NCBI GenBank assembly: GCA_964537475.1
Contig: CAZIBY010000002.1
Span: forward strand, 209,331 to 273,330
Length of the DNA stretch: 64,000 bases
Direction of reading: 5' to 3'
From: an uncultured Chitinophagaceae bacterium
GTDB taxonomy: Bacteria > Bacteroidota > Bacteroidia > Chitinophagales > LD1
Below the pieces are notes generated by a model. It was not told where the DNA came from, searched no databases, and saw nothing but the letters and a program-made list of their open reading frames with translations. Made by a program: the position numbers and the translations under genes. The first letter of the stretch is position 1; each line of letters starts with the position of its first letter. Of this stretch, positions 1-64,000 are shown piece by piece.

Positions 1-593
1 CGCTCACGATCATCTATTTTACCTTTCATGGTCCGGAGTGTGTACCCGGCGCCTGTGACAATCTATCAGGTATCATCATCGCCAAAAACGTCGTCTCGGC
101 TTTTGCCGATCCTGCGCATCGCGGGCAGTCTACACTACAGCATACGCGCCTACGCTTCCTGAGTTTTGGGTCAGAGGAGAAGGGCCTCCGTGGCTCTACT
201 GCTTATGTAGACGATTTCATAGACAAACTCCGCTCTGAGAATGCTCACCTGGTCAATATAGACAGCGTACGCCTGCCTGATTATATCACGCTGGTGACCG
301 GAGAGGTCATGAGCTTCGTGTCCTTCGACTCTTTTCTGATAGGCGAGACAAAAAAGGCATTTGAATCAAAGCACATATCCTACAAGACCGCCAATCTTCC
401 TATGGGCGGTACAGATGCTATTCCGTTTCAGCAGAATAATATACCATCTATGAGCATCATAGGCATGGATACTAAAAAACTGGACCCTACCTACCACACC
501 CGACTGGACGTGATAGAAAATGTAGATCAAAAAGCCCTGGACAATACCAGAGATGCCCTGATCGAGCTGGTAAAGCAATGGGATAAGATGTAA
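1..593 (+). CDS. M28-family metallopeptidase, C-terminal part (5' end is outside the window)
   Basis: The frame of the listed 294..593 ORF stays open back to nt 3. The translation contains SFGSEEKGLRGS and GGTDAIPF, motifs typical of M28 aminopeptidases. Confidence 0.7.
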   Translation, partial: LTIIYFTFHGPECVPGACDNLSGIIIAKNVVSAFADPAHRGQSTLQHTRLRFLSFGSEEKGLRGSTAYVDDFIDKLRSENAHLVNIDSVRLPDYITLVTGEVMSFVSFDSFLIGETKKAFESKHISYKTANLPMGGTDAIPFQQNNIPSMSIIGMDTKKLDPTYHTRLDVIENVDQKALDNTRDALIELVKQWDKM

Positions 594-630
594 GCAATTT
601 TGAGTAAATTAGTGGGAGAAAAATGGTGAT

Positions 631-861
631 ATGTCTACTGCAGAGCTAAAAGAAAAACTCATTGAGGAGCTTAATAAAATTGAGGACGAAGATTTTCTTA
701 ACGACGCCCTCGGGTTGTTTCGTGATAGAAACAAGGGAAGGTATGTCCTCAGTCCGGAGCAAGTAGCTATGGTAAAAGAGGCTCACGAGCAGTATGAGAG
801 AGGCGAATTTCTTAGTGAGGAAGAAGCTAACAGAGAGGCTGATCAATGGCTCGAGGATTAA
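631..861 (+). CDS. putative antitoxin of a type II TA pair
   Basis: 76-aa acidic, helical ORF directly upstream of a RelE/ParE-like ORF and overlapping it by 16 nt. The cassette looks more AT-rich than its flanks. Confidence 0.55.
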   Translation: MSTAELKEKLIEELNKIEDEDFLNDALGLFRDRNKGRYVLSPEQVAMVKEAHEQYERGEFLSEEEANREADQWLED

Positions 862-1133
862 AGTGGAGCCGTAATGCGCAACAACAAAGGAAAGACATCT
901 TTGATTATTGGAATAAGCATAATAAATCAAAGGCCTTTAGCAAAAAGTTAAATAGTCTCATTAAGGATGCTTTACAGCCGCTAAAAGAGCATCCCTACAC
1001 CGGGAGGAAAACGAGCATTGACAATAATTACCTGATCCGGGTCAGGCATTTCTTTCTGATTTATGCGGTGGTAGATGACCTTATTTTGATTATTGCTATC
1101 TGGGATGGCAGGCGAGATATTCCTCTACCCTAA
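846..1133 (+). CDS. RelE/ParE-family toxin
   Basis: 95 aa with family-typical layout: a basic N-terminus, 'HPYTGRK', and the C-terminal 'ILIIAIWDGRRD' pattern seen in ParE/RelE toxins. Confidence 0.7.
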   Translation: MARGLKWSRNAQQQRKDIFDYWNKHNKSKAFSKKLNSLIKDALQPLKEHPYTGRKTSIDNNYLIRVRHFFLIYAVVDDLILIIAIWDGRRDIPLP

Positions 1134-2446
1134 TCCTCTTTCTTCAGCGCCTTCTTGTATACCTCCAGGCAGCGCTTCCGCGCAAACTCATGCTCTATGA
1201 TCGGCTTTGGATACTGAGGAGTGCCGTATTCAGGAATCCATTTGCGCACATACTTTAGCTCAGCGTCAAATTTCTTTAACTGCAGCTCCGGGTTGAAAAC
1301 CCTGAAATAAGGTGCCGCGTCAGTACCGCATCCTGCTGCCCACTGCCAGCCACCATTATTGGCGGCCAGGTCAAAGTCCAGTAGCTTCTCTGCAAAATAG
1401 GCCTCTCCCCAGCGCCAGTCTATCAGCAGGTGCTTGGCCAGAAAGCTCGCCACGACCATTCGCACCCGGTTGTGCATATAGCCGGTCGCATTCAGCTCGC
1501 GCATGCCTGCATCTACGAGCGGGTATCCCGTATTCCCCTCACACCATGCTTTGAATTGCTTCTCATCATTTACCCACTGTATAAAGTCATATTCAGGTCG
1601 GAAGGCCTCCTTTGCCACTTGAGGAAAGTGCCACAATATCTGCTGGTAAAAATCCCGCCATATCAGCTCATTGACAAATGTCTGATTGTGCTGTAGGCCA
1701 TAGGCCAGTAGCTTGCGTATACTGAGCGTACCAAAGCGCAGGTGCAGGCCCAGGTGCGTGGTACCCTCTATAGCAGGATAGTCTCGTTGCTTGTCATACT
1801 TGTTTACGATATCCGCCTTGGCCACACGCGCCGGATAGTCGCAGTCTACTGGGTTGAAACCTATATCCGCCAGCGTAGGAAAATGCAGGTGCTTCGACAC
1901 TTTCATCAACCTTGAGAAGTACTTTTCCGTAGGATAGGCTTTGTAATAAAATGGCTTCAGCTTTTCTCTCCAGCGCCTGCTGTAGGGAGTGTAAACGGTA
2001 TAAGGGTTGCCGTCGGCTTTTACCACTTCCGACTTCGCAAAGATCACGTGATCCTTGTAGGTATTAAAAGGGACGTTATGCCCGAAGAGCATCTCCCCTA
2101 CCTTGCCATCTCTATCGCGTGCATACGGTTCATAGTCCTCATTGGTATGGACAGCTGTTATCTGGTATTCCTTCAGCAGCTCACGCCATATCTCGAGTGG
2201 TTTGCCTGTTTTTACCAGTAGATCTGAGCCGTGTTTATGCAGCTCTGCTGATATTTTTTGCAGCTCATCATAGATGAACTGTACCCGTTTGTCCCGCTTG
2301 TCATGCAGCTTGTCCAGGATATTTGTATCAAAAATAAAAAGGGGAAGTACCGCCTCTCCTTCCCTCAGCGCGTGGTATAGGGCCGCATTATCTCCCAGCC
2401 GCAGATCTCGGCGCATCCAGTATATCGTGATAGGCTTTTGGGTCAT
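1130..2446 (-). CDS. phr: deoxyribodipyrimidine photolyase / cryptochrome-DASH-like flavoprotein
   Basis: 438 aa with WMRRDLRLGDN at the N-terminus. The FAD-binding region carries TGYPLVDAGMRELNATGYMHNRVRM and NNGGWQWAAG. Confidence 0.9.
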   Translation of the reverse strand: MTQKPITIYWMRRDLRLGDNAALYHALREGEAVLPLFIFDTNILDKLHDKRDKRVQFIYDELQKISAELHKHGSDLLVKTGKPLEIWRELLKEYQITAVHTNEDYEPYARDRDGKVGEMLFGHNVPFNTYKDHVIFAKSEVVKADGNPYTVYTPYSRRWREKLKPFYYKAYPTEKYFSRLMKVSKHLHFPTLADIGFNPVDCDYPARVAKADIVNKYDKQRDYPAIEGTTHLGLHLRFGTLSIRKLLAYGLQHNQTFVNELIWRDFYQQILWHFPQVAKEAFRPEYDFIQWVNDEKQFKAWCEGNTGYPLVDAGMRELNATGYMHNRVRMVVASFLAKHLLIDWRWGEAYFAEKLLDFDLAANNGGWQWAAGCGTDAAPYFRVFNPELQLKKFDAELKYVRKWIPEYGTPQYPKPIIEHEFARKRCLEVYKKALKKED

Positions 2447-2459
2447 AGAGCAGTATTCA

Positions 2460-3308
2460 TTAGTGTTTTGCGGCTACTACCATTTGACGGATGCCCTGAT
2501 TGATCATAGCAAAGATGTCACGCGTCTGAGTATCAGAGTACACCACGCTACCCACCACCGCTACAGATTGGATGCCGCGTACCGCATTGGTCAGAAATAT
2601 CTCATCTGCTTCATCTATGTCATTCATCAGCACATCAGACTGTACTACATGGAAGGTCTGCTCAAGCTGGCCTATGACATAGCGGCGCATCACGCCATTC
2701 ACGCCTCCATTGGTCAGCGCAGGCGTCATGATCACATCGCCCTTTATCAGAAACACGTTTGACTGTATAGCCTCCGCCAATGTACCTTTGGTATTGAAGA
2801 GAAATGCTTCACTGGCACCCTTCTTTTCTACCAGCAGTGCCGAGAGAACGTATTGTATCTTACTCGTGGTTTTGAGGTTAGACAGCACACCTGTGTCTAC
2901 CCTGTATGGCGAGAAGGTCGCATTGATGGAACTCCATTCATACCTGCTATTGGATATCGGTGTGCACGTGATCAGCAGGTCGGTCGTGTTCATCTCAGGC
3001 TTGTATAGCCCTCCTCCAGCCCGCGTCAGCTGCATACGCAGCCGGGCATTTTCAGCCTTATTGCGCTGCAGCAGCTCTGTCACCGTACTCTTAAACCAGT
3101 CAAAATCCATATACTGCGGCAGCTCCATCATCAGTATCTCTGAGGAGTGGCGCAGCCGCTCATAGTGGTATGGCAGCAGTGGCACCACGCCATCAAAAGC
3201 CACCATGGACTCAAAGAGACCATCTCCATAGCGGAAAGCCCTGTTGTCTGCCTGTATCACAGGCAGTGTATCCTCTACATAGGTATTATTATAAAACGCT
3301 AGTGCCAT
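2460..3308 (-). CDS. class IV aminotransferase family protein (aminodeoxychorismate lyase / BCAT-like)
   Basis: 282 aa with 'FRYGDGLFES' near the N-terminus and a 'EIFLTNAVRGI' C-terminal motif, both typical of fold-type IV PLP enzymes. Confidence 0.75.
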   Translation of the reverse strand: MALAFYNNTYVEDTLPVIQADNRAFRYGDGLFESMVAFDGVVPLLPYHYERLRHSSEILMMELPQYMDFDWFKSTVTELLQRNKAENARLRMQLTRAGGGLYKPEMNTTDLLITCTPISNSRYEWSSINATFSPYRVDTGVLSNLKTTSKIQYVLSALLVEKKGASEAFLFNTKGTLAEAIQSNVFLIKGDVIMTPALTNGGVNGVMRRYVIGQLEQTFHVVQSDVLMNDIDEADEIFLTNAVRGIQSVAVVGSVVYSDTQTRDIFAMINQGIRQMVVAAKH

Positions 3309-4834
3309 TATAATTCATAAACGTAATATCCATTCTCTGCCAGGATCAAATGATGTGCCTGGCTATACCTGTCCGTATGGCAGATCATATGGGTCACTCC
3401 CTCGGCATGCAATTTTGCCAGGGCCGCCTCATCCAGGTGATCCAGGTGGTCATCAGCTTTCCACTGCATATTAAATCCACTCTTATCTACGTGATAGTCC
3501 AGGCCAAATACTTCCTGTATCCTGTCATACCATCTTTTCAGGTCCTTTTGGTTTTTAGCTATCGCCTTAAACTCGACGTATGAAGATCTCTGTGCATGAA
3601 ATTTTAGGGCAGACATCTCAAACGGCTGTATAAAAACAGCATCCTTGGGTGAAAGTTCCCGAAGTTTCTTGCAAAGTGCCACTTCATTGTCTATGTATTG
3701 CTTATATCCCAGGTCAAATCGGCCGGAAAACTGCCAATACACAATGAGTCCGGCTATGCCTACGGCGGCCACGCCCACAGCGCCATTGATCAGCCGTGAC
3801 TGTGTCAGGATCACAGGCCGTAGGTAATAATATATACCACCTATAGCCCCGACCACACCCAGATATTTGATCCATTGCCCCAGCTTGTACCATTGAAAGT
3901 TGGCTACAAAGACCACATGAAAGATATCTACACCCACGATATATACGAGCAGTCCCGCACAGCCGATAGTTATGAACTGCACGACGGTGAGCGACCGCGA
4001 ACGAAAGTAGATGACGCCTGCTGCCACATATAGTGCAAACAGCACCTTATTCACCAAAGGAAATGAACTGAATAAAAAGTGGTGCGGATGGCGGAATGCA
4101 AACATGATCTCAAATAGCTCATCCTGCGGCAACCCGCCTCCTCCTGCTGTCTTGGCACGGAAAATAAATAGCAGGTAAATACCAGCCGTGAAAAGATAAA
4201 TAAGGAAAAAGCGGATCACAGTGCTGAGAGGCACCTCTCTGCTCCATAGCCACTGGAGTACCATGACACCGCATAGTGCCGCCATGACATCAAAACCCTC
4301 AAGGACATGAAGAAATGTGGCCAGGGCCATGACCAGAGACGCCAGGAGATACCTCCGGTCCAGAAAGATATTGAGCGACCAGGCTATGACCATAGCGCCC
4401 ATATCGCTGGCCTGCACGCATGAGCTGTAGAGGTCTACATTGCCCAGTGCTTTATCATTGAGCACCAGCACCGATATAAATACTGCCAGCCAGGCCATAT
4501 ACCTGTTTTGTATGAAGCGGCCAGCCAGTTTGATCAGCGCCAGTAGCAGCAGCACAGTATTGAAAAGGTGTATGAGAAACATGGCGGGGCTCAAGTGCTC
4601 TGCAAACGGCAGGAGCAGATGGGCTACGATCGTGCGCTCATTGGGCTGAGAAGCATGCAGGCTCTGGATAAAAAGATCATGAGCATATAGGGAGTGGTCA
4701 TGCAGATATAGTACATAGGGCAGCAGCTCTACCTGATCATTGGTCCCAAAGGCATAGCCAAACCGCAATATCAACAGCCCCCAAAGGAGTACTGCAAAAA
4801 ACAGGTCTGAAAAACTAAGGCGATATGAGGTCAA
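3308..4834 (-). CDS. polytopic membrane protein with a C-terminal soluble domain, function unknown
   Basis: 508-aa ORF with many hydrophobic segments. It is TAATG-coupled to the downstream aminotransferase gene. Confidence 0.6.
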   Translation of the reverse strand: MTSYRLSFSDLFFAVLLWGLLILRFGYAFGTNDQVELLPYVLYLHDHSLYAHDLFIQSLHASQPNERTIVAHLLLPFAEHLSPAMFLIHLFNTVLLLLALIKLAGRFIQNRYMAWLAVFISVLVLNDKALGNVDLYSSCVQASDMGAMVIAWSLNIFLDRRYLLASLVMALATFLHVLEGFDVMAALCGVMVLQWLWSREVPLSTVIRFFLIYLFTAGIYLLFIFRAKTAGGGGLPQDELFEIMFAFRHPHHFLFSSFPLVNKVLFALYVAAGVIYFRSRSLTVVQFITIGCAGLLVYIVGVDIFHVVFVANFQWYKLGQWIKYLGVVGAIGGIYYYLRPVILTQSRLINGAVGVAAVGIAGLIVYWQFSGRFDLGYKQYIDNEVALCKKLRELSPKDAVFIQPFEMSALKFHAQRSSYVEFKAIAKNQKDLKRWYDRIQEVFGLDYHVDKSGFNMQWKADDHLDHLDEAALAKLHAEGVTHMICHTDRYSQAHHLILAENGYYVYEL

Positions 4835-4874
4835 GGCCGGCTTTTATATCTATGGCAATATAGAGAATAATCTC

Positions 4875-5378
4875 CTATGCCGTAGCCGGTGGTGCCTGCA
4901 GCCTCCACGCCTCAGGGGTACCCAGCTCAGGGCGGCCGTTGGCTTTGAGGTGATTAAAAAGTTGCATACGGTAGCTCGATAACCATTTGATGGGTCCCAT
5001 CATGATGGCCGCACCGAGTGGTAGCTTCTCCTTGTTTGGCATCTCGATCTCCCTGTGCAGCAGGTCATGCTCTGTGACACCATCCATATAGGTACGGATG
5101 ATCTGTATCTGCTCATCTATCCGCTCCGCAAAATTGCCTATGGTCAGCGTAGCGCGGTAAGCGTTGATCTTTTCCCACTCTTCTTTGGTCAGGTCATTGT
5201 CGATATACCAGCGCATCATGGTGCCGCCTACTCCGGAGAGGTAGCGCATCAGCTCCAGCGTACTGCGCGTTTTGTCTGTGAGGCGATAGTCCAGATCACT
5301 TTCTTGTATGATCGTGGCATGGCGCTTGAGCAGGAGCAGCTCCCGCTCCATATTCATATATAGGTGCTCTTTATACAT
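4875..5378 (-). CDS. DinB-like four-helix-bundle family protein (tentative)
   Basis: 167-aa ORF with size and helical pattern consistent with the DinB/YfiT-like family. The start codon is uncertain. Confidence 0.45.
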   Translation of the reverse strand: MYKEHLYMNMERELLLLKRHATIIQESDLDYRLTDKTRSTLELMRYLSGVGGTMMRWYIDNDLTKEEWEKINAYRATLTIGNFAERIDEQIQIIRTYMDGVTEHDLLHREIEMPNKEKLPLGAAIMMGPIKWLSSYRMQLFNHLKANGRPELGTPEAWRLQAPPATA

Positions 5379-5389
5379 AGTGAGACTGT

Positions 5390-6046
5390 TTAGAAGGTCA
5401 TTTCTCTGACATCAGGAGATACTACCAGTTTGCCGGCGGTCTTAGACTTCACTTCTTCTACTGTCACACCCGGTGCCAGCTCCAGCAGGTGAAAGGCTCC
5501 ATCCTTGATCTCAAAGAAACCAAGATCCGTGCAAACTTTTTTGATACAGCCTTTGCCTGTCAGAGGTAGTTCGCATTTGGGTAGTAGCTTGGATTCACCT
5601 TCCTTATTGGTATGCATCATGGCCACTACTATATTATCTGTAGAGGCTACCAGGTCCATGGCGCCGCCCATACCTTTTACCATCTTGCCGGGTATCTTCC
5701 AGTTGGCTATATCGCCATTCTCTGATACCTCCATGGCACCTAGTATCGTGAGCTGTATATGTCCCCCACGTATCATACCAAAGCTATCTGAAGAAGAGAA
5801 TATAGATGATCCGGGCAGCGTCGTAATGGTCTGTTTGCCGGCATTGATATAGTCAGCATCTACCTCTGCCTCCAGCGGGAATGGCCCCATGCCCAGCAGT
5901 CCGTTCTCAGACTGCAGTTCTACGTTTACCCCTGCGGGTATGTAGTTGGCTACCAGGGTGGGGATGCCGATGCCTAGATTGACATAATAGCCATCGCGCA
6001 GCTCGCGGGCTATACGTTTAGCTATCTGAAATTTATCGAGGGCCAT
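5390..6046 (-). CDS. 3-oxoacid CoA-transferase subunit B
   Basis: 218 aa containing 'SENGLLGMGP' (catalytic Glu motif) and 'GMGGAMDL'. Confidence 0.9.
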   Translation of the reverse strand: MALDKFQIAKRIARELRDGYYVNLGIGIPTLVANYIPAGVNVELQSENGLLGMGPFPLEAEVDADYINAGKQTITTLPGSSIFSSSDSFGMIRGGHIQLTILGAMEVSENGDIANWKIPGKMVKGMGGAMDLVASTDNIVVAMMHTNKEGESKLLPKCELPLTGKGCIKKVCTDLGFFEIKDGAFHLLELAPGVTVEEVKSKTAGKLVVSPDVREMTF

Positions 6047-6069
6047 AGAGGGTCAGAGGGTTTAGTAGG

Positions 6070-6432
6070 TCAGAAAAACACGAAGCGCGACTGCAGATAC
6101 TGCTCCAGAAAGATCACCTCAGAGCGCAATACCTGCAGCAGCTCACGGATCACGTGTGATATCTTTTCAAATGGCTTTGACGCAGCACGCCAGGCCAGGC
6201 TATCCATGGTAGCATCGGCTTCCTCTATGATCTCCAGTACGAGGCTGGTAGCCTTCTTCAGGTTGAGGCGCTCTACGGCGTGTATCACATCAAAGAAGCG
6301 TGTACTCATGCGTGAGACAAACTTCTCCAGGAGCTTCTTCATCTGCTTGTCATATACCATGAGCAGCATTTCGCCAAATTTACCTTGCAGTGTGATCAGG
6401 TTCCGATTGATGTCTACGAGTACTTTTTGCAT
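6070..6432 (-). CDS. hypothetical helical protein between the CoA-transferase subunit genes
   Basis: ORF 6070..6486. The internal Met at 6432 (MQKVLVD...) avoids running into the subunit A stop region. No motif recognised. Confidence 0.4.
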   Translation of the reverse strand: MQKVLVDINRNLITLQGKFGEMLLMVYDKQMKKLLEKFVSRMSTRFFDVIHAVERLNLKKATSLVLEIIEEADATMDSLAWRAASKPFEKISHVIRELLQVLRSEVIFLEQYLQSRFVFF

Positions 6433-6536
6433 ACAGTTTTTGATTTTGACCGGGCTTAGCCATTTTGAGGTTCGTACAAATAACATATTGTTGCCCTTTA
6501 GTTTATACTACTTATTCTCTAGTGATTGTACGGTTA

Positions 6537-7238
6537 TTATGCTTTGCGGGTTGTCCTTTGTTCTATTCTTTTTTCATACGCTGCTCCCTGGAATATCCGC
6601 TGGACAAAAACACCCGGCGTGTGGATCTGATTGGGGTCCAGCTCTCCCGGCTCTACCAGCTCCTCTACCTCTGCTATGGTGATCCTGCCTGCAGTAGCCA
6701 TCATCGGATTAAAGTTGCGGGCAGTACCACGGAATACCAGGTTGCCGGTCTTATCGCCTTTCCAGGCCTTGACTATGGCAAAGTCAGCCTTTAGCCAGCT
6801 TTCCATAATGTACCATTTGCCGTTTTCAAACTGGCGGGCCTCCTTACCTTCTGCTACTTCTGTGCCATATCCCGTAGGGGTGAAAAAAGCGGGTATGCCC
6901 GCCCCGCCGGCGCGGATGCGCTCTGCGAGGGTACCCTGGGGAACCAGCTCTACCTCCAGCTCTCCTGAGAGAAGCTGGCGCTCAAACTCCGCATTCTCAC
7001 CTACATAGCTGGAGATCATCTTGCGTACCTGGCGCGTCTTGAGCATCAGCCCGATACCAAAGTCATCCACACCTGCATTATTAGAGATACAGGTCAGGTC
7101 TTTGACCCCTTTGCGGATCAGGGCTGAGATCGTATTCTCCGGTATGCCACAGAGGCCAAAGCCTCCCAGCATCAGCACCGCCCCATCAGTGATATCATGG
7201 ATGGCCTCATCAGGGCCAGACACTACTTTGCTTATCAT
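6537..7238 (-). CDS. 3-oxoacid CoA-transferase subunit A
   Basis: From Met49 of the listed ORF ([13 protein letters not shown]...). It contains '[10 protein letters not shown]' and '[25 protein letters not shown]'. The 233-aa length fits the family. Confidence 0.9.
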
Positions 7239-7414
7239 TAAACAAACTTTACAAGATTTACCGATAAATGCAAGGGCTTTATCCACAAGATGAGGCCATA
7301 TCTGCCTAAGTGTATAGTGGAGAGGCTGGCCTTGACACACGCTATTGATTTGCAGCGCTCTAAATGGTAAAGGCCGGATCATGTCCAGCCTTTACTCATA
7401 TGCTTTTATGAAAT

Positions 7415-8320
7415 TTAGTAAGGTTTAGGAGTCAGGAAGAAGTGCATCCCCAGCTGCAGGCCCAGGTAAAAATTCCTTGACTTCTGATAGTCTACGTCAT
7501 TTTTTGAAAACCAGCCCAGATCTTTCAGCGCAGCGCCGTTGAGGTCAGTCAGGCCGATATAGGTATTGAGTCCCAGACTAAAGTACATCCAGTCCTTGGC
7601 ATATACATCTACGCCAGGCTTCAGGCTCAGGCCTACATCTACTTTCTGAAACTTCTGGTCTGCAGGTATACGGTCCCCATTCAGGCCATCCCACTCGTGG
7701 TGATTTACCTCCACATATTCTGAGGCAAAAGTGCGGTAGTTAAACTGCGGTCCGAGCATGAGGTAAAAATTGGCAACATCGCCTACATGCGTCTGAAACT
7801 TGGCGTAGATAGGAAAGTTGATATAGTTGAACTTGATCACGCGGCGCACATTCACATAGCTGTAGTCATCGCGAAAGTAAAAGTCAGCATTGGGTACATT
7901 GACATAGTCGGGTTTGAAGGTCTTGGTAGGCTTGTCATAGACTGCCGCTACCGGACCGCTAAAGGCATCATCATATATCTGCCCTCCCCATGAGAAGGAC
8001 GGCTCAAACTCTACCCCCCATTTGTTTTTAAAGTTATAGCCAAAGTTAGCACCTACATTTCCGCCGGGAGTGAAGACATAGTTCATCTCAGACTGGCGCA
8101 CGATAGGTACATAAAAGAGGTCGAGTGTATTGTAGTTGTTCTGATTGAGGATCCAGGAGTTATTGAATGAACCGCTGACACCCATGTAAAAGCCCTTACG
8201 GAGCATGCCGTCATAGGTGTACTTCCTCATCTTGGAGCGGGCTGAGGCCGTCATAGCCAGAAAAGTAGCGATAACTACAAGGGTAAGTTTAATTTTACTC
8301 ATGGTTTGGGTTACATTCAC
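7415..8320 (-). CDS. outer-membrane beta-barrel (porin-family) protein
   Basis: Signal peptide (MSKIKLTLVVIATFLAMTASA), alternating aromatic/Gly beta-strand pattern, and a C-terminal aromatic residue. An alternative start lies at 8302. Confidence 0.65.
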   Translation of the reverse strand: MNVTQTMSKIKLTLVVIATFLAMTASARSKMRKYTYDGMLRKGFYMGVSGSFNNSWILNQNNYNTLDLFYVPIVRQSEMNYVFTPGGNVGANFGYNFKNKWGVEFEPSFSWGGQIYDDAFSGPVAAVYDKPTKTFKPDYVNVPNADFYFRDDYSYVNVRRVIKFNYINFPIYAKFQTHVGDVANFYLMLGPQFNYRTFASEYVEVNHHEWDGLNGDRIPADQKFQKVDVGLSLKPGVDVYAKDWMYFSLGLNTYIGLTDLNGAALKDLGWFSKNDVDYQKSRNFYLGLQLGMHFFLTPKPY

Positions 8321-8350
8321 TTTGAATCAAGGTACTGTAGGGCCGTTATT

Positions 8351-9130
8351 ATGACTAATACGATACATCGGGTTAAAGAGTTTCTAAAATATCAACGCCT
8401 GGCCAAGACCAAGTATTACCTCCATTCACCATTTGTGTACCAGTTTTTCCTGAAAGTGCTCGACACAGTACACGCCGCAGAATTACAAAATATCAACAAG
8501 CTCCGCAATCAACTTCTTAACACACATAGCACTCTACTGATCGAAGATATGGGCAGTGCGCCGGGGCACAAAGAAAGACTTGTATCCAGCCTGGCTGCAA
8601 AGGCCACAGTACCAACGCGCTACGGAAATGTTCTCTACGGTATCACCCGAGAGTTTCAGCCGGAGCATATCATCGAGCTTGGCACCTGTCTGGGCCTCGG
8701 CACAGCCTATCTCGCTACCGGTGCGCCCCGCTCTACCCTTATGACGATAGAAGGCAGCGCCGCGCTGGCAGCAGAGGCTGTTAAAAATCTGGACGAACTG
8801 GGGATAACTAACGTGACCTCAATTGTGGGCAACTTTGATGAAAAACTGCCCGAGCTCCTGAAAACGGTGACTAAAGTGGATCTGGCCTATATAGATGGCA
8901 ATCACCGCTACGAGCCGACCATACGCTACTTTCACCAGCTGATGGAGAAATCTCATGAAGGTACGATCCTGATTTTTGATGACATCTACTGGAGCACAGA
9001 GATGACACAAGCCTGGGAGGAGATCAAGCGCGATCCGCGTATCACCCTGACCATAGATATCTACCGATTTGGTATCGCCTTTCTCCGTCAGGACAAGATG
9101 GCCAAAGAAGACTTCATACTGCGCCATTGA
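8351..9130 (+). CDS. class I SAM-dependent (O-)methyltransferase
   Basis: ATG at 8351 (MTNTIHRV...). Carries an 'IIELGTCLGLGTAYLA' SAM-binding glycine motif and 'LAYIDGNH'. Confidence 0.75.
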   Translation: MTNTIHRVKEFLKYQRLAKTKYYLHSPFVYQFFLKVLDTVHAAELQNINKLRNQLLNTHSTLLIEDMGSAPGHKERLVSSLAAKATVPTRYGNVLYGITREFQPEHIIELGTCLGLGTAYLATGAPRSTLMTIEGSAALAAEAVKNLDELGITNVTSIVGNFDEKLPELLKTVTKVDLAYIDGNHRYEPTIRYFHQLMEKSHEGTILIFDDIYWSTEMTQAWEEIKRDPRITLTIDIYRFGIAFLRQDKMAKEDFILRH

Positions 9131-9141
9131 TATAAATAAGA

Positions 9142-9167
9142 AACGCCCGATGCAAGCATCAGGCGTT
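9142..9167. terminator. bidirectional hairpin between the convergent methyltransferase gene and clpB
   Basis: aacgcccgatgc-aa-gcatcaggcgtt forms a 12-bp stem with one mismatch. Confidence 0.5.
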
Positions 9168-9191
9168 CTCTATCTCAAAAATTAACCATTC

Positions 9192-11792
9192 TTAATGACC
9201 GGTGGTGAAGACCAGGCTGCCATCTTTGGCTGACACCTTGATATGGTCTCCTTTGTGCACCTGAGAGGAGAGTATCATCTTAGATATCTCATTCACCACT
9301 TCCTTCTGGATGGTCCTCTTCAGCGGGCGCGCGCCAAACTGCGGATCAAAACCCTCCTCTCCCAGCCAGTCCAGCGCTGAGTCGTCTATCTCCAGGGAGA
9401 TCTCCTTCTGCGTCAGCAGCTCCTGTATATATCCCAGCTGCAGGGCTACGATATCGCGTATCTGGCTCCGGAGCAGCGGGTGGAACATGATGATCTCATC
9501 TATCCTATTGAGAAACTCAGGACGCACCGTCTGTTTCAGCCTTTCCAGTACTTCCAGCTTGGTGGTCTCTGTGACTGCCATCAGGTTTTCCTCCTTCACA
9601 TGGTCAAAGTTTCGCTGGATGATATCGCTGCCGATATTGGAGGTCATGATCACGATCGTATTTTTAAAGTTGACCGTACGGCCTTTGTTATCTGTGAGAC
9701 GACCATCGTCCAATACTTGTAGCAAGGTGTTGAATACATCAGGATGTGCCTTCTCTATCTCATCAAAGAGGATGACACTGTACGGCTTGCGGCGCACGGC
9801 CTCAGTCAGCTGGCCTCCCTCATCATAGCCCACATATCCCGGAGGTGATCCTACGAGGCGGCTCACGCTATGCTTCTCCTGATACTCGCTCATGTCTATA
9901 CGGATCATCGCGCTCTCATCATTGAAGAGTACATAGCTGAGCGCCTTGCTCAGCTCTGTCTTACCCACACCGGTAGTACCGAGGAAGAGGAAAGAGCCTA
10001 TCGGCTTTCTCTCATCCTGCAGTCCTGCACGGCTGCGGCGGATAGCATCCGCTACGACTTCAATTGCTTCGTCCTGGCCTTTCACCCGCTCATGCAGGCG
10101 GTCCTCCAGGTGGAGCAGTTTTTCTTTCTCGCCCTCCAGCATACGTGTCACCGGTATGCCTGTCCACTTGCTGATGATCGCGGCAATATCCTCGCCGGTC
10201 ACCTCCTCGCGCATGGTACGTTTATCCGGAGAGATGGCTGCCAGGTCGCCTTCCAGCTTCTTTACATCAGCCTCGGCTTCCTTCATCTTGCCATAGCGTA
10301 TCTCTGCTACCTTGCCATAGTCGCCCTCGCGCTCATAGCGCTCAGCCTCCAGCTTGAGGTTCTCCAGCTCCTGGCGGCGGGCAGTGATCTTATTTACGAT
10401 CTCTTTTTCCTTTTGCCATTTCGCATTGAACTGGCTCCTCTCCTCTTTCAGATTGGCGAGCTCTTCTTTCAGCTCCTCCATCTTCTTTGTATCGTTTTCA
10501 CGCTTGATAGCCTCCAGCTCTATCTCTATCTGCATGATGCGGCGCTCTATGGCGTCCATCTCCTCAGGCAGTGAGTCCATCTCCATGCGGAGCTTGGCGG
10601 CGGCCTCGTCTATCAGGTCTATCGCCTTGTCCGGCAGGAAGCGGTCAGTGATATAGCGTGAGCTCAGCATCACCGACTGGATGATGGCGTCATCCTGTAT
10701 CTTGACCTTATGGTAGTTCTCATAGCGCTCCTTCAGTCCGCGCAGGATCGAGATGGCATCCTCCGGCGTAGGTTCATCTATCATTACCTTCTGGAAGCGG
10801 CGCTCCAGCGCTTTATCCTTCTCAAAGTATTTCTGGTATTCATTCAGCGTGGTCGCACCTATGGCGCGCAGCTCACCGCGGGCCAGTTCTGGTTTGATGA
10901 TATTGGCAGCGTCCATAGCGCCCTCCGTAGCGCCGGCACCCACGAGCGTGTGTATCTCATCTATGAAGAGGATGATCCGACCCTCGCTTTCTTTTACTTC
11001 CTTCACCACGCCCTTGAGCCTTTCCTCAAAGTCACCGCGATACTTCGCACCCGCCATCATAGCGCCCATGTCGAGCGCAAAGATGGTCTTGCTTTTCAGG
11101 TTCTCAGGCACGTCGCCCTTTACGATACGATGTGCGATACCTTCTGCTATAGCCGTCTTACCTACACCTGGCTCACCTACCAGCAGGGGGTTATTCTTCG
11201 TCTTGCGGCTGAGGATGTGCATCACACGGCGTATCTCCTCGTCACGGCCTATCACCGGATCGAGCCTGCCGCTCTTGGCCTGATTATTCAGGTTGATGGC
11301 ATATTTATCCAGTGAGTTGTAACGGGCATCTGCGCTCTGCTCAGATACCTTGGCTCCTTTGCGCAGCTCGAGTATGGCAGCACGGAGTTTCTTTTCCTCC
11401 AGGCCGGTTTCTTTGAGCAGCTTAGACGTATCATCGCCCACGCTGATCATAGCCAGTAGGAGCAGCTCTACACTGATATAGCTATCCTCAAAATCCTTGA
11501 GCAGCTTATTCGCTTGTAGTATCAGTTTTGAGAAACCTTGCGACGGTACGATATCCGCACTCTGGCCGGAGACTTTCGGCATGGCCTTGAGCTTCTCCTC
11601 CACTTTACCGAGGAGGATATTGCGGTTCACACCTGCTTTCTCCAGTACAAATGGCAGCGAATCCTGATCTCCATCCAGCATCGCCTTCAGGAGGTGCAGC
11701 GTATCCAGCTGAGGGTTGCCATTATTAAAAGCTTCTTGCTGGGCAGCGCTGACTGCCTCCAGCGCCTTTGTAGTTAAGTTGTTAAGATTCAT
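9192..11792 (-). CDS. clpB: ATP-dependent chaperone ClpB
   Basis: 866 aa with two AAA+ modules (GEPGVGKT and GTTGVGKT Walker A motifs), a long middle coiled coil and a Clp N-domain. Confidence 0.97.
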
Positions 11793-11903
11793 AGTTGGTA
11801 TTTGTTTTATGATCGCGACCGGACTACCCGGTTCGCACGCCGGACGTATAGCAAAATACTCACCATCTCACCAATGGGGAAATTTTGTCAGGCAAAACAA
11901 ATA

Positions 11904-11920
11904 TCAGACTGACAGTCTGA
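11904..11920. promoter_or_regulatory. perfect 8-1-8 palindrome upstream of clpB (candidate operator)
   Basis: tcagactg a cagtctga, about 110-130 nt upstream of the clpB ATG. The 1-nt spacer argues against an RNA hairpin. Confidence 0.3.
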
Positions 11921-11974
11921 CTATGACGAGCATCAAAAGACTGCAAAAATGACAATGACAGGTATCAGGAAGCC

Positions 11975-13267
11975 TTATAGAATAGGATTATCGATAAAGT
12001 ACCGCACATGCCCTCCTTCAGACTTAGACTGCTCCTTCAGACGCACCAGGTGCTCCGGACGGTCAGAGATGATGAAGTTGATATAGTCATCGTGTATGAA
12101 GCCCTTCTTCAGATCTTTGTACTTATCGGCCTCGTAGGAGTTGATCACTGAGAGGTAGACCTTATGATTTTTGAGGTAGTAGCTGGCCATGCCCTTGAGG
12201 AGCGTTTTGACGGAGCCCCTATCACCCACCAGGTGTATAGGGTATAGCAGCCTGTCTGTCAGTTTGAGTGAGGCGAGGAACTTAAACAGTCCCTTAGGAT
12301 TCTCCAGCGTGAGCGCAAAGTAGTCGCCCCAGTTCATAGCTACCCCTGCGGCCGCTATATTACCCTTGGCATCAGGTATCATCCAGACCTTGCTGGTCTT
12401 AGAGTACTTAGTGATGTTCTCTATGAGCTTCAGCCAGAGGTCCTCTGAGTGGATGTTGCTGAATACATAGTCGCGCTTCTCCGCCATCAGCATCTTGTAC
12501 ATCTCTTTCAGCTTTGGTATATCATGTGTGATATCTACCATTTGCTTTGCAGCGCTCTTGCTGCCATAGAGTTTATTGATCACCTGATCGGTGCGCATAG
12601 AGAAGGTCTCGAAGTGCTTGTTGTACTTCTTGCTATTCATCACCAGCGCATCGTGTATGGCCTTGTTTTGCTTGCCCATAGAGGCATAGGCAAAGTGTAC
12701 ACCATACACCTCCACCAGGCTGTGCAGCACCGAGAATATCATCGTAAAGATCTTCTTGCGGCGGTAGACTTTGACTCCCCCGGCAGAGCGCTCGCTGATG
12801 CGGAGCATATTGTAGTAGAAGCCTTCATGCAGGCTGCCGTCCCGGTCGCGCAGGTCAAAGATATTGGCATGTATATAGCCTACCAGCCAGTAGTCTTTTA
12901 GTCCATTGGCATTGGTCTCGTCCTTAGGCTCCAGCGCCACGACCACTATAGCGCGGTCGTTGATATGGATCACAGACTCAGGGAAGTTGTGGAAGTAAGC
13001 CTGAAAGGAGAAGCCTCCGCTGCCTCCCTCCTCCTGATGGCTCTCCGCGGCAGAGATCACGCTGCGGCACTGCTCATAGAAGTAGTTGGTATCGTCTCTC
13101 AGGCCGAAGAGCTTGAGTATCTTGTCTGCATTGTGCAGCTCACTGATGTGAAATGCCAGAAGTACGAGCTCTTTGTCATAGAGGTCTTCAGATTCTATAT
13201 TGACCTTCTGTACCTGATAGCCGGTAGCGGCGGTGCCGGTCACATAGTTGTAGCTGCGTTGCTTCAT
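11975..13267 (-). CDS. hypothetical protein, possibly with two GNAT-like halves
   Basis: 430-aa ORF. Two segments (VYRRKKIFTMIFSVLHSLVEVYGV and GDRGSVKTLLKGMASYYLKNHKV) resemble GNAT motif A. This is a weak assignment. Confidence 0.55.
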   Translation of the reverse strand: MKQRSYNYVTGTAATGYQVQKVNIESEDLYDKELVLLAFHISELHNADKILKLFGLRDDTNYFYEQCRSVISAAESHQEEGGSGGFSFQAYFHNFPESVIHINDRAIVVVALEPKDETNANGLKDYWLVGYIHANIFDLRDRDGSLHEGFYYNMLRISERSAGGVKVYRRKKIFTMIFSVLHSLVEVYGVHFAYASMGKQNKAIHDALVMNSKKYNKHFETFSMRTDQVINKLYGSKSAAKQMVDITHDIPKLKEMYKMLMAEKRDYVFSNIHSEDLWLKLIENITKYSKTSKVWMIPDAKGNIAAAGVAMNWGDYFALTLENPKGLFKFLASLKLTDRLLYPIHLVGDRGSVKTLLKGMASYYLKNHKVYLSVINSYEADKYKDLKKGFIHDDYINFIISDRPEHLVRLKEQSKSEGGHVRYFIDNPIL

Positions 13268-13322
13268 TTATACGGGAGATTTTGGCCGAAAATTAGTGCT
13301 TTCACAGGAAAAAAGAAGCATT

Positions 13323-13538
13323 TCAATAGAAAGTTCCTAGCACAGGGATGAAATTCCCTCCACGGGTGTATGTGTATATCGCCAATCCGATCAAAAAGAT
13401 ACTGAAGGCAAGGATCGCCGCATAGTACCACCTGATAGCTGTATGAGCGGCCTTTTTCTCCTGTGTCAAGCCTATGATGGCCAGAGGGAAACAGCAGCAG
13501 ATGGCTACGATACGCAGGCGGTGTACGGAGGAGGTCAT
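13323..13538 (-). CDS. small two-TM membrane protein
   Basis: 71 aa with two hydrophobic helices. ATGA-coupled to the upstream 568-aa membrane protein gene (tcat at 13535-13538). Confidence 0.5.
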   Translation of the reverse strand: MTSSVHRLRIVAICCCFPLAIIGLTQEKKAAHTAIRWYYAAILAFSIFLIGLAIYTYTRGGNFIPVLGTFY

Positions 13539-15241
13539 GCTTTCTTTTTAACAGAATACAAATAAATGCTCCACCAGCTATCCTTGTCTACAAAAAGCTT
13601 CTCCAGGTGCAGGCCGATGTCTTCTGCATTCCTGATCTCTACGCCGGACAGGATGTATTTGCCCCCCATATCCCTGAATGCTCCCGTATCAAAAGTAAAA
13701 TGGCTGATACTCCTGTGGTCAAATTTAGAGCAGTTGATGTCCTTATTCTTGATACCCAGCTCAGCGCTGAAGACATAGCACCTATTGCCCCACCCATCAA
13801 AGTACTGCTGCAGGTCCGGGCTTTTATCCACCTCTCCCGCTATGATACGGCGAAAGTAGGTCTTGTAGCGCAGGTCATAGATAGACAGCAGGCCGTCGAG
13901 CGTGTACATGCCATTATACCAGGCTATGCTCGGGCTGATGCCCAGGCTGACTACGGCATAGCTGTCTACAGGCTCATGTATGTAGGCCTTGATCGAGTCA
14001 AACTGGTTTACCGCCATATAGTTTTTGAACGTAGGAAACTTCTGGTGCCCGAGCATGGTACGGTAGTCATGCAGCACCTCATCGTTGCCATAGAGCGCTA
14101 TGACCAGCTGGATGAGCAGGAAGGGCAGCACCAGCCAGCGCAGCGCACGAGTCCTGTTCATAGTCTGCAGGGCCAGTGCAAAAGACAATACCCATATCAG
14201 TGGCAGCAGGATAGAAAAACGATTGAACCGGAAACTTTTGAGAAAGGCAAATTTATTCATCAGCGCATACTCGCCGAAACTATAGAACGCCTGTACAAAG
14301 CATATAGCAATGATGGCCCAGAAAAGGATGGTGGGTAGTGTGGCCTTCCTGTGGAGGGTGAGCCCCATAGCGATCATGATAATGATGGGCGCAAAAGTAG
14401 CCACATGATAGTGCGAGAAGAAGAACAACACAGCAAACTCGCCAATGGACTGGAGCATATTAGGCTTCTCCAGCATGTATAGATTGTATGCCAGCCTGTG
14501 CGAGATAAAGTCAGGATTGAGCACAGAGAGGCTGAGCATGGGCAGGTTGACTAGTATATAGCCTACCACCAGCAGCACACCACCTGCTACCAGGTGCACG
14601 CTGATCTGCTCGCGCTGATAGAAGTACCACACCGCCACCGCGAGCAATACCTCAAACGGCACTACGAGCCACACCATGGACGAGTAAAAGGGAAACAAGA
14701 TAATGATAGCATAGCTCAGCCCTATACGTATCCTGTCCTGCAGGTTGAGAAAAGCCCAGAAGAGCAACGGCTGACCCAGTACCGTGAGACCAAAAGGAAT
14801 GTACACAGGCAGGACTACAAAGGTCAGCGCACAGAGATAGATGATATACCGGTCCTGCGGATCTTTGACAAAGTAATCTCTCAGTACCAGTACCATGCCT
14901 ACAAATCCGATGATGCGTATCAGGATGCCGCTCACGATATAGGCCCTGTACATACCGAGCCATATCACCAGCAGCATATTGACGGAGAGGCCCGTGGGCA
15001 TCACATTGCGCGGTATGCCCTGCATCACTTGCGGCACCCGTACCCAGCTATAGATACCAAAGGAAGTATGGCTCTGCGCCATGAGCTGTAGCCATATCCA
15101 CTCGCCCTCCAGGGTGTCATGCAGGCGTATATAGCAGTTGTCTCCCAGTATCAGGTATGGCAGCAGCATGATGATAGCTACTATAGCTATCACCGCTATG
15201 GTGAGCTTCATAAATCTGCTCTGTGCACCTACCGCCGGCAT
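13535..15241 (-). CDS. large polytopic membrane protein with a C-terminal soluble domain, function unknown
   Basis: 568-aa ORF with more than 10 hydrophobic segments. An alternative start is MKLTIAV at 15211. Confidence 0.65.
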   Translation of the reverse strand: MPAVGAQSRFMKLTIAVIAIVAIIMLLPYLILGDNCYIRLHDTLEGEWIWLQLMAQSHTSFGIYSWVRVPQVMQGIPRNVMPTGLSVNMLLVIWLGMYRAYIVSGILIRIIGFVGMVLVLRDYFVKDPQDRYIIYLCALTFVVLPVYIPFGLTVLGQPLLFWAFLNLQDRIRIGLSYAIIILFPFYSSMVWLVVPFEVLLAVAVWYFYQREQISVHLVAGGVLLVVGYILVNLPMLSLSVLNPDFISHRLAYNLYMLEKPNMLQSIGEFAVLFFFSHYHVATFAPIIIMIAMGLTLHRKATLPTILFWAIIAICFVQAFYSFGEYALMNKFAFLKSFRFNRFSILLPLIWVLSFALALQTMNRTRALRWLVLPFLLIQLVIALYGNDEVLHDYRTMLGHQKFPTFKNYMAVNQFDSIKAYIHEPVDSYAVVSLGISPSIAWYNGMYTLDGLLSIYDLRYKTYFRRIIAGEVDKSPDLQQYFDGWGNRCYVFSAELGIKNKDINCSKFDHRSISHFTFDTGAFRDMGGKYILSGVEIRNAEDIGLHLEKLFVDKDSWWSIYLYSVKKKA

Positions 15242-15320
15242 AGTGAGTAAAGTAAATTAATCTTGCAGAAGGTATAAAAAACAAGTGAGATAAGTTCTCC
15301 ACCGCCGGTAGTGCGTCGCC

Positions 15321-15854
15321 TCAGGCTACTGCCTGCAGCGTGCGCCATACCTGGTTTTCGTGGCGGTCATAGTGGGCCTCCATAAAGGATAACATCTGCT
15401 TAAAATTCAGCATTCCTACAGCGGGATGTTTAAACCAGCCGTGGTCCAGCAGGTCAGGCGGCATAGCGGCGATCGTATCGCGCATATCCTGCCGCACCGT
15501 ATTCCATTGTGTGCGTATATCCTCCAGATGGGCCTGCTTCAGCACCGGTGCCACAGAGGACGGCGCCGGAAATTTCTTGGGGCTGCGCAGATAGTTGTCC
15601 AGCATCAGCGAGCGAAACCACTGCTTGACGCCCGTCCTTGTAGCTGAGCTTTTGTCCAGTGATTTCTTCTTGACATAAGTAGTCGCAGCCATCTCTACTG
15701 TCATCATATGCTCCAGCGTCTGGACGGCAGACCACGCCTCTGCAGATGGCTTCTTATTCAGCGCCGCATGATCGTATCCCGCTAGTTTATCAAACATAGC
15801 TATGCGTTTGCGCTCCAGTGCATCTATCCTGCTATTGAGTTTGGCATGTGTCAT
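15321..15854 (-). CDS. DinB-family protein
   Basis: Start MTHAKL at 15854 is ATGA-coupled to the upstream thioesterase stop. 'WSAVQTLEHM' and the C-terminal 'EAHYDRH' match the DinB His-triad pattern. Confidence 0.65.
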   Translation of the reverse strand: MTHAKLNSRIDALERKRIAMFDKLAGYDHAALNKKPSAEAWSAVQTLEHMMTVEMAATTYVKKKSLDKSSATRTGVKQWFRSLMLDNYLRSPKKFPAPSSVAPVLKQAHLEDIRTQWNTVRQDMRDTIAAMPPDLLDHGWFKHPAVGMLNFKQMLSFMEAHYDRHENQVWRTLQAVA

Positions 15855-16306
15855 ACCTGCTTCTTTGATTTTTCTGTCCATTCAAATTCCTGCGCCTTGG
15901 GGAAAGCATCGAATGCCTGTACCAGCTCTGCGCCCGGCACTATCAGCTTGCGCTCTGCCGTACTAAACCAGGCACCATCCACATTGATGATAGCTGCGAG
16001 TGTGCCATCTTCTTTCACGAGGCTATGACGCAGCGACCAGCGGCTGTAGTCCGGCGTAGCGCTGACGATCTCTACATTGATGGTCACCTTGTCCTCAAAT
16101 TTTATCTCCCGCTTGAACAGAGCCTCCTCACGGAAAAGTATCGGCCCATTCTGATTCGCTTTCATCCACTGCATATCTATGCCCTGCGCCGCCAGAAAGA
16201 CAATGCGCATCCACGCACCGTAGTCATAAAAAGCCGAGTGCCTCATGTGGTTATTGGCGTCTATATCTGACCACCTGATCTGTATGGGGAGGGTGTATGA
16301 TTCCAT
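15851..16306 (-). CDS. acyl-CoA thioesterase (hotdog fold, 4HBT/YbgC-like)
   Basis: 151 aa with the N-terminal 'IRWSDIDANNHMRHSAFYDY' motif typical of 4HBT thioesterases. Confidence 0.75.
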   Translation of the reverse strand: MESYTLPIQIRWSDIDANNHMRHSAFYDYGAWMRIVFLAAQGIDMQWMKANQNGPILFREEALFKREIKFEDKVTINVEIVSATPDYSRWSLRHSLVKEDGTLAAIINVDGAWFSTAERKLIVPGAELVQAFDAFPKAQEFEWTEKSKKQV

Positions 16307-16453
16307 CGCATGTCAATGATAGTGTTAAATGTGATAACACAGAAATCAGAATCGCCGAACACCACATAGCGTTCACCTCAATTTTAGTTAAAGCCCTTAG
16401 CGTATTGGCGTAATAGTGCATCTTTACCGATAAATTATACAACTGTCATCTCA

Positions 16454-16906
16454 ATGAAAAAGGCACTCCTGATCTTTGCCTCTCTGGGCCTCATAGGCAC
16501 CATGGCCATATCCTGCAATAAGAGTAACCTCGATCAGCCCGGATTTCCCGGTCTTCGCTTCGCAGGCAGCAATAAAGAATACGTGACCGATACGGCATAC
16601 TACACCCGTAGCCTGGGCACTACTATATATGGCCAGATAGGCGGCGGCACAGTGGTGAGGCTGGTACTACCACATACAGATACTATCGGTAGCGTCTCGC
16701 TGGATACCACCTACAATACGGCCTACTTTCTGGATGGTGTCACCACCTGGCAGTCTGTCAGCGGGACCTGCAATATCACACAGTATTTCCAGGATTCCCT
16801 GCATACCATCACGGGTACATTTGATTTTGTAGGTAGGGATATATCAGACCACAGCAAGACCACACAGATACAGTACGGTTACTTCAACGGCATACCATAC
16901 CACTAA
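16454..16906 (+). CDS. lipoprotein, function unknown
   Basis: Signal peptide with a lipobox-like 'MAISC'. 150 aa. Confidence 0.55.
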   Translation: MKKALLIFASLGLIGTMAISCNKSNLDQPGFPGLRFAGSNKEYVTDTAYYTRSLGTTIYGQIGGGTVVRLVLPHTDTIGSVSLDTTYNTAYFLDGVTTWQSVSGTCNITQYFQDSLHTITGTFDFVGRDISDHSKTTQIQYGYFNGIPYH

Positions 16907-16928
16907 ACATAAACTGAACACAAACCCC

Positions 16929-16957
16929 AAGCCCGGAATCCTGCCGGGCTTTTTTGT
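16929..16957 (+). terminator. intrinsic terminator
   Basis: gcccgg-aatcctg-ccgggc hairpin followed by tttttt. Confidence 0.6.
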
Positions 16958-17050
16958 TTCCGACCACATCACTAAACCATCCAGTTTCCTATCAATATAC
17001 CAGCTCAAAGAGCCGCGACCGTTCAGCTACAAGTCTCAAGCTGACCTAAA

Positions 17051-17079
17051 AACAAAAGGCGAACCGGAGTTCGCCTTTC
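17051..17079 (-). terminator. intrinsic terminator of tuf
   Basis: aaaggcgaac-cgga-gttcgccttt hairpin. The minus strand reads the hairpin followed by ttttgttttt. Confidence 0.65.
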
Positions 17080-17100
17080 ATTATTATGTTGATCTTGTGA

Positions 17101-18297
17101 TTACTTGATCACTTCTGTCACCTGACCTGCACCTACGGTACGGCCACCTTCACGGATCGCAAAGCGGAGACCTTTCTCCATTGCGATAGGGTAGATCAGC
17201 TTCACGTCCAGTGTTACGTTGTCACCAGGCATTACCATCTCAGTGCCAGCAGGCAGAGTGATAGTACCAGTCACGTCTGTAGTACGGAAGTAGAACTGAG
17301 GACGATACTCGTTGAAGAACGGAGTGTGACGGCCACCTTCGTCCTTGCTAAGTACGTATACTTCGCACTTGAACTCAGAGTGAGGGTTTACAGAGCCTGG
17401 CTTGCAAACAACCATACCACGCTTGATCTGCTCTTTTTCTATACCACGGAGGAGGAGACCTACGTTGTCACCAGCTTCGCCGCGATCGAGGATCTTACGG
17501 AACATTTCCACACCTGTCACAGTAGATGTGAGAGCCTTCTCACCTTCCTTCTGCAGACCGATGATTTCTACCGGATCGTTAGAGTTGATCACACCACGCT
17601 CGATACGACCTGTAGCTACTGTACCACGACCTGTGATAGAGAACACGTCTTCTACCGGCATCAGGAACGGCTGGTCTACAGCGCGAGGAGGAACCGGGAT
17701 GAAGGTATCAACAGCTTCCATCAGCTCGTCGATCTTCTTTACCCACTTTTCTTCGCCATTCAGGCCACCCAGGGCAGAGCCTTGGATCACCGGCGTCTTA
17801 TCACCTTCGAAACCGTAGAAGGTCAGGAGGTCACGGATCTCCATTTCGCCGAGCTCAAGGAACTCAGGATCTTCTACCAGGTCTACTTTATTCATGAATA
17901 CTACCAGCTTTGGCACGCCTACCTGACGGCAGAGCAGGATGTGCTCACGAGTCTGAGGCATAGGGCCGTCAGTCGCAGCTACCACCACGATAGCACCGTC
18001 CATCTGGGCGGCACCAGTTACCATGTTCTTGATATAATCGGCGTGGCCCGGGCAATCCACGTGAGCATAGTGACGGTTTGCCGTCTGGTACTCTACGTGA
18101 GCTGTGTTGATCGTGATACCACGTTCTTTTTCCTCAGGAGCGTTATCTATCGAAGAGTAGTCACGCACTTCAGCGAGGCCCTTCTTAGACAGTACAGTAG
18201 TGATCGCAGCAGTAAGGGTCGTCTTACCGTGGTCAACGTGACCGATGGTACCAATGTTTACGTGCGGCTTGTCTTTGATAAATTTCTCTTTAGCCAT
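17101..18297 (-). CDS. tuf: elongation factor Tu
   Basis: 398 aa with [18 protein letters not shown] and NKVD GTPase motifs. Unmistakable EF-Tu sequence. Confidence 0.98.
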
Positions 18298-18384
18298 TGT
18301 TATTGTTTTTTAATTGTTGTTTTAAATTCTTTATGTTTTAATAAAATTCCAGCTCCGTATATCTTGCTCCACTATTTATTAAAA

Positions 18385-18459
<75 letters not shown>

Positions 18460-18504
18460 TTTTCGCACTATCGGCACAGATCTGATCTGTGTCTCCGTTG
18501 CTAC

Positions 18505-18580
18505 TGGAGCGGGAGACGAGGTTCGAACCCGCGACCTACAGCTTGGAAGGCTGTCGCTCTACCAGCTGAGCTACTCCCGC
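18505..18580 (-). tRNA. tRNA-Gly (anticodon TCC)
   Basis: Reverse complement GCGGGAG...CTTCCAA...GGTTCGAACC...CTCCCGCTCCA. Confidence 0.9.
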
Positions 18581-18617
18581 ATACTAAGCGATGAGCGGAA
18601 GATCATTAAAAAAAGTG

Positions 18618-18700
18618 TGGGCAGGCGTGGATTCGAACCACGGAACTCCGAAGAGGACAGATTTACAGTCTGTTGTCGTTGGCCACTTGACTACCTACCC
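18618..18700 (-). tRNA. tRNA-Tyr (anticodon GTA), long variable arm
   Basis: Reverse complement GGGTAGG... with anticodon loop CTGTAAA, extra arm CCTCTTCGGAG and T-loop GGTTCGAATCC. Confidence 0.9.
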
Positions 18701-18722
18701 GTCGCCATTAAGGAGATTATAG

Positions 18723-18795
18723 AGCCGAAGGAGGGAATCGAACCCCCGACCTACTGATTACAAATCAGTAGCTCTACCAGCTGAGCTACTTCGGC
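18723..18795 (-). tRNA. tRNA-Thr (anticodon TGT)
   Basis: Reverse complement GCCGAAG... with anticodon loop TTTGTAA and T-loop GGTTCGATTCC. Confidence 0.9.
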
Positions 18796-18932
18796 TTATT
18801 TCTTACGCTCATCTATTCTGTCAAACAACGAATTTTCCCGCCCTTTCGTAAACGGGACGCAAGTATAGTGACATATTTTCATTTTGCAAAACACCCCTTA
18901 CTATTTTCTCCACAAATTTTGTGTATAAAGCA

Positions 18933-18967
18933 GCGGCCCCGTATACACTCTCTGCATACGGGGCCGC
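18933..18967 (-). terminator. intrinsic terminator downstream of hpf
   Basis: 12-bp perfect stem gcggccccgtat / atacggggccgc with an 11-nt loop. Confidence 0.6.
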
Positions 18968-18993
18968 AATTATAAGATTATCTCAAAAATGGC

Positions 18994-19293
18994 TCAGACT
19001 GCCCTGGCCTTTTCCTTCTGCTTCTTCAGCTGGCGTGACATGGTGTCTATAGCCAGGTCTGTGCTTTCTTCAAAGGTCTTGGACGTCTCACACACGAATA
19101 TCGTCTTGCCCGGGACGTGCAGCTTTATCTCCACCGTCTTGTCCTTGATATTTTGCTTCGTATCCATTTTGAGGAAAACCTCCGCCTCTACGATGCGATC
19201 AAAGAACGTTTCCAGTTTCTGGAGCTTTTTATTTACAAAAGAGATGAGCTGTGTAGATGCGTCAAACCGCACCGGATGAATGACAATGTTCAT
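18994..19293 (-). CDS. hpf: ribosome hibernation-promoting factor / RaiA family
   Basis: 99 aa. 'FDASTQLISFVNKKLQKLETFFDRI' and 'LAIDTMSRQLKKQKEK' are typical of the short HPF family. Confidence 0.9.
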   Translation of the reverse strand: MNIVIHPVRFDASTQLISFVNKKLQKLETFFDRIVEAEVFLKMDTKQNIKDKTVEIKLHVPGKTIFVCETSKTFEESTDLAIDTMSRQLKKQKEKARAV

Positions 19294-19353
19294 AATTGCT
19301 CGATTTTAATGATGAAAAATTGTTGTTTGAAACTACTAAACAGGGTCGACTTT

Positions 19354-19361
19354 CAAAATTA
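19354..19361 (-). promoter_or_regulatory. possible Bacteroidota -7 box (TAATTTTG) for hpf
   Basis: Minus-strand taattttg matches TAnnTTTG about 60 nt upstream of the hpf ATG. Confidence 0.25.
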
Positions 19362-19496
19362 TTTTACGCAAAAAATATCAAAAAGTTAACAAATTGTTTG
19401 CTGTCTATTTTTGAAAACAAACCATTGACTGTCATAGTACTAAAAACGTACCATGCCCCACCTTCATTGTAATTTTTGAGACATTTTAGGTGCCCG

Positions 19497-20555
19497 TCAG
19501 GCCACTGACAAGAGTATCAGCGCGTAATCATTCTTATAAGAATTGCATATAAGGATATGCTGTGGACAAGATGGGGTACCTCTGAGGACCGCCGGTGCCG
19601 GTACCACCCCGCTGTGCAGGATCATAGCTCCCAGCCACATGGCAAAGGCCGTGGAGGTCATATACTCACCGCACAGGTGCTTATAGCCCAGTATCGTATT
19701 CTCTGCGAATAGCCCTGCATTGACCTTCTGCAGCAGCGCATCCCGGCGCTGGTCTCCGCACGGGCCGGACAGTACTGCCACGTCTGATACACCTACCCCG
19801 TGCCCCGCCAGAAATCCCTGGATGGCGGATGAGAGTACCGCGCCGGAGGCAGGCTTGTAGAGCAGCTTATTGCCCTGGTACCTCGCATAGGTTTTGGCCC
19901 CTCTGTCAGGCGATAGCACAAAAAAGGCGGCCCCCTCTCCCGCTATAGTGCCCTTAGAAGCGTGTTTCAGCAGGTCAAGATTTGACTCTTCATTCGTCTT
20001 TATCAGCCCTAGCCGCTGCATGATCTGGTAGCTATAGTCTGTCACCTCGTCATAGGCTCCTGCCAGTATATTGCGTATCGATTCGTTCTCGGTAGCCAGC
20101 ATCTGGGCATCCGTGAGCGCACTCTCAAAGGAAAATCCTTTATGTGCAAAAGTGTTATTGTGTGCATGGCAGCCCACGGCCAGTGCGATGTTTGAGCTGA
20201 CTGTATTATGCGTAGACTGGATGAAGGCGGTAGGACTCACTACTCCCTCCGCAGCATCTATCACGTTCTTCAGAAATTTACCCGAATCATCCAGCAGGCC
20301 AAAGCCTGTGCCCGTAGAAATGGCATCCGGCACCAGCACACCAGCGTCGCGCAAAGCTTGCAGGCCAGCCGTTGTACCATACTTCAGCAGTCGCCCCATC
20401 CGCCGCGACAGCTTTGGATCTATGTAAGGGCTATAATCCGGCTCTACACAGGCCAGACGAGACCCACGATATTCCTTTACCTCAAAAGGGAAATCCGTCC
20501 CGAAAGTCGGCTGGGGTGAGATACAGCTCGCGCCTTTTATGAATAAAGGTTTCAT
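19497..20555 (-). CDS. beta-ketoacyl synthase-like protein (chain-length-factor-like partner)
   Basis: 352 aa with a thiolase-fold pattern. 'AFIQSTHNTVSS' stands where the KS active-site Cys region is expected, and the C-terminal half contains a conserved His. Confidence 0.7.
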   Translation of the reverse strand: MKPLFIKGASCISPQPTFGTDFPFEVKEYRGSRLACVEPDYSPYIDPKLSRRMGRLLKYGTTAGLQALRDAGVLVPDAISTGTGFGLLDDSGKFLKNVIDAAEGVVSPTAFIQSTHNTVSSNIALAVGCHAHNNTFAHKGFSFESALTDAQMLATENESIRNILAGAYDEVTDYSYQIMQRLGLIKTNEESNLDLLKHASKGTIAGEGAAFFVLSPDRGAKTYARYQGNKLLYKPASGAVLSSAIQGFLAGHGVGVSDVAVLSGPCGDQRRDALLQKVNAGLFAENTILGYKHLCGEYMTSTAFAMWLGAMILHSGVVPAPAVLRGTPSCPQHILICNSYKNDYALILLSVA

Positions 20556-20565
20556 CGCATCAAAT

Positions 20566-22062
20566 CTATCTTTTTCTGAATAGCATTACCTGGCTTACTG
20601 ACTGCCCTTTATACACACCCTCCTGTATCATGTGGTGGTCTATAGCCTCTATCTCGGCTGCCATCACCTCCGGCTCCTGATAGCTGAGGAGCAGCGCAGC
20701 ATGATCAGGCATGGCCGCTGCTACAGAGTCCATATTCACCATATAAGGCAGGCAGGTCGCTCCCCTGATAGGATTCCATTGGCTTCTCTCAGGGTGTATC
20801 TCTGTGTAGTAAATATATGCGGGTGCAGCAGATCCTTCTATGTATATCTTAGCGCCATGCTCTCTTTGCTGCGCCATGTAGGAGAAGCAGTCAGTCACAT
20901 CTGTGACACTGAGAGGCTGCCAGAGATAATGGAGCTGGCCAAAATTGATCATGCAGATGACTGATGCAGGTAGCAGCAGTATCCGGGTATATCGCCATGA
21001 TAGCAGTTTATCCAGTCCTATCCCTACCCATGCCAGTAGCAGCGGCATCACAAATAATACCACGCGCGGCTGGAGAGAATACTGGCGCAGGCCCGCAGTG
21101 ATGAATAATAGCAGTACAGGTGCCGCGATCAGTATCATTCTCCGGTCCCTGAGACGGATGCCTGCGTAGAGCGCACTGATCAGGCATAGTATGTGAAAAA
21201 CCAGGGATAAGGTCCAGTGCCCGCCAGCTACTCCCAGCACATTTATAAAGGCTCTGCCATTATGCTGCCACTCCATGGCGCTATGAGGTATCAGGTATAT
21301 GAAATCATTCCGATGGAAATTCTGCAGATACGCAGAATCTGCCTGAGGCTTCAATATGGTGAAATAATAATAACCAAACTGGCAGACCCACACCAGTGCA
21401 GGTATAGCCACCAGCCATGCGCGCCGATAGCCGCCACCCGGCCACAAAGTGGCAGTATAATAAATGCCGGCCGCAGCCAAAATGAACACGGAGGACATAG
21501 ATGACCATATAGCCAGCGAGCCACATAGCGTCCACACCGTCACGAAAAGAGCAGGCCGTACTGTCCGGATGTCCATGCGTATCGCCAGGACTATCAGCCC
21601 GAGAGCTATCATAGCATCTGAGGAGTATTGCTTCAGCTCAGTAGCATAGCGTAGATAGATGAAACCTGTAGCCAATAATATGAGGGGATACCATAGGGCG
21701 CGCCGCACATCGAGCATCAGCAAAATCTTGTAGAGCAACCACAACGTCAGCAGGCCGCTTAGCAGCGGGTACAGCTTGAGGGCCCTCTCGCCGTAGCCTG
21801 AAAGTAGGGCACACAGTTTGACTACCCATAGGAAAACGGGCGGGGCGTACTGCTCATAGCTCAGGGGCTGTGCCAATCCGGCAAAGGAGCGCTCGTAAAC
21901 ATTGCGTGCTACATTGGCCTCATCTATGAAGAGGTTGCGGTTTTGCGCAAATACCACCAGCCTCAGAATGATCCCCAGCAGGACGACACCAACACAAAAA
22001 AAGCGCATCGCCGACGGATAACCTATAGCCTGGGCTGACTCCCTGATGCGCGGTCCGGGCAT
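20566..22062 (-). CDS. GT-C-fold membrane glycosyltransferase-like protein (ArnT/PMT, GT39/GT83-like)
   Basis: 498 aa, polytopic. The N-terminal 'LFIDEANVARNV...YEQYAPPVFLW' loop resembles the DE-containing first periplasmic loop of ArnT/PMT-type enzymes. An alternative start lies at 22008. Confidence 0.6.
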   Translation of the reverse strand: MPGPRIRESAQAIGYPSAMRFFCVGVVLLGIILRLVVFAQNRNLFIDEANVARNVYERSFAGLAQPLSYEQYAPPVFLWVVKLCALLSGYGERALKLYPLLSGLLTLWLLYKILLMLDVRRALWYPLILLATGFIYLRYATELKQYSSDAMIALGLIVLAIRMDIRTVRPALFVTVWTLCGSLAIWSSMSSVFILAAAGIYYTATLWPGGGYRRAWLVAIPALVWVCQFGYYYFTILKPQADSAYLQNFHRNDFIYLIPHSAMEWQHNGRAFINVLGVAGGHWTLSLVFHILCLISALYAGIRLRDRRMILIAAPVLLLFITAGLRQYSLQPRVVLFVMPLLLAWVGIGLDKLLSWRYTRILLLPASVICMINFGQLHYLWQPLSVTDVTDCFSYMAQQREHGAKIYIEGSAAPAYIYYTEIHPERSQWNPIRGATCLPYMVNMDSVAAAMPDHAALLLSYQEPEVMAAEIEAIDHHMIQEGVYKGQSVSQVMLFRKR

Positions 22063-22063
22063 T

Positions 22064-23257
22064 TTAGATGTTTGAGAAGATCACAGAGGAGCAATTACCA
22101 CCAAAGCCAAAAGAATTAGATAGCACATGCTGCAGAGGCTTTTCCAGCAGGCTGGTCTGCGGACCGAATGGCAGTTCTTTCATCTGCGTCTGATGGCGCA
22201 GGTTAGGAAACACCAAAGCATTTGCCAAAGCCAATATACTGATCACGGCCTCTATGCCCGCGCTGGCCCCGAGCGTATGACCGGTGTAAGCCTTGGTAGA
22301 ACTCATGACGGGCGGCTGATCGCCAAATACGCGCCTTATCGCAGTCCCTTCCGACACATCGTTATTCGGCGTACCTGTACCATGCAGGTTGATATAGTCT
22401 ATATCTGACGGAGCCAGTCCGGCCATCTGCAGTGCACCGGTCATAGCAGCATAGTTGCCATTACCCTCCGGGCTGGATGCAGTCTGGTGGTAGGCATCAT
22501 TCGCATTAGCATAGCCGCGCAAAATAGCAAGTGGCTTTACGCTCTCACTATCCAATACCCGCCGCGATACCAGTACGACATAGCCTGCACCTTCGCCCAG
22601 ATTGAGACCTTTGCGATTTTCATCAAAGGGCATACAAGGATTTTCATCCAGTATCATGAGTGATTTAAACCCATTCAGCGTAAAGCGAGATAGCGCATCC
22701 GTACCACCCGCTATGATGATATCTACCACATCATTCTGTATCAGCCGCGCGCCATACATCATCGCATTGGCTGATGAGGAGCAGGCTGTGCTGATGGTCG
22801 TGATATAATCGGTACAGCCGAGTTTCTCCGCTACGATCTCTGTGGCGTCGCCACTATCGTGATTGATCACATCGTGCAGATCGCCGGTATTCGCATCCGC
22901 TAGAAAGTCTCTCATAAAGTCCTCCGTGCGGTCCATCCCTCCCACCGTATTGGCAGAGATAAAACCACAGCGCCATTTCGCAAAATCGATCTTGCTAGTG
23001 TCTTTTGCCTCTCGGGCAGCTATCATGCTCAGCTGGGCCGTGCGCGTCTGCCAGGGCTCCAGGCCACTTATAGCAGCCAGCTCTGTATTGCTATATTTCA
23101 CCTCCGCTACGGGCAGTGTACCCGCATAGGCAGATGGCAGTACCTCCATACCACTCACACCTGTCTCTGATGCTGTCAGGTGCGCCAGTGTCTGTGCCGC
23201 ATTATCTCCTATGGCAGAGATGATGCCGATGCCTGCTATGTAGATGGGGTGATGCAC
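22064..23257 (-). CDS. beta-ketoacyl-ACP synthase II-like (FabF family)
   Basis: 397 aa with an 'ISTACSSS' active-site Cys, 'NLHGTGTPNND' and 'TGHTLGASAGIE' His motifs, and a C-terminal 'SNSFGFGGN'. Confidence 0.9.
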   Translation of the reverse strand: MHHPIYIAGIGIISAIGDNAAQTLAHLTASETGVSGMEVLPSAYAGTLPVAEVKYSNTELAAISGLEPWQTRTAQLSMIAAREAKDTSKIDFAKWRCGFISANTVGGMDRTEDFMRDFLADANTGDLHDVINHDSGDATEIVAEKLGCTDYITTISTACSSSANAMMYGARLIQNDVVDIIIAGGTDALSRFTLNGFKSLMILDENPCMPFDENRKGLNLGEGAGYVVLVSRRVLDSESVKPLAILRGYANANDAYHQTASSPEGNGNYAAMTGALQMAGLAPSDIDYINLHGTGTPNNDVSEGTAIRRVFGDQPPVMSSTKAYTGHTLGASAGIEAVISILALANALVFPNLRHQTQMKELPFGPQTSLLEKPLQHVLSNSFGFGGNCSSVIFSNI

Positions 23258-23607
23258 GATATGATATGATCAAGTAATTTTATAAAAACTGATTTGTGAA
23301 AATAATTGTTCAACCTATGCACAACAACAACATCATTATCGAGCATTTGGACAATACTTTTCAGTAGACTCAGCTCCCGATAGAGATATGCCTGATCAAA
23401 TTGACCTGCTGCTTTTGTAATATCCTCTGGCCAAAGTCCCAAAGCATCTATTCCACAGCATTCAACAACACATTCTGTTACTAATGCATCCCAAAAAGTT
23501 CTTGTACTGTACATCAAGTCGTCTAATTCGGCAGGAGTAAGCTTGGTATCTATTTCAATCTGCTCGATCCATCTGTCTTTTCCAATGGATATCCTGTCCT
23601 CTGTCAT
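23236..23607 (-). CDS. small Cys-motif protein of unknown function (AT-rich insert)
   Basis: 123-codon ORF that is clearly more AT-rich than its neighbours. It contains 'CVVECCGIDALGLWPE'. Its 3' end overlaps the KS start by 22 nt. Confidence 0.5.
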   Translation of the reverse strand: MTEDRISIGKDRWIEQIEIDTKLTPAELDDLMYSTRTFWDALVTECVVECCGIDALGLWPEDITKAAGQFDQAYLYRELSLLKSIVQMLDNDVVVVHRLNNYFHKSVFIKLLDHIISCITPST

Positions 23608-23612
23608 TGGGT

Positions 23613-23858
23613 TTACGCCGCCTTATGCGCCGTGATGTACTCCGCTATGCTACGCACAGTCTTGAAGACTGTCGGCCCTTCAGATGGATTAGCCAGCTTG
23701 ATGCCGTATTTCTGCTGTAGCAGCACGATCAGCTCCAGTGCATCTATCGAGTCCAGACCGAGACCTTCTATGAAGAGCGGCTGATCATCGCCTATGTCTT
23801 CCGGTTTGATATGTTGCAGGTTGAGCTGTTCTACTATCTGCCCTTTGAGTGTCTGCAT
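23613..23858 (-). CDS. acyl carrier protein
   Basis: 'GLGLDSIDALELI' phosphopantetheine-attachment motif. The start MQTLKG at 23858 is TAATG-coupled to the upstream gene (the longer ORF runs to 23870). Confidence 0.85.
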   Translation of the reverse strand: MQTLKGQIVEQLNLQHIKPEDIGDDQPLFIEGLGLDSIDALELIVLLQQKYGIKLANPSEGPTVFKTVRSIAEYITAHKAA

Positions 23859-24481
23859 TAGTTCTTCCATTGCCGTTCGTATAGTTGTTTGGTGGTTTGC
23901 GAGTTGTATTCTCCCAAAGATGCAGGATTTTTCTCTACCAGCATAAAAAAAGCATTCATCTCTCCACGCAGGTAGTCAGCGCTGCCGGAGATACATACCT
24001 CTGCCCTGTTTCCTGTGAGCAGTCCATTGACGTAGTCCGCCTGAAAATCGGGGTCAAAACTATCAGACACAAAGCAGGTATTCTCCCCTTTGATACCCTG
24101 CCGGATGCACACCTCTCCTATCATCACGTTGGGCAGTGTATATACAAACAGCGACGGGCTGGGCGCCGTAGCCATAGACTGCTGATAGCGCAGATCCGTA
24201 TCGAGGCTGGAGTGTGCGCAGCTGATTATTACAGCTACATCCTCAGGTTTGTACTCCTGCGTGAGTCGGCGCCCCCGCAGCAGCGCCTCGGTAGCCAGTA
24301 TCGCCAGTCTGCTCAGCGGGTCCATTTTATAGAACTTAGGATAATCAAGGCCTATTCCTTTATACGCCTCCGTCAGAAACTCGGCACCAGCAGTTTCGCC
24401 GCCATACAGCAAGGCCCCATCTACATAGATAGCTTTCCCATCGATGTGCACATAGCGGGTGATGTAGTGAGAGCGGGCCAT
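23858..24481 (-). CDS. short KS N-terminal-like protein (3-oxoacyl-ACP synthase-related)
   Basis: 207 aa. 'FYKMDPLSRLAILATEALL' and 'PSPSLFVYTLPNV' resemble the short KS-like proteins of aryl-polyene/flexirubin-type clusters. TAATG-coupled to the lptG-like stop. Confidence 0.6.
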   Translation of the reverse strand: MARSHYITRYVHIDGKAIYVDGALLYGGETAGAEFLTEAYKGIGLDYPKFYKMDPLSRLAILATEALLRGRRLTQEYKPEDVAVIISCAHSSLDTDLRYQQSMATAPSPSLFVYTLPNVMIGEVCIRQGIKGENTCFVSDSFDPDFQADYVNGLLTGNRAEVCISGSADYLRGEMNAFFMLVEKNPASLGEYNSQTTKQLYERQWKN

Positions 24482-25557
24482 TACTTGGGTGCTGTTTTCA
24501 GGAGATAAAAAGCAATGATCCCAAAAAGGAAATTAGGTATCCAGACCCCTATAAATGGCGGCAGGGAGGCATTGGTAGAGAAGGTGATCGAGAACTTCAT
24601 GATGATCTCAAAGGTAGCACACAGCGCGATACCTAGCACCAGGTGCCAGCCCAGCCCTCCCCGTATCTTGCGCGAGGCCAGGCTCACGCCTATCAGCGTC
24701 ATGATCAGCACACTGAAAGCCCCCGACGTGCGCCGGTATAGCTCTACCTCGTAAAACTCAATATCATTGGACCCCGCCTTCTGCATATGCCGGATGAAAT
24801 CCTTGAGCGCGGGCGTCGTCATTTCATCCTTACGGTCGGTCGTGATGGCAAAGTTCTCCGGCCGGAAGGAGAAAAGCGAATCCATACTGGCACCCGTCCG
24901 TATCACATCTCCCTCGGGGTGCAGCTCACGGATATAGTAGTTTTTCACCCGCCATGTTTTCTTGATCGTATCCCATGCTATACTCTCACTGCGTAGCTTG
25001 GTCACCATCTTGCCATTCTCAAATTTGTCTATGGAAAAGCGGCTACCCACCGCATCAGCCGGACGGTAGTTCTCTACATACATAAAGGTGCCGGGGCTGA
25101 TCTGCCGGTGATAGTTATAACTCAGCGTCCTGGTGAACTTATTTATGTAGGTGCTCTCAAACAGGAGCCGCTTATGATTGGCCATCGGCACGAGGTAGTT
25201 ATTGCACACCCAGAGGCTGCCACCTAATATCAGAGCCCCCACGCCATAGGGCAGTAGCATACGGTAGTAGCTCGTACCGCTATTGAGTATCGCTATGATC
25301 TCAGATCGGTCTGCCAGCTGTGAGGTAAAGAAAATGACCGCCACGAGCACAAAGAACGGTGCCAGCATAGACGAGATATATGGTATGAAGGCCATGTAAT
25401 AAGAGAAAATGATCTCCCATACTGTCGCACTCCCATCCAGAAAGTTGTCGATCTTCTCTGACACATCCACCACCACCGTGATGAGATTCAGCAGCACGAT
25501 GATAAACACAAACGTGCCGAGAAACTTCTTCAATATGTACCAGTCTATTTTCTTCAT
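24481..25557 (-). CDS. LptF/LptG-family permease
   Basis: Start MKKIDWYILKKFLGTF at 25557, typical of the YjgP/YjgQ family. Six TM segments surround a periplasmic beta-jellyroll region. Confidence 0.85.
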   Translation of the reverse strand: MKKIDWYILKKFLGTFVFIIVLLNLITVVVDVSEKIDNFLDGSATVWEIIFSYYMAFIPYISSMLAPFFVLVAVIFFTSQLADRSEIIAILNSGTSYYRMLLPYGVGALILGGSLWVCNNYLVPMANHKRLLFESTYINKFTRTLSYNYHRQISPGTFMYVENYRPADAVGSRFSIDKFENGKMVTKLRSESIAWDTIKKTWRVKNYYIRELHPEGDVIRTGASMDSLFSFRPENFAITTDRKDEMTTPALKDFIRHMQKAGSNDIEFYEVELYRRTSGAFSVLIMTLIGVSLASRKIRGGLGWHLVLGIALCATFEIIMKFSITFSTNASLPPFIGVWIPNFLFGIIAFYLLKTAPK

Positions 25558-25569
25558 CACCCCTCCTGA

Positions 25570-25586
25570 CCTCCCCAAAGGGGAGG
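25570..25586. repeat. REP-like GC hairpin cctcccc-aaa-ggggagg
   Basis: Perfect 7-bp stem in the intergenic region. It also generates the spurious N-terminal extension of the lptG ORF. Confidence 0.7.
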
Positions 25587-25658
25587 AATAATATTAGTGC
25601 TTTTTATTGAGCCAAAATTGTCATTAGCATCATATAATGTCCCCGCTATTTGTATTCC

Positions 25659-25690
25659 CCCTCTCCTTCGGAGAGGGCCGGGGTGAGGTT
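25659..25690. repeat. REP-like element ccctctc-cttcg-gagaggg followed by ccggggtgaggtt
   Basis: Shares tctccttcggagagg and ggtgaggttat with the copy at 57851-57900. Confidence 0.7.
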
Positions 25691-26819
25691 ATAACCGCGT
25701 CATCACCCGTGACAGGGTCTCCTTTTTCCACGCCGCAAAATCTCCTGCCAGGATGTGCTGCCTCGCCTCGCCCACCAGCCAGAGGTAGAAGCTCAGGTTA
25801 TTGACAGACGAGATCATCGCGCCGAGCATCTCACCGCTATGCACCAGGTGGCGGAGGTAAGCCTTGGTGTGCGTGCGCACCAGTTCGCAGGCTCCCCCGG
25901 CATCTATCGGGCTAAAGTCATTTTTAAATTTCTCATTCCTGATATTGATGATGCCCTGCGTGGTAAAGAGCATACCATTCCGCGCATTGCGCGTCGGCAT
26001 CACACAGTCAAACATATCCACGCCGAGAGAGATACCCTCCAGTATATTGGCAGGTGTACCTACGCCCATCAGGTAGCGCGGCTTGTCCTTTGGCAGGATA
26101 TCGCACACCAGCTCGGTCATCTCATACATATCTTCATCCGGCTCGCCTACACTCAGGCCTCCTATGGCATTGCCCTCCATCCCTTTCTCAGCGATATACT
26201 CGGCTGATTGCTTGCGGAGGTCCTTGTAAGTAGAACCCTGCACGATGGGGAACAACGTCTGCGAGTAGACATATAGCCCCTCCGTCTCGCGGTAGCGGCA
26301 GATACAGCGGTCCAGCCAGCGGTGCGTCATAGCCAGTGACTTCTTAGCATAATCATACTCACACGGATACGGCGTACACTCGTCAAAGGCCATCATGATA
26401 TCCGCACCGATCTTGCGCTGCGTATCTATCACATTCTCCGGTGTGAACTGGTGCTTGCTGCCATCTATATGGCTGCGAAACTCGGCACCTTCTTCCTTGA
26501 TCTTGCGGATATCAGACAGCGAGTACACCTGATAGCCACCGCTATCCGTCAATATCGGCCTGTCCCATCCTATAAATTTATGCAGGCCTCCCGCCTTCAC
26601 CAGCGTATCCAGACCGGGACGCAGGTAGAGGTGATAGGTATTGCCCAATATGATCTGCGCATTGATATCAGAGCGCAGCTCGTTGAAGTGTACGGCCTTG
26701 ACCGTACCAGCCGTACCCACCGGCATAAAGATCGGCGTCTGTATCACCCCGTGGTCCGTGGTGATCTCTCCCGCCCGCGCCTTACTATTCGCATCAGTAG
26801 CTTGTAACTTGAATTTCAT
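25689..26819 (-). CDS. tgt: tRNA-guanine transglycosylase
   Basis: Start MKFKLQATD at 26819. Carries 'TPIFMPVGT', 'LTDSGGYQV', 'GGLSVGE' and 'DCVMPTRNARNG' motifs. Confidence 0.95.
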   Translation of the reverse strand: MKFKLQATDANSKARAGEITTDHGVIQTPIFMPVGTAGTVKAVHFNELRSDINAQIILGNTYHLYLRPGLDTLVKAGGLHKFIGWDRPILTDSGGYQVYSLSDIRKIKEEGAEFRSHIDGSKHQFTPENVIDTQRKIGADIMMAFDECTPYPCEYDYAKKSLAMTHRWLDRCICRYRETEGLYVYSQTLFPIVQGSTYKDLRKQSAEYIAEKGMEGNAIGGLSVGEPDEDMYEMTELVCDILPKDKPRYLMGVGTPANILEGISLGVDMFDCVMPTRNARNGMLFTTQGIINIRNEKFKNDFSPIDAGGACELVRTHTKAYLRHLVHSGEMLGAMISSVNNLSFYLWLVGEARQHILAGDFAAWKKETLSRVMTRL

Positions 26820-26965
26820 CTGAGGTCGAAAATAGGTATATCCTTTCAATAGCGCCATCCATTAGCCTTTTTTAATGGACAGCCATATATCATACTGTAC
26901 AGATGGCGCGTCACAATGTTTATTACTCCATTTCCGGCACGCTGCTTTATCCGTTTCTTTGCAAG

Positions 26966-28069
26966 ATGTTAATCCTGTACGCTTTATTCATCGGGGCGGT
27001 TGTTTTGCAGTTGTCCTATTACATCCTGGTCTTCAGCCGGCTCAGCTATAGCCGCGAGCCGCACTACGAGCCGGAGAGCTACCCTCCCGTCTCTATCGTG
27101 ATCTGCGCGCGCAATGAGGCCGACAACCTCCGCCAGTACCTCAAGGTGGTGATGATCCAGCACTACCCAAAGTTTGAGGTCATCATCGTCAATGACCAGT
27201 CTACGGACAATACCGTAGACGTAGTGGCCGACTACTTCAAGCGCAATGACAATATCCGTCTCTTCAATATCAAGCAGGGCGAGAAGCCTATGCCGGGCAA
27301 AAAGTTTGCGCTGAAGATAGGCGTAGAGGCCGCGCAGTATGATATAGTGGTAGTAACCGATGCCGACTGCAAGCCCGCCTCTGCCCACTGGCTGGAGCAT
27401 ATAGTAGGTGCCTACCTCAGTGATACTGATTTTGTGCTGGGTTACTCCCCTTTCTACCGCTACAAGGGGCTGCTCAATATGCTGGTCCGCTATGAGAATG
27501 TGATGACCGCCACGCAGTACCTCTCCTTTGCTCAGGCGGGCATGCCGTATATGGGCGTAGGCCGCAATATGAGCTTCCGCAAGAAGGTTTTTACCGGCTG
27601 GAAAGATAGCTCCGGCGGCAGCCGCAAGCAGAGCGGCGATGATGATCTTTTTGTAAACGCACAAGCCAAAGGCAAGACCACAGCGCTGAGCCTGCACAAA
27701 GACGCCTTCACCTTCTCCGAGCCCAAGCGCACCTGGGGCGAATGGATCAGCCAGAAGGCCCGCCATATTAGCTCTGCCACGCACTACAAGTTTCACCACA
27801 AGGTGCTGCTCTTCTTCTTTGCCCTCAGTGACTTTTTATTTTACACAACATTTATACCCCTGTGTATTTTATCAGCCATGCCGCTCTTTGTCTTGCTGGC
27901 AGGCTTCTTTGTGATCGTGACCAAGCATATCGTGAGCGTGAGAATCAACAATAAGCTGGAGCAGCGGGACCTCTCCGGATGGCTCTGGCTGCTCGATCCG
28001 CTCTATGTTATCTACTTATTCTATATATTTATGGTATCGTTATTCAGACCCAACCAAGAATGGAAGTAG
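26966..28069 (+). CDS. family 2 glycosyltransferase with C-terminal TM segments
   Basis: 'VSIVICARNEADNL', 'IIVNDQSTD' and 'VVTDADC' (the DxD region). Alternative start at 26903. Confidence 0.8.
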   Translation: MLILYALFIGAVVLQLSYYILVFSRLSYSREPHYEPESYPPVSIVICARNEADNLRQYLKVVMIQHYPKFEVIIVNDQSTDNTVDVVADYFKRNDNIRLFNIKQGEKPMPGKKFALKIGVEAAQYDIVVVTDADCKPASAHWLEHIVGAYLSDTDFVLGYSPFYRYKGLLNMLVRYENVMTATQYLSFAQAGMPYMGVGRNMSFRKKVFTGWKDSSGGSRKQSGDDDLFVNAQAKGKTTALSLHKDAFTFSEPKRTWGEWISQKARHISSATHYKFHHKVLLFFFALSDFLFYTTFIPLCILSAMPLFVLLAGFFVIVTKHIVSVRINNKLEQRDLSGWLWLLDPLYVIYLFYIFMVSLFRPNQEWK

Positions 28070-28683
28070 AAAAGAACTCTAACCCCGCTCCTACGCCCCC
28101 GGTCAAAGTGAATCCCGACCTCGATCTGGTCAATAAGGCCAAGACCGGTGATCAGGTGGCCTTTGGCAAGCTGATGGCCCGCTACAAGGAGTCCGTCTAC
28201 TACATGATCCTGAAAATGGTGCACAACCGTGACGACGCTGACGATCTCACGATGGTAGCCTTTAGCAAGGCCTTTAATAACCTGGCCAACTACAGCGCGG
28301 ACTTCGCCTTTAGCACCTGGCTCTTCCGTATCGCTACCAATAACTGTATCGACTTTATCCGCAAGAAGAAACTTCAGACCACCTCTATAGACCAGAGCAC
28401 ACCAAACGATGAGGGCGAGTCAGTGCCGATAGCCGTCAAGGACAAATCTATGACCCCTGAGGAGCGCATCATCAAAGACCAACGCGCCATCAAGATCCGC
28501 GAGGTGATACAGGAACTCAGCCCGAAGTACAAGCAGCTCATCGAGCTCCGCTACTTTGAGGAACTCAGCTATGAAGAGATAGCCGAGCGCTGCGACCTGC
28601 CACTAGGCACCGTCAAAGCCCAGCTCTTCCGCGCCAAGGATATGCTCTACAATCTGATGAAGAGTACCAAGGACAGGTACTAG
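28060..28683 (+). CDS. RNA polymerase sigma-70 factor, ECF subfamily
   Basis: ATG at 28060 overlaps the GT2 stop by 10 nt. Region 2 'DADDLTMVAFSKAF' and region 4 'SYEEIAERCDLPLGTVKAQLFRAK' are present. Confidence 0.85.
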   Translation: MEVEKNSNPAPTPPVKVNPDLDLVNKAKTGDQVAFGKLMARYKESVYYMILKMVHNRDDADDLTMVAFSKAFNNLANYSADFAFSTWLFRIATNNCIDFIRKKKLQTTSIDQSTPNDEGESVPIAVKDKSMTPEERIIKDQRAIKIREVIQELSPKYKQLIELRYFEELSYEEIAERCDLPLGTVKAQLFRAKDMLYNLMKSTKDRY

Positions 28684-28749
28684 TCTATTTCTGATTTAGG
28701 ATTGCTGATTTTTGATTGATGAACAACAGTTCATCTCATTCTTAATTTT

Positions 28750-28775
28750 GTCATCCTGAGCGATAGCGAAGGATC
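28750..28775. repeat. short intergenic repeat gtcatcctgagcgatagcgaaggatc
   Basis: I recall the gtcatcctgagcg...cgaaggatc motif as a widespread Bacteroidota intergenic motif. This rests on memory, not a search. Confidence 0.45.
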
Positions 28776-28832
28776 TTTACCAGCCTCAAAGCCCCAACTT
28801 CATTCAAAAAGCTAAACTGGATTTTGCATTCA

Positions 28833-28858
28833 AGTCCCCTTCAGGGGATTTAGGGGGG
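28833..28858. repeat. REP-like hairpin tcccc-ttca-gggga followed by tttaggggg
   Basis: 5-bp stem plus a G-run in the intergenic region between the sigma factor gene and a convergent lipoprotein gene. Confidence 0.5.
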
Positions 28859-28891
28859 GCTGTTTGTATTAGATATTTATGTTCAAATTCC

Positions 28892-29242
28892 TCACTTCAC
28901 CTTCTTCATCTCCGCCTCCTTCTTGCTCAGCTCGGTGATCACCTGCTCGTACATCTTATTCATATCATCAGGGTGCCCCTCGTAGTAGCGGAAGCTGGCT
29001 TTATACTGATCAGCAGTGATGTGGTGATTCTGGTAGATGCGGCGGTACACCCCATTGATGAAATCACGGTTTGGCTTGTCCGTGCCGTAGCGCTGGTCGC
29101 CTATAGCGTCTGCTATATGGATATCTACCATAATGCTGATCATGCTATCCCTGGTGATCAGATTGTCAGGTGCTACCGGCCCTCCTCTATGAGCACAACC
29201 CACCAGTGTCAATAACAGTATGCCTATCAGTCCTTGCTTCAT
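28892..29242 (-). CDS. lipoprotein (DUF4296-like)
   Basis: Lipobox 'LTLVGC'. 'MVDIHIADA' and 'YYEGHPD' match what I recall of DUF4296. Confidence 0.6.
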   Translation of the reverse strand: MKQGLIGILLLTLVGCAHRGGPVAPDNLITRDSMISIMVDIHIADAIGDQRYGTDKPNRDFINGVYRRIYQNHHITADQYKASFRYYEGHPDDMNKMYEQVITELSKKEAEMKKVK

Positions 29243-29276
29243 CGTACCTTTGCGCGCAGCCGAAAATAGGAAATAA

Positions 29277-29939
29277 ATGAATCTCGACCGCTACCGCCAG
29301 ATACTCGCCGACCTCGCCCCGCATCACGCGCGCCTCGTAGCCGTGAGCAAGACCAAACCCGAGGCTGATATCCGGACGCTCTATGACCTGGGCCAGCGCA
29401 TCTTTGGCGAGAACAAAGTCCAGGAAATGACCACCAAATATGAGTCACTGCCCAAGGATATCTCATGGCACCTCATAGGCCATCTGCAAAGCAACAAAGT
29501 AAAATACATCGCCCCCTATGTGAGCATGATCCATTCCGTAGACTCGCTCAGCCTGCTCACTGAGATAGACCGGCAGGCAGCGAAGCATGACCGTATCATT
29601 TCATGCCTGCTGCAGATACACATCAGCGGAGAGGAAACTAAGTTTGGCCTCGGTGAAGAAGAAGTGATCGCACTACTGGAAGACCCATCTTTTGCGCAGC
29701 TTAAAAATATCCAGATAGCCGGCCTCATGGGCATGGCGTCTAATACACATGATGAAAAGAAGATAGATGCAGAATTCGCTTCGCTGAAAAACCTATTCGA
29801 CACGCTCCGCGCAAAGTATTTCACAGACCAGACTGCCTTTAAGGAGCTATCTATGGGCATGTCCTCAGATTATCACATTGCGCTCAGACACGGAGCGACA
29901 CTAGTCAGGGTAGGCAGCGATATTTTTGGAAGCAGATAA
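29277..29939 (+). CDS. YggS-family pyridoxal-phosphate homeostasis protein
   Basis: 'LVAVSKTKP' carries the PLP lysine. 'WHLIGHLQSNK', 'LSMGMSSDY' and 'VRVGSDIFG' are also present. Confidence 0.9.
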   Translation: MNLDRYRQILADLAPHHARLVAVSKTKPEADIRTLYDLGQRIFGENKVQEMTTKYESLPKDISWHLIGHLQSNKVKYIAPYVSMIHSVDSLSLLTEIDRQAAKHDRIISCLLQIHISGEETKFGLGEEEVIALLEDPSFAQLKNIQIAGLMGMASNTHDEKKIDAEFASLKNLFDTLRAKYFTDQTAFKELSMGMSSDYHIALRHGATLVRVGSDIFGSR

Positions 29940-29941
29940 GG

Positions 29942-30514
29942 CTATTTATCCGCCAGGTTCTGTGCACCGCTGTACGGTTTCACCTCTCCGGGCCTCCCCG
30001 GCTCAAAGTCCAGCACGTCACCATTCAGCGCGTAGTGCCTTTTGGTGGCAGTAGGACCATCCATCAGCAGATAGCCCATATGAGAGTGGCAGCGGCTGCA
30101 CACTATCTCATTGTCTTTGCCATCTTCATCTTTCTGCACTGTCAGGCTCTGCTCTTTCAGCGCCGCTGTGAAACTCGGCCTGCCGGTATGGCTGTCATAT
30201 TTAGCTGCAGAGCTAAAGAGAGGATTGCCGCAGATAGCGCAGTAGTAGGTGCCCTTCTCATAGTCATCCCAATACTTTCCTGTATAGACGCGCTCTGTAC
30301 CCATCTCACGCGAGAGGTGATAGATGCCCTGCGGCAGGATCTGTTTCCAAGCCTTATCATCTATATTGAGCACGCGGGAGTCAGTATGAGAGTAGTAGGG
30401 ATTTTTGCTATGGTCATAGTCGGCACCATTGTGACCTGACTGAGAGAAACCAAAGCACAAAAATGCTGTCAATATTGCTGCGGGGATGTGAACCTTCTTC
30501 ATAACCATCTTCAT
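29942..30514 (-). CDS. secreted MsrB (SelR)-domain protein with degenerate active site
   Basis: Signal peptide present. Both Zn CxxC pairs are kept (CAICG, CSRCH). However, GWPSF reads GRPSF, HLGHVF reads HMGYLL, and the catalytic RYC(I/V)N reads RHYALN. Confidence 0.75.
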   Translation of the reverse strand: MKMVMKKVHIPAAILTAFLCFGFSQSGHNGADYDHSKNPYYSHTDSRVLNIDDKAWKQILPQGIYHLSREMGTERVYTGKYWDDYEKGTYYCAICGNPLFSSAAKYDSHTGRPSFTAALKEQSLTVQKDEDGKDNEIVCSRCHSHMGYLLMDGPTATKRHYALNGDVLDFEPGRPGEVKPYSGAQNLADK

Positions 30515-30794
30515 TTACACATTACGGGGCAAGGACGACTTGCCTCAAAACAAAAAGCTCAGGCTACAGTCAGGTTGATAACGTACTTATAGAAAAATCC
30601 GTGCCAACGCGGGTGCGAGATTAGTTGCTTCAGCGTTAAAAATCGAGTACTTATCGGTGTGCAGATATTTTTCGGCGGTAGCGCATGTTGGCTTTTTAGC
30701 TATCAAAGCCTTCTATTGCATTTAGCTTCAGCGGAGGGACCCACCTATAGCATTGAGCAGTGCCCAATGTACCGTGCCGACACCCCCTTTTGCC

Positions 30795-30821
30795 GTAGGG
30801 ATAGGTCGCGACATGTACCTA
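30795..30821. repeat. degenerate copy of a TCGCGA-core REP palindrome
   Basis: gtagggataggtcgcgacatgtacctat is 23/28 identical to the copy at 50316-50343. Confidence 0.55.
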
Positions 30822-30851
30822 TTACAACAATCTCACTCCCTCCCATAAAGT

Positions 30852-30877
30852 AAAAAGCGCCCCGTAGGGCGCTTTTC
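30852..30877. terminator. bidirectional intrinsic terminator (yidC side and plus-strand side)
   Basis: gcgccc-cgta-gggcgc hairpin flanked by an A-run and a T-run. Confidence 0.65.
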
Positions 30878-30880
30878 ATT

Positions 30881-32767
30881 TTATTTCTTCTTGCCGTTTC
30901 CTTTAGCGTTAGCGTTTGCTCTCTGCTGAGCTTCTGCCTGGCGCTGTATGTCTTGCAGTTTAGCCATGAAGCCGGTCTGCTTCTTAGGGTTTGCTTTATT
31001 CTGCTGGATGGTACGGTGCAGCTCTGCTTCATCTATGAAGAACTTCTGTATAGCCCACTGCTGCGCTATGGTCAGGATATTCTGCAGGAGGTAATAATAA
31101 GTGAGGGCCGCAGGAAAGTCATTGAACATGAACATGAGCATCACCGGCATGATATACGGCATGTACTGCATACCCGGCTGTGAGTTGCTCATTCCGCTCT
31201 GGTTCTGGTTGTACACGGCAGAGAGGATAGAGGTGATGGTCATGAGCACCGTGAAGAGGCTCAGGTGCGTGCCTATCAGCGGCAGCGCAGAGGTCCATGA
31301 CATGATCGCATCATAGCTGCTCAGGTCCGTAGCCCAAAGGAACGGCTGCTGGCGCAGCTCTATCGAGTTGGGGAAGAAGTAGTACATGGACATCAGGATC
31401 GGCATCTGCAGCAGCATAGGCAGGCAGCCACCAAATGGACTCACACCGGCCTTCTGGTAGATCTTCATCTGCTCGGTCTGGATGCGCTGCTGGTCATCGC
31501 CATATTTCTCTTTCAGCTCGTCTATCTCAGGCTTCAGCACCTTCATGTAGGCGCCTGACTTGATCGCCTTCCACGTCAGTGGTGTGAGAACGAGTTTGAG
31601 GAGCAGGGTCAGTATCAGGATGATGATGCCATAGTTGAGGTGCGCCTTGTCCAGCAGGTTGAATGTAGGGATGATAGCCCACTTGCTGATATACTTGATC
31701 CAGTTGAATGCAAAGTTGTCAGGCGACAGCTTCAGGATACTCTCAAAGTCCTCACCGGACTTCTTCAATGTGCTGTAGTGATTTGGACCAAAGTAGAAGT
31801 GCATGTCATAAGAGACAGAGGCTGCAGGCTTGTAGTCCAGTGTCAGCACCGCATTATCCTTCTTCACATAGCTCTTGTCATTTTTGTCATAGTCAGACTT
31901 GAGAGACCCCTTGAAGAGCCCCTTGCCAAAAAGAGAAGCATTAAAGAACTGCTGTTTGAATGATACCCAGTCTGCCCTGCCTATCAGAGACTCCTGCTGG
32001 TCAGGTTTGGTCTCATCCAGGTGCTGCACATCGCCATCGTTATACTTGTAGTATACTGCTGTGTAGCCGCGCTCCTTGTCTACCAGGCGCTCCAGGTTCA
32101 GCAGGGTGCTCTGCCAGGTGATCTGGATGTCATTTGCATTGGGCATCACCTGGTCCATGCCTACCAGGTTTACAGTATAGCCCAGCTTGTAGTCATTGCC
32201 TTTCAGCGTATATTTCTGCTCAAAGTACTGGCCGTCTGCCGCCTTCAGGCGAAAGGAGATACTCTTCGCTTCATCGCCTTTCACTGCAAAGCCGTCGCCT
32301 ATAGGCTCAAAGTACAGATCACGGGTATCTACGATCTTATTGCCCGCTATCACAAACTGGTAGCTGATACTTTGGCTCTTTCCATTGAAGAGGACCAGCG
32401 GCTTGCCATCCCAGGTTTTATAGTTTTTCAGCTCGACCTGCTTCACCGTGCCTCCACGGCTGGAGATAGTGATCTTCTGCAGTTCGTTTTCCAGCACATA
32501 TTCTTTGGCCTCGCCAGTCACAGCCGCCGCAAAGGGGCCCGCCTGGCTCGCTGCAGCAGCAGAGTCCTTGGGCAGGTCTGCCGCCTTGGGCTGGGCAGCG
32601 CCGGCGCCGGGATTCATAGCGCGGGTATGCGCGGCACTATCGCCTACGGCTACCTGCGTGGTTTTAGCCTTATTCTTCTCCCTGTCTTCCTTACTGCTGA
32701 AATAAAATAGCCCGAATAGCAATAATCCGAGCAAAAGTGTACCGATGAGGGTGTTCTTATTCTCCAT
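30881..32767 (-). CDS. yidC: membrane protein insertase YidC
   Basis: 628 aa with an N-terminal TM segment, a large periplasmic domain, and a C-terminal 60-kDa IMP core carrying 'GGCLPMLLQMPI'. Confidence 0.93.
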   Translation of the reverse strand: MENKNTLIGTLLLGLLLFGLFYFSSKEDREKNKAKTTQVAVGDSAAHTRAMNPGAGAAQPKAADLPKDSAAAASQAGPFAAAVTGEAKEYVLENELQKITISSRGGTVKQVELKNYKTWDGKPLVLFNGKSQSISYQFVIAGNKIVDTRDLYFEPIGDGFAVKGDEAKSISFRLKAADGQYFEQKYTLKGNDYKLGYTVNLVGMDQVMPNANDIQITWQSTLLNLERLVDKERGYTAVYYKYNDGDVQHLDETKPDQQESLIGRADWVSFKQQFFNASLFGKGLFKGSLKSDYDKNDKSYVKKDNAVLTLDYKPAASVSYDMHFYFGPNHYSTLKKSGEDFESILKLSPDNFAFNWIKYISKWAIIPTFNLLDKAHLNYGIIILILTLLLKLVLTPLTWKAIKSGAYMKVLKPEIDELKEKYGDDQQRIQTEQMKIYQKAGVSPFGGCLPMLLQMPILMSMYYFFPNSIELRQQPFLWATDLSSYDAIMSWTSALPLIGTHLSLFTVLMTITSILSAVYNQNQSGMSNSQPGMQYMPYIMPVMLMFMFNDFPAALTYYYLLQNILTIAQQWAIQKFFIDEAELHRTIQQNKANPKKQTGFMAKLQDIQRQAEAQQRANANAKGNGKKK

Positions 32768-33089
32768 GTATAAACTCGTACCTACAAAAATGGAGGCGCA
32801 AACCTAGCTTTTTTATTTTAAAAACGGCCCGGTTGACCTGCTTTTGTCTGACGTTGGTCATTTTATCCCTGTGCGGCACACTTTCCGGCCAGCTATTGCG
32901 TCTGATATCATAGGAGCGGTAGCGAAAGCAGCGTACAGTGATTTTTGGACCGGTCACATGATTCTTTCCGTGAAACTGAGAAAAATCACGGTCTATCATG
33001 TGGTTTAAAAAGCGGCGTTCGTTGAAAAATAGCGAACATTCGCTGGCTTTAATCCGTACGTTAGATTAATATCGTAACCGCCGAAAAAG

Positions 33090-33551
33090 ATGCTACTACA
33101 CATTCTATCAGACATCTTCATCTTTCTGAGTTCTACGGTGAAATTCGCCCTGCTGACTTTCACTGTGATCACTACAGATATGGGCATTCCCGGCACTATA
33201 GCCAATATACTGGGCGGTCTCACCGGCATCGTACTTTTCACCTATCTCGGTACTAATCTCCGTGCCTGGGCTATCGAGACTTTCCCTGAGCGTTTTGGCC
33301 GCAAGTTTACACGTCAGAGCCGCTTTCTGGTGCGCGTGCGCAAGCACTCGGGCCTCTTTGGCGTGGCACTGCTCACTCCTGTATTCTTGTCTATCCCGGT
33401 AGGCGTCATACTGGCGCTGAGCCTCACCACGCACAAGCGCCAGATCGTGACCAGCATGGCAGTATCCTGCATCTTCTGGTCTGCCGTATTCTTCGTGCCA
33501 TACTATGCTTTCAGCATCAATGTGATCGGCTGGGTCAAAGGCATGTTTTAA
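33090..33551 (+). CDS. small membrane protein, function unknown
   Basis: 153 aa with four hydrophobic segments. Confidence 0.5.
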   Translation: MLLHILSDIFIFLSSTVKFALLTFTVITTDMGIPGTIANILGGLTGIVLFTYLGTNLRAWAIETFPERFGRKFTRQSRFLVRVRKHSGLFGVALLTPVFLSIPVGVILALSLTTHKRQIVTSMAVSCIFWSAVFFVPYYAFSINVIGWVKGMF

Positions 33552-33609
33552 CCATCCGCCCCTTACCCTGCGCTTCCCCACTTTTTAGAGATTCTTTTTA
33601 CTAAATGTA

Positions 33610-33728
33610 TCAGATACTAGATATTAGATACTGGATACTAGTTACTTGATAATGGATAAACAGCCGAATACAGCTACCCTCTATCAATTATCCGGCATCA
33701 AGCATCCAGTATCCAGCATCAAACATCC
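33610..33728. repeat. low-complexity repeat block: agatact/ggatact direct repeats, with inverted agtatcc and gcatc repeats
   Basis: agatact at 33612 and 33626, ggatact at 33633, the inverted agtatcc at 33708, and the reiterated run catcaagcatccagtatccagcatcaaacatcc. Confidence 0.6.
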
Positions 33729-33778
33729 CTCCTCTCCTGCCTTTTTCTATATTAGCGTCATACATTCTACAGAGTCCC

Positions 33779-34063
33779 ATGTCCCTCATTCGCATTGTCA
33801 AGATGACTTTCCGCCCGGAGGCCGTCGCACAGTTTCAAAAGATCTTTGATGAAAGAAAAGAACGCATAGCTGCTGCACCCGGCTGCGCCAGTGTAGAGCT
33901 GCTGCATGATGATGGCTGCATTTTCTTTACCTACTCTGTATGGGAAGATGAAGTAGCGCTGGAGACCTACCGCTCCTCAGAATTGTTTAGCTCTACCTGG
34001 GCACTGGTCAAGCCACTCTTTGCCGCCAAAGCCGAGGCATGGTCGGTGCGCAAAGTAGTGTGA
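33779..34063 (+). CDS. antibiotic-biosynthesis-monooxygenase (ABM) domain protein
   Basis: 94 aa with a ferredoxin-like pattern and 'FFTYSVWEDEVALETYRSSELF'. Confidence 0.7.
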   Translation: MSLIRIVKMTFRPEAVAQFQKIFDERKERIAAAPGCASVELLHDDGCIFFTYSVWEDEVALETYRSSELFSSTWALVKPLFAAKAEAWSVRKVV

Positions 34064-34205
34064 CACCATAGGTAAGTATAAATCATAACCCTCGTCAAAT
34101 AATATACTCGCTGCGCAAACGTTTTACAATGCCGTGACACATCTGTCTGATTTTGTCGGTAATATTACATAAGCGATTTTGCTATACACCAAACCTACAC
34201 ACACT

Positions 34206-34904
34206 ATGATATCGCGTATACTCCTCGTAGAAGATGAAGAACACCTGCAGGAAGCCATCAAGCTCAATCTGGAGCTGGAAGGCTTTGAAGTAGAAGTAGC
34301 AGACACCGGCACCACTGCTATCAAAAAGGCCGAGACACAAAGGTTCAACCTCATCATCCTGGATGTGATGCTGCCTGAGCTGGATGGATTTGCAGTCTGC
34401 GAAAAGATCCGGCTGCATGATACCGACACGCCGATCATATTTCTCACAGCCAAGGATACCAGCCAGGACCGCGTGAATGGCCTACGCCTCGGTGCCGATG
34501 ACTACCTGGCCAAGCCATTCAATCTGGAGGAGCTGCTCCTGCGCGTGAAGGTGCTGGTGAAGCACAGCATGAAAGGTACGCAGGAAAGCAAAGACCTCAA
34601 GACTTACAAGTTTGGCGACAATGAGGTCAACTTTATCACCTACAAAGCAAAAGGCATAGGCGGCAAGGAATACGAGCTGACCAAAAAAGAGATCTCCCTT
34701 CTCAAACTGCTGATAGACCGCCAGAACTCTGTCGTGTCGCGCCAGCATATCCTCCAGTATGTATGGGGCTATGACGTCTATCCGTCTACCCGCACGATAG
34801 ACAACTTTATCCTTGCCTTCCGCAAGTATTTTGAGAAAGATGCCCGCAATCCTGAGTTCTTTCACAGTATCCGCGGTGTGGGGTATAAGTTTACTGCCAA
34901 CTAG
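34206..34904 (+). CDS. OmpR-family response regulator
   Basis: Start MISRILLVEDEE at 34206. Receiver Asp in 'LIILDVMLP', and a winged-helix output domain ending 'IRGVGYKF'. Confidence 0.9.
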   Translation: MISRILLVEDEEHLQEAIKLNLELEGFEVEVADTGTTAIKKAETQRFNLIILDVMLPELDGFAVCEKIRLHDTDTPIIFLTAKDTSQDRVNGLRLGADDYLAKPFNLEELLLRVKVLVKHSMKGTQESKDLKTYKFGDNEVNFITYKAKGIGGKEYELTKKEISLLKLLIDRQNSVVSRQHILQYVWGYDVYPSTRTIDNFILAFRKYFEKDARNPEFFHSIRGVGYKFTAN

Positions 34905-35051
34905 GCCATACCCAGCGGCATGGTTTATCCTTCACAGACGGTATATGAGTCTGTATTTCATGACCACAGTCATAAAATATTGAAGCAAACCTTTCGATTT
35001 TTATAGCCGGACCATCTGCCTCTACTGGAGGTATAAAACTTATGACCCGGC

Positions 35052-36128
35052 ATGACTACTGACTATCACTACAAGCAGATGATCGACAGCGTAGAAGACT
35101 ATGCTATCATCCTGCTGGACGCTACCGGCCATATACAGAGCTGGAATAAGGGCGCTATACAGATCAAAGGCTGGCAGCCTGAGGAGATCATAGGGCGTCA
35201 TTTCCGTACCTTCTACACTGATGAGGACCGGCAGCGCCAGCTACCGGAGACCTACCTGGCCGAGGCTGCTGATCTGGGCCATGTGCAGCACGAAGGCTGG
35301 CGGGTACGGCGCGACGGCAGCCTCTTATGGGGTCATGTGACCATCACTGCCCTGCGGGATGAGCAGGGTACCATCAGTGGCTACTGCAAGGTGACGTATG
35401 ACCGTACGGACCGGCTGCGCCGCGAGGAGATGGACCGCCGCATGCATGAGCTGGAGGCGCGCAATAAAGAGATGGAGCAGTTCGCCTACGTGGCCTCCCA
35501 TGACCTCTCTGAGCCACTCAATACGGTGGGGAGTTTTGCCTACCTGCTGGAGACAGACTATGGCGCCGCCCTGGACGATATGGGCAAGGCCTACCTGACC
35601 CAGATACAGACGTCTGTAGGCCGTATGAAGGGGCTGATCCATGCGCTGCTGCACTACGCCCGGATAGGCCAGTACCGCTCCCTGGAGCAGGTCAATATGA
35701 CTGACCTCCTCAGGTCGGTCATGACAGATATGCACCAGACCATCGTCACGTCAGGCGCGCGCATCACCTATCAGGATATGCCTGTGATCACGGCCTACCC
35801 GGTAGAGCTGCGCCAGTTGCTGCAGAGCCTACTGAGCAATGCGATCAAATTTCAGGCTCCGGGCACGGCTCCGCGCATCCATATCACCGCTGGTATGCGG
35901 GGCCAGACCTGGGCATTTTGTGTAGCAGATAACGGCATCGGCATAGCACCAGAAGATTATGAAAAGGTCTTTATTATGTTCAAGCGCCTCCATAGCCAGG
36001 AGGCCTTTGCAGGATCTGGCATAGGATTGGCATATGCTAAAAAGATAGTGGAGATGCATAACGGCTCGATATGGATAGAACCCAACGAACCAAGTGGCGT
36101 CAAAATCTGTTTTACACTGAATACCTGA
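35052..36128 (+). CDS. cytoplasmic PAS-domain sensor histidine kinase
   Basis: PAS region ('YAIILLDATGHIQSWNKGA'), H-box 'FAYVASHDLSEPL', and N and G boxes ('LSNAIKF', 'DNGIGI', 'GSGIGL'). No TM segment. Confidence 0.9.
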   Translation: MTTDYHYKQMIDSVEDYAIILLDATGHIQSWNKGAIQIKGWQPEEIIGRHFRTFYTDEDRQRQLPETYLAEAADLGHVQHEGWRVRRDGSLLWGHVTITALRDEQGTISGYCKVTYDRTDRLRREEMDRRMHELEARNKEMEQFAYVASHDLSEPLNTVGSFAYLLETDYGAALDDMGKAYLTQIQTSVGRMKGLIHALLHYARIGQYRSLEQVNMTDLLRSVMTDMHQTIVTSGARITYQDMPVITAYPVELRQLLQSLLSNAIKFQAPGTAPRIHITAGMRGQTWAFCVADNGIGIAPEDYEKVFIMFKRLHSQEAFAGSGIGLAYAKKIVEMHNGSIWIEPNEPSGVKICFTLNT

Positions 36129-36146
36129 TCAACCCCAAGATCTCCG

Positions 36147-36557
36147 ATGAAGGAAAAGCTGAGCTGTATCCTGCTCATAGATGATGATAAAGCTACCAAC
36201 TGGCTCCACCAGATCCTGATCAATAAGCTGTGCTGCTCCGATCAGGTGATCGTAAAAGGCAATGGCCGCGAGGCGCTGGACTACCTGCTCTCCCCCGAGC
36301 CTAAACCCCGTATTGATCTCATCCTGCTGGATCTCAATATGCCTGTCATGGATGGCTGGGAGTTTCTGGCGCGGTACAAGGAAGCCGATTTTGACCAGAA
36401 AGATACCTCAGTCCTCACTGTGCTCACCAGTTCGCTCAACCCTGACGATGAGAAGAAGATCCGCGTGCTGGGAGGATCACATGGGTACCATCAGAAGCCA
36501 CTGGATCTGGACAGCCTGGAGGGGCTCCTGCGTCTCTATTTCCCGGAGCGGTTTTGA
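36147..36557 (+). CDS. single-domain (CheY-like) response regulator
   Basis: 136 aa with 'ILLIDDD' and 'LILLDLNMPVMDG'. Confidence 0.85.
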   Translation: MKEKLSCILLIDDDKATNWLHQILINKLCCSDQVIVKGNGREALDYLLSPEPKPRIDLILLDLNMPVMDGWEFLARYKEADFDQKDTSVLTVLTSSLNPDDEKKIRVLGGSHGYHQKPLDLDSLEGLLRLYFPERF

Positions 36558-36633
36558 CGGCTTGGTGAGCTGAGTCCATGTTGGACTATTCACACCTTAC
36601 CCACACAGCGCTGGTCTTTAGCGACTTTTTCGC

Positions 36634-36641
36634 TATATTTG
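36634..36641 (+). promoter_or_regulatory. possible Bacteroidota -7 box (TATATTTG) for ahcY
   Basis: Matches TAnnTTTG, 22 nt upstream of the ATG. Confidence 0.3.
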
Positions 36642-36662
36642 CAGCTCAATCAAAAATGATTT

Positions 36663-37976
36663 ATGTCAGCAACTACAGAAACACTGAAGTACAAGGTAAA
36701 AGATATCAAACTGGCCGAGTGGGGCCGCAAAGAAATCCAACTGGCTGAGGCTGAGATGCCGGGCCTGATGGCTATCCGTGCAGAGTACGGTCCTAAGCAG
36801 CCGCTGAAAGGTGCCCGCATAGCCGGCTGCCTCCACATGACCATCCAGACAGCTGTGCTGATCGAGACCCTGAAAGCCCTAGGCGCAGAGGTGACCTGGT
36901 CTTCCTGCAATATATTCTCTACACAGGACCACGCCGCTGCTGCTATCGCTGCTGCCGGTATCCCAGTATATGCCTGGAAGGGTCAGAACGAACAAGAATT
37001 TGACTGGTGTATAGAGCAGACGCTCCGCGCCTTTGAGGGTGGCGAGCCGCTGAATATGATCCTGGATGATGGTGGTGACCTGACCAATATGGTACTGGAC
37101 CGCTACCCTGAGCTGATACCAGGCATCAAGGGCCTCTCTGAGGAAACTACTACAGGCGTACACCGCCTCTATGAGCGCATGCGCAAGGGTACCCTCCCTA
37201 TGCCTGCTATCAATGTAAACGACTCTGTGACCAAGTCTAAATTTGACAATAAGTATGGCTGCAAAGAGTCTCTGGTAGACGCTATCCGCCGCGCTACTGA
37301 CGTGATGATGGCCGGCAAGGTGGCAGTAGTAGCCGGCTACGGTGACGTAGGCAAGGGCTCTGCTGAGTCTCTCCGCGGTGCCGGTGCCCGTGTGCTCGTC
37401 ACTGAGATCGACCCTATCTGCGCCCTGCAGGCTGCGATGGACGGTTTCGAAGTAGTGACAATGGATGAGGCTGCTACACGCGCCAATATCTTCGTGACTG
37501 CTACAGGCAATATCAATATCATCCGCGACCGCCACTTCAAGGCGATGAAGGATAAGGCTATCGTGTGCAACATCGGCCACTTCGATAATGAGATCGATAT
37601 GGCATGGCTCAATAACAAGTCCGGCGCTACCAAAGACACTGTAAAACCGCAGGTAGATATCTACACACTGGAGGGCAAGCAGGTGATCGTACTGGCAGAA
37701 GGCCGCCTCGTAAACCTGGGCTGCGCTATGGGCCACCCATCATTTGTGATGAGCAACTCATTCAGCAATCAGACCCTGGCACAGATCGAGCTCTGGCTGC
37801 ACAGCGAGAAGTATGAGAATAAGGTGTATGTACTCCCTAAGCACCTGGATGAGAAGGTAGCATTCCTGCACCTCGCTCAGATAGGCGCCAAGCTGACCAA
37901 GCTGGACGAAGACCAGGCTGAGTACATCGGCGTGACCGTAGCCGGTCCGTTCAAGTCTGAGCACTACAGGTATTAA
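36663..37976 (+). CDS. ahcY: adenosylhomocysteinase
   Basis: 437 aa with '[16 protein letters not shown]', the NAD-binding '[10 protein letters not shown]' motif, and 'GHFDNEID'. Confidence 0.97.
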
Positions 37977-38000
37977 TACCATTTGTCATAATATTGTAAA

Positions 38001-38030
38001 AAAGCACTCCGCCGATCGGGGTGCTTTTTT
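38001..38030 (+). terminator. intrinsic terminator of ahcY
   Basis: agcactcc-gccgatc-ggggtgct hairpin followed by tttttt. Confidence 0.6.
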
Positions 38031-38072
38031 ATTTATGAGCTTCGGTGTACCTTACAGGTAGAAACAATACCA

Positions 38073-38906
38073 ATGAAGAAAACGTTACTCCTCTCCTTTT
38101 TACTTTTAGTTACCCTATTTAGCCACGCTTCTGACACCCTTACCATCCGACAGGTCTTCAACTATAGCATAGGTGACACCTTTGAGTACAGGCAGATACG
38201 ATTTAATCAGTGCAGTGGAATGTATATTACCACTTATATGAAAAGGGTGGTAACTGGTAAGTCGTATAATACTACCCTGGATACTGTTTACTATCAGTAC
38301 GACCTTTCATTTTATGGCCCATACCAGTTTTCCGGCAATCAGCTATTCCCTGTCTCTTCATATGATACCATCGGCAGCCTGGATAGTTTGGATATACAGC
38401 TGACAGGTGGGCTCCCCGGGGGCTGTGGATCAGCTGTGCGTGACTCTTCGCTTTATTTTGATCACGTATCAGATAGTTTTGACATTAGCTGTTTTGAAAG
38501 TAGACATACAATAGTGTATACGGAAAGGCTCGGACTGACATATTACAACATGGTCGGAGGTGGCGATCCATGTGGCAATAATGGCAACCAATACAAATTG
38601 ATCCATTTTGGCAATGACTCCATCCGATACGATGCTCCATTAGGTTTATCTGACCCGGGCACGGCTACTTATCACGGTCTGTATCCCAATCCCGCCGCTG
38701 ATAAAGTATATGTCACACTACCCTCCTCCGGGGCTACCGGTTCTTATCTGGTCATTACCGATCTCTTTGCAAGGACCGTGTACCGCTCCGATATATTATC
38801 AGATCAAAATCCGATCGATATCTCCACACTCTCCTCAGGCCTCTACCTCTGGCGCCTCGAATCCGACCACGGCACCATCCAAACCGGTAAAATCGTGAAG
38901 CAATGA
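38073..38906 (+). CDS. T9SS-sorted secreted protein, tandem paralog 1 (short form)
   Basis: Signal peptide, then SDTLTIRQVFNYSIGDTFEY. C-terminal LYPNPA...DISTLSSGLYLWRL...GKIVKQ is a Por-secretion CTD pattern. Confidence 0.8.
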   Translation: MKKTLLLSFLLLVTLFSHASDTLTIRQVFNYSIGDTFEYRQIRFNQCSGMYITTYMKRVVTGKSYNTTLDTVYYQYDLSFYGPYQFSGNQLFPVSSYDTIGSLDSLDIQLTGGLPGGCGSAVRDSSLYFDHVSDSFDISCFESRHTIVYTERLGLTYYNMVGGGDPCGNNGNQYKLIHFGNDSIRYDAPLGLSDPGTATYHGLYPNPAADKVYVTLPSSGATGSYLVITDLFARTVYRSDILSDQNPIDISTLSSGLYLWRLESDHGTIQTGKIVKQ

Positions 38907-40366
38907 AGAAAAGCCTACTCTTATTCCTTTTGATTTTGACTACTCTGCTAGGCAAGGCATCAGATACTCTTACCTTTAGGCAAGTATTCAACTTTAATGT
39001 AGGTGATACATTTGACTATGTCCTCAACTATCAGACTTACGCGGGAGGCTCATCCTTAAACGGTAATACACAACAAAGGTTTGTGGTGAGTAGCTGGCAG
39101 CTTTCACCTGATCTGGACACTCTTGACTTCTATATGACCAGAGTATACCCACACTATGGTTTAGCCCATTTCAGATATACAAATTTGGATAGTTCTGTTT
39201 TATTCAATATCGTTTGGCAGAGCCATCCATATACGTTTGACACCGCCTCTATTTGGAATGCAAGAATCAACAATATAAGATATCAGTTGAATCCATTGCA
39301 TAGCTATACAAACTCGACCACCTCATATGTAGCGGGAATGGGCAAGTATAGCGAGGAATATCAATCCACCAACCAGCTACCGGACGGTACCTGGAATAGC
39401 TATAAGTATAGAAAGACACTGATTTACTATCACGGCACTGGCAGGCCACTTGGAAACCCTTATTACACCTCGTCATATACATATACCCCTCACTACACAC
39501 CTATACCAGAAGAATGTGCCATATGGAATTATAACCTTACAAATTTTGATGTAACACCTTATGTCCAAACTATGGCTCAGATGAGAACCGGTAGCCGGAT
39601 TTCAATTGGCGGTCATTTCTATTCTGAGTTGCTTTATAGATATTTTGATCCTGCTTCAGGATTTTTATCGGACGATACGCTGAGAGGATATTTTCGCAAT
39701 GACACTGCTAGAAAAATGGTATTGTTCAGACAAACTATTTCAGATACAGATGTGACGATCTATGATTTCAATAAAGGCTTCATAGACACATTACTGCCAT
39801 ATTATGTACAGGATATAAATTCGGTGAATGTGTCAGGAAGGTCTCTGACCAGGTGGAGTGAGGAAAATGTCAATACATCCACGCCATATGTTTTCTCATA
39901 TCATACATTCATCGAAGGTATAGGCTCTGAAGATAATTTTCTGCACATACCAAGGCCCTGGTTTCCGCACCAGGCATATTGGCTGGGAGGAAGTGGCCCC
40001 GGCTATGCAAACCGAAGCACAATCACACTCACATCCTTTTGCGTATGCGGACAGGCGAAATACCCAGATACCACCAATGCGTCAGGATGCAGACTTCTCA
40101 CCGGTTTAGAATCTATCACTAGCCAACAGATGGCAACACTATATCCGAATCCGCTAAATGACAAGTTCTTTCTCAATCTGCATGACCTCGCTGGCCCGAG
40201 CACTTTGACGTTGACAGATCTAGTGGGTATGGAGTGGTACAAAGCGTCTATTTTAAAGAATGAAACTACCCACGACATCTCCACCCTACCTGTAGGCATC
40301 TATTTTTGGGCGCTAGAGGATAAGAATAGTCAAATCATCCAAACAGGCAAAATCGTGAAGCAATGA
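38903..40366 (+). CDS. T9SS-sorted secreted protein, tandem paralog 2 (long form)
   Basis: ATGA-coupled to paralog 1. Carries SDTLTFRQVFNFNVGDTFDY and a C-terminal LYPNPL...DISTLPVGIYFW...GKIVKQ. Confidence 0.8.
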   Translation: MKKSLLLFLLILTTLLGKASDTLTFRQVFNFNVGDTFDYVLNYQTYAGGSSLNGNTQQRFVVSSWQLSPDLDTLDFYMTRVYPHYGLAHFRYTNLDSSVLFNIVWQSHPYTFDTASIWNARINNIRYQLNPLHSYTNSTTSYVAGMGKYSEEYQSTNQLPDGTWNSYKYRKTLIYYHGTGRPLGNPYYTSSYTYTPHYTPIPEECAIWNYNLTNFDVTPYVQTMAQMRTGSRISIGGHFYSELLYRYFDPASGFLSDDTLRGYFRNDTARKMVLFRQTISDTDVTIYDFNKGFIDTLLPYYVQDINSVNVSGRSLTRWSEENVNTSTPYVFSYHTFIEGIGSEDNFLHIPRPWFPHQAYWLGGSGPGYANRSTITLTSFCVCGQAKYPDTTNASGCRLLTGLESITSQQMATLYPNPLNDKFFLNLHDLAGPSTLTLTDLVGMEWYKASILKNETTHDISTLPVGIYFWALEDKNSQIIQTGKIVKQ

Positions 40367-41781
40367 GGAAGGTTTTATTACTATCATATCTCGCAGTCAT
40401 CTGCTCGGTTGCAAGGGCCTCTGACACACTCACCGTACGGCAGGTATTTAATTTTGACGTGGGAGATACTTTTGACTATCGGGAGTACATCTATTCTACA
40501 GATATTGGCGTTTCCTCAGTTAGTTATTACCGTCATATCGTGACACAAAAAAATTACAGCGCCAGTGGTGACACGTTGTACTTTACCTACTACGATCCTG
40601 ATCATGGTTATTCATTTGATACGATCACAGATCTCGATAGCAACGCGATTTTTCAAATACCCAACATATACACGTCCTGCAATATGTTCTATACGATCGA
40701 CACCGGCACATTTCTTCGCATGCCATGCAATTCTTTAGATATATCATGTTTCGAATCCGGTGGCCGGGATATAGTGGCTAGTGGCCTGGGCCGGGTGAGA
40801 CACGATCGCTCATCTATCGGTTCATCCGGACAGGGCTCTGATGCTTCGGGTTGGGAGCTTATTTACTATGCTAATGATAGCATGCAGGCCGGCACCCCGT
40901 ATTATATAGCCAATGGCAGCACACTGGCTGAATACTTTATGCCATTACCGGAGCGCTGCGCCATGTGGACGAGGACAGTCACCGGCAGCTATTCGCCCAC
41001 CTCACCCGTTACAGCTACTGTAGTGGAGCAGATCCGTACAGATAGTATTACTCGCTGGGCAGGCCACAATTTAGTTTCACTGCTCGCCAGGATAGATAAT
41101 GGCTTTACGGGACATCTGACACAGGATTCCTTTATAGGATATTTCTACAATGATACATTGCACCGGCGAGCCTATTTTTTGACAGACACTTCCGCTGCGC
41201 CGCAGACTATCTACGACCTGTCACTGTATAATGGCTATCCGCAGGGTAGTTGTGGCTACATTTATTTGGATACTGTACAGCTGGGCGGTGTGGCCCGCCT
41301 GAGAGCTTACACTGTAGATGCACCGGTGATAGGCTACAATAGCAGCTCCTGCTGCAACTCTGTCATAGCTGGTATAGGCTCGTTGCATGGCCTCTTGCCT
41401 ATCACGCATTTGTATAACTATTATAATGGTCCTACCTGTGGACAATTGACTGATTTTTGCCTTTGCGGGGAGCACATCTATGGAGACTCTACCTACTCTT
41501 CTTGCCGGCTGCTCACCGGTATCACTTCTCCTTCCTCCTCTCCGGCTATTCAGCTCTATCCCAATCCCGCTGCAGGCAGGATCCACATCTCGTATCCGGA
41601 GGCTATGGCATACGGAGCAACACTTCTGATCACCAATATACTAGGGCAGCCGGTATACACCAGCCACATCACAGTTGATGAAAGTACGCATGATATTAGT
41701 ACGTTACTAGCGGGTCTTTATCTTTGGCGCATAGAATCCCCGACAGGCACCATCCGGTCCGGCAAGCTCATCAAAGAATGA
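40363..41781 (+). CDS. T9SS-sorted secreted protein, tandem paralog 3 (long form)
   Basis: ATGA-coupled. Carries SDTLTVRQVFNFDVGDTFDY and a C-terminal LYPNPA...DISTLLAGLYLW...GKLIKE. Confidence 0.8.
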   Translation: MRKVLLLSYLAVICSVARASDTLTVRQVFNFDVGDTFDYREYIYSTDIGVSSVSYYRHIVTQKNYSASGDTLYFTYYDPDHGYSFDTITDLDSNAIFQIPNIYTSCNMFYTIDTGTFLRMPCNSLDISCFESGGRDIVASGLGRVRHDRSSIGSSGQGSDASGWELIYYANDSMQAGTPYYIANGSTLAEYFMPLPERCAMWTRTVTGSYSPTSPVTATVVEQIRTDSITRWAGHNLVSLLARIDNGFTGHLTQDSFIGYFYNDTLHRRAYFLTDTSAAPQTIYDLSLYNGYPQGSCGYIYLDTVQLGGVARLRAYTVDAPVIGYNSSSCCNSVIAGIGSLHGLLPITHLYNYYNGPTCGQLTDFCLCGEHIYGDSTYSSCRLLTGITSPSSSPAIQLYPNPAAGRIHISYPEAMAYGATLLITNILGQPVYTSHITVDESTHDISTLLAGLYLWRIESPTGTIRSGKLIKE

Positions 41782-42563
41782 AGAAATATCTACTATCCAT
41801 CTTACTCTTACTATCCTTATCCGGTGTCAAAGCCCTGGATACCCTTACCATTCGCCAGATATATGATTTTGACCCCGGTGACACTTTTCAATATCACATC
41901 CTGAGCTATGGCGTGCTATACAGCAATCCTACATCATCGCTTTTCACCATGGTGATCACTGGCCGCTGGACATCTACCGGGCTAGATACCATCTACTATG
42001 CACGTGAGCGGGACGGCATGGCAGACACTATATTCTACACCGACCTCGACACTAAGATCAGCCTCACAGATACACCGTCACAGTATTGCCCCTGCTTCCG
42101 TCAGTTTCGTTCGGATACGGCCTGTGGCGGCACTAGAAACGATATCTTCTGGAGCAATGGCGGAGACTACTTTGACTATGTCTATATATCAGGGCTGGGA
42201 CGCGTAGTAGGGGCCTATGGCAGAGATGACGGCCGCCAGACCGATACGTCACTCAACTCGTATGTCAAAGCCAATCGCCGGGGACAGACTCCCTACTACT
42301 ATACAGGTGTGGCGGATATACCCGGCGCTCGTATCAGTCTCTATCCCTCACCGGCCACGGTGCAGGTGCGCCTGACCTATCCTGATATATCCGGCGCGGC
42401 GCGCTTCTGTATCTACGATGCACTGGGCCGCAGTGTATATGAGCAGCCTCTGTCGCAGGCTGAGTCAGTCCACGGCATCAGAGGTTTGCCGCCGGGTGTG
42501 TACCAGTGGCAGGTATGTGATATGAAAGGATGGTGCCGGTCTGGACGCCTGATCAAAGAATGA
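41778..42563 (+). CDS. T9SS-sorted secreted protein, tandem paralog 4 (short form)
   Basis: ATGA-coupled start MKKYLLSILL at 41778. Carries LDTLTIRQIYDFDPGDTFQY and a C-terminal LYPSPA...GLPPGVYQW...GRLIKE. Confidence 0.75.
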   Translation: MKKYLLSILLLLSLSGVKALDTLTIRQIYDFDPGDTFQYHILSYGVLYSNPTSSLFTMVITGRWTSTGLDTIYYARERDGMADTIFYTDLDTKISLTDTPSQYCPCFRQFRSDTACGGTRNDIFWSNGGDYFDYVYISGLGRVVGAYGRDDGRQTDTSLNSYVKANRRGQTPYYYTGVADIPGARISLYPSPATVQVRLTYPDISGAARFCIYDALGRSVYEQPLSQAESVHGIRGLPPGVYQWQVCDMKGWCRSGRLIKE

Positions 42564-43058
42564 TCAGCGCGTCATGTACTTGATATTGGCACCGTACATG
42601 GCCACAAAGGCACCGCCGATAATAGCGCCTGCTATCGCTCCGATCAGGCCCAGCCCCCCTGAGCCAAACAGAAGCAACGGGCCAATGATACTGATCACGA
42701 TGCCGGCTATATAGATATAAAAGCCGTTTTTGCGCAGTGTAAACATCAGCACGGCACCCGCCAGGGTAAAGATGGAGGATATGATAGATACTATATCACC
42801 ACGGCGGATATCATCAGCAGACATACTCAGCCCACTCACGGCAAACTTCATAAATCCGGAAGGCTCTTTGTCTCCCATCTGGTCTTCCATCTTTTCCAGT
42901 GCCTGATGGTTTTCGGCAGCTTTATTTTCTGCGGTCACATATCCATAGGCGGCTCCGAGTATGCCCCATCCGCCACCCAGAAAGCTCAATATGCAGATCA
43001 CTGTCAGAAAAGTGCTCCTGCCGGCAGGCGGCGTCGGTGTGTCGTATGTATCATCCAT
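42564..43058 (-). CDS. small membrane protein, function unknown
   Basis: Start MDDTYDTP at 43058. Gly-rich TM helices. Its stop codon abuts the stop of paralog 4 with zero spacer. Confidence 0.5.
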   Translation of the reverse strand: MDDTYDTPTPPAGRSTFLTVICILSFLGGGWGILGAAYGYVTAENKAAENHQALEKMEDQMGDKEPSGFMKFAVSGLSMSADDIRRGDIVSIISSIFTLAGAVLMFTLRKNGFYIYIAGIVISIIGPLLLFGSGGLGLIGAIAGAIIGGAFVAMYGANIKYMTR

Positions 43059-43148
43059 CTGTGTTGGTTTTGTATAAAGGTGACAATACTCAGGGATAAA
43101 ACCAAACATCCATGCACCCGGCTGCTATAGGTTACAGATTTCTGGCTT

Positions 43149-43700
43149 ATGTTTGCGGCCATGTGGCAGCGCACATTTCTATACCGGGTCTGGCAGCGGG
43201 ATAAAGTCCTCGCGTCATTCTTTGCGCTCTTCATCCTTGGCCAGGTTTTCTTCACGTACAAAGGCGTGGAGAATACACCCTTCTGGCACTATGGCATGTA
43301 CTCTGCGCCTCACCACGAGCAGCCATCCTACCCCGTCTATCGCATAGAGGTGGGGCACCATCCCGTATTATCAGGCAGCTTCTTTGAGCAGCAGCGCGAG
43401 ATAGTGTACAATACTATCGCCGCCTATGACGGGCTGCAGCAGATGCAGTGGCATGACTCCCTTGACCGCGTCATCTCACATCGCTTTAGCGGCAGCACAG
43501 CAGCGCACCTCCGTACTGCCCTGCTCAATAACTCCCAAATGGATACTCCCTATCAGAAGTGGCTCTTCTCCTACATAGCAGATATGCGTATGATAGAGGA
43601 TCCCACGCTCTCGGTATCCCGCGCCACGGTGAGCTACGGCCCGGACGGCACACTGCATACAGACAGTACCCACACTTTATTTACCCTGCGCAATGACTAG
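43149..43700 (+). CDS. hypothetical protein (N-terminal TM anchor)
   Basis: 183-aa ORF overlapping the next gene by 8 nt. Confidence 0.5.
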   Translation: MFAAMWQRTFLYRVWQRDKVLASFFALFILGQVFFTYKGVENTPFWHYGMYSAPHHEQPSYPVYRIEVGHHPVLSGSFFEQQREIVYNTIAAYDGLQQMQWHDSLDRVISHRFSGSTAAHLRTALLNNSQMDTPYQKWLFSYIADMRMIEDPTLSVSRATVSYGPDGTLHTDSTHTLFTLRND

Positions 43701-44514
43701 TACCACACAGGCACAGATAGACCTCCGCGCCCGGTACTTCTACCTGGGCAGTGCAGCCGTGCTGATACTGGGCTTTGTCTCCAGCGCACTCCTGTCGCAG
43801 CTATCGCGCCCCGTACTGATAGACCCGGGCATAGACAATACATACTGGCTCATGCACTGGCCGGGTGTGCCCGGTGCGGTCACACATTCTATCCTGTGGG
43901 CGCCGGTGCTCGACCTCGTGCTGTTCTTCTCGGCCCTGGCCGCAGCAGCCTTATCACCACGGCGCACGTATGCCATTGTATTTTCTGTACTGCTCTTCAT
44001 CTGGCATATCACCCTGTCTACATACTCCATGCATCACTACCATACCCTCGTAGGTATGCTGGTGCTCAGTGTGCCATTCTGGTTTGGGCAGGGGGAGCGC
44101 TTCACTTTTCTATGGGAGGCCGCGCGGTATTATTTCTTCTTCATGTTTGCATCTGCCGGCCTGTGGAAGCTGACCCGCGGGGCCATTTTCGACCCGCATC
44201 AGATGGTAGCTATTCTCAAAGCGCAGCACGCTCAGTACCTCTACGATTACCCTGACGGCCTCTTCGCTCCACTCTATACTTACCTCATCTCACACGCAGG
44301 CCTCTCACAGTCATTGCTGATCAGCATGATGCTTATCCAGCTCAGTTTTCTCGGAGGTTTCTTTACCAAAAGGCTGGACCGCATCTATCTGTACCTATTC
44401 ATTTTCTTCGTGATCATAAACTATCTAGTGATGCACATCTCCTCCCTGCCACTGCTGGTCTTCGTACTAGTACTTATAGATTGGGACAGGGTCGCCCAAA
44501 AGCAATCCTCATAG
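43693..44514 (+). CDS. polytopic membrane protein, function unknown
   Basis: 273 aa with several hydrophobic helices. Coupled to the preceding ORF. Confidence 0.55.
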   Translation: MTSTTQAQIDLRARYFYLGSAAVLILGFVSSALLSQLSRPVLIDPGIDNTYWLMHWPGVPGAVTHSILWAPVLDLVLFFSALAAAALSPRRTYAIVFSVLLFIWHITLSTYSMHHYHTLVGMLVLSVPFWFGQGERFTFLWEAARYYFFFMFASAGLWKLTRGAIFDPHQMVAILKAQHAQYLYDYPDGLFAPLYTYLISHAGLSQSLLISMMLIQLSFLGGFFTKRLDRIYLYLFIFFVIINYLVMHISSLPLLVFVLVLIDWDRVAQKQSS

Positions 44515-44669
44515 TTCGTATCTGGCATGCCATTGATGTCTAAATGTGTACGGATATTTCTTGGCGGAATTTATCTCAAAATTGCATTTCTGTTCACACT
44601 GTATTCATTCTGAATTATTCATAGCATTCTGAAAATTCTGATCTATCTTGCCCCACAAAAATCGACAAT

Positions 44670-46061
44670 ATGCAATATGACCTTTTAGTTTTAGGTAGTG
44701 GGCCGGGTGGCTATGTGGCAGCGATACGTGCAGCGCAGCTCGGCATGAAAGTAGGCGTGGTAGAGCGCGAAAACCTAGGCGGTATCTGCCTCAACTGGGG
44801 CTGCATCCCGACCAAGGCCCTGCTCAAGAGCGCACAGGTATTTGACTATATATCTCACGCGGCAGACTATGGTATCACTGTGGGCAATGCCAAGTCTGAC
44901 TTCCCGGCTATCATCAAGCGGAGCCGCGGGGTGGCAGAGGGCATGAGCAAGGGCATCCAGTTCCTCTTCAAGAAGAATAAGATAGAGGCCATCATGGGCA
45001 ATGGTGTGCTGAAAAAAGGCGGTAAAATAGAAGTGACAGATGCCTCCGGCAAGAAGGCAGAGCACAGCGCCAAACACATCATCATCGCCACCGGTGGCCG
45101 CAGCCGCGAGCTGCCAAACGTAAAGCAGGATGGCAAGAAGATCTTTGGCTACCGAGAGGCGATGAACCTCCCCTCTCAGCCGGCCTCTCTGGTAGTGATG
45201 GGCTCCGGCGCCATCGGTATGGAGTTTGCCTATTTCTATGCCACACTAGGTACCAAGGTGACGGTGGTAGAGTTTATGGACCGCATCCTCCCGCGCGAAG
45301 ATGAAGACGTGTCAAAGGAGATGCTGAAGATCATGAAGAAGAAAGGCATCGAGTTTATGGTAGGCACTTCTGTAGAGGCCGTAGATACCAAGGGTAAGGG
45401 CTGTATCGTTTCTACCAAAGATAAAGCCGGCGCTACCGGCAAAATAGAGTGTGACGCCGTCCTCTCTGCAGTAGGTATCTCTACCAATCTCGAAGGCATA
45501 GGCCTGGAGGAGGTAGGCATCAAGACAGACAAAGGCGTCATCATCACTGACGACTTTTACGCTACCAACGTACCTGGCTACTACGCCATCGGCGATGTGG
45601 TGAAGGGTCCTGCCCTAGCCCACGTGGCCAGCGCAGAGGGCATCACCTGCGTGGAGAAAATAGCAGGCGTCCACACCGATGCGATAGACTACAATAACAT
45701 CCCGAGCTGCACCTATACCTGGCCGGAAGTAGCCTCCGTAGGCTACACCGAGGCCGAGGCCAAAGCCAAAGGCTACGAGGTCAAGGTGGGCAAGTTCCCG
45801 TTCTCAGCCTCCGGCAAAGCCTCTGCGGCAGGTGCCAAGGACGGCTTCGTAAAAGTGATCTTTGACGCCAAATACGGTGAGTGGCTCGGCGCACACATGG
45901 TCGGCGCCAATGTGACTGAGATGATAGCCGAGGTAGTGGCTGCCCGCCGTCTCGAGACCACCGGCCACGAGATCATCAAGTCTATCCACCCGCACCCTAC
46001 CATGAGCGAGGCTGTGATGGAGGCTACCGCCGCAGCGTTTGGTGAGGTGATACATTTGTAA
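44670..46061 (+). CDS. lpdA: dihydrolipoyl dehydrogenase
   Basis: 'GSGPGGYVAAIRAAQLG', the redox-active 'GGICLNWGCIPTK' motif, and the C-terminal 'HPHPTMSE'. Confidence 0.96.
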   Translation: MQYDLLVLGSGPGGYVAAIRAAQLGMKVGVVERENLGGICLNWGCIPTKALLKSAQVFDYISHAADYGITVGNAKSDFPAIIKRSRGVAEGMSKGIQFLFKKNKIEAIMGNGVLKKGGKIEVTDASGKKAEHSAKHIIIATGGRSRELPNVKQDGKKIFGYREAMNLPSQPASLVVMGSGAIGMEFAYFYATLGTKVTVVEFMDRILPREDEDVSKEMLKIMKKKGIEFMVGTSVEAVDTKGKGCIVSTKDKAGATGKIECDAVLSAVGISTNLEGIGLEEVGIKTDKGVIITDDFYATNVPGYYAIGDVVKGPALAHVASAEGITCVEKIAGVHTDAIDYNNIPSCTYTWPEVASVGYTEAEAKAKGYEVKVGKFPFSASGKASAAGAKDGFVKVIFDAKYGEWLGAHMVGANVTEMIAEVVAARRLETTGHEIIKSIHPHPTMSEAVMEATAAAFGEVIHL

Positions 46062-46095
46062 ATTCGGAGCAAAAACCTATATTTGCGCTCCCTCT

Positions 46096-46169
<74 letters not shown>

Positions 46170-46176
46170 CGATAGA

Positions 46177-46206
46177 GAAGCCACCTTTTAGGTGGCTTTT
46201 TTGTTT
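46177..46206 (+). terminator. intrinsic terminator after the tRNA
   Basis: aagccacct-tttt-aggtggctt hairpin followed by tttttg. Confidence 0.65.
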
Positions 46207-47900
46207 TATGACACAACTCATATTGATTCTTAGAAGCAACAAGATTAAAGGTTTTTAATGCCAGTCAGAATTAAGAACGTCAGTTTGGGATCTATTACTA
46301 CATAATCCTTAATTCCTGCCACTATATTATCGGAGTCTTTAACCAAGCCGTAGTCCTTATAAATCTTAATATAATTAATTGCTGATTGCTGGCTAAATTT
46401 AAATTCATTTACTAAATCAGTAGTACGAAAGTGTGTCCGTCCTACTCTCAAAATCCTATTTGCAATTGAGATTATGTCCTCTTTCGTACCGCGTCGAGAA
46501 GGAAATATCGAATAATAGTCATAGGTTTTACAATAATTTACTTTGCCGGTAGAAACTGAATGCGAAGACAGATTCTTTCGATTAGAGTCTTCAATAGCCT
46601 GCTCGTCTAATATAATAGAAAACAAGCGTATTAAGTCTCGTGGGGATTTATAGGCCAATTCAATAAGACCATCTAAATCTTTTCCAGCTTCAAATAGTTG
46701 ATTACTGTCATAGGAGTGATTTTGAGAAAAATAATCCAAACGCTTTTTCAGAATATTTTTAATATCGTCATTAGTCCAGTTTATATCTATAGGCTTGAAC
46801 TTATCAAATCTTACACCTTTAGCATTCAATTCAATTTTCACCTCTGTCCAAATACTAAATACGAGGGAGATATTATTTAAATAAAGTAAGCTAGTATCCT
46901 TCAATATTTCTTCAGTAAAATCTACAATTTTATTAATCTTCCCCTCTAACAATTTAAATTCATCAATCTTATCCAAAAAGATTACTGTAGTTGAAAAACC
47001 TGAACGTTGAATAATCCCTACTAAATCCAATAAAATATCCTTTAAAAGATTATAATTTCCAATCAGAACTTCTTCCTTCTCCTTATCTGGTAATGATTCT
47101 AAATTGATCTGAGGTAAATAATTCTTGTAAAAATTATCATTCGGCAGTTTGGGCAGATTTAAAGTTTTTGCAACAAAATCAGATCCAAGTTCTAAGCCAA
47201 CAGAAATTGCCCAATTTATCGGTTTATTGAATAGGTAATTATATATATTCTTGAAAGCATTTCTCGTTTTATAATTAGTGACCTTATTATAAGTCTCCTC
47301 GAATTCTCTTTTACTTATTGTCGTAAAAAAGTCCCTTATGATTAGTGCCAGTTTCTCTCTATCCGCTTTGGTTAAATTCTTAATTAATTGTTTGTTTTTA
47401 AAAATGCTAGCAACATATGATTTAAGCAAACTTTTGATAATCAGATGTAAGAGATAGCGATCATTGTTTTGAAGGGGGATACTATCATAGTTATCGACAA
47501 TCACACTAAAAATATTTTCATCGCTGAGCTTCTTATGCAATTCAAAAACTAAAGCAGACTTCCCACTTCCTCGCTCACCTAATATAAAGCGGCTAGCACC
47601 TGTTTTTAAATCATTGAGTAGGGAATCAAAGTACCTTGGCTTAACATATATGTGACTCAAATATTGAGTCTCTTCTTCGGCAGAATATTTTGAGAAAGGA
47701 TGTTGGGTAAAACCCAAATTCTGGTAAAGTTCAGGCATGGCTATAGGTTTTTATGAACTTAATATTAATAAATTCATTTTATATAATTCCTCCGTTGCTG
47801 GTCACAGGCTTTCCTCCTCCATGTTTCACTTTTTTTTCGGCTAACGATATAGTAAAGAAATCCGCTTCCCTACATACTTAGAAACGACCGCTTCCGTTTT
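46207..47900. other. AT-rich mini-island inserted between tRNA(CAT) and pbpC
   Basis: Base composition and codon usage change abruptly by eye (long A/T runs, AAA/AAT/ATT-rich codons) compared with lpdA and pbpC on either side. Confidence 0.6.
46245..47738 (-). CDS. orphan P-loop NTPase (ORC/Cdc6- or STAND-like AAA-type core) with a C-terminal winged-helix-like region
   Basis: 497 aa. Walker A 'GERGSGKS'; Walker B-like 'TVIFLDKIDEF'; lid-like 'YKSPRDLIRLFSIIL'. The C-terminal 'RTTDLVNEFKFSQQSAINYIKIYKDYGLV' looks like an HTH/wHTH. Confidence 0.7.
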   Translation of the reverse strand: MPELYQNLGFTQHPFSKYSAEEETQYLSHIYVKPRYFDSLLNDLKTGASRFILGERGSGKSALVFELHKKLSDENIFSVIVDNYDSIPLQNNDRYLLHLIIKSLLKSYVASIFKNKQLIKNLTKADREKLALIIRDFFTTISKREFEETYNKVTNYKTRNAFKNIYNYLFNKPINWAISVGLELGSDFVAKTLNLPKLPNDNFYKNYLPQINLESLPDKEKEEVLIGNYNLLKDILLDLVGIIQRSGFSTTVIFLDKIDEFKLLEGKINKIVDFTEEILKDTSLLYLNNISLVFSIWTEVKIELNAKGVRFDKFKPIDINWTNDDIKNILKKRLDYFSQNHSYDSNQLFEAGKDLDGLIELAYKSPRDLIRLFSIILDEQAIEDSNRKNLSSHSVSTGKVNYCKTYDYYSIFPSRRGTKEDIISIANRILRVGRTHFRTTDLVNEFKFSQQSAINYIKIYKDYGLVKDSDNIVAGIKDYVVIDPKLTFLILTGIKNL

Positions 47901-47926
47901 ATTCCTGATCTGTCTATCTTACCTGC

Positions 47927-50233
47927 ATGCGCCGCCGTCTTCTTATCCTAGCCAAGTATACTGCTATCACAGGCGTCTGCGCGTTCCTGCTTTTCCTCCT
48001 GCTCAATGCTACTTTCCCGCTGCATGACGATATCCAGTACTCTACCGTAGTCACTGATCGCAAAGGCAACGTGCTCCACGCCTTCCTCACGCCGGACCAG
48101 AAGTGGCGCATGAAGACGGAGCTGCGCGAGCTGTCACCTACGCTCAAAAAAACACTCATCTACAAAGAAGACAAGTTCTTCTACCACCACCCCGGTGTCA
48201 ATCCCATCGCTATCGTCCGCGCGGTCTTCATGAATATCTTTCACCTGAAGCGTACCTCCGGCGCCTCTACCATCACCATGCAGGTGGCGCGTATGATGGA
48301 GCCGCGGCGCCGCACCTATGCCAGCAAGGTAATCGAGATGTTCCGCGCCTTTCAGCTAGAGTGGAAATACAGCAAGGAGGAGATACTACAGCTCTACTTC
48401 GATCTGGTGCCTTACGGCAGCAATATCGAGGGCGTCAAATCAGCCTCGGTGCTCTTCTTTCAGAAGCCACCGCAGAAGCTCAGCCTGGCAGAGGTCACAG
48501 CGCTGAGTATCGTACCAAATCGCCCCTCCTCCCTGCGCATGGGCGGTCACAATGACGTGATCGTACTGGAGCGGAATAAGTGGCTGAAGCGCTTTGAGGA
48601 GGATGGCCTCTTCCCTCACAAAGATGTAGCAGATGCCATAGACGAACCGCTCACCGTCTCGCGTCACAGCTCACCGGGATATGCACCGCACCTATCCCTG
48701 CGTATGAAGCGCCAATACAAGGACAACGTCCAGACCACGCTGGACCTCAATATGCAGATGAAGGTAGAAAAGCTGGTGGCAGACTACTCTCAGACCCAGC
48801 AGATCAAGGGCATCAAAAATGCCGCCGTGATAGTGATAGACAATCGCTCTCACGAGGTGGTGGCCTACGTGGGCTCTGCCGACTGGCACTCTACCTCTGA
48901 CGGGGGCCAGGTAGATGGCATCCGCGCCATACGCCAGCCGGGCAGTACGCTGAAGCCGCTCCTCTACGGCCTCTGCATAGATAAAGGCCTGCTCACACCC
49001 AAGACGGTGATGTATGACGTACCGATCAATATCAACGGCTATACGCCGGAGAACTTTGACCAGAAGTTTAACGGCTACGTCACGATGGAATATGCACTGG
49101 CCAACTCCCTGAACATACCGGCGGTCAAATGCCTCAACGAGCTAGGCAAGGAGCGCCTGATAGGCAAACTGATAGAGACTGACTTCAGGCAGATCAAAAA
49201 AGACCAGAATAAACTCGGCCTCTCCGTGATACTCGGCGGCTGCGGCGTCACACTGGAGGAGATGGCTGCGCTCTACTCCTCATTCGGCTGTGGCGGCATT
49301 TACTACAAACCCATCTACATCAAAGGAGACACGGTGAGCAAGCACCTCCAGTTGCTCTCACCATCGGCTAACTTTATGATCAATGAGATCCTGTCTAATC
49401 CTGCTCGCCCGGAGCTGCCCTTTAGCTGGGAGAGCAGCGAGCATACCCCGCGCATAGCCTGGAAGACCGGCACCAGCTACGGCCGCAAAGACGCCTGGAG
49501 TATCGGCTTCAATCATGACTATACCGTAGCCATCTGGCTGGGAAATTTCTCCGGTCAGGGCGTATCTGACCTGAGCGGCGCCAATACAGCCACTCCTCTC
49601 CTCTTCAAGATATTCAACAGTATAGACTACAACTCTACACAAGACTGGTACCGGATGCCAAAGTCATGCGGCATCCGCCTGGTCTGCACGGAGACCGGTA
49701 TGCTACCGGGAGATAGGTGTACCAATACGCAGATGGACTACTTCATACCCGGCATCTCTCCCAATAAGACCTGCGACAACTATCAGGAGATAGCCGTAGA
49801 CCCCAAGGAGCAGATCTCATACTGCCGCTACTGTATGCCTGAGGCAGGCTACAAGAAAAAATACTATCGCATCGTACCGCCGGAGATGCAGCGCTTTTTT
49901 GAGGATAAGCGTGTAGACTACGAGCATGTGCCTCCGCACAATCCCGACTGCGACCGTGTCTTCCGTGCCGATGCGCCGCGCATCTCCTACCCGGTCAATG
50001 GCATCGAGTATTTCATAGACAAAAACAATCCGGAGCCGCTCCAGCTCATCTGCCAGGTGACCAATGATGTGAAGGATGTGTACTGGTATGTGAATGATAA
50101 GTTCTACCGCAAGGCACCTGCGCGTGAGAAGATATTTGTAGTGCCCACAGAGGGCAATGTGAAACTATCCTGCACTGATGACAAGGGTCGCAACAGCAAC
50201 ATCCGCATCAAAGTCCGCTACGTAAAGATCTGA
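47927..50233 (+). CDS. pbpC: penicillin-binding protein 1C (bifunctional transglycosylase/transpeptidase-like)
   Basis: GT51 motifs 'EDKFFYHHPGVNP' and 'GASTITMQVAR', transpeptidase motif 'PGSTLKP', and the extra C-terminal domain typical of PBP1C. Confidence 0.9.
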   Translation: MRRRLLILAKYTAITGVCAFLLFLLLNATFPLHDDIQYSTVVTDRKGNVLHAFLTPDQKWRMKTELRELSPTLKKTLIYKEDKFFYHHPGVNPIAIVRAVFMNIFHLKRTSGASTITMQVARMMEPRRRTYASKVIEMFRAFQLEWKYSKEEILQLYFDLVPYGSNIEGVKSASVLFFQKPPQKLSLAEVTALSIVPNRPSSLRMGGHNDVIVLERNKWLKRFEEDGLFPHKDVADAIDEPLTVSRHSSPGYAPHLSLRMKRQYKDNVQTTLDLNMQMKVEKLVADYSQTQQIKGIKNAAVIVIDNRSHEVVAYVGSADWHSTSDGGQVDGIRAIRQPGSTLKPLLYGLCIDKGLLTPKTVMYDVPININGYTPENFDQKFNGYVTMEYALANSLNIPAVKCLNELGKERLIGKLIETDFRQIKKDQNKLGLSVILGGCGVTLEEMAALYSSFGCGGIYYKPIYIKGDTVSKHLQLLSPSANFMINEILSNPARPELPFSWESSEHTPRIAWKTGTSYGRKDAWSIGFNHDYTVAIWLGNFSGQGVSDLSGANTATPLLFKIFNSIDYNSTQDWYRMPKSCGIRLVCTETGMLPGDRCTNTQMDYFIPGISPNKTCDNYQEIAVDPKEQISYCRYCMPEAGYKKKYYRIVPPEMQRFFEDKRVDYEHVPPHNPDCDRVFRADAPRISYPVNGIEYFIDKNNPEPLQLICQVTNDVKDVYWYVNDKFYRKAPAREKIFVVPTEGNVKLSCTDDKGRNSNIRIKVRYVKI

Positions 50234-50315
50234 TTCGCGTACCGTAGAGCCGCAATACCTTTCGGCTTCACAAAGGCTATATACCTATATCGGTAGAAGG
50301 AATTTATCTAAAAAA

Positions 50316-50343
50316 GTAGGGACAGATCGCGACCTGTCCCTAC
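50316..50343. repeat. REP palindrome gtagggacag-atcgcgac-ctgtccctac
   Basis: Perfect 10-bp stem around a TCGCGA core in the intergenic region between convergent genes. Confidence 0.7.
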
Positions 50344-50416
50344 CCTCCACAAGAATGCGTCTCGTGCTATAAAAAAACTAAACTACCGAACTCCGAGATC
50401 GCCGATCCGAAATCAT

Positions 50417-52996
50417 TTACGATCCTGTAGCCGGTTCTTCTTCTGTCACCTTTTTCTTTGGCCATATCTTGCCCCACTGATAGGTGAGCTGCACGGTCAG
50501 GCTGGCGGGCGCCTCTACGAAACCCGGACGCAGCACATAGCCCCGGTCCGTGATATTTTTGGCTATCACAGTAGCGGTGAAGCGGTCCTTCCAGTTGTAT
50601 CCCACACGGGCATCTACTATGAAGTTGCCCTTAGGATTGGCGGCATTGTACCAGTCTGCTATCTTAGGCAGGGAGGCGATCTGGTCCAGTTGCAGCACCT
50701 TGCCCAGGTAGACACAGGTAGCACCCACTATGAACCCCTTGTAGGTGGTCTGCACGTCAGCCTTGGCTGAGTGGCGCATACGGTAGTAGAGATATTGCTG
50801 AGAGCCTGCCACGTTAGGATTGTAGTCCAGATTGCGCGGCACCATATAGTTATACCCCAGCAGGAAGTTTAGCGGCACACCAAATATTTTGCCGGTACCG
50901 ATAGCAGATACTTCTATACCCCATATCTGGGCGCGTGTGATGTTCTTAGCCTGCTCAAAGAGGAAATCCCTCGGATACTGGGTCTTGATATAGTCCGGTG
51001 CCTGGGAGCGGTTGATATTGATAAACTCGATCAGGTTATTGTAGCGGCTCAGGTAGGCAGCCAGGTCAGCGTAAAATACCCAGCGGCTAAACTTCATGCC
51101 TTGCTTGATACCCACTTCAGCATTCCATCCGTTTTCGGGCTTCAGGTTTGGGTTAGGTATAGCTACCACACCCGCACGGCGGATATTGACAAACTGCTCC
51201 GCAATATCCGGGAACCTGTACCCCTGCCCGAATGATGCACGGAGGAAGGTACCCTCAGTGACCTGATAGTTGATACCCACATTCACGATCGGCTTTACAG
51301 CGGAGTATTTTTTGCTGGTAGAGTCCCTGCCCGCCAGTGTATTCAGGAAGGTCAGCTCATTGCGCGCTGCGACAGTATCCAGCTTATTATACTCCAGCGA
51401 GAGGCCCACCTTGACGGTAAACTTGCCGCCAAAACGCTTCTCACCCTGCGCGTACACCGCACCGTAGTGGGCGTACTTTTCACCAAAGGTGTGGCTGTTT
51501 ATTTTCTTATAGCTGTAGCGCACACCGGCTGCTATATCAGCATCCTGCTTCTTAAACCGCTTGGTGTACACGTACTCAGTATAGATCTTATTGGATTTGC
51601 TGCTATCACCATTGGTGCTGTAGCTCTGTACATAGTAGTACGACATACGCAGGGTATGTTTGCCATCAGCCTTGTCGTGATAGGCCACATATGGATTCAC
51701 ATTCACGGCATTCACACGTACATAGGCGGGCTGGTAGGGCACCAGTACCAGGCTATCCTGAGTAGGGTTGCGCGGAGTACCATTAGTAGATGTCAGCGTG
51801 TCATTATAGTTGGTATACAGGAAGAAGTCATCATACCTATTGAAATAGTAGTTCACGTTACCGCCTATAGACAGGCTCTGCAGTTTATGAGGTATATAGC
51901 GCAGCTTCAGGAAGGTCCTTACCAGCAGGTTCTTATTCTGTGCAGTGTATCCTGCGTTAGAGTTCAGCGCACCGTCAAAGAGGACGTCCACATCACCATA
52001 CTTGCGTGCGTGGACATAGGCCAGGTTGGCAAAGGCATTAGGCACTGCTGCGCGCCTTTTACCAAAGTTATTTTTGAAGTCGGTCCAGCGCTGACTGTCA
52101 AACCACGTCCAGCTTTTGTCCAGGTAGGGCATGTAGCCACCGGAGTTGACATATATCTTGTTGAACGGCTCATCTTTGTGGGCATTGATCGTACGCACGT
52201 TCACCATCGCATTGAGCGCCTGGGCACCATAGGATACTGTAGCCGGTCCTTTCACTATCTCCATCTGGTCTATAGCCTCGGTAGGCAGGCTCTCCCAGCG
52301 CACGCTGCCATTCTCAGGGCTGACCAGCGGCACATCATCCAGCATGACCAGGGTACGGTTGCTCGTCTCCGCCGCAAAGCCGCTGCCACCGCGCACACTG
52401 ATGGTCTTGCCCAGCATGTTCACACCCGGCACTTTATTCATAGCCTCTGTGATACCCTGTGCGCTATTGGTGATATTCTGTCCTTTCAGTACTTCTATAG
52501 ACTGCGTCTGCTCACCGAGCTTCTTCTCTACCTTATTGCCTGATACGACCACGATATCCAGCTCGCGTGATTTGTCGGTCATTTTGATGTTCACCACTTT
52601 CGGAGCATCCTTCACACCTATGATATCTGCCTGGCGCTCCTGATAGCCTACGTAGGTATATAGCAGCGTGGTGATCACACCCGGTGTCACCTCCAGGCTA
52701 TAGTTGCCATCTATATCGGTGCGCGTGCCGTTGGTAGTTCCTTTTACTACGATATTGACCCCTATCATCGGGGCATCGCCCTTTTCATCTGTCACTGTGC
52801 CTTTGATAATGGCCTTGCTGGCGGTAGGTGCCGCCGGCGGTGGCGTGACGGCAGGAGCAGCAGCAGGTACGATGGTATCTACGGCAGGGACTACGCTGGC
52901 AGGGCTATCTACAGCCGCTGGTTTTGTGCTATCCTGCTGCGCAGAAACCCGCAACAACAGACTGGAAAATACAATAGCGTAAACAAACTTCTTCAT
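50417..52996 (-). CDS. TonB-dependent receptor with an N-terminal carboxypeptidase-regulatory-like domain
   Basis: Signal peptide, a Pro/Ala-rich linker, then 'IKGTVTDEKGDAPMIGVNIVVKGT', a plug domain, and a beta-barrel whose last strands run into a short polar C-terminal tail. Confidence 0.85.
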   Translation of the reverse strand: MKKFVYAIVFSSLLLRVSAQQDSTKPAAVDSPASVVPAVDTIVPAAAPAVTPPPAAPTASKAIIKGTVTDEKGDAPMIGVNIVVKGTTNGTRTDIDGNYSLEVTPGVITTLLYTYVGYQERQADIIGVKDAPKVVNIKMTDKSRELDIVVVSGNKVEKKLGEQTQSIEVLKGQNITNSAQGITEAMNKVPGVNMLGKTISVRGGSGFAAETSNRTLVMLDDVPLVSPENGSVRWESLPTEAIDQMEIVKGPATVSYGAQALNAMVNVRTINAHKDEPFNKIYVNSGGYMPYLDKSWTWFDSQRWTDFKNNFGKRRAAVPNAFANLAYVHARKYGDVDVLFDGALNSNAGYTAQNKNLLVRTFLKLRYIPHKLQSLSIGGNVNYYFNRYDDFFLYTNYNDTLTSTNGTPRNPTQDSLVLVPYQPAYVRVNAVNVNPYVAYHDKADGKHTLRMSYYYVQSYSTNGDSSKSNKIYTEYVYTKRFKKQDADIAAGVRYSYKKINSHTFGEKYAHYGAVYAQGEKRFGGKFTVKVGLSLEYNKLDTVAARNELTFLNTLAGRDSTSKKYSAVKPIVNVGINYQVTEGTFLRASFGQGYRFPDIAEQFVNIRRAGVVAIPNPNLKPENGWNAEVGIKQGMKFSRWVFYADLAAYLSRYNNLIEFININRSQAPDYIKTQYPRDFLFEQAKNITRAQIWGIEVSAIGTGKIFGVPLNFLLGYNYMVPRNLDYNPNVAGSQQYLYYRMRHSAKADVQTTYKGFIVGATCVYLGKVLQLDQIASLPKIADWYNAANPKGNFIVDARVGYNWKDRFTATVIAKNITDRGYVLRPGFVEAPASLTVQLTYQWGKIWPKKKVTEEEPATGS

Positions 52997-53248
52997 TTAT
53001 CAAGCTTAAGCGAACTAATCTTTTTTTTAAACAAACAGAGTAAAGTTAGTTTTTTCCCCAAGGTTAAAAAGAAGTTAATCCCCCATGTTATTAACATGCT
53101 TACCCTCAAATGTGCTGATTCCGCCGATACATTTCAAGACAATATACTGACAGTCACCATAGTAGTAGCTAGATCCCGCTCAAAGTTGTGACATAACTGA
53201 AACATGCTGATCTCACTTTTCTTACCCAAAGCCCCTATCTTAGTAAGC

Positions 53249-53737
53249 ATGAAAACTATCATCCTGCTTATCATCTTTGTAGCCGCTCTTCATGTGCCAC
53301 TTTCTGCGCAGCAGACTGTCTTGGCACGCGCACCACACTGTGCAGGCATTCCGTCTTATAAGATACTGTTTGCTGCTGCTCCCTCTGCCGAGTCCTATAG
53401 CCGGGGCACCGACCTACTCGTCTGCGTCACCAGAGACCGAAAGGTCATGCAGGCATACGCCAAACGTCCGCTCATGCTCTCTCAAGAAAAGATCAGAAAA
53501 CTACGTACGACATCTATAGTATTGGCTGCCGTAGGCGGAGGGCTCCATCTGCTCGGTTTCAGTATGAATGCGGCTGCCAGCCATACGTATAACTATCCGG
53601 CGCGAAATGCCATGTATGGTACCGGCGGCATAGCCAACATTGTAGGTTTAGCGGTAGGCTTGGCTGATGTAGGCACTTGGATAGCCTATGCATGCGCATT
53701 GAAAAAGTACAAGCACCAGCATGATACTGTAAAATAA
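53249..53737 (+). CDS. small secreted/membrane-anchored protein, tandem paralog A
   Basis: Starts MKTIILLIIF. Has a C-terminal Gly-rich TM pair and '...GTWIAYACALKKYKHQ'. Confidence 0.55.
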   Translation: MKTIILLIIFVAALHVPLSAQQTVLARAPHCAGIPSYKILFAAAPSAESYSRGTDLLVCVTRDRKVMQAYAKRPLMLSQEKIRKLRTTSIVLAAVGGGLHLLGFSMNAAASHTYNYPARNAMYGTGGIANIVGLAVGLADVGTWIAYACALKKYKHQHDTVK

Positions 53738-53753
53738 CCATACCGCAACGATC

Positions 53754-54212
53754 ATGAAAACCATTATCCTTTTGCTTTTCATCCTGTTGCTAGTCAGGGG
53801 ACATATTCATGCCCAGGGTATGAGCGGCACGGGATCCCTATACATATCTGGCCCCAATGAGCCATCCTGCAATAGATCAGTGGTCAGAAAAAGTCCTGAT
53901 CTGATCCTAAGCCCTGTGCTAAGTACTGCATCCGGAGTGAAAAATACCGTCTCCCTTCAGCAGCTCAAAAGGCTGCGGATAGCTTCTGTAGTATTATCTT
54001 CCATAGCGGGCACCTTGCAACTGACAGGCACAGGCTTGGTACTGTCTGGAGTGTCAAATCCTAATCCCAATAATGCCTTTGGCAACGAACTAGTAGGTGC
54101 TATAGCTTTATATAGTGGTACGGTACCAGCCGCAGCGGGCCTTGGTACCTGGATAGCCTACGGGTGCAGGCTCCATAGGTACAAGCGGCAGCAGGCTATG
54201 GGGCAATTCTGA
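53754..54212 (+). CDS. small secreted/membrane-anchored protein, tandem paralog B
   Basis: Starts MKTIILLLFI. The C-terminal '...GTWIAYGCRLHRYKRQ' parallels paralog A. Confidence 0.55.
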   Translation: MKTIILLLFILLLVRGHIHAQGMSGTGSLYISGPNEPSCNRSVVRKSPDLILSPVLSTASGVKNTVSLQQLKRLRIASVVLSSIAGTLQLTGTGLVLSGVSNPNPNNAFGNELVGAIALYSGTVPAAAGLGTWIAYGCRLHRYKRQQAMGQF

Positions 54213-54213
54213 T

Positions 54214-55680
54214 CTACAGCCTATCCAGAAATCTCTCTGCTACAGTCATATGATGATGCAGTTTAGCTTTATCCATACCCCCTACCAGAGAGGCCATCAT
54301 ACTCATACGCGGGTTGGCCGCAAAGACTGCCCGGTGCTCATGGATGAAGCGCCAGTAGAGGGCATCCCATATTTCGCACCACGGCCCCTTGGGGTAGTTG
54401 CTCATCTTCAGCAGGTAGTTGCTGCCTGATATATACGGCTTCGTGCTCATCAGGCCGCCATCTGCATATTGGCTCATGCCATACACATTGGGCACCATGA
54501 CCCAGTCATAGCTGTCTATATACAGCTCCATAAACCAGCGGTACACCTCATCCGTCCTGATGCCGCACAGCAGCATAAAGTTGCCCAGCACCATGAGCCG
54601 CTCTATATGGTGTGTATAGCCTGTATCGAGCAGGCGCTCTATGGCCATATCTACCGGTGGCAGCCCGGTGGTGCCATGGTATAGTGCCTGCGGCATCGGT
54701 CTCGTATGCCCCCAGAAGTCCCGCTTGCGCTGATAGACGCCGCGCTCGGTATATAGAGCGCGGATATACTCCCTCCAGCCCAGCACCTGCCTCACGAAGC
54801 CCTCCAGAGAGTTGACCGGGATGCCGTGTGCAGCAGCGTATGCTATGGCGCGCTCTACCACATCTGATGGCTGCAGCAGGCCCACATTCAGCATAGGCGT
54901 CAGTATGCTGTGATAGAGCCAGCGCTCCGCCCCTGCTATGGCATCCTGATAGATACCAAAACCTGCAAAGCGCTCCTTCAAAAAACTCTCCAGCCAGCGC
55001 TCCGCGTCCTCATGAGTAGTTGGATACCAGGTCCGGTCTATGCTGCCGGGGTTGCTACCGAAGTGCTGATATACGTATTTTCTCGCCTCGGCTATGAAAC
55101 TGTTTTCCTCTACCGGTGGCAGTGGGGGGATCGTTATTCCTTTGGGCAACTTCTTCCTGTTCTCAGAGTCATAGGTCCATTTGCCACCCAGCGGTTTGCC
55201 TTTGTCCAGCATGATGTCATACTTCCTGCGCAGGTGCACATAGTAGTCTGTCAGGTAGTATTTGTGCTCCGCAAAATAAGCCGTGTTATCCGCACGACTG
55301 TGGAGGAAGTTTGGGCTCTCAGACATCACCAGCCGCATCTCATGCCGCGCTGCATAGCGGTGCAGGCGGCGCTCCAGCAGGTAGTCCGTCGTATCAGCAT
55401 AGTGGCATACCTGCACACCGCTCGCTGCCATCTGCGCAAACAAGGCACCGGTCTCTGCTGCCGTACTTTGACACTCTATATAGCGCACCAGATAACCCTG
55501 CCTCCGCAGATAGTCTTCATAGTACTTCATAGTAGCCCGGTGCAGCAGCAGCTTCTGCTTGTGAAACGGATACTGCAGAAAGAAAAGCCCATCTTCTATA
55601 AGGTACACCTCTCTCCCCTTACTCAGAGCGGGATGATCTTTGTAAAGCTGGTGCGGGAATATCAGCGTGACAGCTGTCAT
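54214..55680 (-). CDS. cryptochrome/photolyase-family protein of the COG3046 (FeS-BCP / bacterial (6-4)-photolyase-like) type
   Basis: 488 aa. The N-terminus 'LIFPHQLY...YLIED..FF' and the C-terminal 'HIERLMVLGNFMLL', 'DWVMVPNVYGMSQYADGG' and 'TKPYISGSNYLLKMS' motifs are family-typical. Confidence 0.8.
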   Translation of the reverse strand: MTAVTLIFPHQLYKDHPALSKGREVYLIEDGLFFLQYPFHKQKLLLHRATMKYYEDYLRRQGYLVRYIECQSTAAETGALFAQMAASGVQVCHYADTTDYLLERRLHRYAARHEMRLVMSESPNFLHSRADNTAYFAEHKYYLTDYYVHLRRKYDIMLDKGKPLGGKWTYDSENRKKLPKGITIPPLPPVEENSFIAEARKYVYQHFGSNPGSIDRTWYPTTHEDAERWLESFLKERFAGFGIYQDAIAGAERWLYHSILTPMLNVGLLQPSDVVERAIAYAAAHGIPVNSLEGFVRQVLGWREYIRALYTERGVYQRKRDFWGHTRPMPQALYHGTTGLPPVDMAIERLLDTGYTHHIERLMVLGNFMLLCGIRTDEVYRWFMELYIDSYDWVMVPNVYGMSQYADGGLMSTKPYISGSNYLLKMSNYPKGPWCEIWDALYWRFIHEHRAVFAANPRMSMMASLVGGMDKAKLHHHMTVAERFLDRL

Positions 55681-55742
55681 AACAAGATAACCATCTGCCG
55701 GCCTAAAATGTTTTGGCCGATGATTTGATATATTTGAGTGCG

Positions 55743-56384
55743 ATGATGGTCAGAAAATATACCAGCCTCCTTATTGCCGCAGTGCTGCTCACAGCGCTGA
55801 TGGCCTTTAGCAGTGGTACTGCGCATCGATCTCTGGTGGTGCGCGAGTGGATGTCTGATGCCTACTATCAGATACGGCCTACGTTTTATACCTATGATGA
55901 GCAGGGTCGCCTCATACGCACTGTATCAGAAAATCCCGACACATTTGTAGTGACCAATACCTATACGCCAGGCAGTATCATCTCCGTCACTGAGATGAGC
56001 AGCTCTCACCTCACAGACACGCTCATCTATCAGCTCAATAGCGCGGGCCTGATCATAGCAGACAATCATGACAACCACTATACCTACAATAGTGACGGCC
56101 ACCTGATCAAAGGCGCGCTGGATGAAACATACACATGGGATGGCAACGACATGGCCACACATACCTATACCAATGGCAATGGCACTCATGTAGTAGCATA
56201 CGTCTACTCCAATATACCTGACACGAGAAACTATGGCGATGCTGCCTGGGGCTTCCGGTCAGAGCATCTGGTGCTGTCCGAGTCCGATCCGCCCAATACG
56301 ATCACGCACAAATACCTCTTTGATGAGCAGGGCCGCGTGATCACTGATAGTGCCGGCGCCAATATCTATCACTACTACTATTAG
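55743..56384 (+). CDS. YD-repeat-like secreted protein
   Basis: Signal anchor, then repeated 'YTYDEQGRLI', 'YTYNSDGHLI' and 'YLFDEQGRVI' motifs. Confidence 0.6.
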   Translation: MMVRKYTSLLIAAVLLTALMAFSSGTAHRSLVVREWMSDAYYQIRPTFYTYDEQGRLIRTVSENPDTFVVTNTYTPGSIISVTEMSSSHLTDTLIYQLNSAGLIIADNHDNHYTYNSDGHLIKGALDETYTWDGNDMATHTYTNGNGTHVVAYVYSNIPDTRNYGDAAWGFRSEHLVLSESDPPNTITHKYLFDEQGRVITDSAGANIYHYYY

Positions 56385-56518
56385 CAGCTTCCTTTCTACG
56401 CTCAGCAGGGGCCGGTGCAATCGTTTTAATATTAAGTTTTTATCACATTAAGATAAATTTCTTTTTATCAAAATCCCGGTGTACCTTACTCCTGTATAAC
56501 CATCTAAAACCAATCCCC

Positions 56519-57720
56519 ATGAAAAAAGTCCTTACCCCGCTACTTTTATTGCTGATAGCTACCCTGTCGCTACAGGCGCAGGAGCGCTCTCTATGCGTAG
56601 ACGACTCGCTGCGCCTCATCACAGGCTATGACCGCTATGCGCATGCCCTCATAGCCAATGGCCAGCCTGACCCAAACTGGACGGTGCTCTCCGGCCCGGG
56701 TGCCTCGCAGCTCAGCTTCCCATCGCCCGCATTTGTCGTGCCGCAGTATACAGGCTGGCACTACACCCTGCCAAACTCGGTCTGGATCTCACCATTCAAC
56801 TATGCCAATTATGGACAGAATAACTTTGACACGCCTTATGTCTTCCGCTATTCTTTCTGCCTGGCACAGCAGACTGTCATCAGCCTCTTTATGGAGGCGC
56901 TGGACGATGACCTCATTGCGGTTTACTTTGACGGCCAGTATATAGACAGCACCGATATCGGTTACAACTTTGTATCAGGCAATCAGGACACCTTCACTAT
57001 CAATCAGACCCTGATGGCAGGTGTGCACAACCTCGATATACGCCTCTACAATATCGGCGGTATAGCCATGGGGCTCAATGTACAGGGCTACATCACCAGC
57101 CTCTACGGCCTGCAGACTGATACCTGCTGCTTTACTAACGGTAGCTGCAACGGCTCCGTATACCGTGATCACAATGGTGACGGAAACCGCGAGCAGGCAC
57201 AGGTGGTACCCCTGTAGATGAGGGCCTGCCGGGCTGGAAGGTCGAGCTCACAGATGGCACAAACATATTTGACAAGACCACAGATATACACGGCGACTAT
57301 AGCTTTATGAATATAGCTCCGGGCAGCTACAATCTACAGGTGAGCAATCCATCTGGCGTCTACTACAGCTCTACACCTGTCACGATAGGTAAGCATACCG
57401 TATCTCTGAAAGAACTACCGGTGAGCAACGCTGCAGCGACTGCTGTCACTGACCTGGCTGCCGATGGCACCTTCATAAAGGTCTACCCTAACCCGTCATC
57501 TACGCTCGTACATATGGACTACTACCTCTCAGATGCAGCACCTGTCACGCTGCGCCTGCAGAATATGGAAGGCCAGACTGTGATGCAGGTACTGGATGAG
57601 AGCACTAAGAATCCCGGCACGTATCATCAGACCATCGACGTATCCCGGCTACCTGCGGGCGTGTACATCTACGAGCTGAATGCTGACCGGATGTACCGCG
57701 GCAGATTCATCAAAAAATAG
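56519..57720 (+). pseudogene. T9SS-sorted adhesin-like gene interrupted by a frameshift near 57181-57217
   Basis: ORF 56519..57217 ends within a 'DHNGDGN' SdrD-B-like motif. The continuation 'GGTPVDEGLPGWKVELTDG...' is open from 57181 in another frame. It runs to a T9SS CTD (VYPNPSS...LPAGVYIYEL...GRFIKK) ending at 57720. Confidence 0.7.
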
Positions 57721-57850
57721 AAAACAGCAGATCCGACCCTGCTCTTTGCAGGGCACGTTTACTCAGGCTAGTGAGCGTGCCGTTTTTGATTTTTCGGCAA
57801 ACACATACATCAGCTCAAAACAATGATAACCCTTGCTCACCAGGTTCTTT

Positions 57851-57900
57851 CATCTCCTTCGGAGAGGAAAGATGCCGAAGGCAGATAGGTGAGGTTATTT
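57851..57900. repeat. second copy of the tctccttcggagagg ... ggtgaggttat REP-like element
   Basis: Shares a 15-nt and an 11-nt identical block with 25659-25690. Confidence 0.65.
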
Positions 57901-58036
57901 TTAACACCTCCCCTGAAACCCTCACCCCCACTATGTTTCAGCCGTCTCCGCACCTTTCCACAAAAAATATTTTCTTCAAAAAGTTGGAAAATAAAATCGC
58001 CTGCCTATACTTTTGCATCGTGTTCTTTAAATAACG

Positions 58037-58149
58037 CTTATTCAGAAAGACCGAGGGACTGGCCCGATGACGTCTTGACAACCTCTCCCTGCCACAAGCA
58101 GGGGAAAGGTGCCAACTCCATCCTGACAATATCGTCAGGAGCAGATAAG
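58037..58149 (+). promoter_or_regulatory. SAM-I (S-box) riboswitch aptamer
   Basis: P1 cttat...ataag, plus the conserved gagggactggcccgatga, gacaacc and ggtgccaactcc blocks in the canonical order. Confidence 0.85.
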
Positions 58150-58186
58150 TGTAGATAGTTTGACATTAATATTTCAAGATATTAAA

Positions 58187-58222
58187 GAAGCCTTCTACGA
58201 TCTGTGTGGAAGGCTTTTTTAT
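58187..58222 (+). terminator. riboswitch expression-platform terminator
   Basis: aagccttc-12 nt-gaaggctt hairpin followed by ttttt, lying between the aptamer and the ATG at 58338. Confidence 0.7.
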
Positions 58223-58337
58223 TTTACGCCGGTAGCAAATGCATGTGCTACGGGGTGAAATAAAAAGCAGTCCCGCAGTCTTTCCGATAAGCCGCGTTTA
58301 GGAATCCATTTTTCTAACCAACTAAATCAGAAAGACA

Positions 58338-59510
58338 ATGTCAACACAAACACAGATCATCCACAGCATACCCGTAGACCCACTGACCGGCTCCATCAGC
58401 GTGCCTATCTACCAGACCTCCACATTCGTACAGGAGGCACCCGGCGTACACAAAGGTTACGACTACGCCCGCAGCAATAACCCTACCCGCAAAGCACTCG
58501 AGGACGTGATCGCACAGCTCGAAAAAGGCACCAGCGGCTACGCATTCGCCAGCGGCCTCGCAGCGATAGATGCGGTGGTGAAACTCCTCTCAGCAGGTGA
58601 TGAGATCATAGCAGTAGACGACATCTACGGCGGTGCGTTTCGCCTCTTCACACACATCTACCAGAAGTTTGGCATCAGCATCAAGTATGTAGACGCCACC
58701 GATCACCGCAATGTGGCCGATGCCATCACCCCAGCTACCAAGCTCATCTGGATAGAAAGCCCGACCAATCCCACACTCAAGATCGCCGATATAGCAGAGA
58801 TCGCTGCCATAGCCAAAGCCAATAAGGTGCTGCTCTGCGTAGACAACACCTTCGCCTCTCCTGCCTCTCAGAAACCAATCACACTCGGTGCCGACATCGT
58901 AGTACACAGCGGCACCAAATACCTCGGCGGTCACAGCGACCTGATAGCAGGCCTCGTGGTCACTGCTACACAAGAGTTGGGAGACAAGATCAAGTTCATA
59001 CAAAATGCCTCAGGTGCCATCCTTGCGCCATTTGATAGCTGGCTGGTGATACGCGGCATCGAGACACTCGACCTGCGTGTAGCGCGCCACTCACAGAGTG
59101 CACAGGCAGTAGCAGAGTACCTGCAAACAGAAGAACTCGTAGGCAACATCTACTATCCCGGCCTCCCCTCCCATCCAAACTATGCAGTAGCCAGCAAGCA
59201 GCAAAAGTACACCGGCGGCATCATTTCATTTGACCTCAAAGTAGACGACAAGGCTCTCGCCTCACAGATCGTCAGTAGCACTAAATATTTCAAACTCGCC
59301 GAAAGCCTCGGTGGTGTCAAGAGCCTCTGTTGCCTGCCATGTGAGATGACCCACAAATCCATCCCACAGGAGAAGCGCTATGAAGCAGGCGTGAAAGACA
59401 GCCTCATCCGTTTGTCTGTAGGGTTAGAAGACGCAGCCGACCTCATAGCGGATCTCAAGCAAGCCTTCGCCACAGCAAAGCAAAAACTAACAGTCTCCGC
59501 CTTGTCTTGA
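58338..59510 (+). CDS. Cys/Met-metabolism PLP enzyme (cystathionine gamma-synthase / beta-lyase / gamma-lyase family)
   Basis: 390 aa. 'VHSGTKYLGGHSD' carries the PLP lysine. 'ESLGGVKSL' is also present. Confidence 0.88.
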   Translation: MSTQTQIIHSIPVDPLTGSISVPIYQTSTFVQEAPGVHKGYDYARSNNPTRKALEDVIAQLEKGTSGYAFASGLAAIDAVVKLLSAGDEIIAVDDIYGGAFRLFTHIYQKFGISIKYVDATDHRNVADAITPATKLIWIESPTNPTLKIADIAEIAAIAKANKVLLCVDNTFASPASQKPITLGADIVVHSGTKYLGGHSDLIAGLVVTATQELGDKIKFIQNASGAILAPFDSWLVIRGIETLDLRVARHSQSAQAVAEYLQTEELVGNIYYPGLPSHPNYAVASKQQKYTGGIISFDLKVDDKALASQIVSSTKYFKLAESLGGVKSLCCLPCEMTHKSIPQEKRYEAGVKDSLIRLSVGLEDAADLIADLKQAFATAKQKLTVSALS

Positions 59511-59535
59511 TTCTTTGTTCTTGAATCTTAACTCT

Positions 59536-59569
59536 ATGTCTCACGTCTCAAATCTCATGTCTCACGTCT
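59536..59569. repeat. two 13-bp direct repeats (atgtctcacgtct) spaced 21 bp apart
   Basis: Copies at 59536-59548 and 59557-59569, in the 70-bp spacer between the PLP enzyme gene and hom. Confidence 0.7.
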
Positions 59570-59580
59570 AAACTATCTCA

Positions 59581-60825
59581 ATGCAAAGAAAAAAACTAAA
59601 CATAGGACTCTTCGGCTTCGGCTGTGTAGGCTTCGGACTCTACCAGGTACTAGAGCGCACACCCACGCTCAATGCCACCATCAAAACCATCTGCGTAAAG
59701 GACCGCCACAAGCAGCGCCCCATACCCGCAGACAAGTTTACATATCACAAGGAAGATATCCTCGATGACAAAGACATCAATGTGATCGTAGAGCTGATCG
59801 ACAATGCTGACGAGGCATTTGAGATCGTATCCGCTGCCCTACGCTCCGGCCGTGCAGTGGTCACCGCCAATAAGAAGATGATAGCCGAGCATCTGGCAGA
59901 GCTCATTGACCTGCAGCGCACCCACGGCGTACCGCTGCTCTATGAGGCGAGCTGTTGTGCCAGCATCCCCATCCTCCGCAATCTGGAGGAGTATTATGAC
60001 AATGACCTGCTGAAAAGCGTAGAAGGCATCGTCAACGGCTCTACCAACTACATCCTCACCAAGATGGCAAGCGAAGGGCTCAGCTATGACGCTGCACTGA
60101 AAGAAGCACAGCAGAAAGGCTACGCTGAGAGCAACCCGCTACTGGATACCGGCGGTTTCGATGCCAAATATAAGCTGCTCATCCTAGCGGCGCATGCCTT
60201 TGGCGGCATACTAAAGCCGTCAGAAATATTCAATGCCGGTATAGACCGTATCACGCCGCTCGATCAGCAGTATGCAAAGGAGAAAGGGGTGAAGGTAAAA
60301 CTGCTCGCAAGGGCTTTCAAAAAAGAAGATGGTACGGTGTCAGCCTTCGTCTCTCCACACTACATCGCGCCCGCAGATCGCCTCTATAATGTAGATGATG
60401 TCTACAATGGCGTCACGCTCAAGACAGTCTTCTCAGAGGATCAGTTCTTCTCCGGCAAGGGTGCCGGCGCATACCCCACTGCATCGGCAGTCATCAGCGA
60501 TCTATCTGCGCTGACCTACGATTACAAGTATGAATACAAAAAGGTAAATCACTACGAGCATATCACATATAGTCATGATACGCTACTCAAAGTATATGCC
60601 AGCAGCCAGAGCGATTATCAGGCCGATGTGGCAGCCTACTTTGAGGAAGTATGGGAACAATTTTCCAATGGCAGGCAATGCTATAATATCGGTACTATCA
60701 GCCTGGAAAATTATGCCCGCCTATATGCTGAGAAGCCCGTCTCACTGATCGTGATAGGCCGTCATACTTCCGGCGAGGAGGTACTGGCGGGCGTAGATAT
60801 CGAGGCGCTGGTAGCCACGCCGTGA
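59581..60825 (+). CDS. hom: homoserine dehydrogenase
   Basis: 'IGLFGFGCVG' NAD-binding motif and 'VEGIVNGSTNYILTKM', followed by a C-terminal regulatory-like extension. Confidence 0.85.
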   Translation: MQRKKLNIGLFGFGCVGFGLYQVLERTPTLNATIKTICVKDRHKQRPIPADKFTYHKEDILDDKDINVIVELIDNADEAFEIVSAALRSGRAVVTANKKMIAEHLAELIDLQRTHGVPLLYEASCCASIPILRNLEEYYDNDLLKSVEGIVNGSTNYILTKMASEGLSYDAALKEAQQKGYAESNPLLDTGGFDAKYKLLILAAHAFGGILKPSEIFNAGIDRITPLDQQYAKEKGVKVKLLARAFKKEDGTVSAFVSPHYIAPADRLYNVDDVYNGVTLKTVFSEDQFFSGKGAGAYPTASAVISDLSALTYDYKYEYKKVNHYEHITYSHDTLLKVYASSQSDYQADVAAYFEEVWEQFSNGRQCYNIGTISLENYARLYAEKPVSLIVIGRHTSGEEVLAGVDIEALVATP

Positions 60826-60843
60826 TTTCGTATCTTGCCTCCC

Positions 60844-61584
60844 ATGAGATTTCAAAACAAAGTAGCCGTGATCACCGGCGGCGCTGCAGGTATAGGCCGC
60901 GCAGCAGTAGAGAAATTTGCCCGCGAGGGTGCAGCAGTAGCGATATGGGATGTGAACGAAGTGCAGGGCAAAGAGCTGGAGCTGATCTTATTGCATGAGG
61001 GCTTTGCAGCCAAATTTACCAGGGTCAATACGGCAAAGTACGACGAGGTAGAAGCTGCTACCCAAGCAGTGATGGCGCAGTTTGGCCGGATAGATATACT
61101 GGTCAATAATGCCGGCATCACCCGCGATGCCAGCCTGCAGAAAATGACCGCCGAAAACTGGCAGCAGGTACTCGACGTCAATCTTACCGGTGTCTTCAAC
61201 TGCACCAAAGCCGTGACACCCGGTATGATCGCACAAAATAGCGGCGTGATCATCAATACATCCTCCATCGTAGGCCTCTATGGCAACTATGGCCAATCTA
61301 ACTATGCCGCCACCAAAAGTGGCGTGATAGGCCTCACCAAAACATGGGCTCGTGAGCTGGGCAAAAACAATATCCGTGTCAATGCAGTAGCGCCCGGCTT
61401 CATCGCCACTGACATGATCAATACGATACCGGAGAAGGTCATCACCTCCATGCAGGAGAAAGTACCACTGCGCCGACTCGGCACACCGGAAGATGTAGCG
61501 AATCTCTATTCCTTCCTGGCAAGTGATGAAGCGGCCTTTATCTCAGGTACGGTGATCAGTGTGGATGGGGGACTGACTATATGA
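60844..61584 (+). CDS. fabG: 3-oxoacyl-ACP reductase-like short-chain dehydrogenase
   Basis: ATG at 60844. 'VITGGAAGIG', 'NNAGI' and 'YAATKSG' motifs. The precise substrate is not certain. Confidence 0.8.
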   Translation: MRFQNKVAVITGGAAGIGRAAVEKFAREGAAVAIWDVNEVQGKELELILLHEGFAAKFTRVNTAKYDEVEAATQAVMAQFGRIDILVNNAGITRDASLQKMTAENWQQVLDVNLTGVFNCTKAVTPGMIAQNSGVIINTSSIVGLYGNYGQSNYAATKSGVIGLTKTWARELGKNNIRVNAVAPGFIATDMINTIPEKVITSMQEKVPLRRLGTPEDVANLYSFLASDEAAFISGTVISVDGGLTI

Positions 61585-61627
61585 TACAGGTCAAAGCGTT
61601 TTTGTACCTTTGCCCCAAGAACAAGTT

Positions 61628-62008
61628 ATGGGACTAGTATACTCAGAGATCACGCTGGCTAATCCGGTCAAATCAGACCTCCAGCCTATATCCATAAAGT
61701 GCCTGGCCGACACCGGCTCTACCTACCTCGTATTACCAGAGCATATAGCGACGCAGTTGCAGCTAAAACCACTAGAAACAAGGGAAGCTACCACAGCAGA
61801 CGGCCGCTCTCATACAGTGCCTTACGCCGGTCCCGTTCGTATCACTTTTGAGAACCGCAACTGTTTCGTCGGAGCATTGATCATGGGAGATGAAGTACTC
61901 CTAGGTGCGGTACCGATGGAGGACATGGACCTGATCGTCCACCCTAAGCTACTTAAGCTATCAGTAAACCCGGAAAGCCCTAATATTCCCAGAGGGCATG
62001 TAAAGTAA
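61628..62008 (+). CDS. retropepsin-like (clan AA) aspartic protease
   Basis: 126 aa from the ATG at 61628. 'CLADTGSTYLVLP' catalytic DTGS motif and 'LLGAVPMEDMDLIV'. Confidence 0.75.
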   Translation: MGLVYSEITLANPVKSDLQPISIKCLADTGSTYLVLPEHIATQLQLKPLETREATTADGRSHTVPYAGPVRITFENRNCFVGALIMGDEVLLGAVPMEDMDLIVHPKLLKLSVNPESPNIPRGHVK

Positions 62009-62185
62009 TTACTTCTTCCGCTTTTTGGCGAGGTACTCCGTCAATTCTTGTCTAACCTGCTCGATCGGTACAAATTCTAGTGTTCTCGGCCTATCAAGGT
62101 ATTCCGCCAATTCCTCTTTAGTCGCGGGACGACCAATACCTAAAACAACATCTCTTGGTGTAAGCTTTTTATGTGGCTGTTTCAT
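62009..62185 (-). CDS. 58-aa hypothetical protein (below the ORF-track size cut-off)
   Basis: My manual translation is MKQPHKKLTPRDVVLGIGRPATKEELAEYLDRPRTLEFVPIEQVRQELTEYLAKKRKK. Its stop codon abuts the protease stop with zero spacer. Confidence 0.4.
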   Translation of the reverse strand: MKQPHKKLTPRDVVLGIGRPATKEELAEYLDRPRTLEFVPIEQVRQELTEYLAKKRKK

Positions 62186-62242
62186 GACCGGGAGATTGTA
62201 ATCTTAAAGATACCGACAAATCGAAACTTCACCAAAAGCACC

Positions 62243-63334
62243 TTACCCCACCTTCTTGGTAGCGTGCAGCAGATAGGCCTTGATAAAATCATCCAGCTCC
62301 CCGTCTAGTACAGGTTGTACATTGCCAGTCTCGTAGCCGGAACGGGTGTCTTTGATGAGCTTGTATGGATGCAGTACATAGTTGCGGATCTGTGACCCCC
62401 ACTCTATCTTGAGCTTGGTACCTTCTATTTTGTCACGCTCTTCGTTGCGTTTCTCCAGCTCCATTTCGTAGAGTTTGGATTTGAGCATTTGTAGGGCACG
62501 GTCGCGGTTGTCATGCTGGGAGCGGGTCACCTGGCAGGTCACTACGATACCTGTAGGGAGGTGCTTCACACGCACCGCTGTTTCTACCTTGTTTACGTTC
62601 TGGCCACCTGCGCCGCTGGAGCGGAAGGTATCCCACTCTAGCTCGGAGGCTGGCACATTGATCTCTATCGTATCATCTACTATCGGACTCACAAAAACGG
62701 ACGCAAAGGATGTCTGACGCTTGCCCTGTGCATTGAATGGCGAGATACGCACCAGGCGGTGTACGCCATTCTCTCCCTTCAGGTAGCCATAGGCAAACTC
62801 CCCTTCTATCTCCAGTGATACCGAGCGGATACCAGCCACATCATCGTCCGTGCGCTCTACCTCCGTGATCTTGAAGCCATGCTGCTCTGCCCACATCACA
62901 TACATACGCATGAGAATAGAGGCCCAGTCGCAGCTCTCTGTGCCGCCCGCGCCGGCATTGATCTCCAGGATCGCGCCCATCGCATCTTCCGGCCTGTCCA
63001 GCGTTGATTTGAATTCGAGCTTCTCTACTGCCTCCAGCGCCTTCTGATACTGCGCCTTCAGGTCTGCCTCCACAGGCTCGCCGGCCTCGTAGAACTCGCG
63101 CAGCACCTTCGTATCCTCATACTCGCGCAGCGTATTCTCATAGTCTATCAGCCAGAATTTATTCAGCTTGATCTCCTTCATGATGGTCTCGGCCTTCTTG
63201 GGGTCAGACCAGAAGTCAGGGTGCAGCGTCGTATTCTCATCCTGCTGGATCTTGATACGGCGCTCGTCTATATTGAGAAAGCGCGCCAGGTTGTCCAGGC
63301 GGCTTTTGATATCTGCTATATTCTCGTTAGTCAC
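62243..63334 (-). CDS. prfB: peptide chain release factor 2, apparently without programmed frameshift
   Basis: The 'SPF' tripeptide and '[16 protein letters not shown]' GGQ motif are present. A GTG start at 63334 gives [26 protein letters not shown] in one continuous frame. Confidence 0.9.
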
Positions 63335-63383
63335 TTGTCGTCTATTGGGGGGCGAAGATAGAAAAACGGACGGCCCCACCCAA

Positions 63384-63402
63384 CCCTCCCCATCAGGGAG
63401 GG
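63384..63402. repeat. REP-like hairpin ccctccc-catca-gggaggg
   Basis: Perfect 7-bp stem in the intergenic region. It creates the spurious N-terminal extension of the prfB ORF. Confidence 0.65.
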
Positions 63403-63429
63403 CCAATGCAAGATCCTGGGCCTAAACAG

Positions 63430-64000
63430 CTACAGCAATGTCGCTTTAATGCACTTCTCCAGATTCTGCAGTCCTGTCTTCAGCTCCTCATGGTGCGGAT
63501 AGCCGTAGCCTATACGCATATAGGTACGCTCCTGCTCAAACCAGTGCCCCGGCCCCACTACGGTTCCGTATTCATTATAGAGCTTGTCATATAGCGCCTC
63601 TACATCTACTTTATAAGCAGCCTTTAGCCGCGGGAAGCAGACCACACCCGCCTGTGGCTCTACCCACTCCAGGTATGGTTGCGTTGCCATCCATTCTTTC
63701 AGATAGGCAAAGTTCTTTCTGATATGCTCGTGGTGTGCGGAGACGAGTTTCTCCTTATGCGTCAGGAGGTGCAGAGCTATGGTCTCGTCTACCACAGAGT
63801 TGCAGAGTGTGATCTGCTCACGGGCAGCCAGCAGGTCGTGGAGCAGCTTCTGATCCCGAGTGATCACCCATCCGGTGCGGATGCCCGGCGCACCATAGCT
63901 CTTGGACACTGATGATACGGAGATCACCTTATCAGAAAGCTCAGCAGCGTATGGTTTCAGGGCTGTTTGAAAATTCAGGTCGCGGTAGGTCTCATCTACC
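63430..64000 (-). CDS. class I/II PLP-dependent aminotransferase, C-terminal part (5' end is outside the window)
   Basis: The frame stays open to the window edge. 'DETYRDL' and 'SVSKSYGAPGIRTGW' (PLP lysine motif) are present. Confidence 0.8.
   Translation of the reverse strand, partial: VDETYRDLNFQTALKPYAAELSDKVISVSSVSKSYGAPGIRTGWVITRDQKLLHDLLAAREQITLCNSVVDETIALHLLTHKEKLVSAHHEHIRKNFAYLKEWMATQPYLEWVEPQAGVVCFPRLKAAYKVDVEALYDKLYNEYGTVVGPGHWFEQERTYMRIGYGYPHHEELKTGLQNLEKCIKATLL

Follow-up and report, generated by a model that had tools for sequence, protein, structure and literature searches.

A DS-41-family gene beside a tRNA-Met gene in an uncultured Chitinophagaceae bacterium as a probable single-gene anti-phage system of horizontal origin

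The window analysed here, a stretch of 64 kb of DNA from an uncultured Chitinophagaceae bacterium (Bacteroidota), contains an AT-rich insert of about 1.58 kb that is foreign to it. It very probably represents an anti-phage system of the DS-41 family which consists of one gene, was gained by horizontal transfer and sits as a cassette next to the 3' end of a tRNA-Met gene. The insert (approximately positions 46211-47787, unstranded) was delimited by means of an empty site in a relative, junction alignments and composition. It is placed between lpdA and pbpC, starts about 40 nt past the 3' end of tRNA-Met(CAT), right behind the tRNA terminator, and holds the DS-41-family gene alone, leaving about 35 nt past the 3' end of the gene and about 50 nt ahead of its 5' end. 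According to the alignments of its junctions to the relative, it is longer than the open reading frame (ORF) by only about 85 nt. The list of ORFs shows no integrase, transposase or second ORF within the insert, in line with the preliminary description of this DNA, which had reported no integrase. Neither att-like direct repeats nor a duplicated tRNA 3' end were found, the only repeats being short, AT-rich and at chance level.

The insert is the strongest compositional outlier of the 64 kb. Its GC content of 31.5% compares with a mean of 50.0% (sd 3.2%) for 1.58-kb windows over the 64 kb, which places it about 5.8 sd below the mean and makes it the lowest of all, and its tetranucleotide distance (0.69, compared with 0.27 ± 0.06) is the largest in the window. 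The GC scan drops from 0.55-0.60 to 0.28-0.35 between approximately 46200 and 47850, and the GC3 of the DS-41-family gene is 0.30, compared with 0.63-0.71 in the neighbouring genes. These values agree with the abrupt switch to AT-rich sequence after the tRNA(CAT) terminator that had been pointed out earlier. As for the edges first proposed, the left one (46207) was essentially exact, while the right one (47900) lay about 110 nt too far, since the native sequence upstream of pbpC is back by approximately 47788-47851.

It had been suggested that the locus be compared between related genomes. In the close relative L084 (LpdA 99% and PbpC 93% identical), the locus is flanked by the same genes in the same order, and the DS-41-family gene is missing. 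The gap between lpdA and pbpC measures 529 nt in this genome, with 51% GC and no DS-41 gene, and the flanks are 81-84% identical to those of the window at the DNA level; the gap is a true empty site. The empty site and the extreme composition both speak for what the preliminary description had proposed, namely that a module of one gene was recently gained by horizontal transfer at the 3' flank of a tRNA. An identical DS-41-family protein is present in at least two further metagenome runs (independent assemblies of the same species). In lying at a tRNA 3' end and being missing from a related genome, the insert resembles tRNA-targeting islands; the integrase and the attL/attR repeats of the tRNA 3' end that also mark such islands are absent from it.

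The tRNA-Met(CAT) gene itself (46096-46170, plus strand; found by ARAGORN, and by Rfam RF00005 with 66 bits) is a native gene on the left side of the insert, and is kept in L084 on the opposite strand. The promoter consensus in Bacteroidota is TTTG/TAnnTTTG, and a putative promoter of this type can be read from the sequence directly upstream of the tRNA (46072-46095, plus strand). Its -7 box is TATATTTG (46078-46085), and its -33 TTTG (46055-46058) falls inside the final codons of lpdA and is separated from the -7 box by a spacer of 19 nt. In L084 the promoter region is 98% identical, and inverted. The tRNA is followed by a terminator (46180-46208, plus strand), which consists of the hairpin GCCACCT-TTT-AGGTGGC and a T-run, and was not listed by a consensus terminator scan. 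Homology to L084 stops at this T-run, the common tail being ...TTTTTTGTTTT, and the terminator stem has different bases in L084 that still pair. We also found a perfect inverted repeat of 11 nt, of which the left arm AAAAACCTATA (46071-46081, unstranded) coincides precisely with the point where homology breaks off on the left of the inverted tRNA cassette, and the right arm TATAGGTTTTT (47742-47752, unstranded) precedes the start codon of the DS-41 gene at a distance of 3 nt. The right arm TATAGGTTTTT is similar to the promoter-proximal TATAGCTTTT of the L084 tRNA. In a zone-restricted test, the zones of which were picked post hoc, 2 of 5,000 shuffles reached 11 nt. The repeat suggests that the tRNA and the DS-41 gene were inverted together, and the arrival of the insert was apparently accompanied by an inversion of the adjoining tRNA gene.

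The only gene inside the insert is, as described earlier, a minus-strand ORF of 497 aa. It is located at 46245-47738 and codes for an ORC/Cdc6-like AAA+ ATPase with a lid and a winged helix, an assignment based on NF053860, BLASTP, AlphaFold2 and Foldseek. The protein matches the NCBIfam equivalog NF053860 'DS41_1_antiphage' with 423.7 bits (cutoff 370, E=9.5e-127), over positions 1-448 of the 448 in the profile and residues 9-484 of the protein; the founder of the family, DS-41 from E. coli, reaches 414.7 bits with the same profile, which is below the score of the window protein. It also matches the subfamily model NF047389 (P-loop ATPase, Sll1717 family) with 112.5 bits (cutoff 75, E=2.7e-32), and the body of literature searched contained no paper naming Sll1717. 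With these two above-cutoff matches, the earlier remark that no described family was recognised for the gene no longer holds. A BLASTP comparison with E. coli DS-41, for which the full-length sequence was taken from the plasmid gene (100% identical to the 399 published residues), aligns residues 4-490 with residues 3-485 at 26% identity and 46% positives (E=1e-36), and the Walker A and Walker B motifs, R310 and P366-R367 are all aligned. The ORF is intact, and all 22 columns that are invariant in 78 homologs are retained (22/22). Its nearest named homologs are from Clostridia (62% and 56% identity), not from relatives of the host. The PADLOC-DB v2.0.0 library (2023), which is older than DS-41, gave a best match of E=0.047 (10.8 bits), to the P-loop only.

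DS-41 (clone AAA2, WP_033812887.1, 502 aa) is a single-gene system of E. coli described by DeWeirdt, Mahoney and Laub (Science 2026; PMC13092281). It cut the plating of phages Bas1, T4, Candy, Bas63, Bas3, Bas69 and Bas19 by 10^2 to 10^5 (PMC13092281, Tables S6-S8), and was active when cloned alone in MG1655, which is not its source strain (PMC13092281). The E. coli protein is the only member of the family that was tested for phage resistance (PMC13092281, Table S7), and the paper gives neither mutants nor a mechanism (PMC13092281). The defence role proposed in the preliminary description is thereby supported, as the window protein scores above the cutoff of an anti-phage family that has been validated by experiment; for the window copy, the anti-phage role is predicted from family membership, at 26% identity to the validated protein. 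The gene also agrees with a single-gene system in being about 500 aa long and having no fused effector or obligatory partner.

The motifs that had been noticed by eye (GERGSGKS, TVIFLDKIDEF, SPRDLIRLF and the C-terminal TDLVNEF...YGLV) are all present. The Walker A motif or P-loop GERGSGKS (residues 54-61; 47556-47579, minus strand) has R56, G57 and K60 invariant in 78 homologs and is kept in E. coli DS-41. The Walker B region TVIFLDKIDE (46959-46988, minus strand; TVIFLDKIDEF corresponds to residues 250-260) contains D256, D259 and E260, all three invariant, with a strand at 251-255 in the AlphaFold2 model, and E. coli DS-41 carries the same motif as LIDKLDE. Between beta2 and beta3 of the AAA+ core, the model places a helical insert of about 150 aa (residues 93-245; 47004-47462, minus strand), with a net charge of +7 and a lower-confidence loop at about 193-221. 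By topology only, it may occupy the position of the initiator-specific motif (ISM) of ORC/Cdc6 and DnaA; the ISM, which contacts DNA in initiator proteins, is a short helical insertion compared with these 150 or so residues, and no sequence similarity to it was detected. R310 (46809-46811, minus strand), in the loop that joins helix alpha4 to strand beta5, is an invariant column aligned to R307 of E. coli DS-41 and, from its position, is the likely arginine finger of the AAA+ core. P366-R367 (46638-46643, minus strand) are both invariant and belong to the lid helix (366-384, within which SPRDLIRLF spans residues 365-373; KSPRELIKL in E. coli DS-41), and R367 is probably a sensor-2-like arginine. 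The protein ends in a winged helix (residues 422-491; 46266-46475, minus strand) made of three helices and a beta-hairpin wing, in the order H-E-H-H-E-E in the model. This domain is matched by small MarR/ArsR-like viral proteins (ranks 28, 42, 44, 46 and 48) and weakly by Sso10a and Fe_dep_repress, and its putative recognition helix is weakly basic and moderately conserved. It is a candidate for DNA binding; in STAND and ORC proteins, a winged helix can be purely regulatory.

Taken as modelled (pLDDT 85.9, pTM 0.78), the protein is an ORC/Cdc6-type AAA+ ATPase, with core, lid and winged helix in order. A Foldseek search with the model, as had been proposed earlier, gave archaeal and eukaryotic ORC/Cdc6 proteins and the related archaeal AAA+ protein sso1545 at PDB ranks 1-27, with E-values from 2.8e-7. 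The TM-scores to ORC/Cdc6 are low (0.3-0.4), which fits a shared domain order, but with the large insert and a different domain packing the similarity is a coarse one. The HHpred analysis of the DS-41 authors gave 2QBY_A over residues 8-488 with a probability of 0.996 (PMC13092281). Both results are in accordance with the first impression of an ORC/Cdc6- or STAND-like NTPase with a winged-helix tail. Pfam reported no ORC/Cdc6 family for the window protein even at E<=10; PF24389 (ORC-CDC6-like) is matched weakly, by homologs only, and over the first 49 of its 571 positions, and a profile search of the PDB gave ORC4 at E=0.67. No nuclease, protease, TIR, membrane or other effector domain was recognisable in domain profile searches or in the model, which agrees with the earlier reading.

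The family comprises 1,171 clusters, and nearly all of its full-length members are 485-540 aa long and carry no added domain; in three clusters, an N-terminal MraY/WecA-like membrane enzyme is fused to the ATPase module. It is spread sporadically over Clostridia, Bacilli, Bacteroidota, Enterobacteria and plasmids, and at all 9 of the 9 loci checked its genes are richer in AT than their own flanks. The closest homolog on a long contig (P0007) is flanked by type I restriction-modification (R-M) genes and GmrSD, another (P0022) has a type III-like methylase/helicase pair on one side and a PLD-SNF2 nuclease-helicase on the other, and a third (P0043) is two genes away from a Shedu-domain gene. P0008 is found inside a mobilizable element with a relaxase and a primase, P0010 adjoins SMC/MComp1/CTD1 conflict genes and an IS110, and E. 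coli DS-41 is carried on IncF conjugative plasmids, amid toxin-antitoxin genes and a RES protein. The contexts of P0058 and of the P0116 fusion look ordinary, as does that of the Bacillus safensis homolog except for an adjoining FRG-domain gene. An association with defence or mobile contexts is seen for several homologs, which lie in R-M/defence islands or mobile elements, and not for others, whose contexts are ordinary. There is no conserved partner gene, the neighbours differing at every homolog locus examined. A search of phage genomes returned no homolog, which is neutral with regard to a defence role.

For the way in which such a protein could act, we tentatively favour an ATP-driven oligomeric switch on DNA of the ORC/Cdc6 type, although in this specific version it has a somewhat less than even chance of being right. 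The resting state would be a monomer, ADP-bound or empty. Upon infection, ATP binding would lead to a head-to-tail oligomer in which R310 completes the active site of the neighbour, and which would be built on DNA via the winged helix and the helical insert, as ORC/Cdc6 and DnaA do at origins. The resulting nucleoprotein complex would block phage replication or transcription, or occupy replication machinery that the phage needs. That the DS-41 family as a whole consists of effector-less initiator mimics is a more speculative proposal, which we regard as unlikely on present evidence. Such mimics would confer immunity by nucleoprotein occlusion, assembling with the help of ATP on the DNA of the phage or on replication machinery that it needs, by way of the winged helix and an enlarged ISM-like insert. 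This would differ from Avs, CBASS and Thoeris in doing without a sensor-plus-effector logic, and would involve no nuclease, NADase, protease or pore. The protein could instead be a sensor-only STAND/Avs-type NTPase, which senses a phage protein or nucleic acid, oligomerises, and kills or arrests the cell (abortive infection), by recruiting a host effector in trans, by runaway ATP hydrolysis or through a toxic helical insert. This is doubtful. In its favour, the DS-41 authors reported remote homology to Avs1B of AVAST type I (HHblits probability 98.1, coverage 0.52; PMC13092281). Foldseek also gives NLR resistosomes, Apaf-1, RdrA and BrxC (E 1e-3 to 6e-3), and there are weak Pfam matches to nSTAND3, NACHT and NPHP3_N. 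DS-41 is active against unrelated phage families, as would be the case for pattern-recognition sensors, and the MraY/WecA-like fusions in three clusters indicate that the module can couple to an added domain. However, all STAND matches are below gathering (nSTAND3 15.3 bits for a cutoff of 27.2, NACHT 12.5 for 26.7, nSTAND1 11.0 for 27.1). A repeat sensor and an N-terminal effector are the two hallmarks of Avs/STAND defence proteins, whereas the window protein has no C-terminal TPR, LRR or WD40 repeats and no N-terminal effector, and ends in the winged helix at residue 497. It does have an invariant arginine at the finger position and a sensor-2 arginine, which are classical AAA+ traits rather than STAND ones. 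The homolog loci have no conserved neighbour, and any partner in trans would have to be universally conserved, because DS-41 worked alone in MG1655 and the family spans several phyla.

Other explanations concern the gene's role rather than its mechanism. The insert could be what is left of a degraded tRNA-targeting integrative element, with an ATPase serving the element (as replication initiator or in maintenance) and not immunity. It adjoins a tRNA 3' end at a rearranged locus, where the tRNA is inverted relative to L084, its product has an ORC/Cdc6-like fold, and one homolog belongs to a mobilizable element that also carries a primase and a relaxase. We nevertheless consider this very improbable, since the insert barely exceeds the ORF and contains no integrase, transposase, att-like repeat or other element gene, for which reason the remnant of a selfish element suggested in the preliminary description as an alternative is not retained. 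The family is moreover defensive when cloned alone (PMC13092281), the closest long-contig homolog is found next to R-M genes and GmrSD and not next to replication genes, and the ORF is undisrupted, retains all the family-invariant residues and recurs as an identical protein in independent assemblies. Just as little probability is given to a co-opted chromosomal regulator, i.e. a non-initiator Orc1/Cdc6-like transcription factor resembling archaeal Orc1-2. In favour of a regulator, the layout in three parts is the same (AAA+ core, an insert where the ISM lies, winged helix), the Orc1-2 protein of Sulfolobales controls the DNA-damage response (PMC9738581), and the damage-signalling switch of a haloarchaeal virus makes use of an Orc1/Cdc6-like protein (PMC10123103). 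Against it stand the absence of the gene from L084 despite an otherwise identical gene order, its foreign composition, the sporadic distribution across phyla and plasmids, and the equivalog-level match to an anti-phage family. The gene might also be a true DS-41 homolog that is an inactive passenger, either silent in this host or without function there, which seems improbable, if less so than the two preceding explanations. The insert brings only about 50 nt upstream of the gene (putative promoter region and 5' leader, AT-rich, 47739-47787, minus strand, from a sequence scan), in which the Bacteroidota TAnnTTTG box was not found, and the codon usage is far from that of the host (GC3 0.30 versus about 0.68). 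On the other hand, the AT-rich upstream region has a sigma-70-like match, the only one (GTGACC-18-TAAAAT at 47805-47776), and the intact 497-aa ORF keeps 22/22 invariant residues and recurs as the same protein in at least two more metagenome runs.

Annotating the gene as a DS-41-family anti-phage protein is justified, although this has little consequence for the window itself. The island is a clean case of a defence gene gained alone, outside a defence island, and DefensePredictor was built to find such lone defence genes. The comparison with the empty site shows that a defence gene can arrive in a cassette barely above the size of its ORF and without an integrase. DS-41 now extends to Bacteroidota chromosomes, with its nearest relatives here in Clostridia and a gene that is AT-rich at all loci checked. 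The map of motifs and domains in the family, together with the MraY-fused variants, offers mutants and comparators for studying the mechanism of an effector-less ATPase. If occlusion on phage DNA or replication machinery were the mechanism, natural comparators would be found in the MraY fusions and in the Bacteroidota copy with its Clostridia-like relatives.

In comparison with known systems, the window protein shares with Orc1/Cdc6 (PDB 1FNN, 2QBY and 1W5S) and with eukaryotic ORC1, ORC4 and Cdc6 the order of AAA+ core, lid and winged helix, the arginine-finger-like and sensor-2-like arginines and the extra helices between beta2 and beta3. It differs from them in sequence (approximately 10-13% identity, TM 0.3-0.4), in having about 150 aa where they have a single helix-turn, and in its conserved N-terminal NPFS..SAEEE motif. 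The replication initiator of bacteria is DnaA, and the window protein is not a replication initiator since it is not conserved in related genomes; a conserved, essential role in replication initiation within the lineage is contradicted by its absence in L084 and the foreign composition. DS-14 (clone RMOR, 816 aa) joins an N-terminal PD-(D/E)xK nuclease to an ORC1-like AAA+ ATPase in one protein (PMC13092281). It has in common with the DS-41 family an ORC-like AAA+ module in a validated single-gene anti-phage system, but carries a nuclease effector, whereas the DS-41 family has no recognisable effector. The Avs/AVAST, NACHT and NLR resistosome proteins are similar in combining a P-loop NTPase, a helical domain and a winged helix, and DS-41 has a broad phage range; unlike the Avs/STAND proteins (1,000-2,000 aa), the window protein is only about 500 aa long, has neither repeat sensor nor effector, and shows arginine-finger and sensor-2 features. 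BrxC/PglY (BREX) and RdrA (RADAR) are likewise ORC/Cdc6-related AAA+ proteins in defence, with weak Foldseek matches to 9zll_B and 8hra, and BrxC has been treated as ORC/Cdc6-like (PMC12839542). They are however much larger and act together with partner enzymes (PglX/PglZ or the RdrB deaminase), and no partners of the PglX/PglZ or RdrB type were found near DS-41-family genes at the loci examined. The closest comparison is with E. coli DS-41 itself, from which the window protein differs in sequence (26% identity), in setting (an orphan site on a Bacteroidota chromosome versus an enterobacterial IncF plasmid) and in its subclade, where the nearest named members come from Clostridia. The two proteins are of similar length (497 and 502 aa), are encoded by stand-alone genes and are collinear from the N-terminus to the winged helix, with the common motifs NPF..(S/T)AE.E, G.RG.GKS, (I/L)DK(I/L)DE, R.D.K and KSPR(D/E)LI, and both genes are AT-rich relative to their replicon and lie in accessory DNA.

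The ORF coding for the 497-aa protein (46245-47738, minus strand) lies between pbpC and a tRNA-Met(CAT) gene (46096-46170, plus strand; Rfam tRNA, 66 bits), which is followed on its 3' side by a hairpin and T-run read from the sequence (46180-46208). These features and the accompanying drop in GC were all recovered as in the preliminary description, which had also named the flanking genes correctly: according to domain matches, lpdA codes for a dihydrolipoyl-dehydrogenase-type flavoprotein (Pyr_redox_2 and Pyr_redox_dim) and pbpC for a PBP1C-type penicillin-binding protein (Transgly, Transpeptidase and BiPBP_C). The GC content falls from 0.55-0.60 to 0.28-0.35 over approximately 46200-47850. 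The inserted segment is the strongest compositional outlier in the window, with a GC content of 31.5% that is the minimum of all 1.58-kb windows in the 64 kb (mean 50.0%, sd 3.2%) and a tetranucleotide distance of 0.69 that is the maximum (versus 0.27 ± 0.06), while GC3 is 0.30 for the ORF versus 0.63-0.71 for lpdA, pbpC and other neighbours. This deviation far exceeds chance. The second-strongest tetranucleotide outlier is found at ~17000-18200 (distance ~0.40, versus a mean of 0.27) and adjoins a cluster of four tRNA genes (18385-18795).

The one informative close relative came from a scan of metagenome contigs with PbpC, as a 252-kb contig (APMI01001299.1, hereafter L084) in which LpdA and PbpC are 99% and 93% identical to those of the window and the flanking DNA is 81-84% identical, with synteny including two genes upstream and a TonB-dependent receptor downstream. 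The lpdA-pbpC gap of L084 is 529 nt long, has 51% GC and contains the tRNA, and no DS-41-like gene was found in it; the island is missing at this locus, and synteny at native composition does not hold for the gene across all relatives. Base-level alignment of the window with L084 sets the limits of the foreign DNA at ~46211, directly past the tRNA-terminator tail common to both (...TTTTTTGTTTT), and at ~47787, where the alignment resumes at CCGTTGCTGGTC..., so that the inserted segment is ~1.58 kb long and extends beyond the ORF by ~35 nt at the 3' end and ~50 nt at the 5' end. The gene is acquired. Within the inserted segment, an integrase, a second ORF and a duplicated tRNA 3' end were all looked for and none was found, and the att-site search likewise showed that the tRNA 3' end is not duplicated. 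Exact-protein look-ups for LpdA, PbpC and the ORF product returned only the same species in metagenome runs, with the island present. An LpdA scan of reference genomes was rejected as an empty-site test, since the relatives it returned were all at 66-74% identity and have lpdA, tRNA-Met and pbpC at unlinked positions. In a more distant relative (L102, 2471-6290; PbpC 59%, LpdA 79% identical) lpdA and pbpC are adjacent and divergent, with a ~160-nt gap that contains no tRNA, which makes three different arrangements of the lpdA-pbpC junction in three lineages.

The tRNA-Met cassette (99 nt, promoter included) has 98% identity in the window and L084 and lies on the opposite strand; the stretches compared, 46072-46210 and 6705-6570 in L084, also take in the tail of the terminator. 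An 11-nt perfect inverted repeat (arms at 46071-46081 and 47742-47752) brackets the tRNA and the DS-41 gene, its left arm falling exactly on the left breakpoint of the cassette and its right arm 3 nt upstream of the ORF start codon. An 11-nt match between the two junction zones, which were picked post hoc, occurred in 2 of 5,000 shuffles, and inverted repeats of that kind are not over-represented across the whole region according to a shuffle test. The repeat fits an inversion of the segment carrying the tRNA and the gene after insertion at the tRNA 3' end, which is suggestive only; the comparison comprises two genomes (the window and L084) and is insufficient to fix the ancestral state. The promoter of the tRNA is of the Bacteroidota type, with a -7 box TATATTTG (46078-46085) and a -33 TTTG (46055-46058) at the 19-nt spacing that is canonical for such promoters. 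The -33 element is within the final lpdA codons, and the inverted cassette therefore appears to borrow it from the upstream gene. A 12-nt direct repeat (TAAAGGTTTTTA, 46246-46257, and TATAGGTTTTTA, 47742-47753; 11/12 identical) bounds the ORF almost exactly, from stop codon to start codon; it was rejected as a target-site duplication, being at chance level for AT-rich DNA, as are most of the inverted repeats. Aligned locally with the L084 intergenic DNA, the sequence upstream of the ORF gave nothing significant except a 10-nt promoter-like match.

The preliminary description had recognised no described family for this protein, which is wrong. The protein matches the NCBIfam release 20 equivalog model NF053860 (DS41_1_antiphage) over the full profile with 423.7 bits (cutoff 370, E = 9.5e-127), above the 414.7 bits obtained by the founder of the family, DS-41 of E. 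coli, and it also matches the broader model NF047389 (P-loop ATPase, Sll1717 family) with 112.5 bits (cutoff 75). Residues 4-490 align to full-length E. coli DS-41 (26% identity, E = 1e-36), and the alignment takes in the C-terminal domain and all signature motifs. Membership of the DS-41 family is secure as far as sequence allows. Pfam gave merely borderline matches to AAA_14 and AAA_16, and matches in PADLOC-DB v2.0.0 (2023), PHROGs and Pfam were sub-threshold P-loop ones only; these resources alone would have suggested an unknown family, and it was NCBIfam release 20 that settled the identity. While the claim of novelty falls, the biology proposed in the preliminary description is right.

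DS-41 is one of 42 validated systems in the work of DeWeirdt, Mahoney & Laub (Science 2026, PMC13092281), where it consists of one gene (clone AAA2, WP_033812887.1, 502 aa; supplementary tables) that was carried, under its own promoter, by a low-copy plasmid in E. coli MG1655. The reported -log10 EOP values are 5.3 for T4, 5.0 for Bas1, 4.7 for Candy, 3.6 for Bas63, 2.7 for Bas3, 2.5 for Bas69, 2.3 for Bas19 and 1.4 for Bas25 (PMC13092281). The same authors had already annotated the Cdc6-like fold (HHpred match to 2QBY_A over residues 8-488, probability 0.996) and found that the family reaches past Proteobacteria, as far as Halobacteria (PMC13092281). In the literature searched, DS-41 appears only in this DefensePredictor paper and its preprint, which do not publish a mechanism, and a search on "Sll1717" found nothing.

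Sequence searches of the PDB, with either the protein or a 78-sequence profile, gave nothing significant, and fold comparison alone succeeded. The AlphaFold2 model, built with 78 homologs, is confident (mean pLDDT 85.9, pTM 0.78), and its Foldseek matches 1-27 in the PDB are ORC/Cdc6 proteins and the related archaeal AAA+ protein sso1545. They include Pyrobaculum Cdc6 (1FNN, E = 2.8e-7), Sulfolobus Orc1/Cdc6 on DNA (2QBY) and eukaryotic ORC1, ORC4 and Cdc6, and are followed by NLR resistosomes, Apaf-1, RdrA and BrxC at E ~1e-3. The TM-scores to ORC/Cdc6 are only 0.3-0.4, values to be expected given the three domains and the large insert of the protein. A fold search of BFVD gave only weak matches to giant-virus KAP/AAA proteins. 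The model thus bears out the earlier view of an ORC/Cdc6- or STAND-like NTPase with a winged-helix-like tail, and the motifs already pointed out are found at residues 54-61 (GERGSGKS), 250-260 (TVIFLDKIDEF) and 365-373 (SPRDLIRLF). Mapping the 22 columns invariant among the 78 homologs onto the model gives an N-terminal motif (P14-F15..S19-A-E-E-E23), Walker A (G54..K60-S61), strand beta2 (77-81), a helical insert (93-245) with a net charge of +7 and a lower-confidence loop, Walker B (strand 251-255 followed by D256-K-I-D259-E260), a lid (323-404) with a presumed sensor-2-like arginine in S365-P366-R367, and a winged helix (422-491). R310 lies in the alpha4-beta5 loop, which is the arginine-finger position in AAA+ proteins, and is a putative arginine finger.

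A word-indexed search gave 174 homologs. Most of the closest, at 55-74% identity, are metagenome proteins without a name; among named homologs, those of Clostridia come nearest (Pseudobacteroides cellulosolvens, 62%; Marinisporobacter, 56%), with Flavobacterium (45%) and Bacillus (42-43%) next. When 1.84 billion representatives were searched exhaustively with a profile, 1,171 clusters matched at E<=1e-3, 203 of them at E<=1e-30. No DS-41 homolog was found in the phage genomes searched. Nearly all full-length members have 485-540 aa and a fixed architecture without effector, the exception being a recurrent, membrane-anchored variant in which an MraY/WecA-type membrane enzyme (Glycos_transf_4) is fused to the N-terminus of the whole DS-41 module; three separate clusters have it (P0116, P0117 and P0124; 822-895 aa; P0116 at L171, 8001-10469).

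Homologs do sit in mobile or defence contexts. The 69% identical P0007 has a type I R-M operon on one side and a GmrSD gene on the other, P0022 is flanked by a methylase/helicase pair and a PLD-SNF2-DUF3427 protein, P0043 has a Shedu-domain gene two genes away, P0008 is on a mobilizable element with a relaxase, a primase and a P4 cII-like gene, and P0010 occurs as two inverted copies around SMC/MComp1/CTD1 conflict genes, with IS110 and SymE. In P. cellulosolvens (L163/L164, LGTC01000001.1, ~6.79-6.81 Mb) the 62% homolog is present as two identical copies, in an inverted duplication enclosing an SMC_N/MComp1/CTD1 operon, with IS110 transposase and SymE toxin genes on both sides. The full-length E. 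coli DS-41 gene, identical to 399 residues in PMC13092281, was recovered from IncF conjugative plasmids, where it has a RES-domain protein on one side and toxin-antitoxin pairs on the other. Five such plasmids in PLSDB carry it (among them L168, CP058102.1, 86180-87688), and its neighbours there are a 499-aa RES-family NAD+ phosphorylase, ccdAB and relE/parE. Megablast of the E. coli gene against 5,426 complete RefSeq E. coli genomes gave no match, so that even within its source species the gene is rare. The Flavobacterium, Bacillus safensis and MraY-fusion loci look ordinary, and no conserved neighbour gene was found across the homolog loci examined. In two loci of the subclade of 490-aa Flavobacterium-like proteins (L166 and the P0043 locus), an unannotated gene for ~215-224 aa (11636-12310 in L166) lies ~90-160 nt downstream on the same strand, and could be either a subclade-specific partner or merely reflect common ancestry of the two loci. 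In 9 out of 9 loci (L163, L165, L166, L168-L172 and the window) the GC content of the DS-41-family gene is 6-19 points below that of its flanks, whatever the GC of the host; the validated E. coli plasmid copy has 36% GC, versus 47% for its flanks.

For one DS-41 family member, the cloned gene by itself gives protection against phages from several unrelated groups. In the protein of the window, the AAA+ active site looks complete, a winged helix is present and no effector is recognisable. ORC/Cdc6 and DnaA assemble on origins in an ATP-dependent, head-to-tail manner. We tentatively prefer a model in which DS-41 would likewise be an ATP-dependent switch whose subunits assemble head to tail on DNA, with R310 acting in trans, and in which the assembled complex would itself be the effector. 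DNA would be contacted via the winged helix and the basic insert at the position of the initiator-specific motif (ISM), and the complex could block phage replication or transcription, or tie up replication factors. That DS-41 proteins are effector-less initiator mimics in defence is rather improbable. The main rival, only slightly less likely than the preferred model, is a STAND/Avs-like sensor causing abortive infection; it would act through a host partner that is universally conserved, by exhausting ATP, or through toxicity of the insert. The remote homology to Avs1B that has been reported and the MraY fusions would favour it, whereas the protein has neither sensor repeats nor an effector domain. 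By the established classification of AAA+ proteins, the arginine-finger and sensor-2 features, whose roles here are predicted, lean towards a classical initiator-type AAA+ and away from STAND.

A housekeeping initiator or regulator was considered and rejected; the confident profile assignment is to a defence family. Co-option of an Orc1-2-like regulator (PMC9738581; PMC10123103) has little support. The same is true of the reading as what is left of a degraded integrative element, which was considered and rejected. Upstream of the ORF there is only a sigma-70-like match and the Bacteroidota TAnnTTTG box was not found; the reading of the gene as an unexpressed passenger also has little support.

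The new elements are modest. They comprise a member of the DS-41 family on a Bacteroidota chromosome, cleanly compared with an empty site; its arrival as a minimal cassette, apparently together with an inversion of the tRNA; a map of the motifs at residue level; an AT-richness that is consistent across the family; and the MraY-fused variants. Since integrase and att repeats are missing, the inserted segment differs from a classical tRNA-integrated island. The protein is not a member of Avs/STAND in the defining sense. Compared with ORC/Cdc6 initiators, it is missed by the curated sequence models, its insert far exceeds the ISM, and its gene is not a conserved replication gene, whereas the fold and the order of domains are alike, so that it would work like these initiators while standing outside their family.
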